From contig JBKCLO010000181.1 of assembly GCA_046300675.1 (NCBI GenBank), positions 8,915-72,914 of the forward strand: a stretch of DNA of 64,000 nt, read 5' to 3'. A program made the position numbers and the translations under genes. Positions 1 through 64,000 of the stretch are shown here, one piece after another. Positions within the stretch are counted from its first letter, which is position 1, and the number at the start of each line of letters is the position of its first letter. This DNA is from Ignavibacteria bacterium (GTDB lineage Bacteria > Bacteroidota > Ignavibacteria > Kapaibacteriales > Kapaibacteriaceae). The notes beneath the pieces are model-generated. The model saw nothing but the letters and a program-made list of their open reading frames with translations, was not told where the DNA came from and did not search any database.

Positions 1-461
1 CCCATTCCGAGTGAACCAAGCCCGGGACCATCATTGTCGCCAAAACTCGAGCCAACAGAGTTGTCGGCTGAGGCATCAGGCGCCTGTGAATTCCCCTTGC
101 CAGCTTGGGCAACAGCAACCACACGATTAGACTGAGAAACATCCTTGGTCGCATTAGCAGACTGTCCCGAGGAGCGCTGAGCATCTACGAGTGGATTTGT
201 TGCCTCGGCTCCACGCTGCGCCGCACCTTCAGCAGTAAGGTTGCCCTTGCGCGCGCCTGTACCGTCGCCGGATCCCAATCGCAAAAGAACAATTGGGGGA
301 GGCCTGTGCACAATGATCTCGTGACTCGTTCGCAGATCTGTGCATAGACTTAACAGCAGGATCATTGACACGATGATCAATGCACCGACGAATCCTCGAA
401 GCGTATTCGGATTCCATACAAACTGCAGACTGATCGTTGGCTGATCGGTGTAACGAGTCAT
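1..461 (-). CDS. Membrane-anchored protein, N-terminal part (TonB/TolA-like layout); the gene continues beyond the window start
   Basis: Absent from the ORF track because there is no stop in the window. Hand translation of the minus strand from the ATG at 461 gives MTRYTDQPTISLQFVWNPNTLRGFVGALIIVSMILLLSLCTDLRTSHEIIVHRPPPIVLLRLGSGDGTGARKG... and stays open to position 1. It has one TM helix followed by a Pro-rich then Gly/Ser/Ala/Asn-rich low-complexity region. The ATG overlaps the TGA of the upstream SPOR gene (ATGA at 458-461). Confidence 0.45.
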   Translation of the reverse strand, partial: MTRYTDQPTISLQFVWNPNTLRGFVGALIIVSMILLLSLCTDLRTSHEIIVHRPPPIVLLRLGSGDGTGARKGNLTAEGAAQRGAEATNPLVDAQRSSGQSANATKDVSQSNRVVAVAQAGKGNSQAPDASADNSVGSSFGDNDGPGLGSLGM

Positions 462-1249
462 CGCGTCCGGTTGACCCACGCATTGCGGAATCCCATACCC
501 AACGCTGATTGCTCGGCCTCCTGGCGACTTGCGAATCGACCAAAGCGCACCCGATACCACGTTTGGCCTTGCCGGTCTACGATCTCAATCCTGCTGTCGT
601 AGACATTCTTCGTGCGCAATCGATCGTTCCACTCATCGGCGTCATCGGCATTAGTTGACGCAAAGACTTGAACGCACCATTCCTGCAGCGCGTTTGCTGA
701 TGACCTTGTAGAAGGCTGTTGTGATTTTTCTGGCTTTGGCTTTACATCAACCTTATCAGCTAGCTCAGGCTGCCTCTTCGGTTCCTTAGCAACAGCGACG
801 TCATCAACAACAACAGAATCGGTTGCCGGCTTTTGAGCTTTCGTTTTGGGCGAAACCGACGCAACATCAGAGGTCTGTCGGCGCGCCGTATCGAGGCTTT
901 CATTTCGTTGCGCTGCACCAGACTGTGCTGCTGTGTCCGTCTTGTTCTCGACAGGATCAGGCTCGATAGATGGCTTCACAACCACCTGCTCGGCTGGATC
1001 TCCGGTGCCACTATCTGGCCCCTTAGCAACCCACGTTATCAGAAGGCCGACAACAGTTATGAAGAACAAGAGTAAAAACAGAACCGCACGCTTTGGAGCA
1101 TCGTTCCTTCGTGAGGGTGGTGTTGGAGGGGGCGGCACAGGCGCTTGATAACTCGACACAGGCTCGGCCTGCACTGGCTTGCGAGGTAGGAACCCATCGT
1201 TCAACGAGTCGAACCCATCGTCCGACCAGTTAGGATCATTGTTTGCCAT
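458..1249 (-). CDS. SPOR domain-containing membrane protein (septal peptidoglycan binding)
   Basis: 263-aa ORF. It has a Pro-rich N-terminus, one TM helix (AVLFLLLFFITVVGLLITWV) and a low-complexity linker. The C-terminal ~75 aa (WCVQVFASTNADDADEWNDRL...YRVRFGRFASRQEAEQ) fit the SPOR domain pattern. Confidence 0.8.
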   Translation of the reverse strand: MANNDPNWSDDGFDSLNDGFLPRKPVQAEPVSSYQAPVPPPPTPPSRRNDAPKRAVLFLLLFFITVVGLLITWVAKGPDSGTGDPAEQVVVKPSIEPDPVENKTDTAAQSGAAQRNESLDTARRQTSDVASVSPKTKAQKPATDSVVVDDVAVAKEPKRQPELADKVDVKPKPEKSQQPSTRSSANALQEWCVQVFASTNADDADEWNDRLRTKNVYDSRIEIVDRQGQTWYRVRFGRFASRQEAEQSALGMGFRNAWVNRTR

Positions 1250-1252
1250 TTC

Positions 1253-2857
1253 TTACAACCTCCATGAAACACCAGCCGACACAAAAATACCTCGTTCACG
1301 GTAGCCGTTCCAGAGGATAATCGTGCTGTTGACCAAATTATCTGCATTAACAACAACATCCATGCCACGTCCTACAGCGTACCGTATCTGCGCATGCAGA
1401 TTGAGATACGCATCAAGTTCAAGCGAATTGCTAACGTCGGCCCAGCGTCTACCTACATACTGCATGCCAATGTTCGTAGAAAGGTCTGCCGACCAGTACC
1501 GACGATACACTGCATCGAGTCGCAACGGCTCTACATACGGCGCTGCTTTATCGTCCGACATCACTGCCGACTGTGCTGCACAAACAAGTACGATTCGATC
1601 CCGAAGACTTGGTTGATACTGCATTTCGGCCTGCAACGTAACAGCCGTGATGTCTTTATACATCACGTCGAATCTGCCTGTCAGTGTATCAGTCCATACC
1701 GGAGAACGCGTACTCTGGCGGAAGCCAACGTTAACAGCCACTTGCATGCGCTGGGATGGATGGTACTTACCAGACAATCCAACGTTGACGATCTCGTATG
1801 GAACATCGACGAGGGTTGCCCCATTGACGTACGGGTTATCGTCAAGTAGTTTAGAGAATCCAGCGTTGCGAAGTCCACTATAGACTATACCGCCGTACGA
1901 AAACAACTCACTGATCTCATGATCAAACGATATGGCCGCCATTAGACCAATGCGGACTAACCCCGCGGTAGATGTGGCATATTGTCCGCCCAACGACGTA
2001 CCAACTCGTACTGCACTGTCACCAAAGGTGCGTCCGATCGAAGCTTGCATAAATGGATACGCCTGCTCGGCACGCGACTGCACATCTACTTGCATTGCGG
2101 CCTGATAACGCTTACCCAACTGTGCCGACGCTTCACCGTGGATACGCTGATCATTCAGAGCGTCTTCTGAAGCATCGGCAATGCTGTGGAGATTCCAATG
2201 TAGACTAGCTGTTACGGGCTGCTCCGCAACATGCGCCTCGGTCTGTATGCCTGCGAAGATTCGCGTCGTACTGCGTTCTGGCGCCTGTGGCAATGCAAAA
2301 AGGGTATAGTTACGATGATGCACTACAACGTCGGTCTCTGTTAGCCCCTTACCAAAGAGGTAGTACTTCTCCGGAGCAACATACGACGAGCCGATCGAGG
2401 CGCCGATGTCAAGCAGCTTGGCATTGGGTTGCCAATCATGTGTGTAGAGGCCGTTGGCTTGCAAATCAACGCGATACTCATCTGCTGTGAAGGTTGTTCC
2501 TGCCGCCAATGCTGGCGTAGTGTATGTGCCGAATGCGACGTCAACAAAGGAATTACGAACCGTTCTCTGACGTGAAAATCTTGGCAGCGACCTATTGGGT
2601 ACTGTTGGACTCGGGAACTTCTCTGTAGGATTGAGTGAGTCTAGATCGCTTGCTGCAAATCGTGCCGGCTTTTGCGGCGATTGCTTAACACCGGCTGCGA
2701 TATCGACCACAGCCTTGCCGGTTACTAGGAAATCCGGGAGCTCCAACGGAGCATTTGGTGCCGGTGGTTGTGGCGCGCCGGTCTGCGCTTGTCCAAGCAT
2801 CAGAGTAGCATTCGCAAGCAGGAAAGCCGCGCCAATGATGACCATCATGAATCTCAT
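1253..2857 (-). CDS. Outer-membrane beta-barrel protein (TonB-dependent-receptor-like barrel without an obvious plug), function unknown
   Basis: 534-aa ORF with a signal peptide (MRFMMVIIGAAFLLANATLMLGQAQ). It shows alternating amphipathic beta-strand patterns throughout and an aromatic-rich C-terminus (NGYRERGIFVSAGVSWRL). Its start overlaps the upstream TPR gene stop (ATGA at 2854-2857). Confidence 0.6.
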   Translation of the reverse strand: MRFMMVIIGAAFLLANATLMLGQAQTGAPQPPAPNAPLELPDFLVTGKAVVDIAAGVKQSPQKPARFAASDLDSLNPTEKFPSPTVPNRSLPRFSRQRTVRNSFVDVAFGTYTTPALAAGTTFTADEYRVDLQANGLYTHDWQPNAKLLDIGASIGSSYVAPEKYYLFGKGLTETDVVVHHRNYTLFALPQAPERSTTRIFAGIQTEAHVAEQPVTASLHWNLHSIADASEDALNDQRIHGEASAQLGKRYQAAMQVDVQSRAEQAYPFMQASIGRTFGDSAVRVGTSLGGQYATSTAGLVRIGLMAAISFDHEISELFSYGGIVYSGLRNAGFSKLLDDNPYVNGATLVDVPYEIVNVGLSGKYHPSQRMQVAVNVGFRQSTRSPVWTDTLTGRFDVMYKDITAVTLQAEMQYQPSLRDRIVLVCAAQSAVMSDDKAAPYVEPLRLDAVYRRYWSADLSTNIGMQYVGRRWADVSNSLELDAYLNLHAQIRYAVGRGMDVVVNADNLVNSTIILWNGYRERGIFVSAGVSWRL

Positions 2858-5800
2858 TTGCGACCTCCACGCAGACGTTTTACCCGAGCGGCTGCTGTCT
2901 TGCCGTAATCGTCATCAGGACGCAATTCGGCAACCGTCATGTATGCATCGAGGGCATCCTTCTTCTGCTGCAGCTGCTCGTAACATTCTCCCAGAGCCAG
3001 CATGCTCAGCGTATACCAGTCTTCTACGCCAGCATACTCCTCGCGAACACGAATAAATGACTCTGATGCTGTTGCGTAATTCTTCTCTCGGAAATACGTT
3101 GTGCCCAGATCATACAACACGTTTGCAACAACAGATGGCTGATCTGTCCGCTGCGCAAGCAGCTGCAGGTGATATCGGGCACTGTCCATCGTATGAGCCT
3201 TTCGGTACAGCTGCGCCAGCTTATAGCGGGCCTGCGCGCCGTTTACTGCTGTTGGATACCTATCGGCCGTGGACCTATAGAGCTCAATGGCAGAGGTCGT
3301 ATCGCCACGCATGCGAGCATGCTCGGCCATTTCGTAACCTGCTGTTGAGGCGGCCGCTGTATCGAAGGCATGTTTTACACGTATGATGGCATAGATACTG
3401 TCTGATGCTGATATGTTGGCATTTGATGCGTAGTAGTAAGCAAGATCGAGCCTGCTTGTTTGAACAAATGCACTAGCAGCATATGTACCTTCTAGCTCGC
3501 GAAATGATGCTACAGCCTGTGGCACATCACTCATTCCGAGATAGGTTTTGCCAAGAAGGTACAGTGCCTCGTCCTTACGCTGCGCAGACGGATACTTTTT
3601 GAGGTATGCAGAAAGCTCAGTGGCTGCCGTCGTGTAGTTTCTACCCGAATAGAATATCTGCGCCTTACTCCACGAAAAGTCTTCGGCGGCTATAGATTCA
3701 GGGTTTAAACCGATCAACGTATCAAGCACTGCAAGTGCTTCGTCAGTTCTTCCCTGTCCAACAAGGACTTCCTGCAAACTCTTGGCCGATTCCATTGCCA
3801 ATGGATGGCTCGGATACTGCGCCATCACTCGGCGATAGGTTTGAATCGAGGTCTCGTAGTTGCCAGTATTGAAATGTGCATCAGCAATCGTGTACAGCGC
3901 TTTTACTGCATGATCCGCATCAGGATACGCCTGAAGGAGTCTCTCGAACTCACGAATTGCTCCTGCATCATCCTGCTGCTGAAATGCTATCCAACCAATC
4001 AAATACAAAGCATCATCTGCAAGTCTGCTGTTTGGGTGACGTTGCACAAAGGCGCGCATGTACTGTCTGGCACGTTCGAAATCTCCATCCCGATAGGCCG
4101 CATTTCCAGCCTGGAAGCCTGCATACTGGGCCTCTTCCGAACCACCACCACGCTGGAACGCCTGCTCATACTGTGTTGCCGCTGCTCGAAACTGATGCGA
4201 TATGTACAGGCCGTCGGCTCTGCGCACCATGGCCTCAACAACATATCGTGATTGCGGGAACGCGGTGATCAACTCTTCGAATGCCTTTGACGACTTGGTA
4301 AAATCACGACGTCGAAAAAATGTCCAAGCCAGTCCATACATGGCCTCTTCGCGTCGTGGACTTGACGTAAAGCGCTTTACAATTTCTTCGTAGAGCTCTT
4401 GAGCATTCTTCAGGAGATTCTCACGATACATCGCTTCTGCAAGCCAGAACGTTGCTTCATCCCGCCGATGGTCCTTCGGGTGGTTACCGAGAAAGTCTGT
4501 CAATGCCGCGATTGCTCCCGACTCCTGATTTGTCTGCGCCAGACTGATGCCACGGTGCAGCCGAGCTACAGCAAGGTATTCGTCTCGTTGAAGAACCCGC
4601 AGCGGATCTGAAGACTCTGCAAGACGTTCGGCACGCTCGAAGACCACTGCAGCCTTAGCCCACTGCTGACGCTGCAGCAAACAGCTTCCCGACATAATCT
4701 GCGCACGCAGGATCACAGATGCATCCTGAGCCTCACGTTCTGCACGATCAAAACTCTTCTGCGCTCGCTCGTACTCCTCTCGCTCATACAATGCCTGCCC
4801 CACTTCGATCAGTGCATGGGGCTTGTATGGATATCCAGCCTGAACTGCAAGAGATCCGAACAATTGCTCTGCCTCGGTGCCTCGTGCCAGACGCAAGAGC
4901 GAGACGCCGCGATACAACAGGGCTTGGTGCCTGATCTCTGAATCCTCAGGAACATTCGATGATACAACTGCATCATACTGCGCAAGCGCAGAGTCTGGCC
5001 TGCCTGTATTGAGGAATCCAAAGCCCATGGCCAGTCGCACAAGTCCGTCGTTTTCAGACATCGGATATCGAGACAGATATACCCGCGCGCTGTCGAGTGA
5101 CTGGGCAAAGAGCCGCTGCATCGACAAGGCCTGCATTCGCACAATCGTTACGTATTGACGTACCAACTCGCAGCGCGCACTATCTCCGATCTGCATGAAA
5201 TGAACCAAGTCGAGATCGATCCCCTGCAGCTCATCGAGCGCACGCACAGGACTTCGCTTGCCGAGCATTATCACTGCTCTCCGTAGCTGCGATTCTGCGG
5301 AATACTCCGACCGTGGGAATCCGTCCATCACGGATTGATACGCCGTCAGGGCCGAGCTGTCAAGACCATTGAGTTCATGGGTCTGAGCAATGGCGAACAG
5401 CGCACGAGCCGCCATGATATCGGTAGACTTTAGCCGAGCACATGCAGTCCACTGCGTGCAGGCATCTTCAAAGCGACCAGCCTGGGCATAACATGCTCCC
5501 AGCCAGTAGTATGCCAACAACGCAAGATGCTGATAGGCTGTATCGGATCTGATACTGACATCTCTTGCCGCAATATCTGTGGCGACCTCAAGATGTGAGA
5601 TTGCAGAGCCTAGATCATTCTCCTCGAGACCAACAAAACCAGCCTCGATCGCAGCTGCCGAAGCATATGGTGACTGTGGGTGAAACTTGTAGACGGTTTC
5701 AAATGAACTGGTCGCACGATCTGAAAGCCCCCTTCCATGGAGGACGGCAGCCTTATCGAGCTGGTAACGCTCGAAGGCTGCGCTGCTGCGGTACGATAGC

Positions 5801-5955
5801 ATGATGCCTCGTAGAACTGAGCGCGAGCGCTGCAATACATGCTGGTTTACGTATTCGTTCGATGCGTACACCTTCAATAGCGGCGGCTCCGGCATAGACT
5901 GCCCCTGCACTTGCATAGCAAGTGCACACAAGGCTACCACAACTGATACAAACAT
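2854..5955 (-). CDS. Large tetratricopeptide-repeat protein (BamD/YbgF-type TPR units), secreted or lipoprotein
   Basis: The ORF track gives 2854..5967, but its first codon is TTG; the ATG at 5955 gives MFVSVVVALCALAMQVQGQ. There are many repeats of the type FPxSxY...A.Y.LG..Y (for example FPQSRYVVEAMVRRADGLY and HPNSRLADDALYLIGWIAF), typical of YbgF/BamD-like TPRs. Confidence 0.8.
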   Translation of the reverse strand: MFVSVVVALCALAMQVQGQSMPEPPLLKVYASNEYVNQHVLQRSRSVLRGIMLSYRSSAAFERYQLDKAAVLHGRGLSDRATSSFETVYKFHPQSPYASAAAIEAGFVGLEENDLGSAISHLEVATDIAARDVSIRSDTAYQHLALLAYYWLGACYAQAGRFEDACTQWTACARLKSTDIMAARALFAIAQTHELNGLDSSALTAYQSVMDGFPRSEYSAESQLRRAVIMLGKRSPVRALDELQGIDLDLVHFMQIGDSARCELVRQYVTIVRMQALSMQRLFAQSLDSARVYLSRYPMSENDGLVRLAMGFGFLNTGRPDSALAQYDAVVSSNVPEDSEIRHQALLYRGVSLLRLARGTEAEQLFGSLAVQAGYPYKPHALIEVGQALYEREEYERAQKSFDRAEREAQDASVILRAQIMSGSCLLQRQQWAKAAVVFERAERLAESSDPLRVLQRDEYLAVARLHRGISLAQTNQESGAIAALTDFLGNHPKDHRRDEATFWLAEAMYRENLLKNAQELYEEIVKRFTSSPRREEAMYGLAWTFFRRRDFTKSSKAFEELITAFPQSRYVVEAMVRRADGLYISHQFRAAATQYEQAFQRGGGSEEAQYAGFQAGNAAYRDGDFERARQYMRAFVQRHPNSRLADDALYLIGWIAFQQQDDAGAIREFERLLQAYPDADHAVKALYTIADAHFNTGNYETSIQTYRRVMAQYPSHPLAMESAKSLQEVLVGQGRTDEALAVLDTLIGLNPESIAAEDFSWSKAQIFYSGRNYTTAATELSAYLKKYPSAQRKDEALYLLGKTYLGMSDVPQAVASFRELEGTYAASAFVQTSRLDLAYYYASNANISASDSIYAIIRVKHAFDTAAASTAGYEMAEHARMRGDTTSAIELYRSTADRYPTAVNGAQARYKLAQLYRKAHTMDSARYHLQLLAQRTDQPSVVANVLYDLGTTYFREKNYATASESFIRVREEYAGVEDWYTLSMLALGECYEQLQQKKDALDAYMTVAELRPDDDYGKTAAARVKRLRGGRK

Positions 5956-5994
5956 CGCGGGTTGCAACGCTTTACCTACCTCTTAAATGCTTGA

Positions 5995-6002
5995 CAAATC
6001 TA
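5995..6002 (-). promoter_or_regulatory. Candidate Bacteroidota-type -7 promoter box (TAGATTTG) for the TPR/barrel/SPOR operon
   Basis: The reverse complement of 5995-6002 is TAGATTTG, which matches TAnnTTTG. It lies 27-39 nt upstream of the candidate start codons (5967 TTG or 5955 ATG). Confidence 0.4.
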
Positions 6003-6034
6003 CGAATTGGAGACGACCATATGCGCGATGGCCG

Positions 6035-6042
6035 TAGATTTG
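6035..6042 (+). promoter_or_regulatory. Candidate -7 promoter box (TAGATTTG) for trhO
   Basis: TAGATTTG matches TAnnTTTG and lies 36 nt upstream of the GTG start at 6079. It is part of an 11-bp perfect inverted repeat with the box at 5994-6004. Confidence 0.4.
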
Positions 6043-6078
6043 TATTCCGTTTTGTAGGACGTTACCAGGGATGTATCC

Positions 6079-6966
6079 GTGTATCATGTTCTTCTATACT
6101 ATCAATTCGTAGCCATCGAAGATCCGGAACAGTTTGCCGACCAGCATCGGATACTGTGTAACGAACTCGATCTGCGTGGCAGAATATTGGTTGCTCCGGA
6201 AGGGCTCAACGGCACAGTTTCGGGAACAATCGAAGCTTGCAATGCTTATCGTCGCACGGTAGCAGAAGACCCACGTTTTGCTGACATGGTTTTCAAGGTG
6301 GACGAAACATCGGACCATGCCTTCCGGAAAATGTTTGTGCGCGTCAAGAAGGAACTTGTGACGTTCCGCGCAGACCTTCCATCGAATCCTCTCGATGTTA
6401 CAGGCAAGCGGCTATCCCCCAGCCAATGGAAGCAGATGCTGGAGTCTAGGGATGTAATTGTCATCGATGGCAGGACCGACTACGAATTCGACATAGGTCA
6501 CTTCAGAGGAGCCATACGTCCCGACTGCGAATCATTTCGGGAATTCCCGGAATGGCTGCGAGACAATTTTGGAGACAAAAAAGACAAGACCTTCCTCACC
6601 TATTGCACAGGCGGAATCCGTTGTGAGAAGCTCACAGCATTCATGATTCATGAGGGATTCAACGATGTTTACCAACTGGACGGCGGCATCGTTAGCTATG
6701 GCAAGGACGAGCATACGAAGGGGGCTTTGTGGGACGGGCTTTGCTACGTGTTTGATGAACGCGTGACTGTTCCAATCAATCACACAGAAGATCGTAAGAT
6801 CACCGGCACATGCCATCACTGCGGAACTCCAACTGAGAGGTATGTGAATTGTCGCAACTATTGCTGCCGCCTGCAGCACCTGGCATGCGAACCCTGTGAG
6901 ACACTGTTTAACAGCGCATGTTCAATGCAGTGCATGGTTGCTCCTGAACGCCCAGTGTACGCTTAG
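6079..6966 (+). CDS. trhO: Rhodanese-domain tRNA uridine(34) hydroxylase, UPF0176/YceA family
   Basis: 295 aa with a GTG start. The N-terminus YHVLLYYQFVAIEDPE matches the family signature (compare YbfQ/YceA). There is a central rhodanese module with active-site CTGGIRCEK and a Cys-rich C-terminal tail. Confidence 0.85.
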   Translation: MYHVLLYYQFVAIEDPEQFADQHRILCNELDLRGRILVAPEGLNGTVSGTIEACNAYRRTVAEDPRFADMVFKVDETSDHAFRKMFVRVKKELVTFRADLPSNPLDVTGKRLSPSQWKQMLESRDVIVIDGRTDYEFDIGHFRGAIRPDCESFREFPEWLRDNFGDKKDKTFLTYCTGGIRCEKLTAFMIHEGFNDVYQLDGGIVSYGKDEHTKGALWDGLCYVFDERVTVPINHTEDRKITGTCHHCGTPTERYVNCRNYCCRLQHLACEPCETLFNSACSMQCMVAPERPVYA

Positions 6967-7009
6967 CATACAGCATACACAGGCATCAGATTCGGCTATC
7001 GTTCAACCT

Positions 7010-7056
7010 AAAAAGAAAAAGCCCGATACTCTTTGTGAGTATCGGGCTTTGTTTTT
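7010..7056. terminator. Bidirectional rho-independent terminator between convergent trhO and the giant T9SS gene
   Basis: A perfect 10-bp stem (GCCCGATACT at 7021-7030 pairing with AGTATCGGGC at 7038-7047) encloses a 7-nt loop. It is flanked by an A-run (7010-7020) and a T-run (7048-7056), so it reads as hairpin plus U-tract on both strands. Confidence 0.75.
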
Positions 7057-7072
7057 GCCTTGTACGTCGGAG

Positions 7073-10000
7073 TTACTTGCGGATGACCATCGAAGTGGTT
7101 AGACGCATTTCCCCTGCTACGATAACGACCGTGTATGTACCATTAGCAAGTGCTGATACCGGCAGTGCAACTGTCTGCGAGCCAGACTGAATTGCCACGT
7201 TGCTGATAACGTCGACGACCTGACCGAGATTGTTTACGATCTCGATGTTGGCCACAACACTCTCAGACAGCGACACATTCAATGTTGCTTCTGCACCTGC
7301 AGGCTGCGGTGTAACCGACGCGATTGAACCAGCCTGGCCACCAATCTCAACTTCTACAGAAGCTGTGCTGCCACGAGTACCATCGCGGTCAACAGTGGTA
7401 AGACGATACATGTAGCGTCCGGCTGGTACGTTGCCATCGCGGAAGTAGTAATCGCGGACCGATTGCGAAGATCCAGCTGCTGCCATCGAACCTACCGTGC
7501 TGAACGTGTGATCATCACCGGCCAGCACATCGCTGCGTTCGATCTCAAAGCGATCTGCGTTTGCTTCAGTAGCAGTAGTCCACGAAACGTCTACGCCGTT
7601 GCCGCGTGCCTTTGCATCGAACGATGCCAATTGCACAGGAACTGCGATGCCGCCATTTGTCTCGAAGAAGTCAACAATACCACGGATGATACGCTCTGTT
7701 CCGGCACGGACGCCGGTTGTCTGCCAGTGACGCCAGTCTACACCCAGGTACACTGAGTTGAAGTTCAATGATGCAGTTGCAGTACCCATGACTGAGTCAG
7801 TAGGAACGGTACGATCGCCCACAGGGTAAACATATGCACGCTGGACCACACCTGACGTTGTAGGATCGCTGTATGTGCGAACAAGCGCAGGGGCTGGTTC
7901 TGGGTCGTTTGTGACACCAGTGCGGGATACCGTTTCAACAGAGCCACGAGCAAGCGCCTCTCCACGCACACGCTTACCGCTGTAAGATGTGGCTGTTGGC
8001 GTGTTCGGTGTAGCACTTGACACGCGCAGAACACTCTGGATGAAGCTTTGATCATTGATCACGTTGAGACCAACGTGCTGACGCGGATAGTTTTGGCCGG
8101 CAATCGCAAGATTCTTCTTGTTGTTTGCCTTACCAGCAGCAACAAAGAATCGCAGGTCACGACGCTCATAACGTGAGAACGCATCGTCGCTTGAAGACCA
8201 CCATACTGTCTTATATGTCGTGTAATCGATTGCACGCTCTTCAAAGGCATCACGGTCGATTACGTCGAAGCTGATATTATCACCGATCGGGTCAACTACA
8301 TAGCCAACCTTCTCAATAGTTGCCATCAAGCTGTCGCCATTAAGACGCGATGCGATTTGGTTTGGCGTTGCTGCTGGATCCGTTACCGTAACAGCACCAC
8401 CACGCAGCGAAACAAGCATTCTCTTGTTCGAGCGTACCATGAAGAACCGCACGACCTTTGATGTTACGTTGTTGCTTGCGTTCTCATCTGATGCAACTGA
8501 GATCTCGATCATGTAACGAGGTGTCATGTTGTTGGCCATAGCAGACTTTGCCATCGGAACATTGTAGCCCAAGCCAGATAGCTGCTGATATGACTGTGGT
8601 TCCCATGCAGTTGCAAACAACACGTTGACTTCTTGCCCGCTGTTTACATTAGAGTTCACAGTACGGTCAATGATTGGCGATGAGCTGAACTGTGGTGTCG
8701 GTAGCATCGCATTGTTCGAAGCCGGAGTCTCGATATAGATGCGGCAGCGAATAGGAGAATTGGTCTGTGGCAGACCACCGTTATTGCGGATAAGACCAGT
8801 TACACTTACCGGTGCTTCAGTCATGATATACTCAGCATCGGCGTTAGCACCGGATGTTGAGCGATAAGCTGTAGGCTTCAGCACACTAACTGCTTCGAGG
8901 TCCTTCACGTATTGGCGACCGTCAAACTCGTCTGCACCAATATCGTACGGCTGTCCGGCAGCGCCACGAATCGATCCATCGATATCTGTTGGCACGTTCG
9001 CAAAGCGCTCTCCGCGGTTGTTCAGGAGTGAACCGATTGGTGTCGGATTCGTCTTTACACGCAGACGCTGGTTAGGAGCTACTCCTTCAAACACCATGTC
9101 TGCAGATATAGCGCCTACAACTGAGTTGTTGTCGCGACGTGTCCATGAACGCCACTGTGTAATCGTACGGAACTCATCGTCGCTACCTGCGCTAATGAGA
9201 TCTGAATTCGCATTGATCTCGATGAAGCGCACGTGCGCAGCCTTGTTTGCTTCAAAGGCATTACGGTCAGAAACCAATGCCAGTGGGTCGTTTCCGTCCG
9301 TCATCTGAACACCCTGGTGAAGAAGTGCTGTGTGTGTTACAGCACCGGCATCTGCAGCGCCCTGCATAACAATGGCGTTGTTCTTAACTACAGCGCCGTT
9401 GGCATGCTGAACACCAACACCAACAACGGCTCCTGTTCCAACCACGTTGTCGTTCTGCATCATGACCGTGTTATTGACGATCATGTCCTTGCGGGTGAAG
9501 TATCCGTTGTTGTTTTCTGATGGCGTAAGAAGCTTGGCAACACCAGTTGCTGTTACACTGCGCTGTGTGAGCATGTGGATACCTGCCATGTTTGCACCTG
9601 GCGCTGCACGGCGGATGCCCCATACAATGTTATTGGCAACAAGTGATGCTTCCGAATCCTTTGGATAGTACTCCGTGCCACCCACGCCGAGTGCAGGGTA
9701 GGCATTGCGCACCTGCTCGACCACAATACCACGTGCCCAGACGTCACCAACAATAGACGAGATCTCATTGCGGTCTACTGTCGTGTTGATGTTGTGATAA
9801 CGGTTCAAGCCACCTGCCGTGATACCCGCAGCCTCGACACCAGAACCGCCTGTTGTTTGCGTACCCACATTGTAGATACGATTGCCTGTTACCAGGGCCT
9901 TGTCTTCGTATCCAATAAAGATACCTGCAGCACGAACGCCATAGATCGTGTTGTTAACGATCTGGCTGTTCGTTGAGTAGTATGGACGGAACTCGTTAAC

Positions 10001-12571
10001 ACCACCCTTGATCAAGGTTCCGATACCAAGCGAAACGATACCGTAGCCAAAGCCCGTGATCTCGTTGTTCATGTAAACATTGTTGCGACCTGGTATCGTG
10101 TCGAGCCTGTCGGCATTGTTTCCGTCACGACCGGTTGGCACCTTCTGACGGCTGACGATACCTGCTGAGTACGTCACGTTGCCTGTGCGAACATCGGCAT
10201 CGTACTTGAATTGATTGAACGCATAGTTGATCGATGGCAACGACGTTGCATAGCTCGCAGGGCTTGACGCTGAATTGCGAATTGTCAGATTCTTGATTTG
10301 AATATCTGTCGATCCGTCGCCAAGATAGAATGGAGCGCGGAAGGGGCTCGCAGTTGCGATCTCACATGCAATTGACTTCTGTGCACCACCATCGAAGCGG
10401 ATAAATCCGTTCGAGTTGGCAAGTGTAGGATCCTTTTGGAATTCGAACTGAACCGCGTTAGGGTTCGAGGTCAGTACTGCCTGACCAAACAACACACCAA
10501 TACCGTTGCCGCTGTTTAGCGTCACTGTAATGCTGTTCTTGCTAACCGAGCGTGCTACAGACGGCTTGAACGTGATTGTGTTCGTCGAAGAAACACCGAT
10601 GATCTGTCCGCTCAAGTCCAAGGCAGGAGTACCCAGCAGGTTGTTCCCTACCGTGTATGCCGCGTCTGTGAGTTCGAATTCGATCGCACCGGAGACACCC
10701 TTGCGATAGAGGTCGTCAACGGCTGTTTGGAATGTCAGATAATTGCGAGGTGTTCCGGCAAGAAGCGTACCGATTGTATAGGTGCCTGCCATAGCCGGCT
10801 GGACGCTGAATTGCTGGCATACCGTGTTGTTCGTCGTGATCGGGTCGCCAGGATACTCAACCGTCAAGCAAGCTTCATAGTTGCCAGCTTCAGATGGTGT
10901 GAACTTTGGAAACTCGATGGCGGCTACGTTCAATGGCGCTTCAGCACCGACATCTGGAACCACAACCACCTGATTGTACACCAACGTGCGAGCTGGAAGC
11001 TTGTAGATCTGCAGACGCGTAGGGATGTTCGAAAGGTCCATCATACCGCCGTTAATGATCTGGCCGCGCGGTGTAAACGGACGGCGCTCATAGTGCACGC
11101 TCGTGCCGCTCGGCGTCGTGATGGCATTTGCACCGACTTCTTCGTTGTACAACGTTTGGAACACATGCTGACCAGTGGCAGGGATGCAATCGTTGCTCGC
11201 CTGATTGTCAATTGCGTTAAGGAGCGTCGCACACACATTGATCGTGAACTTGCTGACTTCGGTCGTCTCAAAGTTGTCGAAGTCAATCGTTGCTGACTGG
11301 CCGGTCGTCAGATCGCCTGCGTATTGGACTGTGTCGGTCCAAACAAGCGAGTTTTCTGGTTGCTTGTAGACGCGAGCAACAAGTGATACATCTGTAACAT
11401 TGTTAACTCCGACGTTCTGCATCGATACAGAAACTGGCACTGCAACACCCTTAGGGTACTTGCGCGGCACAGCAAGTGGAGAACGAATAGAGCGCATCGA
11501 CACGTCATTTGGATACGCAATAATGAACTCCTTGACATACGACTGCGTGTAACCTGTAATTGCATACGATGCTTCAAGGCGATAAGAACCACCTGCGATG
11601 TTCGTCAGGTTAAGCGCGCCACTGATTCCCGCAGCTGGGCCTGTTGCCTCATCAAATGTGTACGTGTAAAGACTTGTATTTCCAGCTCTGTGGTTGATGA
11701 CTGGATTACCTGCTTTAACGGCTTGATAGATAACGTTCTCACTCGGCAGCGGTCCTACGAGACGGTACGTGATATTGATGTTCTGTCCATTTGTCTGACG
11801 GAACGACAGTGATGGCTTCGGAAACTGAGGGTCTACTCCATCATATACATATCCGGTCCGTAGGATGCGGCGTGGATCAACATCGTCCGGGAACGACTGC
11901 TCGATACCCGAAAGGATACCGAACTGCATCGTCGGGCGAACGCTGTAGCCGTTTGCGAATGGCTGCGTTAGGCAGAAATTCTGCCCGTCGCTGTAATAAA
12001 ACGACTGTGTAGCATAGATCGGCAACGGCTGCACATACTCGTACTCAGGGAAGATGTACTGATATGCTGTTCTGTAGGTACAAACCTCGATATGAAGGTT
12101 ACTCACACCGTCCCACATAAATGGCTGTGCGAATGGGAATGTAAGCCATGTAGGAGTATTGGCTATAACAGGCATCTGATATGTTGCGTTGTTATAGACT
12201 GTGGTCATACCTGCATCTGTCTGCGGATTCGTTATCGCCGGATTAGTGGTCTGACGAATCTTGATAGACACATTACGCGTACCTGCCCACGGGCCTGAGT
12301 TGCGAATGCGGAAGGCAAGTGATACGATCTGCCCAGGCGTTACGCCGTGGAACGTCAATTCAGAAGCCTTGAGGAAGTACTGGCTTCGGATCGTCCACCA
12401 ATAATCCATCAATGGATTTGGGTAAATGAACTGGCCGTATGCAGTGATACCAACGTTTGGTCCGCCACCAACGGTCACCAACATCTGCGCGCTCGACTGC
12501 GATGGATAGACCGCAATCAGAGTGGCAAGAGAAAACAGGCATGCGAGCAATTTGCGTAGCGAATTGTTCAT
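7073..12571 (-). CDS. Giant secreted cell-surface protein (1832 aa): parallel beta-helix region, Ig/CARDB-like segments and a T9SS C-terminal sorting domain
   Basis: Signal peptide MNNSLRKLLACLFSLATLIAVYPSQSSAQ. PbH1-like repeats occur around residues 830-1080 (NNTIYGVRAAGIFIGYEDKALVTGNRIYNV, ANNIVWGI, VNNTVMMQ, KNNAIVMQ). The C-terminal ~80 aa (...ATLNVSLSESVVANIEIVNNLGQVVDV...GTYTVVIVAGEMRLTTSMVIRK) are typical of a Por/T9SS secretion CTD. Confidence 0.85.
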   Translation of the reverse strand: MNNSLRKLLACLFSLATLIAVYPSQSSAQMLVTVGGGPNVGITAYGQFIYPNPLMDYWWTIRSQYFLKASELTFHGVTPGQIVSLAFRIRNSGPWAGTRNVSIKIRQTTNPAITNPQTDAGMTTVYNNATYQMPVIANTPTWLTFPFAQPFMWDGVSNLHIEVCTYRTAYQYIFPEYEYVQPLPIYATQSFYYSDGQNFCLTQPFANGYSVRPTMQFGILSGIEQSFPDDVDPRRILRTGYVYDGVDPQFPKPSLSFRQTNGQNINITYRLVGPLPSENVIYQAVKAGNPVINHRAGNTSLYTYTFDEATGPAAGISGALNLTNIAGGSYRLEASYAITGYTQSYVKEFIIAYPNDVSMRSIRSPLAVPRKYPKGVAVPVSVSMQNVGVNNVTDVSLVARVYKQPENSLVWTDTVQYAGDLTTGQSATIDFDNFETTEVSKFTINVCATLLNAIDNQASNDCIPATGQHVFQTLYNEEVGANAITTPSGTSVHYERRPFTPRGQIINGGMMDLSNIPTRLQIYKLPARTLVYNQVVVVPDVGAEAPLNVAAIEFPKFTPSEAGNYEACLTVEYPGDPITTNNTVCQQFSVQPAMAGTYTIGTLLAGTPRNYLTFQTAVDDLYRKGVSGAIEFELTDAAYTVGNNLLGTPALDLSGQIIGVSSTNTITFKPSVARSVSKNSITVTLNSGNGIGVLFGQAVLTSNPNAVQFEFQKDPTLANSNGFIRFDGGAQKSIACEIATASPFRAPFYLGDGSTDIQIKNLTIRNSASSPASYATSLPSINYAFNQFKYDADVRTGNVTYSAGIVSRQKVPTGRDGNNADRLDTIPGRNNVYMNNEITGFGYGIVSLGIGTLIKGGVNEFRPYYSTNSQIVNNTIYGVRAAGIFIGYEDKALVTGNRIYNVGTQTTGGSGVEAAGITAGGLNRYHNINTTVDRNEISSIVGDVWARGIVVEQVRNAYPALGVGGTEYYPKDSEASLVANNIVWGIRRAAPGANMAGIHMLTQRSVTATGVAKLLTPSENNNGYFTRKDMIVNNTVMMQNDNVVGTGAVVGVGVQHANGAVVKNNAIVMQGAADAGAVTHTALLHQGVQMTDGNDPLALVSDRNAFEANKAAHVRFIEINANSDLISAGSDDEFRTITQWRSWTRRDNNSVVGAISADMVFEGVAPNQRLRVKTNPTPIGSLLNNRGERFANVPTDIDGSIRGAAGQPYDIGADEFDGRQYVKDLEAVSVLKPTAYRSTSGANADAEYIMTEAPVSVTGLIRNNGGLPQTNSPIRCRIYIETPASNNAMLPTPQFSSSPIIDRTVNSNVNSGQEVNVLFATAWEPQSYQQLSGLGYNVPMAKSAMANNMTPRYMIEISVASDENASNNVTSKVVRFFMVRSNKRMLVSLRGGAVTVTDPAATPNQIASRLNGDSLMATIEKVGYVVDPIGDNISFDVIDRDAFEERAIDYTTYKTVWWSSSDDAFSRYERRDLRFFVAAGKANNKKNLAIAGQNYPRQHVGLNVINDQSFIQSVLRVSSATPNTPTATSYSGKRVRGEALARGSVETVSRTGVTNDPEPAPALVRTYSDPTTSGVVQRAYVYPVGDRTVPTDSVMGTATASLNFNSVYLGVDWRHWQTTGVRAGTERIIRGIVDFFETNGGIAVPVQLASFDAKARGNGVDVSWTTATEANADRFEIERSDVLAGDDHTFSTVGSMAAAGSSQSVRDYYFRDGNVPAGRYMYRLTTVDRDGTRGSTASVEVEIGGQAGSIASVTPQPAGAEATLNVSLSESVVANIEIVNNLGQVVDVISNVAIQSGSQTVALPVSALANGTYTVVIVAGEMRLTTSMVIRK

Positions 12572-12718
12572 TGATCAGCCCAATCGTAGAAGTTTGACAT
12601 GTACATTAATTCTCGGTAACAGATGCTGCACCAAACCATGAATCATAGGCATACAGTTCCTAATCAGGGTTCTCGACAACCATTGAAAATATATAATTTT
12701 CCACTCTAACCTTACCCG

Positions 12719-12726
12719 TACTTTTG
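12719..12726 (+). promoter_or_regulatory. Candidate -7 promoter box (TACTTTTG) for the PNP-lipoprotein-pta operon
   Basis: Matches TAnnTTTG and lies 81 nt upstream of the ATG at 12808, in the 236-nt divergent intergenic region. Confidence 0.35.
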
Positions 12727-12807
12727 CACAGCTTTGGGGGCTGTAAATTACGTACGGGAATATGCCGCTATCACGTTTGGCTGTACTCACTTTCCGAAGC
12801 TTCATCT

Positions 12808-13623
12808 ATGCTCACATCGATTCAAGAATCAGCAGATTTCCTACGTAAGCAGTGCAATCTGCAGCCTACCGTCGGGGTTGTACTCGGCACCGGGTTAGGG
12901 TCGCTTGCCGAACAGTTAGATATTGTATTGTCAATACCTTACAGCGATATCCCGCATTTTCCGACAAGCACTGTAGAGTCACACAGCGGCAGGTTGCTGT
13001 TCGGCAGGCTCAACGGTGTTGACATGGTCGTGATGCAGGGCAGATTTCATGTGTACGAAGGATATACGCTGCAGCAGATCACTCTGCCGGTGCGAGTAAT
13101 GAAGCTGCTTGGCGTGCAAACGTTAGTGGTCTCCAACGCTTGCGGAGGCATGAATCCCATGTACCGTCGCGGAGATATCATGCTGATCGATGATCATATC
13201 AACCTCTTGGGCGACAATCCGCTGATCGGCCCAAACCTCGACCAGCTCGGGCCGAGGTTTCCTGATATGAGCGAACCATATTCACGGCGATTGTTGGACC
13301 TGGCTGAATCAACTGCTCTTGAATTGGGGATCAAAGTGTATCGGGGCGTGTATGTCGCTGTAACAGGACCATGCATGGAGACCCGAGCTGAGTACCGATT
13401 CCTGCGCGGCATCGGAGCCGATGTCGTTGGCATGAGCACCGTTCCGGAGTGCATCGTGGCCCGACACATGGGGATGCAGGTGCTGGGTGTTAGTATCGTA
13501 ACCGATGAGTGTTTTCCAGATTCATTACAACCAGTTAGCTTGGAACACGTCTTGGAAGCTGCAGCTATGGCTGAGCCGAAGATGACATCACTCATTACAC
13601 ACGTACTGCCCCGGATCGTATGA
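12808..13623 (+). CDS. Purine nucleoside phosphorylase, trimeric PNP-I family (paralog 1; Asp at the human-Asn243 position)
   Basis: The ORF track gives 12724..13623; the internal ATG at 12808 gives [15 protein letters not shown].... Canonical motifs are [41 protein letters not shown] and [18 protein letters not shown]. Confidence 0.9.
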
Positions 13624-14654
13624 CAGTTCTTTTCCGCACTACAATCATAACAGCACTTGCGTTGTTGTTCATGACGGGCTGTGCACCAGATGAGCCCCTT
13701 ATCAATTCATTTGTTGACGAGTGGCGCTTAGTTTCAACGAGTGGTGGCAGAGACCTTACTGTGCGTGTCGTACCAAACGGTGCTGTTACAGGCGTTAATC
13801 CGAACGATGTGGACTTTGGAGCTACCCCGTCGATGGTGCAGTTTCGAAACAACATTTACATCTACTCTGAAAGTAGGCCCTGGATAGTTGTCTACGATGC
13901 GGAGAAGCTCATATACGTAGACACAATCTTTACCTTCCAAGTGCTGGACGGGATTGCAGACCTGTGTTTTGCCAACGCTACAACAGCCTACGCAACATCC
14001 CCGAAAAACACATGCATCGGCGTTATTGACCTTACTGCCTCAAAAGTGGCAAGCATTATCAAGACTCCAGGTGCCCCCCGGCAGATAGCATGCCTCGGGA
14101 ATCAAATGCTGGCTACCATTCCAGATTCGAACGCAACGATCATACTCGATACGCGCACCAACACGATCGAGGACAGGCTCGAAATGACAACACGGCCGTG
14201 GTATGTGCGCGAGGATGCAGTTGCTAATGTGTTTTGCGTCGTAAGTCTTGGTTCAGGCAAGGTGGAGAACACTGAGCAGACAACTCCGACCATCTCGTTT
14301 GTGTCGCCATCTACTCGTCAAGTGTTAAAGACGCTCGATCTAACAATCAAGGCCAGTGATGGTCCGAAGCAGTTCCCTCGTGGACTGATTGTATCTGCCA
14401 CACAAAACGCATTTGTTCCTGTGCAGTCCGGACTGCTGCGAGTGAACACGAGAACACGCTCACGGGTCTCGTCGGCACAGACAGATTCGTTCGACATCGT
14501 AGCCTACAATGAAGCACGTGCCGAGATCATCTGCCAGCGCGCATCGGGTGGCGATACTCCTCAGGTGCTGGTCTTTGATGAGAACGGAACAGAAAAGAAA
14601 TCCACGCTCACACTCCCAACACGTGCAAGCGCACTTCTTGGCATACCGCGATGA
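13620..14654 (+). CDS. Lipoprotein of unknown function, probably beta-propeller (YVTN/YncE-like by eye)
   Basis: 344 aa with a lipobox LFMTGC at residues 16-21. The sequence is beta-rich and repetitive. Both ends overlap neighbouring genes by ATGA (13620-13623 and 14651-14654). Confidence 0.6.
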
Positions 14655-15628
14655 TATGCGAACGTCTTGCCGATAAACTGCAAGGCAACAACGGCAGGGT
14701 TGTCTTTGCAGACGCTCAAGACCCTCGAATCCTCGATGCTGCACAACGCCTGGCAGGCACCACGTATTGCTCCCCCATCGTGTTATCAACAAGGCACGAG
14801 GCCGAGCTCATATACGGTGGGTCCTTGGCCGATGCTATCAGGTTTGTTGATCCTCTAGATCACAAGCACGCTTGTGCAGAACATCTGCTCGAACGCAGAT
14901 CGGGCAAGGGGCTTACAGCTTCGGAAGCTGATGATTTAGCGGAAAATCCGCTATACACAGCAGGTTGGATGGTCTGCAGCGGCCTAGCTGATGCTGCTGT
15001 GGCAGGATCGCTTTCGACCACAGCAGATGTCATTAAGGCGGCTCTCTACACTATCGGGTTGGCCAGGAACATATCTACTCTCTCAAGCTACTTTCTGATG
15101 GACTGGCCAGATCGATATTATCTGTTTGCTGATTGCGGTGTCGTACCTGATCCGACCAAAGAACAACTGGTGGATATTGCCTATTCGACCTCTCGATCAC
15201 TTGCGGCCTTAACATCGGAAGCCCCACGTGTTGCGTTCATCAGCTTTTCAACACATGGCAGCGCAAAGCATCAACTTGTTGAAAAGGTATCAGGAGCTGC
15301 AGAGCTGTTCCAGCGGCTGCACCCGGATGTTCTATCTGACGGGGAGCTTCAGGTAGACGCAGCAATAGTGCCCGAGGTTGCTTCACGCAAGGCCCCATCT
15401 TCACGAATCGGCGGCTTGGCTAATGTCTTGGTGTTTCCAGATCTGAATGCTGGCAACAGCGCCTATAAAATCGCAGAGCGCTTGGGTGGTGCACATGCAC
15501 TGGGTCCGATCCTACAGGGTCTGGCGCGGCCGTATTGCGATCTCTCCAGAGGTTGCAGCTCTCAGGACATCATCGATGTTGCAAACATTGCGCTACTGAT
15601 GGCGCACTCTAGTTCGACTGAGCAGTAA
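14651..15628 (+). CDS. pta: Phosphate acetyltransferase (short-form Pta)
   Basis: 325 aa. Matching segments are [60 protein letters not shown] and [19 protein letters not shown], which fit the phosphotransacetylase family. Confidence 0.85.
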
Positions 15629-16502
15629 GCGACGTAATGAGCTCCTGAAAGTCGTCATCTGTGAGCACGTATTTTGAAGAGCAATACTGGCAAACCATCT
15701 CTCTGTGGTCGTCCTTCTTCATCCCGATGATTTCTTCTAATCCAAGAGTCAGCAACGCTGCCTTGTATCGGTCTTTTGAGCACCTGCAGAAGAAGTCCAC
15801 CGGCGCACTGGCTACGATGTCAATGTCTGACGGTAGGATCTGCCGAAGAATCTGCTCTGGTGTGTAGCCGTTATCTGTGTACTCGGTCATCCTACCCAAG
15901 TAATCAACCGCATCGTAGACCTTGAAAATGTCGACGTCTTTCGCACCGGGCATTGCCTGAACGAGCAATCCAACACTCTGACGAATCATGTCGTGCTCAT
16001 CGTAGGCAACATCGATTACAAATGCACTCGGGATCTGCTCAGATTGCGTCAGATAAAAACTTAAGTCCGTTGTTACATCGCCACGTCGCAGCTCAACGAT
16101 ACCGGTAACTGGCTCGTTCTCTCCGTACACGATTCGTTGTACGCGCAGAAGCCCCCTGCCAAGGGGCGAATCACGGCTTACATCAGGCGATGTATTATGT
16201 GTGATGTACCCGCGCACCTCGCCGATCTGCATCGCCTCTGCAACGACCGATCGTATAAGGCCATCGCCCTCTGCACTTACAACAACCCGCTCTTCGCCCT
16301 TCAAGTAGGATGCAAGCAGGCTTGCACCTGTAATCATGCGTGCAAGCACGAGCGAGCCAATCGGATCGAGTCCGTGTTTAAGCTGGGCTGTTCGAACCGT
16401 TGTAGGATTGTGTATCAGTGCAGCACGAAAGGTGCCGTCCTTGGTGATTGCGCGCATTACGCGATCGCGCTGCGACCATAATTTTTTAATGTCATCATTC
16501 AT
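15609..16502 (-). CDS. hslO: Redox-regulated chaperone Hsp33
   Basis: 297 aa with the C-terminal zinc-centre motifs CRCS...CQYC ([18 protein letters not shown]...VCQYCSSKY). The N-terminal region resembles the Hsp33 family. Confidence 0.9.
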
Positions 16503-19095
16503 TGATCGTCTTTCTCAGATCCATCAGCGTCTGCAAAGCTTGCAGAGGCGTCATGTTATTGATATCGATTTGTGCGATTATCGAGCGCAGATGATCATCA
16601 CGCAGTTCAAACAACGAGACCTGAGCTGCCCTGAGTCCTGTGTTTGCAGGAACTACCGCTTCGCTATGCGTCGATTCCATTGTTTGAAGTACCGCCCGGG
16701 CAGTGGCAACAACTACCGGCGGCATACCGGCCATCTTTGCCACATGGATGCCGAACGAATGATTCGAATGCCCTGGAATCACACGATGGGTAAAGACAAT
16801 GTCGTTCTCAACTTCCTGGACTTCAACTTGAAAGTTCACAACACGGGCCAGCGAGGCAGCGAGCTCGGTAAGCTCATGATAATGCGTAGCAAAGATGGTT
16901 TTCGCACCGATCCTGTCGTGAATATGTTCAGCTATGGCCCACGCAATGGAAATACCATCAAATGTAGCTGTGCCGCGTCCTACCTCGTCTAGCAGTATCA
17001 AACTACGATCGGTAGCATTATTTAAAATATTGGCCGACTCTTGCATCTCCACAAGAAATGTGCTCTCGCCAGCAAGGATGTTATCCTGCGCACCAACCCG
17101 CGTAAAGATTCTGTCTGTTAGTGGAACACGCGCCGAGGTAGCCGGTACAAAGCAGCCTATATGCGATAGGTAAACGCAGATGCCTACCTGACGCAAGTAG
17201 CTGGACTTTCCAGACATGTTGGGTCCGGTGATAATGTGCACCTGCGATGCAGACGTGTCGATCTGTATCGTGTTCGGAACGTAGGATGCACCCGGACCAA
17301 GCAGCTGCTCAATCACAGGATGCCGCGCATTGATAATCTCGAGTTCTGTGCCCGTATGCAATTCAGGCTCAACATACCCATGCAACGAGGCAACGTGGGC
17401 AAAAGACGTCAAAACATCCAAAATGGCTATGTGCTGCAGAGTGCGTTGCAGCATCTGACATTCAGCAGTAATGGTCTCGCGCAGCTCCTGCAGCAGCATG
17501 GTCTCAAGGTGCGACACAGAATCCTGCGCCGTAAGTATCTGCTGCTCGAGCTCCTTCAGTTCCTGCGTTGTATAGCGCTCGGCGTTGGCCAACGTCTGCC
17601 GACGGTCGTACGATGCGGGCACCTTTGACTGTTGAGCATTGCTAACCTCGATGTAATACCCGAACACTCCGGTATGGCCGATCTTGAGATTAGGAATTCC
17701 CGTCTCGTCGCGCTGTCGCTGCTGATAGGCATTGATCCATTCCCTGCCGTGCAGCAATGCTTGACTTGCAGCATCAAGTTTATCGTTGTATCCGGAACGA
17801 AACATCGTACCCGTTCCGATCAGTGCAGGGGGCTCATCAGCAAGTGCTCGATCGACAGTACTGGCAAGTTCTTCGTGTTTGCTGATCGAACTCACGATCT
17901 TGCCGAGCTCCGGCGAGGCTGCTTCATTACAGGCCTGCAGAAGATCTGGAATCACGCGCAAACCGTTGCGAAACGAACCTACGTCACGCGCTGTAGCACG
18001 ATTGGTAACAATCTTTGTGAGCTGCCGTTCGAGGTCGCCAAAACGCGATGCCACCATGCGCAGCTGCTCACGCATTTGTGCGTGATCGACAAGCAGGCGA
18101 ACCACTGCATGACGCTGTTGGATTCGCTGTAGGTCTTTGAGTGGCGTCTGCATCCACCAACGCAACAGCCGAGCTCCCATGGGCGTGGAGGTTTGATCGA
18201 GCAGATCTACCAGTGCACCAGATGCAGCATACATACCGGACGGAGATTGGATCTCCAGATTCCTTCTCGTAGATGCATCAAGGATCATCACGTCGTCGTG
18301 ACGTAAGCGTCGGATAGACTGTAGCTGCGACAGAGCACTCTTCTGTGATTCGGCAACATAGTGGATAATCACCCCAGCTGCGACGATTCCCATCGGCGCA
18401 TCGTCGATACCAAATCCCTTCAGCGAGGCTGTCGCAAAGTGCCGCCGCAACTGGTCTTCACAGGTGCTCTCATGAAAATGCCAAGCCTCAAGTCTACTAA
18501 CGGCCGGACGCGAGGTGCATCGCTGTACTATGGGCTCCCAAACTGAACGCTGCTCTTTGTTGACGATGATCTCTGCAGGAGCGAACGACTCGATGATTGA
18601 CTCTACAGCATCAGAAGGCACATCTCCAGCAGTGAACGAACCGGTTGAAATATCCGCCACAGCAACGCCCCAATAGCCCCCTTCCCGCTCCGGTGCAGCG
18701 ATACACGCAACGTAGGTGTTCCTGCGGCTATCAAGAAGCTTGTCATAGAGCACAACTCCGGGAGTCACTACCTCGACTACGTCTCGCTTGACAATCCCCT
18801 TGGCAGTTTTGGGGTCTTCCAGCTGCTCGCAGACAGCCACACGGTAACCGGCAGCCACAAGCTTTGGCAGGTAGTTGTCGAGCTGATGATGTGGAAAGCC
18901 TGCAAGAGGCATCTCGCCGGCTGAACCGTTATTCCTCTTGGTTAGCGTTATGCCGCACGATCGTGCCGCAATAACGGCATCATCGCCAAACGTCTCGTAA
19001 AAATCGCCAAGCCGAAAGAGCAACACCGTATCGGGATGGCGCTCCTTTATCTGATTGTACTGCCGCATAAGCGGCGTTTCTGCGGCTGATTTCAC
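16495..19095 (-). CDS. mutS: DNA mismatch repair protein MutS
   Basis: The ORF track gives 16495..19164, but that first codon is a TTG abutting the tRNA. The GTG at 19095 gives (M)KSAAETPLMRQYNQIKERHPDTVLLFRLGDFYETF, the canonical MutS N-terminus. A Walker A motif (GPNMSGKSSYLRQ) is present. The ATG at 19068 is an alternative start. Confidence 0.95.
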   Translation of the reverse strand: MKSAAETPLMRQYNQIKERHPDTVLLFRLGDFYETFGDDAVIAARSCGITLTKRNNGSAGEMPLAGFPHHQLDNYLPKLVAAGYRVAVCEQLEDPKTAKGIVKRDVVEVVTPGVVLYDKLLDSRRNTYVACIAAPEREGGYWGVAVADISTGSFTAGDVPSDAVESIIESFAPAEIIVNKEQRSVWEPIVQRCTSRPAVSRLEAWHFHESTCEDQLRRHFATASLKGFGIDDAPMGIVAAGVIIHYVAESQKSALSQLQSIRRLRHDDVMILDASTRRNLEIQSPSGMYAASGALVDLLDQTSTPMGARLLRWWMQTPLKDLQRIQQRHAVVRLLVDHAQMREQLRMVASRFGDLERQLTKIVTNRATARDVGSFRNGLRVIPDLLQACNEAASPELGKIVSSISKHEELASTVDRALADEPPALIGTGTMFRSGYNDKLDAASQALLHGREWINAYQQRQRDETGIPNLKIGHTGVFGYYIEVSNAQQSKVPASYDRRQTLANAERYTTQELKELEQQILTAQDSVSHLETMLLQELRETITAECQMLQRTLQHIAILDVLTSFAHVASLHGYVEPELHTGTELEIINARHPVIEQLLGPGASYVPNTIQIDTSASQVHIITGPNMSGKSSYLRQVGICVYLSHIGCFVPATSARVPLTDRIFTRVGAQDNILAGESTFLVEMQESANILNNATDRSLILLDEVGRGTATFDGISIAWAIAEHIHDRIGAKTIFATHYHELTELAASLARVVNFQVEVQEVENDIVFTHRVIPGHSNHSFGIHVAKMAGMPPVVVATARAVLQTMESTHSEAVVPANTGLRAAQVSLFELRDDHLRSIIAQIDINNMTPLQALQTLMDLRKTINE

Positions 19096-19098
19096 GTA

Positions 19099-19106
19099 CA
19101 AAAATA
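19099..19106 (-). promoter_or_regulatory. Candidate -7 promoter box (TATTTTTG) for mutS-hslO
   Basis: The reverse complement is TATTTTTG (TAnnTTTG). It lies only 3 nt upstream of the GTG at 19095, which implies a leaderless mRNA, or alternatively use of the ATG at 19068. Confidence 0.35.
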
Positions 19107-19146
19107 AACAGGTATGCTCCACAATTGCCGAATTGATTTCACGTTG

Positions 19147-19154
19147 TATCTTTG
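19147..19154 (+). promoter_or_regulatory. Candidate -7 promoter box (TATCTTTG) for tRNA-Ser
   Basis: Matches TAnnTTTG and lies 10 nt upstream of the mature tRNA 5' end at 19165. Confidence 0.45.
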
Positions 19155-19164
19155 CCAACCGCAA

Positions 19165-19255
19165 GGAGAGGTGGCCGAGTGGCTGAAGGCAACGGTTTGC
19201 TAAACCGTCGTAGTGGTACTAACCGCTACCGAGGGTTCGAATCCCTCCCTCTCCG
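19165..19255 (+). tRNA. tRNA-Ser (anticodon GCT), class II tRNA with a long variable arm
   Basis: Hand-folded. The acceptor stem GGAGAGG pairs with CCTCTCC. The anticodon stem ACGGT/ACCGT carries the loop TTGCTAA, giving anticodon GCT. There is a long variable arm and a T-arm GAGGG-TTCGAAT-CCCTC. The discriminator is G and no CCA is encoded. Confidence 0.9.
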
Positions 19256-19260
19256 CTTCC

Positions 19261-19294
19261 AAAGCCCTACGACACCGCGCGTGGGGCTTTTTTA
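19261..19294 (+). terminator. Hairpin plus T-tract after tRNA-Ser (intrinsic terminator or attenuator immediately before smpB)
   Basis: The stem AGCCCTA (19263-19269) pairs with TGGGGCT (19282-19288) with one G-U pair, and is followed by T6 (19288-19293). The smpB ATG follows at 19297. Confidence 0.5.
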
Positions 19295-19296
19295 TT

Positions 19297-19776
19297 ATGC
19301 AGAACACCGAACGAACCATACGTACGATCATTACCAACCGCAAGGCTCTGCACGAGTACGAGGTACTACAGCGCTTTGAGGCCGGCATTGTATTGCTTGG
19401 AACAGAGGTTAAATCGCTTCGGGCAGGCAAGATTAGTCTGGCCGATGCATATGCGACGTTCCCATCTCGGCAAACAGACGAGCTTTGGCTGTTGGGGCTG
19501 CACATTGCACCCTATGATTTTGGCAACCGTGAAAATCACGACCCTCTTCGTAAGCGTAAGCTTCTGCTCAAGGAACATGAACTCGGCAAACTTCGAGAAG
19601 GTATCGAAGAGAAGGGGCTAACCGTAGTGCCCTTGTCGCTCTATTTTTCTGGTCCATACGTCAAGGTTGAACTTGGACTTGTTCGTGGAAAGAAGCTCTA
19701 CGATAAACGGGCAAGCACGAAGGAACGAGAGATTAAGCGAGATTTGCAACGACGCATAAGCGGCGATGATAACTGA
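19297..19776 (+). CDS. smpB: SsrA-binding protein SmpB (trans-translation)
   Basis: The ORF track gives 19213..19776; the ATG at 19297 gives MQNTERTIRTIITNRKALHEYEVLQRFEAGIVLLGTEVKSLRAGK..., the canonical SmpB N-terminus. A basic C-terminal tail is present. Confidence 0.9.
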   Translation: MQNTERTIRTIITNRKALHEYEVLQRFEAGIVLLGTEVKSLRAGKISLADAYATFPSRQTDELWLLGLHIAPYDFGNRENHDPLRKRKLLLKEHELGKLREGIEEKGLTVVPLSLYFSGPYVKVELGLVRGKKLYDKRASTKEREIKRDLQRRISGDDN

Positions 19777-19791
19777 TACGAGCCATCAAAT

Positions 19792-21000
19792 ATGAAACCT
19801 ATACACGAACAACTGGCCATCATTAAGGAACATGTAGTCGACCTTCTCCCAGAGGAGGACGTGCTGATGAAGCTCGAGCGTAGCATTCGTACCGGGACGC
19901 CTCTGCGCATTAAACTCGGACTCGATCCAAGCCGCCCTGATATTCATATTGGCCATGCCGTGGTGCTTCAGAAACTGCGTCAGTTTCAAGAGCTTGGACA
20001 CCTTGTGGTGCTCATCATTGGAGACTTTACCGCCACCATCGGCGACCCAACAGGAAAATCGAAAACGCGGCCGGCACTTACCATCGAGGAGACACGTCAC
20101 AACGGTACGACTTACGTTATGCAGGCGGCCAAGGTCCTCGATATGAATAAAACAGAGGTGCTCTACAACTCTAGTTGGCTAGACCTTCTCAGCTTTCGCG
20201 ATGTTATCAGACTTACCTCGCAGTACACCGTGGCACAGCTTCTCGAGCGCGATGACTTTACAAAGCGCTACAAGGGTGGAGAGCCGATTTCGCTACACGA
20301 ATTTCTGTATCCACTTATTCAAGCCTATGATTCAGTTGCTGTAAAGGCCGACATCGAGATTGGCGGAACAGATCAAAAGTTTAACCTACTGGCAGGACGT
20401 GAGATCATGCGAGGTTCAAATGCAGAACCGCAATGCATCCTCACGATGCCAATTCTTGAAGGCACCGATGGCGTTGAGAAGATGAGCAAGTCACTCGACA
20501 ACTATATAGCTCTTACCGACAGCGCCAAGGATATGTTCGGCAAGACCATGTCGATCCCGGACAGTCTTATTCCTCGATACCTGCAGTATGCCTGCTTTGC
20601 ATCTTCGGAAGAGGTTGCCTCGGTAACAAAGGGGCTTGCAGACGGAACGCTGCACCCGCGTACCGCTAAAGTTGATGTCGCAAAGCGTATCGCAGCACGC
20701 TACCATGGGGCAGAGGCAGGCAACGAAGCATTTGCAGAGTTTGAGCGTGTATTCGTCAAGAAAGACATCCCGGACATTATCGAAGAACGGACCCTGTCGT
20801 ATGCTAATGCCGATATCGTAACTGTCCTCGTCGATACGGCCATGGCGGCCTCAAAGAGCGAAGCTCGCAGACTTATCACACAAGGTGGTGTCTCGATTGA
20901 TGCTGTAAAGATCACTGATCCCGCGGCTGTAGTGGACCTTGCAGAGCAGAGAATTCTGCGCGTTGGCAAGCTCCGTTTCCTTCGGATTGTTGGTGCATGA
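19792..21000 (+). CDS. tyrS: Tyrosine--tRNA ligase
   Basis: 402 aa. It has the HIGH motif (PDIHIGHAV), the KMSKS motif (EKMSKSLDN) and a C-terminal S4-like domain (SKSEARRLITQGGVSID). Confidence 0.95.
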   Translation: MKPIHEQLAIIKEHVVDLLPEEDVLMKLERSIRTGTPLRIKLGLDPSRPDIHIGHAVVLQKLRQFQELGHLVVLIIGDFTATIGDPTGKSKTRPALTIEETRHNGTTYVMQAAKVLDMNKTEVLYNSSWLDLLSFRDVIRLTSQYTVAQLLERDDFTKRYKGGEPISLHEFLYPLIQAYDSVAVKADIEIGGTDQKFNLLAGREIMRGSNAEPQCILTMPILEGTDGVEKMSKSLDNYIALTDSAKDMFGKTMSIPDSLIPRYLQYACFASSEEVASVTKGLADGTLHPRTAKVDVAKRIAARYHGAEAGNEAFAEFERVFVKKDIPDIIEERTLSYANADIVTVLVDTAMAASKSEARRLITQGGVSIDAVKITDPAAVVDLAEQRILRVGKLRFLRIVGA

Positions 21001-21755
21001 ACATAGAGTTCCGAGTCGATGAATCAGCTACAGGACGGCGCAACATGGAGCTGGATCTGGAACTGCATGCCAGTGTGCACACTGGCAGATGTGACGTTGG
21101 ACTTCGGCTGTATTCATGGGATCCGTGGTGTGTGTCTCTCGGCAAACATCAATCAACTGATGGTCTGAATGCTGAGGCGCTAAGCAGATATGAGCTCGAT
21201 GTCGTGCACCGTCCAACAGGTGGACGCGCCGTGCTGCATGCTAACGAGGTAACGTATTGCCTGTGTGTTTCTATGCCCGATACAACGAAGTCGCAAGTAG
21301 TCTATGCGGCAGTCCATGATCTTCTGTATGCTGTGCTATCCCCTGTGGCCCCTGCGCTTTCGCATGCGTCGCTGTCGACAGACCTTCGTATGCATTACTC
21401 AGCCCAACAGCCCCTTGGACAGGCCTGCTTTACGAGCCATGCCAAAAGCGAAATCCTGTGGGGTCAACGCAAGGTTGTTGGTTCTGCGCAGCGCGTCATG
21501 GATGGCGTTCTGTTGCAGCATGGGTCGATACTCTGCGGTCCTGAACACGAGATACTCGCCCACATCATTGCTCCTAATCCAGAAAGCCTTTCAGGAGTAG
21601 AGCAAGCCCTGAAACGCAGCAGTGCCTCACTCTCAGAAGCTGCCGGTGCTGAGGTAACAATTGACAATCTCATGCAGCTCTTTTCTGATAAACAGCATGC
21701 AATTAGCGAGCAGCTTCAATCTATCTGCCAACTGGCAGTGGACGCAAGATCGTAA
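20997..21755 (+). CDS. Biotin/lipoate A/B protein ligase family protein (LipM/LplA-like octanoyl/lipoyl transferase)
   Basis: 252 aa. RPTGGRAVLHANEVTY and GQACF...GQRKVVGSAQR resemble the lipoate-protein ligase/octanoyltransferase catalytic core, with a candidate catalytic Cys and Lys. The start overlaps the tyrS stop (ATGA). Confidence 0.7.
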   Translation: MNIEFRVDESATGRRNMELDLELHASVHTGRCDVGLRLYSWDPWCVSLGKHQSTDGLNAEALSRYELDVVHRPTGGRAVLHANEVTYCLCVSMPDTTKSQVVYAAVHDLLYAVLSPVAPALSHASLSTDLRMHYSAQQPLGQACFTSHAKSEILWGQRKVVGSAQRVMDGVLLQHGSILCGPEHEILAHIIAPNPESLSGVEQALKRSSASLSEAAGAEVTIDNLMQLFSDKQHAISEQLQSICQLAVDARS

Positions 21756-22575
21756 TGCCGATGTTCGTTGAGACCTTTTTTACGTAGTCTGCAATTGGGA
21801 CATCGAGCACGACCATTTTTTGGGTAGACGATGCGTGCAGCAATCGGGCGCGGTTTCCATCACGCACAATCAGGCCGGTATGACTATAATCAAGGCCTGA
21901 CTTCGATGTTGCAATGGCCACGATATCGCCATCCTGCAGCTGATGCTCGATGCTCTCGATGTTCTTGCCAGGCACGATCAGGCGGCTGGTCTGATTCACG
22001 CGTTGCTCGATGTCGTGCATCACACTGATAAAATCTGGGTTTGCTTGCAATGCAGGATAATACTTCGGGTTCTTCGACATGAATCCCAGCTGCAGCGGAA
22101 ACGCTTGGCCACCTAACGTTGGCGTCACATCACGCACAACACCTTTCTTGATGTTGTTATCGATCCAATCTGATGTGTAGTGAAGACGGCTCGTGTAATC
22201 GGTAAGAATGCCGTCACGATATCGGGTGAATGTTACAGCATCAATCAGATCAGAAAGTGAATCCTTACCCAGGTGCGTAATGCGCGCCATATTCAACGTC
22301 ACTTCAAACAGCGTTACGCAATCAAGCCGGAGCATGTCAACAGAGCACATCTCGCGGCCAGGCCCATCGAGTGTTCCACCCACGTATGACACTCCAACGA
22401 GTTGCTGGGCTACTTTCGTCATGAGTTCACCTATGGGCAGTGCGCTCCAATTCGAATCAATGATCTTCGTGCGCACCTCATTGAACTTCCTACGAGTGCC
22501 ATCACTGGTTTGCATTGCCTGCATCGAGCAGACTGCTAGCAAGACAATGATCACTATGCGCATCGATGTGTGCAT
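21721..22575 (-). CDS. Secreted DUF1460-like (N-acetylmuramoyl-L-alanine amidase-like) protein
   Basis: The ORF track gives 21721..22611; the ATG at 22575 gives MHTSMRIVIIVLLAVCSMQA, a signal peptide, and avoids overlap with aspS. The motifs LRLDCVTLFEVTLNMARI and GDIVAIATSKSGLDYSHTGLIV...LLHASS recall the DUF1460 family. This assignment is from memory with no search. Confidence 0.5.
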   Translation of the reverse strand: MHTSMRIVIIVLLAVCSMQAMQTSDGTRRKFNEVRTKIIDSNWSALPIGELMTKVAQQLVGVSYVGGTLDGPGREMCSVDMLRLDCVTLFEVTLNMARITHLGKDSLSDLIDAVTFTRYRDGILTDYTSRLHYTSDWIDNNIKKGVVRDVTPTLGGQAFPLQLGFMSKNPKYYPALQANPDFISVMHDIEQRVNQTSRLIVPGKNIESIEHQLQDGDIVAIATSKSGLDYSHTGLIVRDGNRARLLHASSTQKMVVLDVPIADYVKKVSTNIGITILRPLPVGR

Positions 22576-22576
22576 G

Positions 22577-24349
22577 CTATTCGGCACTTGTTGTTGCGAT
22601 GCCAAGATCATGTAGTTGTTTCATGTCAATCCCAGACGGACAACCGTCCATGAGGGAGAGTCCAGAAGTAGTCTTTGGAAACGCAATCACATCGCGAATA
22701 TTATCCGTGCCGCTCATAAGCATCACCAGTCTGTCGAAGCCAAATGCAATACCACCGTGCGGCGGAGCACCATACTTGAGCGCGTCGAGTAGGAAGCCAA
22801 ACTTTGCTTCGGCATCTTCACGAGCAAAGCCGAGGAGATCGAACATTTGCTGCTGCACGTGATTCGTATGAATACGCACCGAGCCACCTGCAACTTCATA
22901 TCCGTTGATGATGAGGTCATGCGCCAGCGCACGAGCGTGCGTTGGGTCGCTTCCAAGGAGCTGAACATCATCTGGAAGGGGCGATGTAAACGGGTGATGT
23001 CGCGCGATCCACCGAGATTCCTCGTCACTATACTCAAGCAACGGAAACTCGGTAACCCAGTGGAAGGAGTATGTTCCCTTGAGCGACTCCAGAATACCTG
23101 TGCGGCGGGCAACTTCCGATCGGAGAGCTCCCGCTATTGTGCATGCACGTTCCCACTCTCCAGGAACGAAGAGAACAAGGTCGCCCTCGCCGGCATGAAC
23201 CGCGTCCAACAACCCGATTGCCTGCTCCTGCGTTATTGTCTTTGCGAACGAACCTGATACTTCCCCACCTGCAAGCTTAAGCCACGGGAGCCCCTTAGCA
23301 CCATACTTCTTCGCATGCTCAGTTAGCTCATCGATGTTTTTGCGCGAGAACCCTGCGCAGCCCGTGGCATTGAGGGCCATAATCGTGCCGCCCGAGGCAA
23401 CCGTGTCTTTGAATACAGAGAAATCACAAGCGCCTGCAAGGTCAGTGACATTCTTGAGCCGAAGATCATACCTGATATCCGGCTTATCCGAGCCATAGTT
23501 TTCCATGGCATGATGAAACGACATTCTCTCGAATGCCTCCGGTGTATTGTAACCTAGGATTTCCTGCCAGGCCTTCTTGATAAACCGCTCTGTAAGTGCA
23601 AGGATATCGTCCTGTTTGATGAACGACATCTCGACGTCTATCTGAGTAAACTCCGGTTGTCTGTCGGCACGCAGGTCTTCGTCTCGGAAGCACTTAACGA
23701 TCTGCATGTATTTGTCAAATCCGGATACCATCAACAGCTGCTTGAACAGCTGCGGAGATTGCGGCAGCGCGTAGAAGCGTCCCTTGTTCATGCGACTTGG
23801 AACGAGGAAGTCGCGCGCACCCTCTGGAGTAGACTTGGTAAGCACTGGTGTTTCAACTTCGAGAAATCCTTCTTCTTCGAAGAACCTGTGCGTGATCTGA
23901 TAAAGCTTATTACGAATGAGGAAGTTCTTCTGCATTACCGGTCTGCGAAGGTCCAGATACCGATGTTTGAGACGCAATTCCTCATTGGTACCAAGGTCAT
24001 CAACGATCTCAAACGGCGGAACATCGGCCGGATTGATGATACCAACTTCCGTTGCCAGCACTTCGATGAGTCCGGTAGGAATGCGAGGATTCGGATTCTC
24101 ACGCATGCGCACAGCCCCCTTCACCCAGAGGACATATTCGGCACGTACCTCGTGGATCTGCGCAGAGAGCTCAGGAGTGTGGGCAGAATCGACAACTACT
24201 TGAGTTACACCGTCGCGGTCACGCAGGTCAATGAATATCACACCGCCATAGTCGCGTCTGGCGTTTACCCAACCGTTAAGTGTAACTGACAATCCGTCAT
24301 GTTCTGGACGCAAAGCGCCACAGGTTGTCGTGCGTTGTTCGAAGTGCAT
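22577..24349 (-). CDS. aspS: Aspartate--tRNA ligase
   Basis: 590 aa. It has an OB anticodon-binding N-terminus (VTLNGWVNARRDYGGVIFIDLRDRDG) and class II motifs (FRDEDLRADRQPEFTQID, GGSVRIH, GFDRLVML). Confidence 0.95.
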   Translation of the reverse strand: MHFEQRTTTCGALRPEHDGLSVTLNGWVNARRDYGGVIFIDLRDRDGVTQVVVDSAHTPELSAQIHEVRAEYVLWVKGAVRMRENPNPRIPTGLIEVLATEVGIINPADVPPFEIVDDLGTNEELRLKHRYLDLRRPVMQKNFLIRNKLYQITHRFFEEEGFLEVETPVLTKSTPEGARDFLVPSRMNKGRFYALPQSPQLFKQLLMVSGFDKYMQIVKCFRDEDLRADRQPEFTQIDVEMSFIKQDDILALTERFIKKAWQEILGYNTPEAFERMSFHHAMENYGSDKPDIRYDLRLKNVTDLAGACDFSVFKDTVASGGTIMALNATGCAGFSRKNIDELTEHAKKYGAKGLPWLKLAGGEVSGSFAKTITQEQAIGLLDAVHAGEGDLVLFVPGEWERACTIAGALRSEVARRTGILESLKGTYSFHWVTEFPLLEYSDEESRWIARHHPFTSPLPDDVQLLGSDPTHARALAHDLIINGYEVAGGSVRIHTNHVQQQMFDLLGFAREDAEAKFGFLLDALKYGAPPHGGIAFGFDRLVMLMSGTDNIRDVIAFPKTTSGLSLMDGCPSGIDMKQLHDLGIATTSAE

Positions 24350-24395
24350 AGAGGAAAGCTAAAAGTGTAATGGCCAGCAATTTACCAAAGCCAGC

Positions 24396-25385
24396 CTAGC
24401 CAGTCATCATCGATGCGACGTTGTCAACAACCATTTCGGTTGCTATGCTGCCTAAGGAAGAATCTTCTGTGATGATAGGCCAGCATGGCGCATCATATGG
24501 CAGCCAGTTTACGTAGCCTCTGTGATCACGGGAGAACAAGACCACGCTGGGCACGTTATGGGCGGCGGCAACATGGATAGCAGCTGTATCAGGACTTAGA
24601 ATCCACGTACAGGATGCTATCAGAGCTGCAAAGTGTTGGTAGGTTGGGCCTGCATCAACGTACGCAGCACCTGTGGTCCTGGCAAGCTGTTCTGCCTGGA
24701 TCCTCTCGGAGGGGGCAGACATTACCACGATATCGACAGACGGGAAACGCTCTTTGATGGCTGGAATAGCTTGCTCAAGCGCCTCTATGGGATACATCCT
24801 GTCTCTCGATGATCCTGATATCTGCACACCCAATATCTGCTTTGAGGTTATGAAGGCCACCTTCGCACGAACCTCGGTCATGATTTCATTGCTCACCGTT
24901 ACCTTGGGACGTCTGGCTTCTAACGGGATCGATATTCCCAAGGGCAAGAGCAGATCGCACAGTACATCAACGATGTGACGAATGCTACGATCGCCCTGTG
25001 GGACGACGGTTGTAGCTGTGGATGGCCTTGCGGTTTCTAGAACAATGCTGTGCCGTGCGGCGGCGCAACGAATGAGAAGATTTGACGTTGAGGATGCGGT
25101 ATGGTTGAGATCGATCACTACATCGTATCGCGACCAACGCAATGTCCACAATAGTCGCAGCATCTGCAGCGAGTTCTTGCGAAGGATATGTATCGAATCA
25201 ACAACGGGTTCTATGGCGAAGGATGCCGCCATGTTGTTCCGAGATAACAGAACGTCGATTTGTGCTTCAGGGAATCGATTGCGTAAAGCGTGCAGTACAG
25301 CAGTTGAAACAAAGACATCACCAATGCGGTCTTGTCGCATGACAAGGATCTTTGCACGCTCTGGAAGAGTTATCGCGTCGGACAT
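24396..25385 (-). CDS. Glycosyltransferase family 9 (heptosyltransferase-like)
   Basis: 329 aa. ILVMRQDRIGDVFVSTAVLHALRNRFPEAQIDVL and a C-terminal ...SPDTAAIHVAAAHNVPSVVLF fit the GT9 (RfaF/RfaC-like) pattern. Confidence 0.75.
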   Translation of the reverse strand: MSDAITLPERAKILVMRQDRIGDVFVSTAVLHALRNRFPEAQIDVLLSRNNMAASFAIEPVVDSIHILRKNSLQMLRLLWTLRWSRYDVVIDLNHTASSTSNLLIRCAAARHSIVLETARPSTATTVVPQGDRSIRHIVDVLCDLLLPLGISIPLEARRPKVTVSNEIMTEVRAKVAFITSKQILGVQISGSSRDRMYPIEALEQAIPAIKERFPSVDIVVMSAPSERIQAEQLARTTGAAYVDAGPTYQHFAALIASCTWILSPDTAAIHVAAAHNVPSVVLFSRDHRGYVNWLPYDAPCWPIITEDSSLGSIATEMVVDNVASMMTG

Positions 25386-26521
25386 GACCGGTATGCCCCA
25401 AGTGTAAGCTCAGCTGTTCGTTCCCAATGAAACTTGCTGCACTGAACAAATCCTCGTTCTCTGAGATCTGCAAGCACTTCATCGTCATGCATAGCGAGCG
25501 CTATCGTTTCACGCATCTGCTCAACGTTCGTAGGATCGACGTAGAGAACTGCATCGCCCCCTACTTCCGTCATCGATGTTGTAGACGACGTGATGACAGG
25601 ACACCCACACTGCATTGCCTCAAGGATTGGCAAGCCGAATCCCTCTGCCTGAGAGGCAAACAGCAGAAGTGACGCACTACTTAGGAACTGCGTCAATTCG
25701 GTGTTGGAGACAGTATTAAAGACCCTCACCGATGCGTCAACATTCGTCAAACCCGAAACAAAGCTCTTGATCACCCTATCATTACGATCGGTGATAATAA
25801 TAAAGTCTGTGTCCTTGCGGATTTGCGTTGGTATAGACATCCATGCTTCCACCATCCTGTCGATGTTCTTACGGGCAACATCGATGCGTCCTACGAAAAG
25901 CACATATCGCCGGCGCACGTCGTACCTGGTGCGCACGTCATCTGTCAGTGGAGAAGGACTAAACTGGGGTCCAGCAGCAAGGGGCGTAACAGTTATCGGC
26001 CCATCAAACCACGGAAACCGATCCTGAATCGTATCTGCTACCCATTGTGATGGACAGACCACTGCGTTGGAATGTCGAAGCTGCTTTTCGACCATACGCG
26101 GGAAGCGATAACGAAGTCCGGCATCCACCGAGTACTCGCTGAACATTGGAATCAGATCATGGACTGTTGAAATTGTGCGTCTGTGATCTGCAAAGATCTT
26201 CTGAGGTCCCAGGTAGTGCACAACGTCTACATCATCAAACAGTCTGCGGAGCTCGCGCGCTATCCATAGTCTTGTTAACCGCCGCAAAGGGGCTCCTAAT
26301 GCCCGCTCATGCGTCAGTGTTAGCTGTGCACCTTCTGGGAGTTTGCCGCCAAAGAATTCAGTTACTTCTTCACGTTGACGCTTGTATCCGACAAGGAACG
26401 TGGAGACATCATCATGCGTCTGCATCCGGCGCAGAAGCTCACGTGAGTATCGTGCGATTCCGCTTCTTGAAAAGAAGTTGACGCTGATGTCATAACCAAT
26501 ACTGATGCGCGATGAGGTCAT
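25370..26521 (-). CDS. Glycosyltransferase family 4 (GT-B, RfaG-like)
   Basis: 383 aa with the EGFGLPILEAMQCGCPVITS motif (E-x7-E region) typical of GT4/GT1-type enzymes. It overlaps the downstream GT9 gene by 16 nt. Confidence 0.8.
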   Translation of the reverse strand: MTSSRISIGYDISVNFFSRSGIARYSRELLRRMQTHDDVSTFLVGYKRQREEVTEFFGGKLPEGAQLTLTHERALGAPLRRLTRLWIARELRRLFDDVDVVHYLGPQKIFADHRRTISTVHDLIPMFSEYSVDAGLRYRFPRMVEKQLRHSNAVVCPSQWVADTIQDRFPWFDGPITVTPLAAGPQFSPSPLTDDVRTRYDVRRRYVLFVGRIDVARKNIDRMVEAWMSIPTQIRKDTDFIIITDRNDRVIKSFVSGLTNVDASVRVFNTVSNTELTQFLSSASLLLFASQAEGFGLPILEAMQCGCPVITSSTTSMTEVGGDAVLYVDPTNVEQMRETIALAMHDDEVLADLRERGFVQCSKFHWERTAELTLGAYRSCPTR

Positions 26522-26585
26522 ACAATCGCAAGATATCGCCCATAGCGCATATCAAGCCCTGTGGCCGGCGGCTGTAGGCCCGAGA

Positions 26586-26879
26586 TCAGGCGATCTCGTT
26601 GGCTACGTCGTAGCGGACATCCTTGGCAAGGGAGTAGATCTTCTCGAGAGAGGCCGAAATTGCTGCGGTGGCCTCAGGATCATCAGATGCTTCGTATGCC
26701 TCTTGTGATGGGAATACATACACTTCTTGGAAGTGATTGTGCTTTCCCTTTACCTCGAACAGCGCAAAATCAACGTCCGTAGCAGCATAGAATTCGCGAA
26801 CGTTAGAAATGGCGTTGAGATACTCACCACGCTTGCCGTCGGCGATGGAATACGAAACGCTGAAATGAACTCTTGCCAT
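26586..26879 (-). CDS. Small hypothetical protein (97 aa), possibly a ferredoxin-like alpha+beta barrel
   Basis: A clean ORF with an ATG start and no overlapping alternative. It is an acidic protein (MARVHFSVSYSIADGKRGEYL...) with no recognisable motif. Confidence 0.5.
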   Translation of the reverse strand: MARVHFSVSYSIADGKRGEYLNAISNVREFYAATDVDFALFEVKGKHNHFQEVYVFPSQEAYEASDDPEATAAISASLEKIYSLAKDVRYDVANEIA

Positions 26880-26908
26880 GTGCAGATCCTGAATGGAAAA
26901 ACGAACTC

Positions 26909-26941
26909 AAAAATACGCCACGCACACTGTGAGAATGCGTA
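26909..26941 (-). terminator. Possible weak intrinsic terminator after the E1 beta gene
   Basis: The minus strand reads TACGCATTCTCACAGTGTGCGTGGCGTATTTTT. There are imperfect stems (ACGCA/TGCGT and TACGC/GCGTA) followed by T5. Confidence 0.3.
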
Positions 26942-26955
26942 AACTTTTCAACAAC

Positions 26956-27927
26956 CTAGAACGAACAAACCGTGCGAATCGTGTGTGCGATCTTCTCGGC
27001 ATTTGGCAGCACAGCCTTCTCCAACGTTGGAGCAAATGGAGTCGGGCTATCAAATGCAGCAACACGTTTAACCGGTGCATCTAACCACTGAAAGGCCTTA
27101 TCTGCAATGCGTGCGGCAATCTCCCCCCCGAATCCAGCTGTCAATACGGCTTCATGCGCTACCACAACACGACCAGTTCGCTTTACTGATTCCAGCACTG
27201 CTTCTTCATCGAAGGGCACAAGCGTACGTATGTCTACAACTTCGATATCAAGACCTTCCTGCTCAAGCATGCTGGCAGCTTCGAGAGCCATATGAACGGC
27301 TGAGCCATAGGAAATGACCGAGCAATGTTTACCCGGACGCACCGTGCGGGCCTTACCAAGTTCTACGACGTACTCTCCCTCGGGCACCTCTCCCTTGATC
27401 TTTCGATACAGTCCCTTGTGCTCAAAGAATACGACCGGATCGTTATCTCTGATCGACGCCATCATGAGCCCCTTGGCATCATCAGGAAATGCCGGGCACA
27501 CAACCTTGAGTCCGGTTGCGTGGGCAAACCATGCCTCGGAGTTTCTACTATGAAATGGATTCGCGCCAACACCTCCGCCAGATGGACCGCGAACGACCAT
27601 CGGAACTGGAATCGACCATCGATACGCCGTTGTTCCAGCTACGGTAACCAACTGGTTGAACCCGTTGGTAACGAAGTCCATAAACTGCATCTCTGCAACC
27701 GGACGCATACCGTTTAGCGATGCACCGATCGCCGCTCCAATAATGGCACTCTCTGAGATGGGCGCGTCGATGATTCGCTGCGGACCGAATTCATCAAGAA
27801 AGCCCTTTGTGAGCTTGAAAGCTCCACCATAGGTGCCGATGTCCTCGCCGATCATAAACACAGATGGATCTCGGCGCATCTCCACACGAAGTGCGTCTGC
27901 TATTGCCTCAAGGTAGGTCATGACCAT
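26956..27927 (-). CDS. 2-oxoacid (pyruvate/branched-chain) dehydrogenase E1 component, beta subunit
   Basis: 323 aa. MTYLEAIADALRVEMRRDPSVFMIGEDIG...AFKLTKGFLDEFGPQRIIDAPISE is the canonical transketolase-like E1 beta N-terminus. Confidence 0.9.
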   Translation of the reverse strand: MVMTYLEAIADALRVEMRRDPSVFMIGEDIGTYGGAFKLTKGFLDEFGPQRIIDAPISESAIIGAAIGASLNGMRPVAEMQFMDFVTNGFNQLVTVAGTTAYRWSIPVPMVVRGPSGGGVGANPFHSRNSEAWFAHATGLKVVCPAFPDDAKGLMMASIRDNDPVVFFEHKGLYRKIKGEVPEGEYVVELGKARTVRPGKHCSVISYGSAVHMALEAASMLEQEGLDIEVVDIRTLVPFDEEAVLESVKRTGRVVVAHEAVLTAGFGGEIAARIADKAFQWLDAPVKRVAAFDSPTPFAPTLEKAVLPNAEKIAHTIRTVCSF

Positions 27928-27931
27928 GTGA

Positions 27932-28930
27932 TTACGCTCCTACCGTTTCTGACATGAACACGCTCTTCATTCCTTCCTCTGCGTCTGGCCACGGATGCTC
28001 AAGTGCCTTGTCAATAGCTGTGATCATGTCTTGTAAGATCTGCTCGCGCATGGCTGTGGCCTCTGCCCTGCTCATCACCTTACGTGTGTCGAGAAGAGTG
28101 ATGTACTGTTCTACGGGATCTTTCTTCGACCATTCATCAAGCAGTTCCTTTGGCACATAGGCAAAGTCATCATGCTCTGCGTGGCCCCGCATACGCATGG
28201 TCTTGGTTTCGATAAGTGTTGGCCCCAGACCCTTGTTTGCGCGCTCTGCAGCCTCACAGCAGGTGGCGTAGACCAATTCTACATCAGTACCATCAATAGT
28301 AACTCCGTGCATGCCATATCCAACGGCACGATCGCTGAGGTTTTCGCACGCGAACTCCATAGAGTTCGGGGTAGAATATGCGTACTGATTATTCTCGATG
28401 ATAAGAATCAATGGAAGCTTGTGAACCGCAGCAAAGTTGAGTGCCTCGTGAACCTCTCCTACCTGAGCACCTCCATCACCGATGTACGTCATCGAAACAG
28501 TTGTGATGCCCCGCATTTTATCAGCAAGTGAAAAGCCTGCAGCAACGGGTATCATGGCGCCCAGATGCGACACGTTTCCATAGATGCGCAATGCCGGATC
28601 AGCATAGTGTCCCGTGCCGTCAGTTCCGCGCATCTGACTGCCCTGGCGTGCCAAGTGATTGAGCATGAGCTGATCGAGTGACTGGCCAAACACGAAGTGT
28701 CCGCCAATATTGCGGTGCATCGGGAACAGGACATCCTTGTGCCTATCGAGCGCATACGCGCTGCCTACACTGACAGCTTCATTACCCAGCTGCGAATAGA
28801 CCCCTCCAAAGGCTTTGCCTTGCCTGTAGAGTCGCAACATCGCTGTGTCGAACTCTCGAGCCATCAACATGTACCGCAGAAGATCTCGTTGCTGATCCGG
28901 AGTACACACAGAAGCCTTGGTTTTGGCCAT
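27932..28930 (-). CDS. 2-oxoacid dehydrogenase E1 component, alpha subunit (TPP-dependent)
   Basis: 332 aa with a TPP-binding motif region (YIGDGGAQVGEVHEALNFAAVHKLPLILIIENNQYAYSTP) and MRMRGHAEHDD. Confidence 0.9.
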   Translation of the reverse strand: MAKTKASVCTPDQQRDLLRYMLMAREFDTAMLRLYRQGKAFGGVYSQLGNEAVSVGSAYALDRHKDVLFPMHRNIGGHFVFGQSLDQLMLNHLARQGSQMRGTDGTGHYADPALRIYGNVSHLGAMIPVAAGFSLADKMRGITTVSMTYIGDGGAQVGEVHEALNFAAVHKLPLILIIENNQYAYSTPNSMEFACENLSDRAVGYGMHGVTIDGTDVELVYATCCEAAERANKGLGPTLIETKTMRMRGHAEHDDFAYVPKELLDEWSKKDPVEQYITLLDTRKVMSRAEATAMREQILQDMITAIDKALEHPWPDAEEGMKSVFMSETVGA

Positions 28931-28961
28931 GAACTATCCTTGGTATCGGTAAACGGAATGG

Positions 28962-29001
28962 CAAAAATACAAAGCCCCCTGCGAGGTTTCTCACAGGGGG
29001 C
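28962..29001 (-). terminator. Rho-independent terminator after the cytochrome c gene
   Basis: A perfect 8-bp GC-rich stem (GCCCCCTG at 28974-28981 pairing with CAGGGGGC at 28994-29001) is followed on the minus strand by TTTGTATTTTTG. Confidence 0.65.
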
Positions 29002-29024
29002 GGTTGCTGTTGGCAACTTCATCG

Positions 29025-29429
29025 TTACTTTTTCTTGTGCTTCTTTACGTCCGCAGCAGACACAACAGGACCGCTATTACCAAAACTGCTGTAGACATAC
29101 GTAATAACGCTTGCGATGTCATCGTCAGTATACTTCTTCGGCAGAGGCGCCATTACCCCGTTGTACTCTTTGCCGTTAACCTTGAGCTTGCCACTTTTAC
29201 CATTGACAACTTCTTTGATGATCTGCGGCGTTGGAGTGTTTTTCAGATAGTCACTCTTGGCAAGCGGCGGATATACCGTACCGAGTCCCTGACCGTTTGC
29301 CTGGTGACACGTCTTACAGTACTCGTTGTATACTACCTGCCCACGCTTCATTAGCGCAGCCTTGTCAGCTGCTGCGGAGGCCGACATTGCGAGGTAAAGG
29401 GATGCAACAGCCAGCAAGAACGTTTTCAT
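29025..29429 (-). CDS. Class I c-type cytochrome (monohaem, secreted)
   Basis: The ORF track gives 29025..29489; the ATG at 29429 gives MKTFLLAVASLYLAMSASAAAD, a signal peptide. There is a single CKTCH haem-binding motif, a candidate distal Met in NGVMAPL, and a Lys-rich tail KKHKKK. Confidence 0.8.
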   Translation of the reverse strand: MKTFLLAVASLYLAMSASAAADKAALMKRGQVVYNEYCKTCHQANGQGLGTVYPPLAKSDYLKNTPTPQIIKEVVNGKSGKLKVNGKEYNGVMAPLPKKYTDDDIASVITYVYSSFGNSGPVVSAADVKKHKKK

Positions 29430-29534
29430 GGTAAACCTTTGAGAGAATGTGTGTTTCGATGGAGCCGGAACGTGTAGTAACCCTCGCATTGCGGCGAAGG
29501 TTCCACCATTGCGACTACAGCCTCATCATGGGTA

Positions 29535-31988
29535 TCAGAACAAGTTCGGATATCTACCGGGCGCAGTTTCCTGCATCAGACTGTAAATCTTCATGCAGAT
29601 ATGCTCAGCCTCGGGCTTGGACCAGAAGTTGCCATCGGTACCATATGCTGGACGGTGTTCCTGTGCTGTCAGCGTGGCAGGGGCAGAATCAAGGAAACGA
29701 TAGCCATTCTGTACTTCGAGAACTTGACGCATCATGAACGCGGTAGTGCCGCCTGGAACATCTTCGTCGAGGAACAGAATGCGATTTGTCTTCTGCAGCG
29801 ACTGCACGATCATCCCGCTGGTATCAAAAGGCAACAGCGTTTGAACATCGACCACTTCAATATCGATTCCAAGACGTTCCAGCATCGCAGCAGCATCGAG
29901 GGCTACACGAACGGTCGCACCATACGTTACGACAGTTATGTCTGAACCCTGGCGAACTACCTCTGGAACACCGAGTGGGACAGTGTACTCGCCGATGTTC
30001 ATCGGAAGATTCTCTTTCAGGCGATAACCATTCAACACCTCGACCACCACTGCAGGATCATCCCCTTGCAGAAGCGTCTGGTACATTCCGGCTGCCTGCA
30101 CAAAGTTCCTAGGCACGCACACGTGCATGCCGCGCACGAGGTTGATGATACCAGCCATCGGCGAGCCCGAATGCCAGATACCTTCGAGCCTATGACCACG
30201 CGTGCGCACGATCACGGGCGCTTTTTGTCCGCCTCGTGTTCTCCAGTGCACTGTAGCCAGATCATCACTCATTAGCTGCAATGCATAGAGTAAATAGTCC
30301 AAATACTGTATCTCAGCTATTGGACGCAGGCCACGCATGGCCATGCCGATCGACTGTCCAAGAATCGTGCACTCTCGAATACCTACATCGCTCACACGTA
30401 GAACGCCGTAAGCCGCCTGCAATCCTGATGTGCCTTGGTTAACGTCGCCAAGAAACCCTGTGTCTTCGCCGAAGATGCTTACCCGCGGATCCGACGCAAG
30501 AGCATGGTCGAACCATGCACGAATCACCTCAGAACCATTGACTTGTTGGGGCTGGGGCCCAAAGTCCGGAGCGATGGCAGCACTCCGCAGTGGACTTTTC
30601 TGCGTTTCGCAATACAAGTGAGAGCTATATAGGGGGCGAATCTGTTCGTCATACCCACGACGCCATGCAGCCAGATCATGCGCACACGATTGTGGTGCTT
30701 TTGCAGACGCTACGAGAGCTCTATGGATCGCAGACATGATATCTCTACGAAACGGCTCACGGATGCGCGTAAGCTCACTGGCTATCTGCTCAACTTCCTG
30801 AGCTGCGTCCAGTTGCGAGGCACTCCTAAGATTCTCTGCAGTTGTACGGAGCATCGAAGATGCATCAATGATCTCCTGTTGGATTGGACGTATGTAGGCG
30901 TCCCAGGCTGCCTGCTTGCTGGACTTGACAGACTCACTGGCTTCAGCCTCGATGGCATCGAGCTCCTTGATACTGGCAATCCCCTGCTCGATCATCCAGG
31001 CACGCATGCGAGAAACACCATCCATTTCTGTTTCCCACGCCAGACGCTCTGCAGACTTGTAGCGCTCGTGCGAACCGGATGTGGAATGACCCTGAGGCTG
31101 CGTAACCTCGATCACATGGATGATCTGCGGTACATGCTCCGTACGAGCCGTGGCAGAGGCCTTGGCATATGCCTCAACAAGAGCTGGATAATCCCATGCC
31201 TTCACCACCTGGATATCATATCCGTTCGACGACGTAGCGGTTCTTGCGAATCCCGAAAGCAGCTCACCAACATTGGATTTTGTAACCTGGAACTCGTTTG
31301 GGACACTGATGCCGTATCCATCATCCCATATCGATATGATCGCCGGCGACTTCAGAACGCCGATGGCATTAACGCTTTCCCAAAACATTCCCTCGGCGCT
31401 TGAAGCATTCCCAATGGTGCCGAATGCAACCTCGTTGCCGTTTGAAGAGAACTCGGTAAGTGATTGCAAAACTTCAACTTCACGATACAGCCTCGACGCA
31501 TACGCAAGACCAACCAGTCGCGGCATTTGCGAACCCGTTGGCGACACATCTGCCGAAACATTCTTGCGTTGTACTTGTGGAAGCCACGTTCCATCGTCGC
31601 CAAGCAAGCGCGTACCGAAGTGACCATTCATCGAGCGGCCAGCGCTGGCTGGTTCTGCCTCGATGTCCGTATGAGCATACAACTGAGCAAAGAACTTCTG
31701 AACGTCACTCTCTCCTGTGGCAAACATGAATGTCTGATCGCGGTAGTAACCACTGCGCCAGTCCCCAGGCTGAAAGGCCCGTGCCATGGCTAGCTGTGCG
31801 ATCTCCTTGCCGTCGCCAAAGATTCCGAATTTGGCCTTGCCGGTTAGGACTTCTTTCCGGCCCAGCAGTGATGCCTGCCGGCTGATAACGGCGATGCGAT
31901 AATCACTGATAACATCTGCCTTCGAGAGGCCAGCTGCGCTATCCAGCTGCACCGTACGTTGCTTTGCCGGAGTTGATTTCTTGCTCAT
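29535..31988 (-). CDS. Fused 2-oxoacid dehydrogenase E1 component (alpha and beta modules in one 817-aa polypeptide)
   Basis: The N-terminal half is TPP-binding and alpha-like. The C-terminal half is beta-like (VSIFGEDTGFLGDVNQGTSGLQ...LRVSDVGIRECTILGQSIGMAMRGLRPIAEIQYLDY). This fused form is common in Bacteroidota. Confidence 0.85.
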   Translation of the reverse strand: MSKKSTPAKQRTVQLDSAAGLSKADVISDYRIAVISRQASLLGRKEVLTGKAKFGIFGDGKEIAQLAMARAFQPGDWRSGYYRDQTFMFATGESDVQKFFAQLYAHTDIEAEPASAGRSMNGHFGTRLLGDDGTWLPQVQRKNVSADVSPTGSQMPRLVGLAYASRLYREVEVLQSLTEFSSNGNEVAFGTIGNASSAEGMFWESVNAIGVLKSPAIISIWDDGYGISVPNEFQVTKSNVGELLSGFARTATSSNGYDIQVVKAWDYPALVEAYAKASATARTEHVPQIIHVIEVTQPQGHSTSGSHERYKSAERLAWETEMDGVSRMRAWMIEQGIASIKELDAIEAEASESVKSSKQAAWDAYIRPIQQEIIDASSMLRTTAENLRSASQLDAAQEVEQIASELTRIREPFRRDIMSAIHRALVASAKAPQSCAHDLAAWRRGYDEQIRPLYSSHLYCETQKSPLRSAAIAPDFGPQPQQVNGSEVIRAWFDHALASDPRVSIFGEDTGFLGDVNQGTSGLQAAYGVLRVSDVGIRECTILGQSIGMAMRGLRPIAEIQYLDYLLYALQLMSDDLATVHWRTRGGQKAPVIVRTRGHRLEGIWHSGSPMAGIINLVRGMHVCVPRNFVQAAGMYQTLLQGDDPAVVVEVLNGYRLKENLPMNIGEYTVPLGVPEVVRQGSDITVVTYGATVRVALDAAAMLERLGIDIEVVDVQTLLPFDTSGMIVQSLQKTNRILFLDEDVPGGTTAFMMRQVLEVQNGYRFLDSAPATLTAQEHRPAYGTDGNFWSKPEAEHICMKIYSLMQETAPGRYPNLF

Positions 31989-31994
31989 AGACTA

Positions 31995-32002
31995 CAAAGT
32001 TA
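31995..32002 (-). promoter_or_regulatory. Candidate -7 promoter box (TAACTTTG) for the fused-E1/cytochrome c unit
   Basis: The reverse complement is TAACTTTG (TAnnTTTG), 6 nt upstream of the ATG at 31988. Confidence 0.4.
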
Positions 32003-32012
32003 CGATACTGAA

Positions 32013-32612
32013 TCACTCACCAAAGAGTGATGGTTGCTGCGGAGCCCCTTCCATTTGAGCTTGTATCAGATTCTTGGCCTGTTCAAGCGTCTCTGATAGA
32101 ACGCTGTTTACGAGCACGACGTCGAACATATCCTGGTGAGCCATTTCCATCTCTGCACGAGAAAGACGCGTGTTGATCTGCTCATCGGTCTCGGTGTGCC
32201 GGCTTCGAAGACGCTGCTCGAGTACCTCCAATGAAGGGGGCGCAACAAACATCAGCAGGGTGTCGTCAGGAAATGCAGCGCGCAAGGACAGTGCGCCTTT
32301 GACATCGACATCGAAAACCACGAATTCACCACGTGATATCGAGTCGGAGACAAAACTTTTCAGTGTGCCGTAATAATTGCCGAAGATCTCTTCGTACTCA
32401 ACGAGATCTCCTTCTTCGATCTTACGTCGGAAGTCGTCTTTTGTTAAGAAGAAATAATCCCTGCCATGTTCTTCCCCACTGCGCACAGCCCGCGTGGTGG
32501 CGCTAACCGAAAACTTCATCTGCGGGAACGTTTGCAAAAGATGACGAGCCACGGTTGTCTTACCCGCTCCGCTGGGCGCACTAAGGACAATGAGGTGCTT
32601 CCTATTCGACAT
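32013..32612 (-). CDS. gmk: Guanylate kinase
   Basis: The ORF track gives 32013..32663; the ATG at 32612 gives MSNRKHLIVLSAPSGAGKTT (P-loop). The motifs SATTRAVRSGEEHGRDYFF and YGT are present. It overlaps the yicC stop by 11 nt. Confidence 0.9.
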   Translation of the reverse strand: MSNRKHLIVLSAPSGAGKTTVARHLLQTFPQMKFSVSATTRAVRSGEEHGRDYFFLTKDDFRRKIEEGDLVEYEEIFGNYYGTLKSFVSDSISRGEFVVFDVDVKGALSLRAAFPDDTLLMFVAPPSLEVLEQRLRSRHTETDEQINTRLSRAEMEMAHQDMFDVVLVNSVLSETLEQAKNLIQAQMEGAPQQPSLFGE

Positions 32613-33477
32613 TCTGCACCTGTTCGCGCATGCGTTCGAGTTCTTCCTTAACGCCGACAACAATCACTGCGATCTCTGCATGGTTGCATTTTGAGCCGAT
32701 CGTATTGATCTCGCGGTTCATCTCCTGAAGCAGGAAATTGAGCTTTCGTCCAGCCTTTTCGTCTCCAGTCATGTACTGACGAAAATGCTTGATGTGGCTC
32801 CGCAAGCGCACGCATTCTTCTGTAACATCGAGCTTCTCTGACAGCAGAATGATCTCGAGCTGCAGACGTTGCTCGTCTACAACAGAATCCTCAACAAGCT
32901 GCCGCACGCGCTCGCGCAGCCGCACACGCTCTGCTTCGATGCGTGCAACACTCATCTGCTCAACAATGTCAGTGCTGCTCAGCATTAGCGTTAGTCGTTC
33001 GTCCAGATCACGGCAAAGTTCAGCCCCCTCTTTGTCGCGCATTGCATTGAGCGCATGAAGTGCTTCGATCAGTCCTGATTGCAGGTCCGGCCATACGTCA
33101 GCATCTTCAGTTCCAGAAGAATCTGGCTGAAACAGACCAGGCAAGGATGCAATGTGCTCAATGCGGATCTCTCCTGGAATTGAGAGCTCCTGCTTGATCG
33201 TAGCCAGAGCCTGCACGTATGCTGAGGCAACATTGAGATTGGGTCCGATATCGGTTGTCTGCGTGCTTTCGGCGCGGCGAACCGAGATCGAGAGCGAGCC
33301 GCGAGTAACATGCTCTCGCACGGTTTCGCGCATCTGACCTTCTTTGTCAGACCACTCACGCGGGATCTTCGTGGACAACTCCAGGTAGCGTCCGTTCACA
33401 CACCGCGCCTCTATCGTGCAGGTGCTGCCGAGAATCTCTACTTCGGCCTTACCATAGCCAGTCATGCTTCGTATCAT
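32602..33477 (-). CDS. yicC: YicC family stress-induced protein (endoribonuclease YicC)
   Basis: The ORF track start at 33483 is a TTG. The ATG at 33477 gives MIRSMTGYGKAE, which matches the start of E. coli YicC (MIRSMT). The C-terminus has the DUF1732-like motif REINTIGSK. Confidence 0.85.
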   Translation of the reverse strand: MIRSMTGYGKAEVEILGSTCTIEARCVNGRYLELSTKIPREWSDKEGQMRETVREHVTRGSLSISVRRAESTQTTDIGPNLNVASAYVQALATIKQELSIPGEIRIEHIASLPGLFQPDSSGTEDADVWPDLQSGLIEALHALNAMRDKEGAELCRDLDERLTLMLSSTDIVEQMSVARIEAERVRLRERVRQLVEDSVVDEQRLQLEIILLSEKLDVTEECVRLRSHIKHFRQYMTGDEKAGRKLNFLLQEMNREINTIGSKCNHAEIAVIVVGVKEELERMREQVQNVE

Positions 33478-33480
33478 GCG

Positions 33481-33488
33481 CAAAGATA
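33481..33488 (-). promoter_or_regulatory. Candidate -7 promoter box (TATCTTTG) for yicC-gmk
   Basis: The reverse complement is TATCTTTG, 3 nt upstream of the ATG at 33477, which suggests a leaderless transcript. Confidence 0.4.
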
Positions 33489-33537
33489 CAGAGCGAAATA
33501 TGTCTACAAGGGGCTAACTTGCCGTTATAACGCCGCC

Positions 33538-34350
33538 ATGATTGCAACCAACGAACGTTCTGCCAACCTAGCCGTCGACGCCTTGCTCAAGCGCTGGAAT
33601 TGCCGGCCGTCTGTTGGCATCATTACTGGTTCTGGGTTCCGATTCCCATCGCACGGGCTTGTGCAAGACGTAGTGCACTATCGAGAGGTTCCCGGACTTC
33701 ACACCAGCACTGTTCAGGGCCATGCCTCAGAGCTGCAGCTGCTGCATGCTTTCAATCAAAACGTGATCGTTTGCTCGGGCCGATTTCATCAATATGAGGG
33801 CTACTCTGACGATGTATGCCTTCAGCTTGTTTCGTTGCTCTACAGACTCGGGATTCGCACGCTTATCATAACAAATGCGGCAGGTGGACTCCACTGGCGC
33901 TATAGTGTAGGCGATATTGCTTTGATTACCGATACGATCGACTTTACCTTTCAGCAACAGGTCGTGGCAAATCATGCAGCAACCACCAACAAGGCTCGAG
34001 AGAACAGGGCCCTTGCGCACAAATCGATCATCGATCATTGCACCCAAGCAGGCATAGCTCTCGAAACGGGCACCTATTGTCAGGTAGCTGGTCCGTCGTA
34101 CGAAACAAGAGCAGAGATACGAATGCTTCGCGCTATTGGCGCAGAGCTCGTTGGCATGTCCACAGTTCGCGAGTTGCGTTATGCCGAAGCCCTAGGTATC
34201 TCAACGATAGCTCTTTCAATGGTTACCAACACACTTACCGACGCAGAGCAACGTTCTGTAACGCATGGAGAAGTACTTGAGGTTGCTGCAAATGCGGCTG
34301 GACGGCTGACTGGAATCATCAACTGCTGCCTTGGAATGGAGATCAGATGA
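33538..34350 (+). CDS. Purine nucleoside phosphorylase family protein (paralog 2; Asn retained, divergent ribose-side loop)
   Basis: The ORF track gives 33310..34350; the ATG at 33538 gives MIATNERSANLAVDALLKRW.... Motifs present are ITGSGF, GRFHQYEGY, ITNAAGG, GPSYETRAE, GAELVGMST and SMVTN. The canonical DHINLxGxNPL loop is replaced by TDTIDFTFQQQVVANH.... Confidence 0.85.
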   Translation: MIATNERSANLAVDALLKRWNCRPSVGIITGSGFRFPSHGLVQDVVHYREVPGLHTSTVQGHASELQLLHAFNQNVIVCSGRFHQYEGYSDDVCLQLVSLLYRLGIRTLIITNAAGGLHWRYSVGDIALITDTIDFTFQQQVVANHAATTNKARENRALAHKSIIDHCTQAGIALETGTYCQVAGPSYETRAEIRMLRAIGAELVGMSTVRELRYAEALGISTIALSMVTNTLTDAEQRSVTHGEVLEVAANAAGRLTGIINCCLGMEIR

Positions 34351-35165
34351 AAATGCGTGATCGTTCAGTGTGGTTGTCGATCATATGCTTGATCGTTACC
34401 TCGTGCGCTGCTCCTGTAACGCAGATCGAGCGGAGAACCTCGACCATTGACCTCTATCAAACGACGGCTTTGATTATTACGAAAAGCACCGCAGATTCAA
34501 CTGTAGGTCTTGTGAGTCTGCCGCCCACAGGCTCGGGTTCTGTCTACCGTCAGGCGATTCTGTTCTTTGCAACAACTGCCGGAAGGCAGGATAGCCTAGC
34601 AATGAAGATCATTTCCTCCGGCACATCAACGGCAACACCATCAATGACCGCCACGTGCGTGATCCCCCGTGATTACGATCCTACATCACTGCGCATAGGA
34701 CTTGAACAAGGCAACCTGTTTATCGTGCATCCAGCCAAGATGCAATCCGAGAGTGATCAACCGCTTACGCTTTCGCCGTTCATTCAGCGCTCCAGTGCCG
34801 TCAGCACTCCCGAAGAAGCGGATCAACAGGCAGCAGAGTTTTACGTCATGGGTGTTGAAGCCATGAGAATGCGCGCTGTTGAAGGTGAGTATCTACCTTC
34901 CTCCGAAGATCTGCGGGTGATCATTCGCCAGGGATTCAAGGTTTTCTGGCAATCAAACACCGGCATGTCCTATCTGACCGTCATCACCCCTGTACGTCCG
35001 GAAAGGTCCGGCGAGCACTCATTGTATTCGCTGGAATGGGCCGGCACAGACAGTTACGGCATGCCGCTTCCTCCGGGAGAATACACAGCAGACATTATCA
35101 TTCCTGCCAAGCCAGCCCCTTATCAAACGCAGATCACGTTTACATGGCCACTCAGCAGGAAATAG
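34347..35165 (+). CDS. Lipoprotein of unknown function (C-terminal Ig-like/BsuPI-like segment by eye)
   Basis: 272 aa with a lipobox LIVTSC. The start overlaps the PNP2 stop (ATGA at 34347-34350). The C-terminus reads YSLEWAGTDSYGMPLPPGEYTADIIIPAKP. It overlaps the ribD start by 22 nt. Confidence 0.55.
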   Translation: MKMRDRSVWLSIICLIVTSCAAPVTQIERRTSTIDLYQTTALIITKSTADSTVGLVSLPPTGSGSVYRQAILFFATTAGRQDSLAMKIISSGTSTATPSMTATCVIPRDYDPTSLRIGLEQGNLFIVHPAKMQSESDQPLTLSPFIQRSSAVSTPEEADQQAAEFYVMGVEAMRMRAVEGEYLPSSEDLRVIIRQGFKVFWQSNTGMSYLTVITPVRPERSGEHSLYSLEWAGTDSYGMPLPPGEYTADIIIPAKPAPYQTQITFTWPLSRK

Positions 35166-36232
35166 ACGCGCATTGGATGCGCCGCGCCATAGAGATTGCC
35201 CTGCTCGGGCGAGGGACTGTTAGCCCCAATCCGCTGGTTGGATGCGTTATCGCAAGGGGCACGGAACTGATCAGTGAAGGTTACCACGAGGTCTATGGCG
35301 GCAAGCATGCAGAGATTAATGCTCTTGATGCATGTATTGGCCAGGATCTGACGCGTGCTACGATGTATGTTACTCTTGAACCGTGCGCTCATCACGGAAA
35401 ACAGCCTCCGTGTTCTGATGCCATTGCAGCAACTGCAATTAGCCGTATCGTTGTTGGAATCATCGACCCACATCCGGCAGTATCGGGCAAGGGGCTGGCA
35501 ACACTGCAGCAAGCCGGCAAAGAATTGGTAGTCGGCACTGAACACGAGCGCTGCAACTATCTGACGCGATACTTCCTGCACTCGGTCGCCACAGGACTTC
35601 CCTACATCATTGCCAAGGTTGCTACTTCGCAAGACAACAAGATCAGTAGTTCCTCAACAGACGACCGATGGATTACCAATGAAGAATCGCGAACAACGGT
35701 GCATCAGTTGCGCTCAGAGTTGGATGCGGTGATGGTTGGAATTGGAACTGTCGTTGACGATGACCCCATGCTGGATGTACGTCTTGTCGATGGTAGGAAT
35801 CCAGCCAGAGTTATCATTGATCCGTCCTGCCGCCTTGATCCAAGGTCTAGGATCGCAAACACAATGAACACCCACAGAACGTTGATCGTTGTCAACTCCC
35901 GCACTGCCAGCCCCATCGCTGTGCAACAGATGCTCGAACTCGGCGCTGAAATCATCGCACTCGATGCAGAAGGTTCGCACCTGCCTCCGGCAATGATCGC
36001 AAGAGAGCTTCATCAAAGGGGCATACAGTCTATCCTCCTCGAGGGCGGACCAGTTACGTTGGATAACTTCATGCATGCCAAACTCGTTCAAGAGGTGCAT
36101 ATTCACAGGGCTGGGCATGTTATCGGTGCTGGACGCGAATGGACATTTCACCTTGACTCGACAGAATGGCAACTACACTCAACACAGAGCTTCGATACAG
36201 ATGTACATTTGGTCTATCGCAGGTCTGGATAA
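35144..36232 (+). CDS. ribD: Bifunctional riboflavin biosynthesis protein RibD (pyrimidine deaminase / uracil reductase)
   Basis: The ORF track gives 35036..36232; the ATG at 35144 gives MATQQEIDAHWMRRAIEIALLGRG. The deaminase zinc motifs HAEINAL and TLEPCAHHGKQPPC are present, along with a C-terminal reductase domain. Confidence 0.9.
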   Translation: MATQQEIDAHWMRRAIEIALLGRGTVSPNPLVGCVIARGTELISEGYHEVYGGKHAEINALDACIGQDLTRATMYVTLEPCAHHGKQPPCSDAIAATAISRIVVGIIDPHPAVSGKGLATLQQAGKELVVGTEHERCNYLTRYFLHSVATGLPYIIAKVATSQDNKISSSSTDDRWITNEESRTTVHQLRSELDAVMVGIGTVVDDDPMLDVRLVDGRNPARVIIDPSCRLDPRSRIANTMNTHRTLIVVNSRTASPIAVQQMLELGAEIIALDAEGSHLPPAMIARELHQRGIQSILLEGGPVTLDNFMHAKLVQEVHIHRAGHVIGAGREWTFHLDSTEWQLHSTQSFDTDVHLVYRRSG

Positions 36233-37536
36233 TTGTTTCGATAATGCTCGCCCTTGCCACCCCTGATCTGGCAATTGCGCAGAGCAGAGACCAACAGGCA
36301 CTGCAAAAGGCAGTTCAAACCAAGAATTGGCCGGAGATAGAGCGAGTGCTCGCTTCGATGAAGGTCAATACATCCACCGACGTTACGATGGTTGGTCTAT
36401 ACACGTTGGCACTTGTGCAGCAGAACAAGGTAGAACAGGCCACGAGCAGCGCTCGACGAGCGCTTGATCTTGATTCACTCCGGATGCAGTCCTGGCTTGT
36501 GCTTGCCGAATGCTATTCTCGCGGCAACAATCGCAGTGCCTCGCTTGATGTCCTGCGCCGTGCTACACAGAAGTTCTCTGATTCGGTTCAAACTCATCTT
36601 GCCTACGGCCTCACGCTTGTCAAGTACGGCCAACATGCAGATGCAATCTCACCCTTGGAAGAGGTCATGTTCCGCCGACCCGACCAATCTGTGATGTTTG
36701 AGCTGGCACTGTGCTACTTCGCTACCGGCCAGTTCAATGCGGCCGCAGAACTGTATCAGCTACTTGTCGAACAGTATCCGGATAATGCAGCCTACCAGCG
36801 GGGTGCGGGCGAATCATTGATGGCATTAAAGAAACTGCCCGAGGCGATTCGTTCGTTCGACAAGGCCTTGCTGTTGGACTCGAACCGTATCGAATCATAT
36901 TTGCTGCTCACGGGTGCGCTCACAGAATCCAACGACTCGGCGCGAGCGCTTAAGGTGGCCACCGCTGCATCAGCACGTTTTCCGCAGGATGCAATGGCGT
37001 GGTATAATGCTGGACTCCTACAGGTAAAGCACCGTCAGTACGATGGCGCTGCCAAGGCTTTTAAAAAGGCCATTGCGCTGCGTCCAAACTATGGGGAAGC
37101 ATACTTTAATCTGGCAGTTGTCTATGAACAGACGGGGTTTACCGAGGATGCGGCGAACGCATTTAAACGTTGCGCGCTTGTGTTGCCTGCAATGGCTCCC
37201 GATGCTTACAACTCGCTGGCGATCATGCACCGCAGAAGTGGCAACCTTACAGAAGCTCTCAAAGCTCACGAGCAGGCCATATCTCTTCGTGATACCTCAG
37301 CGGTGCTGCATATCTCGCGCATCAATTCCTGTCATGAAGCAGAGAAATGTGCAATTGCCGAAGGCTTCATCGACGATGCACTTCGCAGATTTCCCAATGA
37401 TGCGCAGGTCGTGTATACCTGTGCCAAGTGCATGATTCGACTTGGCAACGTTGAGCGTGCTCGTGAACTTATCGCCCGTCTCGAAAAGACCTCTCCTAGT
37501 CTGGCAGATCAATTGAAACAATTGCTGAAGATGTAA
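36166..37536 (+). CDS. Tetratricopeptide-repeat protein, probably exported
   Basis: 456 aa with a hydrophobic N-terminus (...VWIIVSIMLALATPDLAIAQS). Multiple classical TPRs are present (AWYNAGLLQVKHRQYDGAAKAFKKAIALRPNYGEAYFNLAVVYEQTG). It overlaps the ribD 3' end by 67 nt if the ATG at 36166 is used, and no other canonical start is available. Confidence 0.75.
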   Translation: MATTLNTELRYRCTFGLSQVWIIVSIMLALATPDLAIAQSRDQQALQKAVQTKNWPEIERVLASMKVNTSTDVTMVGLYTLALVQQNKVEQATSSARRALDLDSLRMQSWLVLAECYSRGNNRSASLDVLRRATQKFSDSVQTHLAYGLTLVKYGQHADAISPLEEVMFRRPDQSVMFELALCYFATGQFNAAAELYQLLVEQYPDNAAYQRGAGESLMALKKLPEAIRSFDKALLLDSNRIESYLLLTGALTESNDSARALKVATAASARFPQDAMAWYNAGLLQVKHRQYDGAAKAFKKAIALRPNYGEAYFNLAVVYEQTGFTEDAANAFKRCALVLPAMAPDAYNSLAIMHRRSGNLTEALKAHEQAISLRDTSAVLHISRINSCHEAEKCAIAEGFIDDALRRFPNDAQVVYTCAKCMIRLGNVERARELIARLEKTSPSLADQLKQLLKM

Positions 37537-37541
37537 CCCCT

Positions 37542-40322
37542 ATGCGTGTATCGACAATTGCGTTCCTGGTCGTTCTCCTTGTTGCTGCAGTAACGAATGC
37601 TTCAGCTCAGCGCAGAGTATCGCCCGTAGTTCAGCGGCAGATCGATTCTGCCTTATCGATACTTGGAATGCACCAACGCGACCTGCCGATGCCCGCCGAT
37701 CTGCTTGAGCGCGACATGCATCGCACTGCGGTTCACGACAACCTCTTTAGAACACCATTTTCGTCGGTAGACATCAGCGAAGATCTGGCCGATTCATACC
37801 TTATAAACCGCGGCACAAGCGTATCCCAACTGCAGGATCAATTGCACTCATGCCTGGCAGTTGGCGCCTTTAAGCGCTACTATCTCGACAACATGCCGGA
37901 TGCAGAGACGGTGCTGGACCGACTCAAGATTTCACGCAGCAAGATCGGCAACCTGAACATAGCGTCGTCGATTGTGCTGCTCCGCCACTCTGCACTCTTG
38001 CTTCAGGCTATTGATGCTGTTGCTGTGACCTCTAGATCTCAGCTTGCTGAGATAGAGTCGAAGCTTGTGCAGCTTGACTCGTTGTGGAGGATTTCGAAAT
38101 CTTCAGAAACGGCCAGTGTCTGGGAGGTCTATGCAGAAGAGCAGTCTTCGCAGGCCGCAGTGCAAAAGCTCTACGCCTCCGTTACTGTTGCGTCGGTTAA
38201 GAAGATGCTCGACGTCGGACCTTCCGTACATGATGATCTCGTGCGGATCTCCAACGAGCTGCTTGGTGCCAGCGATGTCTTGATAGACAGCATTACAACG
38301 GCCATCTACGATACACCGATTGGCAGAATTGCCATCGGCGGACCCGGCAATGATGTCTATCAAGGTCGGTTCGCCATGATCATTGATGTAGGTGGACATG
38401 ATGTCTATAACCTAAGCTCGGAAACTCTGCAGCAACGAATTGCAGCGCCGGTTCGCATCATCGTAGACCTTGAGGGCAATGACACCTACCGCGGCGCAGA
38501 CTATGCTCTTGCATCCGGCTTGCACGGTGTTGATGTCTTGATCGACCGCTCGGGTAACGACAGCTACCATGCCGGCTCGTTTGCACTAGGCAGCGGTATG
38601 CTCGGCTATGGAATACTGCACGATTTCGAAGGCGAGGATGCATACATAGGCGGAACAAACACGCAGGGATCGGGCATTCTCGGCGTAGGTATTCTGCTCG
38701 ATGATGCAGGCAACGACAGCTACAGATGTCATTCACAATCGCAGGCATTCGCTGGGGTGTCTGGAGTTGGATTCCTCGGAGATAGATCAGGCAATGACAC
38801 CTATGTTGCCAGTAGTCCATACCAGGATGTATTGCGATATGAAGATCATCAGATTACGTTCTCTCAAGGCGCTGCTCTTGGCAGCAGACCATACGCTTCA
38901 GGGGGCGTTGCAGTCCTGGCAGATGGTTCCGGCAGCGACACCTATGTGTGCGACATCTACGGACAAGGCACTGGGTATTGGTTCGGTATCGGCTCGCTGA
39001 TCGACAGATCTGGAGACGACAGATACCTGGCCCACCAATATGCCCAGGGATCAGGCGTACACTTTGCTACAGGTTTCTTGCATGATAATGCAGGTAATGA
39101 TGTGTATTCATCACATGGGGTTTCACAGGGGTGTGGACACGATATCGCCTACGGCATGCTCTTCGACGAAGACGGAGATGACACCTATGCATGCGAGAGT
39201 CTCTCGCTGGGTGGTGGCAATGCAAATGCCGTATCAATCTTTGTTGACGTCTATGGCAACGACAGTTACGCTGCAGCCGACACAACCAACACAATGGGCT
39301 TCTCGGACTATCGAAGGGGCTATGGAATGATTGGTTTGTTCATCGATTCGCATGGCAACGATCTGTACTCAAACACTTGGCGTAACACGACTACCTCGTT
39401 GAAGTCTACCTATGGTCTCTTTACCGACTTCACGGATTCTCTGCTTGATGTTCGAGAGCGCGCAAAACAAGCCCCCTACATGTCTCAGGTAGAGCTTCCA
39501 AATTCTATCGACAGCCTGATGATCCTCGCCTCTGCCTCGCACTTGCGCTTTCAGCACAACGTTGAGCCTGCCCGCAAGAAACTAGCGTCATTCGGCATTG
39601 CTGTCCTGCCTGTGATCGAATCCAGGCTCGGCACGTTAATGCCGAGAGAGAGGCTAACAGTTGAGTCTGTGGCAAAACACGTTTATGCTGCTGCTCCTGA
39701 CTCGGTTGTAGGGATGCTTAGGCGCGGTTTACAGAGCACAGATTATGCGGCTACCGGCACGGCGGCAACCATTGTCAGCGCAGTCAAAACAACGGCAACC
39801 TCTTCTACGCTTCTGGAGCTGGCAACAGGCGGCGACTGGCGCAAGCGACGGCTGGCTGCATCGACTCTGGGCGAAGTTCGCGACACGGTTTCTATACGCA
39901 GGATACATGCACTCTTGGCGGACTCTGCATCGTACGTGCGGGCACGTGCAGCCTTTGCCATCGGCGCCACAGACAGTCTGCCTCTGGATGCACTCAGCGG
40001 TGCCCTTGCAGATTCATTTCAGATCGTTCGTAACAGCGCCATCGAGGGTATCAACAGAGGAGCGCGCCGAGAGATGCGTCAGCTAACACAGTACCTAAAT
40101 GCGATCACATCGGAGTCCTACTTCCGTTCGAATGTGCGACTACTGATCAATGCAGACACATCAAAGTCCGACGTCGCGCAATGGAAGGCCTGGATCAAAT
40201 CCTTGCCTCCTGATCGACTATCAGCTGTGCGGCGGTTGCAGCGTCAGCTGCCCACGTTGATGCAACCGGCACTTGTCCCTTCTAAACCCAAGGCAAAGAA
40301 GGCTAAACGAGTCAAAGCATGA
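37542..40322 (+). CDS. Secreted 926-aa protein: helical N-domain, 13 tandem ~26-aa G(N/D)DxY repeats, HEAT-like C-terminal region and a Lys-rich tail; function unknown
   Basis: Signal peptide MRVSTIAFLVVLLVAAVTNASAQ. Repeats lie at residues ~265-610 (for example DRSGNDSYHAGSFALGSGMLGYGILHDF, EGEDAYIGGTNTQGSGILGVGILLDD, DRSGDDRYLAHQYAQGSGVHFATGFLHDN). The C-terminus has HEAT/PBS-lyase-like repeats (RRLAASTLGEVRD, VRARAAFAIGA) and ends KPKAKKAKRVKA. Confidence 0.75.
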   Translation: MRVSTIAFLVVLLVAAVTNASAQRRVSPVVQRQIDSALSILGMHQRDLPMPADLLERDMHRTAVHDNLFRTPFSSVDISEDLADSYLINRGTSVSQLQDQLHSCLAVGAFKRYYLDNMPDAETVLDRLKISRSKIGNLNIASSIVLLRHSALLLQAIDAVAVTSRSQLAEIESKLVQLDSLWRISKSSETASVWEVYAEEQSSQAAVQKLYASVTVASVKKMLDVGPSVHDDLVRISNELLGASDVLIDSITTAIYDTPIGRIAIGGPGNDVYQGRFAMIIDVGGHDVYNLSSETLQQRIAAPVRIIVDLEGNDTYRGADYALASGLHGVDVLIDRSGNDSYHAGSFALGSGMLGYGILHDFEGEDAYIGGTNTQGSGILGVGILLDDAGNDSYRCHSQSQAFAGVSGVGFLGDRSGNDTYVASSPYQDVLRYEDHQITFSQGAALGSRPYASGGVAVLADGSGSDTYVCDIYGQGTGYWFGIGSLIDRSGDDRYLAHQYAQGSGVHFATGFLHDNAGNDVYSSHGVSQGCGHDIAYGMLFDEDGDDTYACESLSLGGGNANAVSIFVDVYGNDSYAAADTTNTMGFSDYRRGYGMIGLFIDSHGNDLYSNTWRNTTTSLKSTYGLFTDFTDSLLDVRERAKQAPYMSQVELPNSIDSLMILASASHLRFQHNVEPARKKLASFGIAVLPVIESRLGTLMPRERLTVESVAKHVYAAAPDSVVGMLRRGLQSTDYAATGTAATIVSAVKTTATSSTLLELATGGDWRKRRLAASTLGEVRDTVSIRRIHALLADSASYVRARAAFAIGATDSLPLDALSGALADSFQIVRNSAIEGINRGARREMRQLTQYLNAITSESYFRSNVRLLINADTSKSDVAQWKAWIKSLPPDRLSAVRRLQRQLPTLMQPALVPSKPKAKKAKRVKA

Positions 40323-41929
40323 TTCGCCACCACATCACTCTGCAGCGCCTTGCCGAGGAATTATCTGAGCTTCTGGAAGGCAGTGTTCTTACATGCGCCT
40401 GGACGCAGGCCAAGGACACAGCAATGTTGATGTTTACGCGGGCAGATGCAGAATTCCTGCTTGAATGCGACCTAAGCCCTCAGGCAGGTACGATCTTTCT
40501 TCGCGAATCCGCACGCAGGGCTCGGCGCAACACACTTGGCATCTTTGAGCCAGCCTATGGTCAGCCCGTGGCATTCGTGACCAAGCACTCAGCTGATCGA
40601 ATCATCTGTATCTGGCTGCATTCGGTCCAGATTCATGCTGAACTCTTCTCAGGGGGCTCCGGCAACGTAGTTCTGGTGCAGGACCACATTGTGATTGACG
40701 CCCTACATGACAAACGCAGCCGAATTGGCAGCAGTTATCATGATCGCACAAGCGAGCAGCGGGCCATTCAACTCGACCGTCCTTGCTTTCGGGTGCTTTC
40801 TGATCGCAACCCTCTGTTAGGAAAGTGGTTTGCAATCGAAGCTTGCAAGCGCGCCGGAGTTGATGCCTCAATACCTTATGAAGCGCTGACAAAGGATCAG
40901 CGGGACAGCCTCGATGGCAACGCCACGAAACTTCTTAATGATGCCTCCAGCTCTCATGACTGGTATGTGTTGTCAGTCAACAACGAGATCGTGCTTTCAC
41001 CTGTCGTACTAACAGATAGTACCATCGTCGAATCACACCAACGTGTTCTGACTGCGACAAGCAGAACAATTGCACTCAGAAACAAGCTTGCAGCGTTTCA
41101 TGAACAACGGCGGATTATTGAGCGCACACTGGCCAAACGTATCGAGCGTATCGAGTCTACATTGCACAATCTGCAAATGGATCAGGCCCGCGATAACAGA
41201 GCTTCCGACTACAAGCGCTTTGGTGACATGTTGATGTCTCAATCAAACCTGCAGCTCTCTGGTACACCCTCTATCGAGGTGCATGATTGGAGCACTGATA
41301 CGGCTGTGAACATTACACTGCATCCAGAGCGCTCATTGCTTGACAATGCACAACGTTATTATGAGAAGTCACGCTCTGCACTGCGTTCGTCTCAAGAACG
41401 GCAGCGCCGCATGCCTGCACTCGAGCGCGAACTTCAACGTTTACGAGAGCTGCTTAAGAATGCTGCGCTGGCAACAGCGATCAACGAGTTACCTGAATTA
41501 CCGAGCCAGTTAAAGCCTATGGACGCCAAGACTCCCAACAAGCCCCCTGAAGAGCAGTATCGCACATTTGTCATTGATGAACAGCACACACTCTACGTTG
41601 GCAAGTCAGCCGCCAACAATGATCAGCTCACGATGAAGTTTGCCCGGCAACAGGATTGGTGGTTTCATGTGCGCGGGGCAAGCGGCTCGCACGCCGTATT
41701 GCGTGGCGTACAAGGACCGAAAATCACAAAACAAGTTCTCGAAGTTGCTGCAGCGATCACGGCCTACTATTCGCAAGCCCGCAATGCAAGCTATGTGCCT
41801 GTTGTCTATACACAACGCAAGCATGTTCGCAAGCCGAAAGGGGCTAATGTAGGTGCTGTTGTTGTAGACCGGGAACAGACGGTCATGGTCAAACCCGGAT
41901 TGCCAAGTGGCACACAGGACGATGATTAG
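40319..41929 (+). CDS. NFACT-family protein (RqcH / FbpA-like ribosome quality control homolog)
   Basis: 536 aa. The N-terminal NFACT-N-like region has a conserved Asp-Arg (KHSADRIICIWL, compare B. subtilis RqcH GLDRILIF) and GGSGNVVLV. A central coiled coil follows. The C-terminal NFACT-R/DUF814 motif is WWFHVRGASGSHAVLRG. The start overlaps the upstream stop (ATGA). Confidence 0.75.
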   Translation: MIRHHITLQRLAEELSELLEGSVLTCAWTQAKDTAMLMFTRADAEFLLECDLSPQAGTIFLRESARRARRNTLGIFEPAYGQPVAFVTKHSADRIICIWLHSVQIHAELFSGGSGNVVLVQDHIVIDALHDKRSRIGSSYHDRTSEQRAIQLDRPCFRVLSDRNPLLGKWFAIEACKRAGVDASIPYEALTKDQRDSLDGNATKLLNDASSSHDWYVLSVNNEIVLSPVVLTDSTIVESHQRVLTATSRTIALRNKLAAFHEQRRIIERTLAKRIERIESTLHNLQMDQARDNRASDYKRFGDMLMSQSNLQLSGTPSIEVHDWSTDTAVNITLHPERSLLDNAQRYYEKSRSALRSSQERQRRMPALERELQRLRELLKNAALATAINELPELPSQLKPMDAKTPNKPPEEQYRTFVIDEQHTLYVGKSAANNDQLTMKFARQQDWWFHVRGASGSHAVLRGVQGPKITKQVLEVAAAITAYYSQARNASYVPVVYTQRKHVRKPKGANVGAVVVDREQTVMVKPGLPSGTQDDD

Positions 41930-44900
41930 TTTGCGATCCGGACAAGCGCTGCCCGCCTGCCGATTCGCACCACATAGACCCCACTTGGATAGTCACTGAC
42001 ATCAATGCTCATCTGAGTATCGCTGATGGCAACGCCGTTGTAGAGTCTTCTACCGGTAACATCTGCGATCTCAATATCGGCTGCATGTTCAGGGTGGTCG
42101 ATGATTATCAACTTGTCGTGACACCACACATGCGGAGCATTCTGCGAGATGATATCATCATCCACGTCAAGTATCGACCCATTGTATCCAATGCAGATCT
42201 GATGTGGTGTTAACATACCGCGTCCAATCTGCTGTGCCGCCAACACATGGTCGGTGCCGTTATATGAAAGCCCCTTTGGTAGTAAGGCGGTCGAAAACGC
42301 GGTGCTGATATCCCATTGCTGTCGTGACTGTAGATCAAATCGACGTCCACTACCCTGCCCCTTGTCGAACAATGAGTCGCAGGTAAACGATGCATCCACA
42401 AGTTCCAATGGCCGCTTATCAAGCGTGTAGGAGTCGATGACATACCAACTACCCAGCAATGTCTGCTTGGAACGAAAAGCAGTATCAGGCAGAACATATA
42501 ATCGGGTCACAGCAACCGTTGTGTTGGCGGGCAACGTCTGTGTAAACGTCAAATCAAGACCATGCCTGCTAAATGAGATAGAGCCCGCAGTATCAGCAGT
42601 CGTAATGACTTGCGCGGCACCCGGGCCAACAAGAGCTCCGGAGTAGGTGCGGCTGGCTCCAGATTCGAGCTGTCCATCCCTGCCAGACTTCTTGTCAAAA
42701 AGCACGCTACCCTGGGATTCATTGAACTGATAATATCCGAGTAGTTCGGTCTCGTTCGTTAGGCGGACGAGGTGCATCAAGCGACGCACCTCATCCTGTG
42801 ACAGCTTACGTGAATACAAGGAGACTTCGTCGATCAAACCTGAGAAGTTTCGTGAGCTCCAGTAGTGATAGGTGCCCAGCTTGAACACTAAGGAACTTAG
42901 CTGAAGGGGTGAGAGCTTCACGGCATTCGTACTCGGATATCCGTTTACATAGACTGTTGCGCCGTTTGAATCAATCGTCAATGCAACATGCGACCATACG
43001 TCGGGCTCTACGCGCAGTCCAGACCCCCACCACCACTGTCCACCAGTCCAGAGATAGCCAAGTTCGTTCTTATCATTAACAAACTGCATCCCGATCTCCT
43101 GGCTCACTCCGGCATCTGCATCAGTACACAGAATAGCAGAAAATCCGGGCTGCATCCCTTTCGGCTTCACCCAAGCAGTAAACGAGAACTCCTTTGCAGG
43201 ACCATCGAACCGTCCCAGCGTAACATGGTCATCTGGATCAGTTAGATCAGCTGCCAGACCTGGCACAGGATCGATGCCATCGCACTCACTCTGCAAGACA
43301 GTAACAGCATCATTGATGCGCATAGTGTCTGTGCCGTTGGCGTTCTCGACAATCAGCTCAACATCATATGTGCCGGGTTTGTCATAGTATACCTGCACCG
43401 TGGGCGCTGATGATGTTGCAGGCTGGCCAGCTTCAAACTTCCATGTTCGCTTAAATGCTATCGTTTCCAATGCAGCAGAGCGGCAGCCGAAACGAACGGG
43501 GATACGTGAGCAGCGCACGGTATCGATATCCAACGAGATCTGTGCACGGGGCGCGGCCGTAGACGGCAAATCAATCTGCCAAAGTCCTCTATCCGTAGCA
43601 ACGCGCAGAAAGCCATGACGCTCATTGATATGCAGTGTATGGGTCTCTGCAAGGGGCAGTCCAGTACCATACAACACCCAACCGGTGATCGGCGTGTAGT
43701 GATAGACTCCAGCATCGGTGCCGGCATAGAGTTCATGCCTGGTACCTCTGCGGTAGATCATCGTGCGCATTGCCGCTTCCGGCAGGCCCGCAGAAAGATC
43801 CGTCCACGTAGCTCCGGCGTCTGTAGACTTCGCCACTTTCACCTGCTTCTGCACACCTGAAAATGCCAAATACAACGTCGACTGATCGTCATCGCAGAAG
43901 GCAACATCGCACATACCGCGACCGCGCGTGATGGTTGAGGCAGGAGTGATATTCTTCCATGACGATCCGGCATCTGTTGTATGCCAGAGTGCGCCGTCAC
44001 CGAAGACAGTCTGCACATTTGGGTTAACCGGATGAACCCGCAGACGATAGGCCCAGTTAGTAAACTTTTTGACCTCTTGCCAAGACGAGGCGTTATCCCG
44101 GGAGACAACAACTCTGTCATGTTGATAGTCAATTGCGTAGAGCGTGAGGTACCGTAGCGGATCAACATTGATGTTGTCCATTGTGATGTATCCGAGGTCT
44201 ATGCCAAGCTCAGTAGCCGAGGGAGGCACATTACGCGACGCAGTTCGTTTGCCGCGAACACTAGACCAAGGTTTTGCATAGAGCCACTGTGTTGCGATCG
44301 GATTGATGTTTGCTCCCATTGCATCAGCACCTGACCATGCATACCAGCCGTCAACCGGCTGACTCTTCATGTATATGGCAGTATCGCGAATGGTGGTTGG
44401 GAGGTGATATGCACCAATGGTCATGATGTCTCCATCATGCGATTGGTCAAAGCCCCATACCTCGGTTGCTGAGATCCCAAAACTTCGTTCGAGAAAAGTG
44501 TTGCCTCTGTCCGGGCTCATACGGATGCCACCGTCCGTGGTTATCCAGATTGAATCTCCACGTATCGATACAGACTGCACGTCGTAATGCATTGCAGGCA
44601 GCTCACTCCACGATCTGCCCCCATTGGTTGATCTGTAGGGAAAGATACCTGCTACGACCATCAACGATGGATCGGAACTGGAAACTGCAAAGCCCATATC
44701 CCATGTGATCTGTCCAAGACCGTTGCCGCCGATATCATAGTCGAACAGATTCGGGTTCGTGACCTTGTTGGCAGGCTCCGGTCCGTCTGATGCGCCACAG
44801 CAACGTGATTCGAATGTCGATCCCTGGTCTGTAGAGACATAGATCCCGTAGGTGCCCGAGATTGTGTCGGCCAGAGAACCTCCAATAGCAACGGCTACCA

Positions 44901-45915
44901 TGTCCGGGAGCGCTTGCGTGGTAGCAAGGAGTGCTCGAACCATTTTATGATTCGGCTTGGGCTGAGGATAGCCATTGCCTACTGCATCAAACTTCACGGC
45001 ACCACTTGTGGAACGAATGAACCCAATGTGCGCGCCCTGCTGCACCAGACCGTAGCAGACGTCGTTCTTTGTCGGATGCCAGCGAAGATCCCACCATGTT
45101 CCTTCGAAATTGCAGGACTGACGCCATGACCCACCGCCATTGGTGGACGTATAGAGTCGATTGACGGCAGCAATAACGATACGCTGCGGATCATTCGGCG
45201 CAATTGCAACAAGGTCTACAGCCTTTGCCGTAGACAACAGCGCATCACCCTGCAGCGCGAGCTTGTTCCAGGTAAGCCCCCTATCCTGAGAGGCATACAG
45301 GCCATCACTCGTTGCGGCCATCACGGTCTTACCCGACCACGCAAACCGCCACACGGTCTTGATCGCAGAATTGAGTGCTAGATTACTCCATGTCTTGCCG
45401 GCATCGATACTTCGCCAGATGCCAGACGATATGCCACCTGCCAGGACCACTGATGAATTCGTCGGGTCCACAATATGACTGCGAAGAACACCGATACCTT
45501 GCGAGCCTGTGGCCATTTTTGCCAGAGTATCCCATCCAAACGGACCTATGGGCATCCACGTTTTATCGACACGCTGAGTGCTCTCTTCTAATTTGGGCGG
45601 GAAGCTCTTTGTGAGAAAATGCTGCACATCTTGCTCAGATGAATGCAGGGGGCCTACATTGCCCATCTGATCGATATACGGACGCATCCGTGCTAACCAC
45701 GTTAGAACTTTGCGAGCCTCTTTGCTGGGCCTGCCTCCGTGAAGGGTTGAATCAGCGCGAAGCAGACGCAGCAATTCATAGTAGTTGGCATCAGGTTGTT
45801 TGAACAGTTGGTACCACGGACTCTGCGCATGGGATGGATTCGACTCATAACGCTCAAAGACTTGTCCTTGCGCGCTAACGCATAATGCGGCCAGCACAAC
45901 GAGCAGCAATCTCAT
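41926..45915 (-). CDS. Large secreted protein (1329 aa): BNR/Asp-box beta-propeller(s), PKD-like domain, LamG/concanavalin-like domain and a T9SS C-terminal sorting domain
   Basis: A signal peptide is present. At least 9 Asp-box-like motifs occur (SIDAGKTWS, SQDRGLTWN, STNGGGSWR, STNGGRSWS, TTDAGSSWK, STDAGATWT...). PKD-like segment: YDKPGTYDVELIVENANGTD. LamG-like segment: FSFTAWVKP...WSHVALTIDSNGATVYVNG...IDEVSLYSRKLSQDEV. The C-terminal CTD ends SGVYVVRIGRRAALVRIAN. Confidence 0.8.
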   Translation of the reverse strand: MRLLLVVLAALCVSAQGQVFERYESNPSHAQSPWYQLFKQPDANYYELLRLLRADSTLHGGRPSKEARKVLTWLARMRPYIDQMGNVGPLHSSEQDVQHFLTKSFPPKLEESTQRVDKTWMPIGPFGWDTLAKMATGSQGIGVLRSHIVDPTNSSVVLAGGISSGIWRSIDAGKTWSNLALNSAIKTVWRFAWSGKTVMAATSDGLYASQDRGLTWNKLALQGDALLSTAKAVDLVAIAPNDPQRIVIAAVNRLYTSTNGGGSWRQSCNFEGTWWDLRWHPTKNDVCYGLVQQGAHIGFIRSTSGAVKFDAVGNGYPQPKPNHKMVRALLATTQALPDMVAVAIGGSLADTISGTYGIYVSTDQGSTFESRCCGASDGPEPANKVTNPNLFDYDIGGNGLGQITWDMGFAVSSSDPSLMVVAGIFPYRSTNGGRSWSELPAMHYDVQSVSIRGDSIWITTDGGIRMSPDRGNTFLERSFGISATEVWGFDQSHDGDIMTIGAYHLPTTIRDTAIYMKSQPVDGWYAWSGADAMGANINPIATQWLYAKPWSSVRGKRTASRNVPPSATELGIDLGYITMDNINVDPLRYLTLYAIDYQHDRVVVSRDNASSWQEVKKFTNWAYRLRVHPVNPNVQTVFGDGALWHTTDAGSSWKNITPASTITRGRGMCDVAFCDDDQSTLYLAFSGVQKQVKVAKSTDAGATWTDLSAGLPEAAMRTMIYRRGTRHELYAGTDAGVYHYTPITGWVLYGTGLPLAETHTLHINERHGFLRVATDRGLWQIDLPSTAAPRAQISLDIDTVRCSRIPVRFGCRSAALETIAFKRTWKFEAGQPATSSAPTVQVYYDKPGTYDVELIVENANGTDTMRINDAVTVLQSECDGIDPVPGLAADLTDPDDHVTLGRFDGPAKEFSFTAWVKPKGMQPGFSAILCTDADAGVSQEIGMQFVNDKNELGYLWTGGQWWWGSGLRVEPDVWSHVALTIDSNGATVYVNGYPSTNAVKLSPLQLSSLVFKLGTYHYWSSRNFSGLIDEVSLYSRKLSQDEVRRLMHLVRLTNETELLGYYQFNESQGSVLFDKKSGRDGQLESGASRTYSGALVGPGAAQVITTADTAGSISFSRHGLDLTFTQTLPANTTVAVTRLYVLPDTAFRSKQTLLGSWYVIDSYTLDKRPLELVDASFTCDSLFDKGQGSGRRFDLQSRQQWDISTAFSTALLPKGLSYNGTDHVLAAQQIGRGMLTPHQICIGYNGSILDVDDDIISQNAPHVWCHDKLIIIDHPEHAADIEIADVTGRRLYNGVAISDTQMSIDVSDYPSGVYVVRIGRRAALVRIAN

Positions 45916-45922
45916 GTCTTCC

Positions 45923-48016
45923 CTACATCGTTAGAATCTTAAACTCAACGCGTCGATTTCTGCGTCTGCCGTCCTCCGTGTCATTCGTATCCAGAGGCTT
46001 GGTTGCGCCATAGGCAACAACCTTCATGCGGCCTGATGCAACTCCACGCGATTCGAGGTACGTTTTCACTGCCTGTACACGGCTGCGTGAGATCTCCATG
46101 TTCGCTGCATTCGTCCCAACTTTGTCCGAGTGACCAGCCAGCTCGATGGTAACTGTGGGCTTAGCCGAAAGGAACTCTGCAAGACGATTGAGTTCAGCGA
46201 ATGACTCCGGACGGAGTTCGGAGAGACGGAAGTCAAAAAAGACATTGTTAAGGATGATCGTCTGATTTTTTTGGATCGGCGCCAGATAGAGGTCACGGGT
46301 GATCTCTGAGTATGAGTTCAACACCCGTGTATCAAGCTGATCGCTGACAGGATAGAATCCCTCGAACTCTGCTCGAAAGCCATAGAGATCGCCAGCAGGA
46401 AGTACGATAGAATACTGGCCGTTCTTTGGTTCTGACCTGGCAAGTCCTACCGTTTTGCTCTTTGTGAGACTTTCATAGGAAACAGATGTCGCAATTGGCT
46501 GTTTCGTGGCAGCGTTGAGCACACGTCCGCTCACAAGCACAACGGGCATTGGCTTAAGAGCCTGCGGCAGAGGGACACGGTAGAGATCAAGACTATTATT
46601 TGCGTCGTTGGTGGCACTCAGGTATGCATAATCTGCTTTTGCAGGAATGGTAAAGTAGGCATCCCAACCTGCAGTGTTGATCGACGGCCCTACATTTACT
46701 GGCTCGCTCCACGAAGTCCATGTGTCGTCGAGTCGTCTCGTCATCCAAATATCAAAGTCACCATACCCGCGGCGTCCGTCTGTTGCAAAAAACACTGTAA
46801 CACCATCTGCCGCAATAAACGGAGACACCTCATTGCCCCAGGTGTTAATGGTTTTGCCACAGTTAACTGGCGCTGAGAATGAACCGTCACGCTTGCGCTT
46901 GGAAACGTAGATGTCCCGCTGTCCGCGCGTGTCCTCGCGTTCTACAGTCATAAGCAGAACCATCCCGCTTGGATCTAACGACAGCTCCGAATATGTGCTG
47001 TTGTTGTAGTACTGATCAATGCGAATATCCCGTGGCACACTCCAGCCGTTCTCAGTCATCACGGCTGTGGAGATCCCTGCGCCCTTGGGAGCCCCATTGC
47101 TGTAGTATGTATTCCCCACCACTACCTGATTTCGGTCGGGGGTTATGCTGATCAGAAAATTGGATGAGTAATTGTTAAGGGGCGCACCAACGTTAACCGC
47201 TGGTCCCCAAGAACCGTCCGGACGTTGATCGGTGTACCAGATATCTTCAGTTGTCGGATCACCAATGTTACCGGCAAACGGATATCGGCCGAAGTAGAGT
47301 CGTTTTCCATCAGCCGTAATAACTGGTGAGATATCTCCGCCATTGCAGTTTACCTGCGGACCCAAATTCTCACGATTGCCGATCGCCACAAACCGATCTG
47401 CTAGAGGTATCGATGTTGTGTCTTGTTTTACTGTGAAATCATCGAACTCAACAACGGCCTGGGGTCCGACCACTATGCCGGCCTTTGCTCCGGCAATACC
47501 CGGTTGATCAAAACCAAACAACGTTTGATCGTTCAGGAGCACGCTCATGCCTGAGCCGCGTTTACGCAGCGTGATTGTAAACCATGCCTGCATCGCTGGG
47601 ATGCCCGTTACCGGCGTCCAGGGCTGGATATCGATCAGATCACCATTCTGGATCGAATAGATGCGATAGTTGCCACTTGTGGTAACGAGAAAGACATTGG
47701 TGTTAACCGAGTTCTTACCGCTCCACATAAGGCCAAAGCCTGTTGATGCCGAGCCTGTGATCTGACGCAGACGCACCTCGATATCGAAGTCTTTATCGTA
47801 GTTGATAAAGCATGGCGTCTCGGCCTGAAAATCCCCGAACGCCGCGCGCTGGTCTACGCGATACACGCCGCTCACGATTGACGCGCTGCGTCCTAGACTT
47901 CCGCCAGTCTTCCATGCAGAGCTTGCAGTTTCGAACTGCTCCCTGCAGGCAACACCAAGATCATCTGCTTGTGCGCAGGCAACGGCAACGAAAAGCAGTA
48001 GTATGATTGCGTTCAT
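45923..48016 (-). CDS. OmpA-family envelope protein with TolB-like PD40 propeller, carboxypeptidase-regulatory-like domain and OmpA_C peptidoglycan-binding domain (PorE-like architecture)
   Basis: 697 aa with signal/lipobox-like MNAIILLLFVAVAC. The N-terminus looks like a jelly-roll (ends VVEFDDFTV). PD40-type repeats are present (DISPVITADGKRLYFGR; NEVSPFIAADGVTVFFATDGRRGYGDFDIWM). CRD-like segment: VLVSGRVLNAATKQPI. The C-terminal OmpA motif is ELAGHSDKVGTNAANMEISRSRVQAVKTYL...NRRVEFKIL. Confidence 0.8.
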   Translation of the reverse strand: MNAIILLLFVAVACAQADDLGVACREQFETASSAWKTGGSLGRSASIVSGVYRVDQRAAFGDFQAETPCFINYDKDFDIEVRLRQITGSASTGFGLMWSGKNSVNTNVFLVTTSGNYRIYSIQNGDLIDIQPWTPVTGIPAMQAWFTITLRKRGSGMSVLLNDQTLFGFDQPGIAGAKAGIVVGPQAVVEFDDFTVKQDTTSIPLADRFVAIGNRENLGPQVNCNGGDISPVITADGKRLYFGRYPFAGNIGDPTTEDIWYTDQRPDGSWGPAVNVGAPLNNYSSNFLISITPDRNQVVVGNTYYSNGAPKGAGISTAVMTENGWSVPRDIRIDQYYNNSTYSELSLDPSGMVLLMTVEREDTRGQRDIYVSKRKRDGSFSAPVNCGKTINTWGNEVSPFIAADGVTVFFATDGRRGYGDFDIWMTRRLDDTWTSWSEPVNVGPSINTAGWDAYFTIPAKADYAYLSATNDANNSLDLYRVPLPQALKPMPVVLVSGRVLNAATKQPIATSVSYESLTKSKTVGLARSEPKNGQYSIVLPAGDLYGFRAEFEGFYPVSDQLDTRVLNSYSEITRDLYLAPIQKNQTIILNNVFFDFRLSELRPESFAELNRLAEFLSAKPTVTIELAGHSDKVGTNAANMEISRSRVQAVKTYLESRGVASGRMKVVAYGATKPLDTNDTEDGRRRNRRVEFKILTM

Positions 48017-49908
48017 TCTTCCAGATACGTATATCCGTAAAGTCCCGATCGATAGATAGCAAGAAACTCCTTGCCCTCATGAACGCTGATGCGTTTCTCC
48101 TTCACAGACGAGCTTACCCAGGCCTCCATTGTGCGAACAAGCTTTTTTGCATTGAATTGCACGTAGTCCAGCACATCGGCAACAGTCTCGCCATCGATAA
48201 CTTGATCGATCTCATAGCCCCGTTCTGAAACAGTGATATGAACGGCGTTCGTATCACCGAAGAGATTATGCAGATCTCCGAGAATCTCCTGATAGGCACC
48301 TACCAGAAACACAGCCAGGTAATATGGTTCACCCTTTGCGAGTTCATGCACCGGCAGAAGAGATGTATAATCTCGTTGGCCGATGAAATGATCAACCTTG
48401 CCGTCAGAGTCACAGGTGATATCCTGCAGCGTAGCCATGCGCGTAGGACGCTCATCATGCCTGTGAATCGGCATGATCGGGAACAGTTGATCGATAGCCC
48501 AGGAATCAGGCAGCGACTGGAAGAGTGAAAAATTGCAGAAATACTTGTCCGCGAGCATTTTCGGCAATGAACGAAGCTCTTCCGGCACGTTCTTGAGATC
48601 TACGGCAAGCTCGTTGATTCTATGTGCAAGCGTCCAGTACAACTTCTCCACCTGTGCACGCGTTCGCAGGTCAATGAGCCCGAGCGAGAAGCGGTCGAGC
48701 GTTTCTTCGCGCAATTGTTGGCAGTCGTGCCACGACTCAAGCATGTTGCGACTGTTCAGCGCTTGCAGTATCCTGTGAAGTTCGTGCACCAACTCGTGGT
48801 CGGTCTTCGATACTCTGTCTCTACCTGCCCAGACGGGAGTAGATGTTGCCTCAAGTACATTAAAGACCAGCACAGAGTGGTGGGCTGTTAGCGCCCTGCC
48901 GGACTCCGTGACAATATGCGGGTGCGGTAGTCCGCTCTTGTTTGATGCCTCTGCAAGTGCCGAGATGGCGTCGTTAGCATATTCTTGGATCGAGTAATTG
49001 ATACTCGAGGCAACACTGCTTCGTGTTCCGTCGTAATCAACACCTAGACCGCCACCTACGTCTACAAATTCTATCTGGCATCCCATCTGCATCAACTGAA
49101 CATAGAACTGGGAAACCTCGCCAAGTCCTTGCTTGATCTTACGAATGTTCGTGATTTGCGAACCAAGATGAAAGTGTATCAGCTTGATACAGTCGAGCAT
49201 GTCGTTCTTGCGTGCATACTCAACGGCTTCGAGTAGTTCGGAGGCGTTGAGTCCGAACTTCGACTGGTCTCCACCCGACTCTTCCCACTTACCGCTGCCA
49301 CTGGAAGCAAGCTTGATGCGAATGCCTATGTTTGGTCTAACCTTAAGTCTGGTGGCCACCTCGTTGATCAGGCGAAGCTCGTTGAGCTTTTCGACAACAA
49401 GGAATATCTTCTTTCCCATTTTCTGCGCCAGCAGACCCAACTCAATGAATTCTTCGTCTTTGTATCCATTGCAGATGATGAGCGCTTCCTGGTTGTCCAT
49501 GATCGCCAGCACTGCGTGCAGCTCTGGCTTAGACCCTGCCTCCAGGCCGATATTGAACTTTTTACCGTGTCGTACAAGCTCTTCTACAACAGGACGCTGC
49601 TGATTGACTTTGATCGGATAGACCGAATAGTAGGTTCCATTGTAGCCATATTCAGCTGCGGCCTTGCCAAAGCAACCAGAGATTTTCTCAATTCTATCGT
49701 CAAGGATGTCGGGGAACCGCAGCAGAACTGGCACACTTACGTCGCGAAGCTGCAGCTCGTCCACCAGTTCCTTGAGGTCTACACTGGCAGCCTTGCCCTT
49801 TCGCGGGCTGGCTGTCATGTGTCCTTTTGCATTGATCCCGAAGTATCCAATGCCCCACCCTGGTACATTGTAAAGCTCGGAACTGTCTTCAACTCGCCAT
49901 TTGCGCAT
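48013..49908 (-). CDS. speA: Biosynthetic arginine decarboxylase
   Basis: The ORF track gives 48013..50004; the ATG at 49908 gives MRKWRVEDSSELYNVPGWGIGYFGINAKG, the canonical SpeA N-terminus. The PLP Lys region is YSVYPIKVNQQRPVVEEL. The stop overlaps the downstream start (ATGA at 48013-48016). Confidence 0.92.
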   Translation of the reverse strand: MRKWRVEDSSELYNVPGWGIGYFGINAKGHMTASPRKGKAASVDLKELVDELQLRDVSVPVLLRFPDILDDRIEKISGCFGKAAAEYGYNGTYYSVYPIKVNQQRPVVEELVRHGKKFNIGLEAGSKPELHAVLAIMDNQEALIICNGYKDEEFIELGLLAQKMGKKIFLVVEKLNELRLINEVATRLKVRPNIGIRIKLASSGSGKWEESGGDQSKFGLNASELLEAVEYARKNDMLDCIKLIHFHLGSQITNIRKIKQGLGEVSQFYVQLMQMGCQIEFVDVGGGLGVDYDGTRSSVASSINYSIQEYANDAISALAEASNKSGLPHPHIVTESGRALTAHHSVLVFNVLEATSTPVWAGRDRVSKTDHELVHELHRILQALNSRNMLESWHDCQQLREETLDRFSLGLIDLRTRAQVEKLYWTLAHRINELAVDLKNVPEELRSLPKMLADKYFCNFSLFQSLPDSWAIDQLFPIMPIHRHDERPTRMATLQDITCDSDGKVDHFIGQRDYTSLLPVHELAKGEPYYLAVFLVGAYQEILGDLHNLFGDTNAVHITVSERGYEIDQVIDGETVADVLDYVQFNAKKLVRTMEAWVSSSVKEKRISVHEGKEFLAIYRSGLYGYTYLEE

Positions 49909-49943
49909 AGTGTCCAGATGTTTTGCTGGGAGAAATCGAATCG

Positions 49944-49951
49944 CAAAACTA
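49944..49951 (-). promoter_or_regulatory. Candidate -7 promoter box (TAGTTTTG) for speA
   Basis: The reverse complement is TAGTTTTG (TAnnTTTG), 35 nt upstream of the ATG at 49908. Confidence 0.4.
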
Positions 49952-49952
49952 C

Positions 49953-49970
49953 GCACATATATATTTGTGC
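49953..49970. promoter_or_regulatory. Palindrome GCACA-N8(AT-rich)-TGTGC; candidate Fur-family operator overlapping the fur -7 box
   Basis: GCACATATATATTTGTGC has perfect 5-bp arms and an all-A/T spacer. It ends 3 nt before the fur ATG at 49973, inside the 64-nt speA/fur divergent region. Confidence 0.35.
49960..49967 (+). promoter_or_regulatory. Candidate -7 promoter box (TATATTTG) for fur-topA
   Basis: Matches TAnnTTTG, 5 nt upstream of the ATG at 49973, giving a leaderless or near-leaderless transcript. Confidence 0.4.
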
Positions 49971-49972
49971 AG

Positions 49973-50440
49973 ATGTCTACTGAACTCAATATCGAAAAGC
50001 TCAAGCTTCAATTCGCTGAATATCTCAAGCGGAAGAAGTACAGAAACACCCAGGAGCGCAATAATGTGCTCGACAGAATCGGCGAGCTCGACCGTCATTT
50101 CAATGCCGACGAGCTGTATTTGTACATGAATGGAAGGGGCGACCGAATCTCGCGCGCCACGATTTATTCTACACTGGATCTTCTGACTCAGTGCGGGATT
50201 TTGATGAAGCACAAGTTTCAGGGCGACAGTGCGCATTTTGAACTTTCGAGTCGAATGCCCGATCACGACCACCTAATTTGTATGGAGTGCGGGCGCATAG
50301 TCGAGTATCGCGAAGAAGGAATTGATGCCATTCGAGACCGAGTTTGTCAAAGATTGGGTTTTCGACCGGTGACGCACTCTCTTCAGATTTTTGCAGTTTG
50401 TCACGATCCGGCCTCGTGCGAGCACAATAAACCAGACTAA
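49973..50440 (+). CDS. Fur family transcriptional regulator (Fur/PerR/Zur type)
   Basis: The ORF track gives 49901..50440; the ATG at 49973 gives MSTELNIEKLKLQFAEYLKRKKYRNTQERNNVLDRI. A winged-helix region (ISRATIYSTLDLLTQCGIL) is present, with metal sites HDHLICMECG and C-x6-C near the C-terminus. Confidence 0.85.
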   Translation: MSTELNIEKLKLQFAEYLKRKKYRNTQERNNVLDRIGELDRHFNADELYLYMNGRGDRISRATIYSTLDLLTQCGILMKHKFQGDSAHFELSSRMPDHDHLICMECGRIVEYREEGIDAIRDRVCQRLGFRPVTHSLQIFAVCHDPASCEHNKPD

Positions 50441-50454
50441 CACCCTAGGAAAGC

Positions 50455-52836
50455 ATGAAGAACCTCGTTATCGTAGAATCTCCTTCGAAGGCGAAGACGA
50501 TCCAGAAGTATCTGGGTGGTGACTTCGAAGTGACCTCCTGCATGGGGCATATCCGCGACCTTGCCGGAAACGATAAGGCCATCGACATTGCGAACAATTT
50601 CAGTCCCAATTACGAGATCACCGAAGACAAGAAAAAGCTTGTCGGAGAACTCAAGAAATTGGCTAAGCAGGCAGAAGTTGTCTGGCTCGCATCTGACGAA
50701 GACCGCGAGGGCGAGGCCATTGCCTGGCACCTTGTAGAGGCTCTTGAACTTCCTGAGTCAAAGACCAAGCGCATCGTGTTCCACGAGATCACCAAGCCTG
50801 CTATTGTCAAAGCCGTACAGAATCCTCGTGGCATCGACAAGAATCTGGTAGACGCACAACAAGCGCGGCGCGTACTTGATCGACTTGTCGGCTATGGCCT
50901 ATCCCCTGTTCTGTGGAGAAAGGTTCAGGCCAAACTTTCTGCCGGCCGCGTGCAGTCGGTTGCTGTTCGCCTTGTTGTCGAGCGCGAGCGCGAGATTCAA
51001 GCATTTAGCGCAACAAGCCAGTTTAAAGTAGTAGCAACGTTTACGGTTAACAATCGCACAGTTTCGGCCGAGCACCCGAAGAAGTTCAGCACAGAAGAGG
51101 AAGCCCGCACGTTTCTTGAAGGATGCATTGGCGCAGCCTATCAGGTGGTGAACCTTGAAACAAAGCCGAGCACAAAGCGTGCATCGCCCCCGTTTACAAC
51201 CTCGACACTGCAGCAGGAGGCCAGCAGAAAGCTCGGATATACACTAGTCCGAACGATGCGTCTGGCTCAGGACCTCTACGAACAGGGCCATATCTCGTAT
51301 ATGCGTACCGACTCGCAGAACCTCTCTGAAATCGCCATTGAGGCAGCGCGTCAAGAGATCGTCAGCTCCTTTGGTTCCGAGTACAGTAGCCCGCGTAACT
51401 ACACAACTAAGGTTGCCTCTGCTCAGGAAGCACACGAAGCAATCCGTCCAACCGACTTTGCCCGCCGACGCGCTGGCGAAAGCGATGCCCACGCCAAGTT
51501 GTATGATCTGATCTACAAGCGTACCATGGCATCACAAATGGCAGATGCCAAACTTGAGCGTACGATTGCCACGATCTCGATCTCGACACTGCCCGATACA
51601 CTAACTGCAACCGGCGAAGTGGTGATATTCGATGGTTTTCTCAAGGTCTACAGTGAGTCGCGCGGCGATGACGAAACAGACGATGATGAAACGTCAAAAA
51701 TGCTTCCGCCGCTGAGTATTGGTCAGCCCCTTTCACTTGATCTGATCTCTGCCAAAGAGCGTTTTGAGCGTCCACCAGCAAGGTATACCGAGGCCTCACT
51801 TGTGAAGGCCCTTGAAGAACTTGGCATCGGTCGTCCGTCGACATACGCACCAACGATTCAAAACATTCAGGCCCGCAATTACGTAGACAAACCCGAGCGG
51901 GATGGTCGCAAGCGCGACATCCGCGAGTTGCTGCTCAAAAGCGATGTGATAACCAAGGAAGTGCATCAGGAGACAACGGGCGCAGAAAAGAATAAGCTCG
52001 CTCCGACAGATATCGGTGTGATCGTTACCGACTTTTTGGTAAAGCATTTTGACGAGATCATGGACTACAACTTCACGGCTAATGTTGAGAAGCAGTTCGA
52101 TGAAATCGCACAGGGTATGGTGCGTTGGACCGAGATGATCCGTTCATTCTACGGCCCGTTTGAGGCGGATCTTCGCAAGACCAGCGAAACGGCAGAGCGG
52201 CAAAGCGGCGAGCGCCAACTTGGTGTTGACCCAGTGTCGGGCAAGAACGTCTATGTTCGTCTAGCACGCTACGGACCAATTGCGCAGATCGGCGAGGCTG
52301 ACGACGAAGACAAGCGGCAAAAGGGGCTCTCAGGCACGCTCAAGATTGAGACGATCACGTTGGAAGAGGCACTTGAGCTGTTCAAGTTCCCACGCGTTAT
52401 CGGACTGTTCGAAGATTACCCGATGGAGGTTAAGCTCGGCCGTTTTGGACCATACATCGAGCATAACAAAGCCTTCTATTCGCTTCCGAAAGAGGATGAT
52501 CCATACTCAGTGCAGGGTCCGCGCGGCATTGAAGTGATCCTTGCCCGACGTCAGAAGATTGAAGAGAACACGATCAAGATCTTCCCGGAGGACGACAACG
52601 TAAAGATCCTCAAGGGGCGATGGGGTCCGTTCATCAAGGTTGGCAAACAGAACGTCCGCATCCCCAAGGATACCGATGCAGCTTCGTTAACCCTTGAAGA
52701 GTGTCTCCAGCTTGCTCTGCAGCAGGCTCCAGCAAAGGCACCTGCCAAGAAGGCCGCCAAAACTGCGGCCAAGAAGACACCAGCAAAGAAAACGGCCGTC
52801 AAAAAGACGGCCGCTAAGAAGTCGACAAAAAAATAA
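50455..52836 (+). CDS. topA: DNA topoisomerase I (type IA) with Cys-less C-terminal repeats and a Lys/Ala-rich tail
   Basis: 793 aa. It has a TOPRIM N-terminus (MKNLVIVESPSKAKTIQKYLG), the active-site region GHISYMRTDS, C-terminal GRFGPY/GRWGPF repeats, and the tail AKKAAKTAAKKTPAKKTAVKKTAAKKSTKK. Confidence 0.95.
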   Translation: MKNLVIVESPSKAKTIQKYLGGDFEVTSCMGHIRDLAGNDKAIDIANNFSPNYEITEDKKKLVGELKKLAKQAEVVWLASDEDREGEAIAWHLVEALELPESKTKRIVFHEITKPAIVKAVQNPRGIDKNLVDAQQARRVLDRLVGYGLSPVLWRKVQAKLSAGRVQSVAVRLVVEREREIQAFSATSQFKVVATFTVNNRTVSAEHPKKFSTEEEARTFLEGCIGAAYQVVNLETKPSTKRASPPFTTSTLQQEASRKLGYTLVRTMRLAQDLYEQGHISYMRTDSQNLSEIAIEAARQEIVSSFGSEYSSPRNYTTKVASAQEAHEAIRPTDFARRRAGESDAHAKLYDLIYKRTMASQMADAKLERTIATISISTLPDTLTATGEVVIFDGFLKVYSESRGDDETDDDETSKMLPPLSIGQPLSLDLISAKERFERPPARYTEASLVKALEELGIGRPSTYAPTIQNIQARNYVDKPERDGRKRDIRELLLKSDVITKEVHQETTGAEKNKLAPTDIGVIVTDFLVKHFDEIMDYNFTANVEKQFDEIAQGMVRWTEMIRSFYGPFEADLRKTSETAERQSGERQLGVDPVSGKNVYVRLARYGPIAQIGEADDEDKRQKGLSGTLKIETITLEEALELFKFPRVIGLFEDYPMEVKLGRFGPYIEHNKAFYSLPKEDDPYSVQGPRGIEVILARRQKIEENTIKIFPEDDNVKILKGRWGPFIKVGKQNVRIPKDTDAASLTLEECLQLALQQAPAKAPAKKAAKTAAKKTPAKKTAVKKTAAKKSTKK

Positions 52837-52841
52837 GAGCC

Positions 52842-54998
52842 TTACTTAACGAAAAGCATCTCACGATACGATGGCAACGGCCAGTGATCGTGAGCCGTTA
52901 GGCGCTCGAGCTTGTCGGCAGCCTTGCGCACACTGTTCATGGCCGGCACGACGTTCTGGAGCATATGGTGTGACTTTTCGTGTACCGTCTCGCCCCCTAA
53001 CTCGGCATTCTGCACCCGCAGCGCATCGAGTGCTGTGATGAGCTCGTCGGCATTCTGCGATAACTCCTGCGTTGTCCTCTGTATCGCTGTGCTTGAGACA
53101 CCAATCGATGAGAGCTCGCGCAGATAACGCAACACAGCAGGCAGAATCTGCGTCTGTGCGATCCATTCTGTTGTCTCGCCCTCAATGTTTACCGACTTGA
53201 AATACTGATCTAACATCACTTCCTGACGTGCCTCGAGCTCGCGCGCCGTAAGAACTCCATGTGATGAGAACAGCTCTGTATTCTTCGCGTTAACAAGTGT
53301 TTCGATCGCGCTTACGGAAGTAGTCAGGTTGAGCAGGCCTCGCTTGTGGGCTTCCTTGTGCCAATCATCTGAATAACCATCACCATTGAAGATGATGCGT
53401 GAGTGCTTCTTGTAGACGTCTTTAATGACATCTACGAGCGCTGCTTCAAACGACTGCTTCTTCTTCATCTTGGCCGCGATCATTGCTGTCATCGCATTAA
53501 TCGACTCTGCAGCGATCACATTCAGCACAGTTATGGCGAACGAGACAGACTGCGAAGATCCAACAGCGCGGAACTCAAACTTGTTGCCTGTGAAGGCAAA
53601 CGGAGACGTGCGATTTCTGTCGCCTGCATGCTGAGGAAGTTTCGGCAGAACCTCTGTGCCGAGTCCGAGCAGACCCGCCTTCTTCGAAGAGCCTCCCTTA
53701 CCACTGAGAATGCGGTCGAAGATCTCAGTGAGTTGTTCTCCAAGGAACATCGACATAATGGCAGGAGGCGCTTCGTTTGCACCGAGGCGGTGATCGTTAG
53801 ATGCCGACGCAACCGTAGTGCGCACGAGGTCCTGATGCAAGTCCAGTGCGCGGATCACGGCTGCGCAGAAAAAGAGGAACTGCATGTTGTTCTGAGGCGT
53901 GTCTCCGGGCTCGAGCAGGTTCTGTCCGCCATCTGTCGACATCGACCAGTTGACGTGTTTGCCGGACCCGTTGACACCTGCAAACGGCTTCTCGTGCATA
54001 AGACATACCAGGCCGTACTTACGGGCGGTGTTACGCAAGACCTGCATGACAAGCTGCTGGTGGTCTGCAGCGATGTTTGACTGTTCAAAGATCGGTGCGA
54101 CTTCAAACTGTCCGGGCGCAACCTCGTTGTGACGTGTCTTGATCGGAATGCCAAGTGCATAGAGCTGATGCTCTGCATCTGTCATGTAGGTTAGAATCCT
54201 GTCAGGGATCGATCCAAAGTAATGATCCTCGAGCTCCTGCCCTTTCGGCGGCTGCGCACCAAAGAGCGTGCGTCCGCACATCACGAGATCTGGTCTGCGA
54301 TAGAAGAACTCTTCATCGATAAGGAAGTATTCCTGCTCAACACCAACAGTTGAAATCACACGCTGCGTCTCAACATCGCCAAACAGCATCAGGGCGCCAC
54401 GGGATGCCGTATTGAGTCCTTCCATACTGCGCAGAAGCGGCGTCTTATTATCCAACGCCTCGCCCGTCCACGACGCAAAAGCCGTAGGGATACACAATGT
54501 TGCACCATTGGAATGACGCATGATAAAGGCAGGAGATGTTGGATCCCACGCCGTGTAACCACGCGCCTCAAACGTAGCGCGTAGGCCGCCGCTCGGAAAC
54601 GACGATGCATCCGGCTCGCCTTGAATCAGCTCTTTGCCTGAAAACTGTGATATCGCCGATCCATCGCTGGTTGGCGTAACAAACGACTCATGTTTTTCAG
54701 CGGTCAAGCCTGTAAGGGGCTGAAACCAGTGCGTGTAATGCGTAGCACCACGTTCCATGGCCCATGTTTTCATTGCCATGGCAACCGTGTCGGCGATTGC
54801 TGCATCGAGTGTAGCTCCACGATCAATTGTTGCCACAAGCGATTTCCAGACCGGCTTGCTCAGACGCTGGCGCAGCTCCTCCATCGTGAGTACATCACTG
54901 GCGAATACCTCGTTAACGACATCACTTGGCGATGGATACTGCAGGCCATCCAGGCGCCAGTTCTTTGCAACCGATGAGATGTCAATGTTCGACGACAT
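52842..54998 (-). CDS. glnN: Glutamine synthetase type III
   Basis: 718 aa. The length and motifs are typical of GSIII ([47 protein letters not shown]). Confidence 0.9.
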
Positions 54999-55013
54999 AG
55001 AGCCCCTTACTGA

Positions 55014-55466
55014 TTATGTGATTGGTATCTGTGTTTGTTCTTTGTGCGTGCTCAGCACAACGTTGGTTAGCGTCTTCGAAACACCCTTCCATTGCTGAAT
55101 TGCGGAAAGCAACTGCTCAAGAGCGGCTGTGTTTACACAGCGCACCTTGAGAACATGCGATGCTGTTCCCGTTATTGCATGACATTCAAGTACGTCCCGC
55201 CGAGCTCGACACTGCCTACGAAATCCATCATATGCCGAACTCGAGTCAAGATCCACATAGATGAATGCCGTAACATCAAACCCAAGCTCTGCGGCATCTA
55301 GAACTGTCGTATACTCGCGTATCACACCGTCTGCTTCAAGTTTCTTGATGTGCTCACTTACCGTAGGTACTGATGAACCGACAGCCTCGGCTATCTCATT
55401 CATGCTCATTCGCGCATTCCCCTGAAGCAAGGCGCAAATGTTCCGGTCAAGTTCTTTAAGCGGCAT
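55014..55466 (-). CDS. Lrp/AsnC family transcriptional regulator
   Basis: The ORF track gives 55014..55508; the ATG at 55466 gives MPLKELDRNICALLQGNARMSMNEIAEAVGSSVPTVSEHIKKLE (HTH), followed by a RAM/ACT-like C-terminal domain. It sits immediately upstream of glnN with a 15-nt gap. Confidence 0.85.
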   Translation of the reverse strand: MPLKELDRNICALLQGNARMSMNEIAEAVGSSVPTVSEHIKKLEADGVIREYTTVLDAAELGFDVTAFIYVDLDSSSAYDGFRRQCRARRDVLECHAITGTASHVLKVRCVNTAALEQLLSAIQQWKGVSKTLTNVVLSTHKEQTQIPIT

Positions 55467-55496
55467 GTACTTTATGTTTGTTAAGTTCAACCGTAG

Positions 55497-55504
55497 CAAA
55501 TCTA
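55497..55504 (-). promoter_or_regulatory. Candidate -7 promoter box (TAGATTTG) for lrp-glnN
   Basis: The reverse complement is TAGATTTG, 30 nt upstream of the ATG at 55466. This also argues against the longer ORF start at 55508. Confidence 0.4.
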
Positions 55505-55549
55505 ACATTTGTTAAGCTTTATGTGCAAATTGTTTCACGAGGAGTGCCC

Positions 55550-56239
55550 ATGATCCGAGAGTTTCTGCGTTGGGCCCTGCGCACCGTCGTTGCGTTTTTG
55601 GTCTTTTCGGTGCTGGTTGTTGCCATGTTCCGAATCGTGCCTCCTGCCATCACGCCGTTAATGGTGTGGCGCATAGTGCAGGCCCCCTTTACAGGAAAGA
55701 CCTTGTTTGTGAAGCATCACTGGGTGTCCATGAGTAAGATCACACCGCAGATGGGGCGAGCAATGATCGCGGGTGAAGATGCTGGATTTGTGCGTCACAA
55801 GGGCATAGACTGGAGGGCGGTAGACAGAGCAAAACGCGCAAACGTTGCGCGTGTGCGCAAGGGCAAGCCCCCTCTTGGAGCAAGTACGATTACAATGCAA
55901 ACCTGCAAGAATGTGTTTCTGTTTCCTGTGCGTTCAATGCTGCGCAAGGGAGCAGAGGTGTACTTTGTGTATCTCACCGAAGCACTCTGGGGTAAGCACC
56001 GCATACTCGAGGTGTATCTCAACATGATCGAGTGGGGTGACGGCATTTATGGTGTGCATCAGGGGGCTCGGCATTGGTTTGGCGCAGATCCTGGCGCACT
56101 AACGCCTGATCAGGCAGCGCTGATGGGGGCAATCGTGCCCAATCCTCGAAAGTTCAGCGCTTCACAGCCTAGCCCGTACATACGGCGCAAGGCAGGTTGG
56201 ATTCGCGGTCGCATGCGCGGGGTATCATCCCCGAAGTAG
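55550..56239 (+). CDS. mtgA: Monofunctional biosynthetic peptidoglycan transglycosylase
   Basis: The ORF track gives 55478..56239; the ATG at 55550 is preceded by GGAG and gives MIREFLRWALRTVVAFLVFSVLVV (TM anchor). GT51 motifs present are AGEDAGFVRHKGIDW, GASTITMQ and RILEVYLNMIEWGDGIYG. Confidence 0.85.
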   Translation: MIREFLRWALRTVVAFLVFSVLVVAMFRIVPPAITPLMVWRIVQAPFTGKTLFVKHHWVSMSKITPQMGRAMIAGEDAGFVRHKGIDWRAVDRAKRANVARVRKGKPPLGASTITMQTCKNVFLFPVRSMLRKGAEVYFVYLTEALWGKHRILEVYLNMIEWGDGIYGVHQGARHWFGADPGALTPDQAALMGAIVPNPRKFSASQPSPYIRRKAGWIRGRMRGVSSPK

Positions 56240-57316
56240 ATCAAGACATGACTGCATGTCTGCCGGTATGGCACTTTCAAACGTCATCCGCTGCTTCGTC
56301 GTCGGGTGCGTAAACTCTAGACTGCGGGCGTGAAGTGCTTGACGATGTATGCGCTTAAGTACTTCGCTTCCCTGCAATCGATATGCGTGATGCAACGCGC
56401 TGATGGATGCATCACGACCGCCGTAATCAGGATCGCCGAGAAGTGGGTGCTTTCGAGAGCTCAAGTGGACACGTATCTGGTGTGTTCTACCCGTGCGAAG
56501 TTTACAGGTAATAAGCGTAGCGAAGAGAAATCGCTCATGCACCGTAACCTCGGTTGCGGCATACTTTCCACCGGTGCGAACAATTGCCCGTAGCGTGCGA
56601 TCACGTGGAGACCGTCCGATATCACCCTCGATCAGCAACTGGTCGTCTCCGAGAACACCCCAACAGAGCGCTACATACTGTCGCGACACCGTGCGGTCTG
56701 CAAACTGCGTAGCTAGCTGCATTGTAGTCTGATAGTTCTTCCCGATCACCATTACGCCTGAAGTATCACGGTCAAGACGATGCACGATCCCTGGACGAGC
56801 CGCTGCCTGCTCCTGCTCCAAACCTGCACCTACCTCCCAGAGTTCGGCCTCTGCATCAAGCGCTGGATCATCTGCAGATTCATCGCCGTCTCCCCAATCT
56901 TCGCGATTCTTGAGTATGTCGATGGGCTCTCTCTGACCAAGGTGCCAGAGAACTGCATTAACGATGGTGCCGTCGCGGTTCCCCAGCCCGGGATGGACGA
57001 GAATTCCTGGGGCCTTGTCTATCACCAACAGGTCGTTGTCTTCGTAGAGCACCGCAAGAGGAATATCCTGCGGAATGAGCTGTAGAGGGGGCGGCCTCAT
57101 CACCTTGACGGTGATACAATCGTTGGGCTTGACCTTATAGTTGGCGTTCTTGTGAACACCGTTAACATGCACTGCACCGGCGTCAATTGCCTTCTGCACA
57201 CGCGTTCTTGTAGCCATCGCGATGCTGCGGGTAATGTATGCATCAAGACGTTCCGGTTTCTTCCCAGGCGTTACAACGATCTCATACGTGTGCTCGGTGC
57301 GCTCAACTGCACTCAT
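56225..57316 (-). CDS. rluD: RluA/RluD family pseudouridine synthase with N-terminal S4 domain
   Basis: 363 aa. It has an S4 domain (RLDAYITRSIAMATRTRVQKAIDAGAVHVNG) and the catalytic motif HRLDRDTSGVMVIGK. An acidic insert (WGDGDESADDPALDAEAELWE) is present. The start overlaps the lspA stop (ATGA). Confidence 0.85.
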   Translation of the reverse strand: MSAVERTEHTYEIVVTPGKKPERLDAYITRSIAMATRTRVQKAIDAGAVHVNGVHKNANYKVKPNDCITVKVMRPPPLQLIPQDIPLAVLYEDNDLLVIDKAPGILVHPGLGNRDGTIVNAVLWHLGQREPIDILKNREDWGDGDESADDPALDAEAELWEVGAGLEQEQAAARPGIVHRLDRDTSGVMVIGKNYQTTMQLATQFADRTVSRQYVALCWGVLGDDQLLIEGDIGRSPRDRTLRAIVRTGGKYAATEVTVHERFLFATLITCKLRTGRTHQIRVHLSSRKHPLLGDPDYGGRDASISALHHAYRLQGSEVLKRIHRQALHARSLEFTHPTTKQRMTFESAIPADMQSCLDLLRG

Positions 57317-57885
57317 AGATCGCTCTTTACTGCAGGCTCTGCGGGTTTGACACGAAACGATGCGATAAGCATGAACACAACACCGATAGAAACACAGGAG
57401 TCAGCAAGATTGAAAACAGGAAAGTGGGTGTACTCGACACCCAGCCACATTACATCGGGAATATCAACCTGCAGAAAATCAACAACCTTACCCTCGAACA
57501 ACGGAGCTTCGCCGTAGAAGACCCCATAGAACATGCGGTCGATAAGATTACCTACTGCACCGGCGAATATCAGCATGAACGAAGCTCGTTCAAGTTTACT
57601 CGAGTCAGTGCGTGTATGCACGACATATGCCAGAGCACAAGCAATAACGATCGTAATAAGTGTTAGGACGATCTTGGCGCTACCCCAGCTAATCCCGAAG
57701 GCCATACCCGGGTTTTCGACAAAGGTGATACGCACGATCTCTCCTATCAGTGGAATCGACTCACCGAGGTACATTCCATCTTGATGGAATCCCATGATGG
57801 TGCCACCCTTGACCAAAAACTTCAAGAGCTGATCAAGAATGATCAGCCCCATAGCAATGGCGAAATACCATCGTGATGTATACAT
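57313..57885 (-). CDS. lspA: Lipoprotein signal peptidase (signal peptidase II)
   Basis: The ORF track start at 57906 is a TTG; the ATG at 57885 gives MYTSRWYFAIAMGLIILDQLLK. Motifs present are FGISWG, GAVGNLIDR and FNLADSCVSIG. Confidence 0.85.
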   Translation of the reverse strand: MYTSRWYFAIAMGLIILDQLLKFLVKGGTIMGFHQDGMYLGESIPLIGEIVRITFVENPGMAFGISWGSAKIVLTLITIVIACALAYVVHTRTDSSKLERASFMLIFAGAVGNLIDRMFYGVFYGEAPLFEGKVVDFLQVDIPDVMWLGVEYTHFPVFNLADSCVSIGVVFMLIASFRVKPAEPAVKSDL

Positions 57886-57913
57886 GCAGTATGAACTCCT
57901 TGTCAACCCCCAA

Positions 57914-58447
57914 CTACTTCAGCGCATCCGGATTCTTTGCAACGATTCTGTCTACTCCATCTTCAGGGCAGCGCTGACGAATCTTGTATGATGCAGATAG
58001 TGTTGTGATCGGAACAGCGATAAGACGCTCCTTCGCAATCAGAACTCCGCACATACGACAAATACCGTAACTCTTATCGTCAATGCGTCCAAGCGCCTCT
58101 TCCAGCTTGCGGATGTAGTCCTGGATGCGCTGAATCTGCGCATACGTTTTTTCCTTCTCGACTGCTTCTGAGCCTTGCTCAGCCATGTGCATCGAGTAGA
58201 TCGAGCTATCCTCGTTGTTCTCACTGTTGGTAAGATCTTCTAGGCGCTCACGAAGCATGCGTAGCTCTTCGAGAGCCTCCTCACGTGCACGCACAATATT
58301 GGTGCGGAAGAATTTGAGGTCAGATTCAGGGTACTTCAGACCCTTCTTAGGTGCTATCGGCAAAGTTGGCTTAGAAGCCCTGTTTGCCGCATTGGGGTCT
58401 TTAACAAAAACAGCACCGACGGGCTTAACGACCGTCGGTGCTGACAT
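57914..58447 (-). CDS. DksA/TraR family protein (FCB-type, partly degenerate zinc finger) with a low-complexity basic N-terminal extension
   Basis: 177 aa from the ATG at 58447. The core starts near KYPESDLKFFRTNIVRAREEALEELRML and ends YGICRMCGVLIAKERLIAVPITTLSASYK. It occupies the conserved position between ileS and lspA. The reading frame stays open for 75 codons upstream of the ATG with no alternative start codon (see findings). Confidence 0.75.
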   Translation of the reverse strand: MSAPTVVKPVGAVFVKDPNAANRASKPTLPIAPKKGLKYPESDLKFFRTNIVRAREEALEELRMLRERLEDLTNSENNEDSSIYSMHMAEQGSEAVEKEKTYAQIQRIQDYIRKLEEALGRIDDKSYGICRMCGVLIAKERLIAVPITTLSASYKIRQRCPEDGVDRIVAKNPDALK

Positions 58448-58641
58448 AGCCGACCCTTGTGACTTCTTCGACGCTTGCTTCGTTATCGTCGCCTTCCCAT
58501 TTGCTGCTGCTATAACCGGAGCGTTCTTGGCGTTTGCCGAACTCTTTCCTGACGCTTTCCCAGTAGTTGTCTTACTGGTGTTGGACGAAGCTTTAGTTGT
58601 CGTTGATGTACGAGGGCTCTGAGCCGAGTTAGGAGTTACCC

Positions 58642-58908
58642 TTACTTGGCTTTTTTTTTTGCCGCAGCCTTCTTAGCAGGCTTTGCAGCCTTCTTAGCTG
58701 GCTTAGCTGCCTTCTTAGCTGGCTTAGCTGCCTTCTTGGCTGCTGGCTTAGCTGCTGGCTTAGCTGCCTTCTTGGCTGCTGGCTTAGCTGCCTTCTTGGC
58801 TGCTGGCTTTGCTGCCTTCTTGGCTGCTGGCTTTGCTGCCTTTTTGGCTGCTGGCTTTGCAGCCTTTTTGGCTGCTGGCTTCTTGGCGGCTTTCTTTGCT
58901 GCTGCCAT
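58642..58908 (-). CDS. Histone H1-like Ala/Lys-repeat protein (88 aa)
   Basis: The sequence is MAAAKKAAKKPAAKKAAK(PAAKKAAK)n...PAKKAAKPAKKAAAKKKAK. It consists entirely of A/K/P, like bacterial H1-like nucleoid proteins. The two other long ORFs over the same repeat (58629..58952 on the minus strand and 58646..58930 on the plus strand) are frame artefacts. Confidence 0.7.
   Translation of the reverse strand: MAAAKKAAKKPAAKKAAKPAAKKAAKPAAKKAAKPAAKKAAKPAAKKAAKPAAKPAAKKAAKPAKKAAKPAKKAAKPAKKAAAKKKAK
58651..58660 (-). repeat. A10 homopolymer (coding strand) encoding KKK, five codons before the H1-like ORF stop; potential slippage or indel-error site
   Basis: The plus strand shows T10 at 58651-58660. 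On the minus strand this reads GCA AAA AAA AAA GCC AAG TAA. Confidence 0.95.
58670..58890 (-). repeat. In-frame tandem repeats (24-nt units, then 21-nt units) encoding PAAKKAAK / PAKKAAK
   Basis: The unit GGCTTAGCTGCCTTCTTGGCTGCT and close variants recur head-to-tail about 8-9 times on the plus strand. Confidence 0.9.
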
Positions 58909-58967
58909 GAGAGTACCTCAAAAAAAGTGAAACATGAAAACGCGTGCGCCACCTTGACGCACCACCA

Positions 58968-61900
58968 TCAAACACGCTGAACGCGTACGTTGACGTGACG
59001 CCCGTTTATCTCGAGATCAACCCCTAGAGGTTGTTCCCCCCGCTCGAGCGACTCCGCCAGCGTTTCCATTCCGATGTATGACCGCATCGCCTCGAGTGCC
59101 GCACTGGTCTCGTCATCGGTACAATAATGTACCTCAACGCGATCTGTGACTTCGTAACCCGATTCTTTGCGGATCTTTTGAAGGCGACTGACAAACTCAC
59201 GCGCTAGACCTTCTCTCATGAGGTGTTCATCAAGCTCTGTGTCCAGAGCAACTGTTAATCCCCCATCACTAGCTACAAGCCAGCCTTCAATGTCTTCGCT
59301 TATGATCTCTACGTCTTCAAAGTCGATTTGCACCGTCTTGTCGTCGATCATTAAGGCCAGCACTGAAGATTGTTCAAGTTTTCTTACCATTTCGTGTGTA
59401 AGCGTCTTGATTGCCTGTGCAACCACCTGCGTGTCTGTGCCGTACTTTTTTCCAATGATCTTGAAGTTCGGTCTGGCACTTCGTCTAACGATGTTTGTGT
59501 CGTCAGATACGTATTCGATTTCTTTAACGTTGATCTCTTCTTTGATGATGTCTTCAACTGTTTGCAGTTGTCTTCTCATCGCAGGACTATCAACTGGAAG
59601 TAGAATACGTCGCAGAGGTTGACGTGTCTTAATCTTCGCCTTCTCTCTCAAAGAACGTGCAAGAGAAACAATTTGTTGCGCTTGCATCATGCGATGTTCA
59701 AGATCACTATCGATCACGTTCTCATCACACGATTGCAATATAATACAATGAACACTCAATTGGTCAAGTGTTGGCTGAAGTCGTAAAAAAATTGATTCAG
59801 ATAAAAACGGTGCAACAGGTGCCATCATCTCTGCGACGCGAAGTAGAACTTCGTGCAATGTCTGATATGCTGCTCGCTTGTCTGCATCGTATTCACCTTT
59901 CCAGAACCGACGACGATTTCTGCGCACGTACCAATTCGAAACATCTTCGATTACAAACTCTTGTAGTATTCGGCAACCCTTTGTTAGATCATACCCATCC
60001 ATCGCAAGTGTGAATTGCTTGATGGTAGTGTGCAAGCGAGAGATAATCCAACGGTCGATCTCAGGCCGCTCTGCCACTGGTATGCGGGCATCAGAGGCCG
60101 TATATCCATCAACATTGGCATACATCACGAAGAACTCGAATGTATTGGTAAACGAGCGGAAGAAATCAGCGATCACCGTCTTGGCGATATCTTCTTCGTT
60201 CCAGAGCTTTGGTTTGTGAACTGGCGATGAGGACATCAAGAACCAGCGAACTGCATCACTGCCGAACTTGTCCATTACTTCGAATGGGTCAACCGTATTG
60301 CCCTTCGACTTCGACATTTTCTGTCCACGCTTGTCAAGCACAAGGTCGTTGACCACGACATTTTTATATGCCGGTCTGCCAAACAATGCAGTGGAAATAT
60401 TATGCAGCGTGTAGAACCATCCACGAGTTTGGTCTATACCTTCGGCGATGAAATCTGCCGGATAGGACTTCTCAAATAGCTCCTTGTTTTCGAACGGGTA
60501 ATGGAACTGAGCAAAGGGCATGCTGCCTGAATCAAACCAAACGTCTACTACCTCACGAGTACGACGATAGCGCATGCCGTCTTTGATGTAGACAACGCGG
60601 TCTACAAATGGACGATGAAGATCGATTTCCTTTCCAGACTCAGAAACAGGAACGAGCTGTCCGTCATCTGTTTCGTAGAGGCCGGCTCGAAGCTCATCGA
60701 TCGAGCCAATGGCAAACATGTCCTGACCATCCTCGCTTACCCAGATCGGCAGAGGAGATCCCCAGTAACGATCGCGCGAAATAGACCACTCTTTGACTTC
60801 TTCAAGCCAATTAGCAAATCTTCCCTCGCCGATCTCCGGTGGATGCCATGCAATCTGACGGTTGAGCTCTACAAGCTGACTTCGATACTGCGGTGATTTG
60901 ATGAACCAAGAATCCCGCGCGTAGTAGATCACCGGATTGTCTGTTCGCCAGCAGTGCGGATAGCTGTGTAGATAATCGAAGGACGCTTTGTATACCTTGT
61001 TAGCAATCTTAAGTGTCTTTACGATGTCTCGATCTGCGCCATCTTCCTTGTGATCAGTATAGGTAAAGGTCTTTACAGCGCGCCCGGCAAAATCCTTGAT
61101 GTCTGCGGTAAAATGCCCGTCTGCCGATACTGGCTGCGGCACCGGTAGCCCGTGCACTTTCGATAGTTCGAAGTCATCCTGGCCAAAGGCAGGTGCGATG
61201 TGCACAACGCCGGAGCCATCACCAGTAGTTACGAAATCACCTGGCAGCACATGTAACACGTTTGGATGAGCTTGCGCATCGAGATGCACGTCGGTAAAGA
61301 TTTGCTCATAGCATGAGCCCACGAGCTCACTTCCCGTAAAGCCTTCCAGAATAGTGTACTCTCCGTCTAGAATGCTTAGTCTACTCTCTGCGAGTACAAA
61401 AAGCTCTTCGATGCTCTGCTCGCCAACTACTCGTGTATTCTTTATCAGTACGTACTTAATGTCGGGTCCGACCGCAAGCGCAACATTTGCGAACAACGTC
61501 CACGGCGTCGTGGTCCAGACAATAATGCTTGCTCCAACTGCATCACTGATTGGAGACGAAGTTATCCGAAGCTTAAGGTAGACGTTTGCGTCTTTGACTT
61601 CTTTGTAATTCTGAGACAGCTCGTGCGATGAAAGGGGCGTGCCAAGTGTAGGCGACTGCGGCACTACCTTGTATCCCTTATATATGAGCCCCTTGTCAAA
61701 GTATTGCTTTAGAGCCCACCACACAGATTCGATATACTCGTTTGTGCAGGTGATATAAGCACTATCCAGATCGAGCCAGTGCCCCATGCGGCGCGTAAGT
61801 GTGCGCCAGCCATTATCCATCGAGATGTTGCGATAGACAATGTCTTTGCATACAGCATTGAACTTTTCTACACCAAGCACTTCGATCTGCGCTTTGTCGG

Positions 61901-62207
61901 TGATGCCAAGCTCCTTCTCGGCGCTCAGCTCTACGGGCAGTCCGTGAGTGTCCCACCCAGCCTGCCTGCGAACATGATAACCACGCAGGTGCTTGTATCT
62001 GCAGATGGAGTCTTTGATCGTTCTGGCAAGAACGTGGTGTATACCCGGTTTGCCGTTTACCGTAGGGGGCCCTTCAAAGAACGAGAACTCCTCGGCACCA
62101 ACTCTGGCCTGCTGGGAGCGTTCAAAGACGTTGTTGTTCTCCCAATAATCAAGGATCGACTCTTCAAGTTTTGGGTAGGATAGAACTTCCGGCAGTGGTT
62201 CGAACAT
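58968..62207 (-). CDS. ileS: Isoleucine--tRNA ligase
   Basis: 1079 aa with a HIGH-type motif (PTVNGKPGIHHVLARTIKD), KMSKS (QKMSKSKGN) and a CP1 editing domain region. Confidence 0.95.
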   Translation of the reverse strand: MFEPLPEVLSYPKLEESILDYWENNNVFERSQQARVGAEEFSFFEGPPTVNGKPGIHHVLARTIKDSICRYKHLRGYHVRRQAGWDTHGLPVELSAEKELGITDKAQIEVLGVEKFNAVCKDIVYRNISMDNGWRTLTRRMGHWLDLDSAYITCTNEYIESVWWALKQYFDKGLIYKGYKVVPQSPTLGTPLSSHELSQNYKEVKDANVYLKLRITSSPISDAVGASIIVWTTTPWTLFANVALAVGPDIKYVLIKNTRVVGEQSIEELFVLAESRLSILDGEYTILEGFTGSELVGSCYEQIFTDVHLDAQAHPNVLHVLPGDFVTTGDGSGVVHIAPAFGQDDFELSKVHGLPVPQPVSADGHFTADIKDFAGRAVKTFTYTDHKEDGADRDIVKTLKIANKVYKASFDYLHSYPHCWRTDNPVIYYARDSWFIKSPQYRSQLVELNRQIAWHPPEIGEGRFANWLEEVKEWSISRDRYWGSPLPIWVSEDGQDMFAIGSIDELRAGLYETDDGQLVPVSESGKEIDLHRPFVDRVVYIKDGMRYRRTREVVDVWFDSGSMPFAQFHYPFENKELFEKSYPADFIAEGIDQTRGWFYTLHNISTALFGRPAYKNVVVNDLVLDKRGQKMSKSKGNTVDPFEVMDKFGSDAVRWFLMSSSPVHKPKLWNEEDIAKTVIADFFRSFTNTFEFFVMYANVDGYTASDARIPVAERPEIDRWIISRLHTTIKQFTLAMDGYDLTKGCRILQEFVIEDVSNWYVRRNRRRFWKGEYDADKRAAYQTLHEVLLRVAEMMAPVAPFLSESIFLRLQPTLDQLSVHCIILQSCDENVIDSDLEHRMMQAQQIVSLARSLREKAKIKTRQPLRRILLPVDSPAMRRQLQTVEDIIKEEINVKEIEYVSDDTNIVRRSARPNFKIIGKKYGTDTQVVAQAIKTLTHEMVRKLEQSSVLALMIDDKTVQIDFEDVEIISEDIEGWLVASDGGLTVALDTELDEHLMREGLAREFVSRLQKIRKESGYEVTDRVEVHYCTDDETSAALEAMRSYIGMETLAESLERGEQPLGVDLEINGRHVNVRVQRV

Positions 62208-62235
62208 GTAGTTGTGTCTGGTATGAAACGAAACG

Positions 62236-62243
62236 CAAAGTTA
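62236..62243 (-). promoter_or_regulatory. Candidate -7 promoter box (TAACTTTG) for ileS
   Basis: The reverse complement is TAACTTTG, 28 nt upstream of the ATG at 62207. It overlaps the stop codon of the histidine kinase gene. Confidence 0.4.
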
Positions 62244-63785
62244 CGGAGCAGACGGGAATGTGATTTGCATTGTCGTGCCTACTCCTTCGGAGGAGACAAC
62301 CTTGATGGCGCCATCGTGCACATCAACGATCCATTTAACGATGGCAAGTCCAAGCCCGGTGCCATGAATGTTCTTTGACCGCGCTTTGTCTACGCGGTAA
62401 AAGCGGTCAAAGAGATATGGGATATGCTCATGTGCAATGCCGATACCCGTATCGCTTACAAAGAGTCGGATCTCATCTTCCAACCTACGCAGCTCCACGC
62501 GCACTGAACCACCGGAGGGCGTGTATTTGACGGCATTCTCGACAACATTCAGAATCGCTTGATGCAGGCGGACCTTGTCGCCGATGAGCTGCAGATCCTC
62601 TTGAAGATCGGTTGTAAGCTGAACATGTTTTGATTCTGCAAGCAGCAAGAGATCATCGCAGACATCTGCTACCAGCGTGCTCAGTCTGACAAGCTTGCGC
62701 TCAACCACTGACTGGCCTGTTTCGGCGCGGCTCAGATCAAGCAGGCCCTGCACCACATGCGTTAGTCGTTCAACTTCTTCGAGACAACTGGCAACGGTGG
62801 CTTTGTATTCATCAATTGTCATTTCACGTCTGAGAGCGACCTCAAGTTCTCCCATTAAAATCGCCAGCGGTGTTTTCAGTTCATGGGACGCATCTGAGGT
62901 GAATTGGCGGACTTGTGTAAATGAGTTTTCAAGTCTGGCAATCATGTCGTTGAGCGTGTCGATAAGTCGACCGATCTCGTCGTTGTTCTGTGCACGGGGC
63001 AAACGCTGTTCCAGGCTGCTGGCCGTGATCTGACGAGCAAGACGAGTTACTTCGTCAACCGGCCGCAATGAACGGCCTGCAATAAACCAACCTGTCCACA
63101 CTGAAACACCAAGTACCAAGGGTAATGCATAGAGCATAGCAGCAAAGAGTCGACGCAACGTTGCATCGATCTCCGAGAGCGGATACGCAGCAGTTACCGT
63201 GGCGATATCACTGCGCATCATCACAATGCGGTAACGTTCACCATTAAGCCAGTAGTGCGAGAGTAGTCTGTTGTCGTCGGTGCTTGCCCCCTCTCGAACA
63301 TAGGCGGCAAATGTTGGCAATGTATCCGATACAAGATTATCGGAGCGCCAGACCACACTGCCGGTGATGTCGGCCACCTGGAGGATGTAGTTTGATGAAT
63401 TCAGCAGCATATGCTCGTAGACGGCAGACCACACGGGGTCTTCGACCAAGGCTGAATCTGACGGCAGCACGGGGCCAACATATTCCCGCTGTGTTGATTG
63501 ATCCAACAGTGGACTCTTGAGCTTGTCACGCCGCGTTTCGGATGCCTTTTTAGCCGCCAGGAGCTTGCGTGGCGACAGCGGCTTCTTCACCTGAGCTTGT
63601 TCGCGCTTGAGCACTGCAAGTAGCGAACTGCTGGCTCGTGAAAGGGACGTATCTAAGTTGGCCATCAGCTCGGTGCTGACCGTTATATAGGCTATGACGG
63701 CAAAAGCCACCATCGTCAGGGCGATGAGGGCGCCGTACATCAGTGCCAATTTTGCTCGCAATGTGAACTTCACAGCTTCGAACAT
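62241..63785 (-). CDS. Two-component sensor histidine kinase (2 TM, HAMP, HisKA, HATPase_c)
   Basis: The ORF track gives 62241..63836; the ATG at 63785 gives MFEAVKFTLRAKLALMYGALIALTMVAFAVIAY. The H-box is FTSDASHELKTPLA. The N, G1 and G2 boxes are VVENAVKYTP, DTGIGI and GTGLGLAIV. No cognate response regulator lies in the window. Confidence 0.85.
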   Translation of the reverse strand: MFEAVKFTLRAKLALMYGALIALTMVAFAVIAYITVSTELMANLDTSLSRASSSLLAVLKREQAQVKKPLSPRKLLAAKKASETRRDKLKSPLLDQSTQREYVGPVLPSDSALVEDPVWSAVYEHMLLNSSNYILQVADITGSVVWRSDNLVSDTLPTFAAYVREGASTDDNRLLSHYWLNGERYRIVMMRSDIATVTAAYPLSEIDATLRRLFAAMLYALPLVLGVSVWTGWFIAGRSLRPVDEVTRLARQITASSLEQRLPRAQNNDEIGRLIDTLNDMIARLENSFTQVRQFTSDASHELKTPLAILMGELEVALRREMTIDEYKATVASCLEEVERLTHVVQGLLDLSRAETGQSVVERKLVRLSTLVADVCDDLLLLAESKHVQLTTDLQEDLQLIGDKVRLHQAILNVVENAVKYTPSGGSVRVELRRLEDEIRLFVSDTGIGIAHEHIPYLFDRFYRVDKARSKNIHGTGLGLAIVKWIVDVHDGAIKVVSSEGVGTTMQITFPSAP

Positions 63786-63818
63786 ACAGATGTCTGCGTC
63801 CACGAAGAAATGAGATTC

Positions 63819-63826
63819 TATCTTTG
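63819..63826 (+). promoter_or_regulatory. Candidate -7 promoter box (TATCTTTG) for murI
   Basis: Matches TAnnTTTG, 8 nt upstream of the ATG at 63835. Confidence 0.4.
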
Positions 63827-63834
63827 CCGTTAGC

Positions 63835-64000
63835 ATGAACTACGATAATCGACCAATTGGGGTTTTCGATTCTGGAATCGGCGGCTTGACGGTTCTCAAG
63901 CATCTTGTGCGCCTTATGCCTGAAGAACGCTTTGTGTATCTCGGCGATACAGCACGAGTGCCCTACGGGAACAAGTCTGCAGAGACCGTGCAACTTTATG
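63835..64000 (+). CDS. murI: Glutamate racemase, N-terminal 55 codons (runs off the window end)
   Basis: Absent from the ORF track because there is no stop. Hand translation gives [55 protein letters not shown], the canonical MurI N-terminus (DSGxGGLTV, GDxARxPYG). Confidence 0.85.

Follow-up and report, generated by a model that had tools for sequence, protein, structure and literature searches.

At one locus of an Ignavibacteria bacterium, an ORF for an Ala/Lys-rich, histone-H1-like protein stops just beyond a run of ten A residues, and a DksA/TraR-family ORF starts after a spacer that is open in its own frame. Are these two genes, or one gene read in two frames? The stretch of DNA analysed here (64 kb, hereafter the window) had been interpreted before from its letters alone. 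This sequence-only reading proposed that the run joins the two ORFs through a translated linker, and it offered a homopolymer sequencing or assembly error, genuine programmed recoding or phase variation, and coincidence as explanations. Our comparative data support both the junction and, among these options, programmed recoding: the best reading of the sequences is that the H1-like and DksA-like ORFs are parts of one putative recoded gene, which would yield a free H1-like protein and a 331-aa fusion (Table 1).

Table 1 Features of the H1-like/DksA-like locus and its neighbours in window coordinates.
Feature	Coordinates	Strand	Remarks
ileS, upstream neighbour	58968..62207	-	Pfam domains of called gene
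Putative recoded gene, whole	57914..58908	-	Predicted 331-aa trans-frame product: H1-like repeats, linker and DksA-like domain
H1-like ORF, 88-aa Ala/Lys-repeat protein	58642..58908	-	Zero frame; ATG at 58908, TAA at 58644..58642
A10 run	58651..58660	-	Zero frame reads GC-A AAA AAA AAA-G; proposed recoding site
Imperfect 28-nt hairpin	58623..58650	-	GCC.AGU.AGGG-UAAC-UCCU.ACU.GGC; begins at the first base after the run
Linker, 68 codons, Ser/Thr/Lys/Ala-rich	58448..58651	-	-1 (DksA) frame; reachable only from the zero frame
GCG codon	58490..58492	-	Aligns with the GTG/ATG that follows the purine-rich AGUAGGAA/AAGGAAGGAA motif in most relatives
DksA/TraR-family (YteA/YlyA-like) ORF, 177 aa	57914..58447	-	Conserved core from near KYPESDLKFF
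lspA (signal peptidase II), downstream neighbour	57313..57906	-	
rluD	56225..57316	-	Follows lspA

Translation confirmed the proposed layout: the 88-codon ORF ends five codons after the A10 run, and the -1 frame is open and start-less from the run to ATG 58447. The 88-aa protein reads MAAAKKAAKKPAAKK...AAAKKKAK and had no match in an exact-sequence look-up in the protein collection. A GAGGT Shine–Dalgarno-like motif lies 8 nt before its ATG, and a GGAGGT/GAGGT motif ahead of the H1-like ORF is conserved in relatives. The DksA frame, KKKSQVRVTPNS...SQGSA-MSAP, is stop-free from 58672 onward and contains no ATG, GTG or TTG before 58447, whereas stops interrupt the other two frames of the window there, 4 times in one and 3 times in the other. 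One added A gives a 331-aa ORF in a virtual fusion, as predicted. When the run-to-core segment of the window (105 codons) is shuffled with its dinucleotides preserved, just 0.6% of the shuffles lack a stop; an earlier chance estimate of about 4% referred to 68 codons. The run is the sole homopolymer of at least eight bases within the 64 kb. The gene order is ileS – H1-like/DksA-like – lspA – rluD, with all genes from 56225 to 62207 on the minus strand, and no TAnnTTTG box occurs on either strand between 55504 and 62236, in keeping with the claim that the spacer lacks one. An Rfam search of 57500..59400 gave no match.

Whether the length of the run varies among relatives had been left as a check. 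Our comparison set comprised the window and 38 other species genomes from a monophyletic Kapaibacteria/Ignavibacteria clade (39 sequences), within which the identity of DksA cores falls as low as 68%. All 39 share the same frame geometry, and 38 have exactly ten A residues in the run; L032 has A11 by way of a G-to-A change in the base next to the run. Sixteen of 17 metagenome contigs likewise carry A10, as does each of ten assemblies made independently for the window's own species. One contig from the L001 species, of unknown library type, instead has A12, which is also out of frame, and a sister sample has A10; this contig is the sole hint of transcripts with extra A residues. No in-frame run-length allele occurs among these 66 observations, and no in-frame fusion in close relatives is found among the 120 matches listed from a collection of 5.8 billion proteins. 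The zero-frame stop lies 2–4 codons past the run in every species, in 13 different sequence versions, and the third frame closes within 1–10 codons of the run at all 39 loci; in several lineages the frame shift is limited to about 25 nt around the run. Homologues of the H1-like ORF upstream of the run are 60–121 aa long where intact, and virtual fusions in relatives span 293–408 aa. Outside the run, lysine is encoded in these ORFs by AAG 1,054 times and by AAA 105 times (91% AAG), and the Ala wobble base is A in only 39% of cases; we therefore infer that all ten A residues are under nucleotide-level selection. The locus fulfils two sequence criteria for a slippage site: an A run of about nine or more lies uninterrupted inside a coding sequence, and this conserved run, which has no in-frame length variants, comes with a long ORF that is conserved in the shifted frame.

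The linker behaves as coding sequence throughout the clade. Over 4,078 linker codons from 39 loci, the DksA frame contains no stop, compared with 165 and 174 in the other two frames; restricted to the portion that precedes any start codon, the three frames have 0, 81 and 116 stops. In many species, the interval from the run to the DksA core is free of ATG codons. The two linker segments occur in 9 and 14 distinct lengths, all multiples of three, and every indel preserves the frame. In the portion before any start codon, the C content at codon positions 1, 2 and 3 is 13%, 49% and 15% (chi-square 851), so that the start-less segment has the three-base periodicity of coding sequence. Stops in this frame of orthologous spacers had been named in advance as part of the evidence that would refute the junction; their absence, together with the in-frame indels and the periodicity, rejects coincidence. 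Base periodicity, not codon usage, proved to be the informative measure for the linker frame, and a codon-usage likelihood with stop codons excluded did not single out the DksA frame. A comparison of the seven closest species gives the linker a dN/dS of about 0.64 and no third-position excess (22, 16 and 20 variable columns), from which we infer selection on its openness and composition rather than its sequence; the dN/dS and third-position tests were uninformative, and ungapped comparison is invalid for indel-bearing regions. The nucleotide identity of the linker exceeds that of the DksA coding region, which hints at an additional, unexplained constraint.

Whether related genomes contain a single long ORF had likewise been left as a check. 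Of the 42 other loci that we recovered, most encode the DksA domain and a Lys-rich N-terminal extension in one ORF of 255–533 aa. H1-like and DksA-like parts are therefore encoded in one polypeptide by single ORFs in most other related lineages, and in the window only if the gene is recoded. The H1–DksA fusion itself is thus not the novel architecture that had been suspected. We take SCO2075 of Streptomyces coelicolor, which encodes DdbA, to be located between ileS and lsp. DdbA has been described with the same H1-like-plus-DksA architecture; it is one ORF with four zinc-finger cysteines and both tip aspartates, whereas the window has two frames and lacks the second Cys pair (PMC3643593). The authors of that work found DdbA orthologues only in streptomycetes (PMC3643593), and a convergent origin of the fusions in Streptomyces and in the window clade is possible. 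Similar features at other loci were rejected as further recoding sites: the A10 runs of L058, L060, L061 and L072, four loci of the single-ORF group, are intergenic, the runs of L065 (A9 and A10) and L055 (A9) are in frame inside the ORF, and a long start-less ORF in L050 looks like an ATT at the expected ATG rather than a frameshift.

The 177-aa ORF matches the Pfam family zf-dskA_traR (PF01258) with 25.7 bits against a cutoff of 24.9. NCBIfam matches to yteA and DksA are sub-threshold, yteA being the best (70.8 bits, cutoff 134.4); the Bacillus subtilis YlyA/YteA family consists of DksA-like proteins that bind RNA polymerase. Relatives of the domain in the PDB are 6PTG, 2KQ9, 1TJL and 4IJJ, and NCBI records of the identical protein are annotated as a TraR/DksA family transcriptional regulator. 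The C4 zinc finger is incomplete: the first pair is present (CRMC), but the second is replaced by S..Y in LSASYKI and is missing throughout the clade and in other related lineages. A putative coiled-coil tip region, SMHMAEQGSEA, for which there are no structure or binding data, is invariant in the clade. In B. subtilis, ylyA adjoins ileS (PMC5282499), a neighbourhood that matches the ileS–x–lspA–rluD order of the window; unlike the window gene, YlyA has no H1-like extension and no recoding.

Does the DksA-like domain also have a start of its own? ATG 58447, previously taken as this start, is kept at the aligned position in the window and its six closest relatives only, and three more distant loci have an ATG near the equivalent position; most other species instead place the purine-rich motif and a GTG or ATG 43–57 codons after the run. 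The aligned start codon is GTG in about 26 relatives and ATG in 3, although GTG accounts for just 25% of the valine codons of these ORFs, and gene callers start proteins of 184–190 aa there. Judged from these alignments, translation of a free DksA-like protein probably begins internally at this site in those relatives, and the motif-linked start appears as lost in the sub-clade of the window, which carries ATG 58447 instead. A free DksA-like protein is thus probably made from an internal start as well, so the DksA-like domain need not depend on recoding.

Our proposal for the locus is as follows. Standard decoding of A10 would produce an abundant 88-aa Lys/Ala-repeat protein of nucleoid type. 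In a fraction of expression events, a -1 change of frame at the run would carry translation through the 68-codon basic linker into the DksA-like domain, giving the H1–linker–DksA protein of 331 aa. The change would arise mainly through backward slippage of RNA polymerase on the T10 template, with one A added to give an A11 mRNA that is then translated normally. The fusion would tether an RNA-polymerase-binding factor of DksA/YlyA type to DNA through the H1-like repeats, and the free DksA-like protein would come from the internal start (ATG 58447, or motif-plus-GTG in most relatives). Without RNA or protein data, we hold programmed recoding, mainly through RNA-polymerase slippage, to be the full explanation with confidence only somewhat above even. 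What the sequences show directly is that the geometry is conserved, that the start-less linker is coding and that other related lineages have a single ORF. From sequence logic alone we infer the transcriptional nature of the slip, and we likewise infer the ratio of the products and the function of the fusion. A run of ten matches the 9–10-bp RNA:DNA hybrid, and slippage is efficient at nine or more A or T residues (PMC5009743; PMC1088944). Single-base insertions are the main outcome of slippage at A/T runs, with a frequency that is exponential in run length (PMC5574713). At the window locus, insertion of one A is the exact change needed.

The sequence-only reading overlooked a conserved hairpin that abuts the run and has the zero-frame stop codon inside it (Table 1). 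Per-sequence folding finds a hairpin at the run in most of 34–36 distinct sequences, and the composition-controlled mean z-score is about -2.5 for the sense strand and -2.9 for the antisense strand. In a raw strand test, the antisense hairpin is more stable in 30 of 34 sequences, a result that becomes ambiguous after composition control. In a covariance-model alignment of 26 loci, 84% of cells are paired, compared with 76% in shuffles (none of 500 as high), and 5 of the 11 hairpin pairs show compensatory double changes. RNAalifold detected no structure in the MAFFT junction alignment, a false negative because indels are misaligned there. Such a hairpin is needless for slippage on the sense strand, yet it is a classical partner of -1 frameshifting.

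The hairpin keeps -1 ribosomal frameshifting in play as a strong rival. The products would be the same, but the ribosome would make the shift on A_AAA_AAA, stimulated by the hairpin, and the two mechanisms could also act side by side; we see frameshifting as possible, though clearly the less probable of the two. The zero-frame phase of the run supplies canonical heptamers of this kind, a recognised bacterial shift motif (PMC3711429; PMC4066793). The hairpin follows the run in most lineages, with the pairing and compensatory changes given above. By inference from established frameshift geometry, when the first heptamer occupies the P and A sites, some 10 nt separate the first P-site base from the base of the stem, which is then close to where mRNA enters the ribosome. 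Seven of the A residues would suffice for a -1 ribosomal shift, yet all ten are invariant despite the preference for AAG. The spacer between heptamer and stem is roughly 6 nt in Escherichia coli dnaX, and 5–9 nt is the usual range. The hairpin here begins 0–3 nt past the possible heptamers, below these norms, and is equally good, or at least as stable, on the opposite strand. There is no conserved Shine–Dalgarno-like stimulator upstream; AAGAAGG belongs to the repeat, and several lineages lack it or have it at a shifted position. The quick closure of the third frame is relevant to heterogeneous slipped mRNAs, not to a ribosomal shift.

The remaining rivals do without programmed recoding. The two ORFs could be separate genes, with DksA translated from the internal GTG or ATG, the run and hairpin serving as a plus-strand terminator or as a 3′-end or stability element of the H1 mRNA, and the linker being a relic of an ancestral fusion. 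Read on the plus strand, the hairpin followed by T10 satisfies the stem-loop and U-tract criterion of an intrinsic terminator with textbook geometry and a slightly more stable stem, in most species the conserved purine-rich motif with GTG or ATG provides DksA with a separate start, and the linker has little protein-level constraint and unusually high nucleotide identity. Against this, no plus-strand transcription unit ends at T10 in the all-minus-strand block around it; the roughly 2.4 kb that lead up to the putative terminator contain no plus-strand gene, and the nearest plus-strand TAnnTTTG box is about 3 kb off, at 55473. No other A/T run of at least eight bases exists in the 64 kb, so the terminators of this genome do without U10 tracts, and terminator U-tracts tolerate interruptions and length changes, none of which are seen here. 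Nor would a relic stay stop-free in 39 diverged lineages, its start-less part included, allow in-frame indels only or keep a three-base periodicity past alignability, and we regard this explanation as improbable. Very improbable is DNA-level phase variation, in which replication slippage would toggle A10 (off) and A11 (on) in subpopulations: long A runs are generally hypermutable (PMC1088944) and one contig does have A12, but a contingency locus should show both states among consensus assemblies, and an in-frame A11 allele is absent from the species, contigs, assemblies and protein collection alike. That the true run is A11, the gene a plain fusion and A10 a homopolymer error is effectively refuted. 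Homopolymers are error-prone on some sequencing platforms, but dozens of assemblies, produced independently by different laboratories and pipelines and for different species, agree on the run length, and the zero-frame stop, conserved in 13 versions, would in a plain fusion be out of frame and unconstrained.

Recoding by polymerase slippage, the reading that we prefer, can be set beside known systems. Chlorobi belong to the same Bacteroidota–Chlorobi superphylum as the window clade. Antonov et al. (2013) assigned poly-A dnaX genes to transcriptional slippage, nine of them with A10; they report A10 for two-ORF dnaX genes, and members of the Chlorobi carry A7–A9 (PMC3711429). As here, dnaX slippage, with A9 in Thermus thermophilus, uses an uninterrupted run of 9–10 A residues in a cellular, non-mobile gene (PMC3711429; PMC5009743); neither paper mentions DksA or histone-like genes. 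In both cases two products share an N-terminus and the alternative frames close quickly, but in T. thermophilus the slipped mRNAs yield the shorter product, whereas at the window locus they would yield the longer one, and the gene families differ. Shigella flexneri mxiE encodes a virulence regulator of AraC type known from a single species. At its T9 run, slippage is likewise required for two overlapping ORFs to be joined into a longer regulatory protein (PMC1088944); unlike mxiE, the window case is conserved over 39 species, and its short product is itself plausibly functional. The -1 frameshifting of E. coli dnaX and of IS3/IS1-type elements, on A_AAA_AAG or A_AAA_AAA with a 3′ stem-loop, resembles the window locus in having an A-rich heptamer in phase and a conserved hairpin after it, but the window locus has a very short spacer, no conserved upstream Shine–Dalgarno-like element and ten conserved A residues rather than seven.

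GreA and GreB affect slippage at an A9 run in E. coli and DksA has no effect (PMC4666387), which contradicts, for that species, the idea that DksA itself controls slippage. A more speculative extension, which we consider doubtful, is that the frequency of slipping reports the state of RNA polymerase and that the hairpin tunes the ratio H1 : H1–DksA : DksA, making the locus a feedback sensor of fidelity or pausing, NTP/ppGpp and the nucleoid. If this were true, the DNA-tethered DksA-like form would be made only when polymerase slips on the run.

To our knowledge, conserved programmed recoding is rare in chromosomal, non-mobile bacterial genes, being limited to dnaX, prfB and a few others. In the recoding literature searched, we found no report of recoding of DksA/TraR genes. 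The locus also represents a systematic annotation error, as the gene is called as two ORFs in this clade with an arbitrary DksA start, in versions of 177–236 aa. Its 39 natural variants form a comparative test bed for transcriptional slippage versus ribosomal frameshifting, and it may serve as a natural system for the effect of tethering a secondary-channel-type factor to DNA. The putative recoding persists across deep divergence in an uncultured lineage, where it divides a gene left whole by most other related lineages, and the cell therefore appears to need two products in a fixed proportion: a small, abundant protein of nucleoid type, and the same DNA-binding module tethered to a DksA/YlyA-type domain.

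The frame relationship at this locus centres on an A10 run that is the only homopolymer of at least eight bases in the 64-kb window and is read GCA AAA AAA AAA GCC AAG TAA in the Ala/Lys-repeat (histone H1-like) ORF. Shifting back by one base gives a frame that stays open from 58672 through ATG 58447 without any other ATG, GTG or TTG en route, and adding one A to the run yields a single ORF of 331 aa. The sequence-only reading had described this run, open frame and start-less spacer accurately in all details that we checked. The 177-aa protein encoded downstream passes the Pfam zf-dskA_traR cutoff (25.7 bits against 24.9), has the yteA family as its top NCBIfam match, although below that family's own cutoff, and has DksA-type proteins as its sequence relatives in the PDB; NCBI labels identical copies as TraR/DksA family transcriptional regulator. 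TAnnTTTG boxes were seen a short way before the ileS ATG (62236-62243) and as a pair at 55473-55504. Their absence from both strands between 55504 and 62236 suggests that ileS-H1-dksA-lspA-rluD may form one transcription unit, or it may point to internal promoters of another type.

Features of the ileS to rluD interval
Feature	Coordinates	Strand	Remark
ileS	62207..58968	minus	upstream neighbour of H1-like ORF
Ala/Lys-repeat ORF, 88 codons	58908..58642	minus	
A10 run	58660..58651	minus	inside the 88-codon ORF
Hairpin GCC.AGU.AGGG-UAAC-UCCU.ACU.GGC	58650..58623	minus	from folding
Stretch of 194 nt		minus	between the 88-codon and 177-codon ORFs
DksA/TraR-type ORF, 177 codons	58447..57914	minus	
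lspA, rluD-type pseudouridine synthase		minus	after the 177-codon ORF

With the DksA-like protein as query, a scan limited to one genome per species returned 80 loci, all from Kapaibacteria, Ignavibacteria or Bacteroidota MAGs, and 38 of them (L001-L037 and L046) share the arrangement of the window. The run is A10 in these loci apart from L032, where the G after the run has become A, giving A11 with an unchanged frame relation. In all 38, the upstream Ala/Lys-repeat ORF stops 2-4 codons past the run, and the DksA frame (that of ATG 58447) is closed 3-65 codons before the run and open from there to the end of DksA. Neighbour-joining on the DksA core places the 39 sequences in one clade with no others inside, within which core identity is as low as 68%. 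The zero-frame stop, no more than 2-4 codons after the run, is retained across 13 distinct sequence versions, and the third frame, which an A9 or A12 mRNA would use, is shut within 1-10 codons in all lineages. Because AAG outnumbers AAA 1054 to 105 among the Lys codons of these ORFs outside the run, and only 39% of Ala codons end in A, the GCA and three AAA codons found in all 39 species must, judging from these codon counts, reflect selection at the nucleotide level.

The segment between the run and the DksA core contains no stop in the DksA frame across 39 loci (4078 codons), whereas the other two frames hold 165 and 174; counted only as far as the first conserved start codon, the numbers are 0 versus 81 and 116. 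That shorter, start-less part occurs in 9 lengths and the complete segment in 14, all differences being multiples of three. The base composition of the start-less part is strongly 3-periodic in every lineage, with C shares of 13%, 49% and 15% at codon positions 1, 2 and 3 (chi-square 851), and we read the C-rich position 2 as the signature of Ser/Thr/Ala/Pro codons. In several lineages, entry into the DksA frame is confined to about 25 nt around the run. We infer that the start-less linker between the run and the DksA ORF is translated; since the DksA frame has no start further upstream and is shut off a few codons ahead of the run, ribosomes would enter it from the H1 frame only. Linker dN/dS is about 0.64 among the closest species, and such near-free evolution is expected of a disordered basic linker, with constraint on openness and composition. 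In the same species, nucleotide identity is 83-96% in the linker (58448-58650) versus about 79-85% in the DksA coding region (57914-58447), with no third-position excess of changes in the linker, which points to a possible further nucleotide-level constraint, unexplained, besides coding.

A comparison of related loci, as had been proposed from the window alone, finds not only the A10 geometry in 38 others but also a single long ORF in most remaining lineages. There, one ATG-started ORF of 255-533 aa mostly carries an N-terminal extension of 120-400 aa, Lys-rich (20-36% K+R), that leads directly into the DksA core (for example, the locus L060 starts MPSKAKTKPKATAAKKAAAKKAKPAAKK...); two of the other lineages have a short form without extension. 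The would-be recoded fusion of the window is therefore, by sequence comparison, the normal protein type of neighbouring lineages. One related locus (L050, 1894-3411) keeps the DksA frame open over a Lys-rich extension of about 310 codons that lacks ATG, GTG and TTG; the position of the initiating ATG in relatives is taken by ATT (..N-I-A-K-A-K.. versus M-A-K..), which could reflect non-canonical initiation or sequence variation.

A homopolymer error hiding a fusion, one of the explanations in the sequence-only reading, is ruled out by A10 in all ten independent same-species assemblies, which come from different samples (JGI, ENA, Logan), and in 16 of 17 metagenome contigs found by a scan that tolerated A8 to A13; the remaining contig has A12. 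Coincidence is likewise excluded by the nucleotide-level retention, against codon bias, of the run in all 39 species and by that of the zero-frame stop in the 13 versions. DNA-level phase variation is not supported either: the assemblies carry A10, and no in-frame fusion of close relatives appears among the 120 listed matches from a 5.8-billion-protein collection, where these relatives are called as 177-236 aa with arbitrary starts within the linker. What stands is recoding, another explanation put forward in the sequence-only reading and supported by the conserved A10 geometry and the stop-free, 3-periodic linker, and we hold it to be very likely at this locus.

The A12 contig (L082, Ga0255308_1005136) is short, comes from JGI and belongs to the L001 species; compared with contigs L094 and L085, it shows 99.6% identity to an A10 contig of a sister sample. 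Either an assembly error or, the library type being unknown, a transcript-derived sequence showing slippage could account for it. The ends of L082, L094, L088, L095 and L086, short metagenome contigs from different species, nearly coincide within ileS, some 700-750 nt before its stop codon (window ~59663-59717); this could mark a conserved/variable boundary or, should the assemblies derive from transcripts, a common RNA end.

As the route of the frame change we favour RNA-polymerase slippage over ribosomal frameshifting, an inference made without transcript data. A ribosomal shift needs just seven A's, yet none of the ten varies, and A10 matches the 9-10-bp RNA:DNA hybrid, slippage being efficient at runs of at least 9 (PMC5009743; PMC1088944). 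A single-A insertion, the main slippage outcome at A/T runs, where slippage rises exponentially with run length (PMC5574713), is the exact change that enters the DksA frame, and the universal early closure of the third frame also favours this route. A precedent exists in two-ORF dnaX genes with A10, assigned to transcriptional slippage, the Chlorobi members of that cluster having shorter poly-A (PMC3711429). The rival, -1 ribosomal frameshifting alone or alongside slippage, rests mainly on a hairpin adjoining the run. Folding of the 34-42 nt after the run in each lineage gave an imperfect hairpin, beginning at the first base past the run, in most lineages (mean z about -2.5), with the stem kept in differing sequence (GCUU..AAGC, GCAGCC..GGCUGC, UGAGCU..AGCUCA, GCGU..ACGC). 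In a covariance model built on 17 sequences and aligned to 26 loci, 84% of cells are paired versus 76% in shuffled alignments (0 of 500 shuffles as high), and 5 of 11 pairs show compensatory double changes; sliding the 3' partners by one to three columns lowers pairing to 15-49%. RNAalifold on the plain alignment missed the hairpin. On the sense strand it sits where a frameshifting stimulator would, with a short spacer. Read on the opposite strand, the hairpin precedes a U10 tract, as in an intrinsic terminator, and a composition-controlled strand test of stability and G-U pairs was ambiguous (z -2.5 sense versus -2.9 antisense). An antisense terminator is argued against by the lack of any + strand gene near the element and of a TAnnTTTG box on either strand between 55504 and 62236, and no other terminator in the window has a run of even 8 T's.

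A free DksA-like protein could also arise from an internal start. Only the six closest relatives share ATG 58447 with the window at the aligned position; in three more distant loci (L034, L037 and L046) an ATG stands at roughly that place. Most other species have a near-invariant AGUAGGAAC-GUG-ACG or AAGGAAGGAA-GUG 43-57 codons past the run, where gene callers' 184-190-aa proteins begin; three species have ATG in place of this GTG, and among the Val codons of these ORFs just 25% are GTG. In the sub-clade of the window the codon is GCG (58492..58490), with the ATG 14 codons downstream. The purine-rich motif, which lies inside the linker, uses rare AGU and AGG codons (window 58490-58515; L007-L037 and L046). 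This site is a probable point of internal initiation, in which case the locus would yield three products and the argument that DksA needs recoding would weaken; it offers no explanation for the coding segment upstream of it.

Upstream, the last ~110 nt of ileS and the ileS-H1 intergenic region (58909-59075, minus strand) are 98-100% identical among seven species, versus just 75-85% for the flanking coding DNA. Across the clade this region forms three tandem hairpins with compensatory changes: CUCGAG..[AACAACC-UCUA-GGGGUUG]..CUCGAG (variants CAGCUC/GGGCUG, CGAUCC/GGGAUCG and CGGUUCC/GGAACCG), one around the ileS stop, and a terminator-like GUGCGUCA-AGG-UGGCGCAC followed by GCGUUUUCAU (58962..58944). 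The region has no match in Rfam and could be an attenuator, terminator or leader of the H1-DksA unit.

The H1-like module resembles the Lys/Ala repeats found in bacterial histone-H1-like proteins, and Streptomyces DdbA combines a module of this kind with a DksA-like domain; DdbA has been described as binding and condensing DNA, with effects on supercoiling and on ppGpp-related phenotypes (PMC3643593). The DksA-like part is of the YteA/YlyA type, and in B. subtilis ylyA adjoins ileS (PMC5282499). It is not classed as a canonical C4 DksA because, in the whole clade and the other related lineages, the zinc finger has other residues in place of its second Cys pair (CRMC...LSASYKI, window 57980-58060), and canonical C4 zinc binding is therefore unlikely. 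Feedback acting through slippage would be an attractive idea but has no support, since slippage at an A9 run in E. coli was unchanged by DksA, although altered by GreA and GreB (PMC4666387). The mechanism is of a known kind; the gene family and product pair are unmentioned in the searchable recoding literature, as neither the GeneTack survey with its supplements (PMC3711429) nor the 2016 Atkins review (PMC5009743) mentions DksA or histone-like genes and targeted literature searches for recoding in DksA/TraR genes found no report. The most economical model, which is inferred, is a two-part supply: the locus would provide the bulk of a free nucleoid-type protein, and a set minority of the same module would be tethered to a domain inferred to bind RNA polymerase. 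The relevance is high both for recoding and for the coupling of transcription to the nucleoid.
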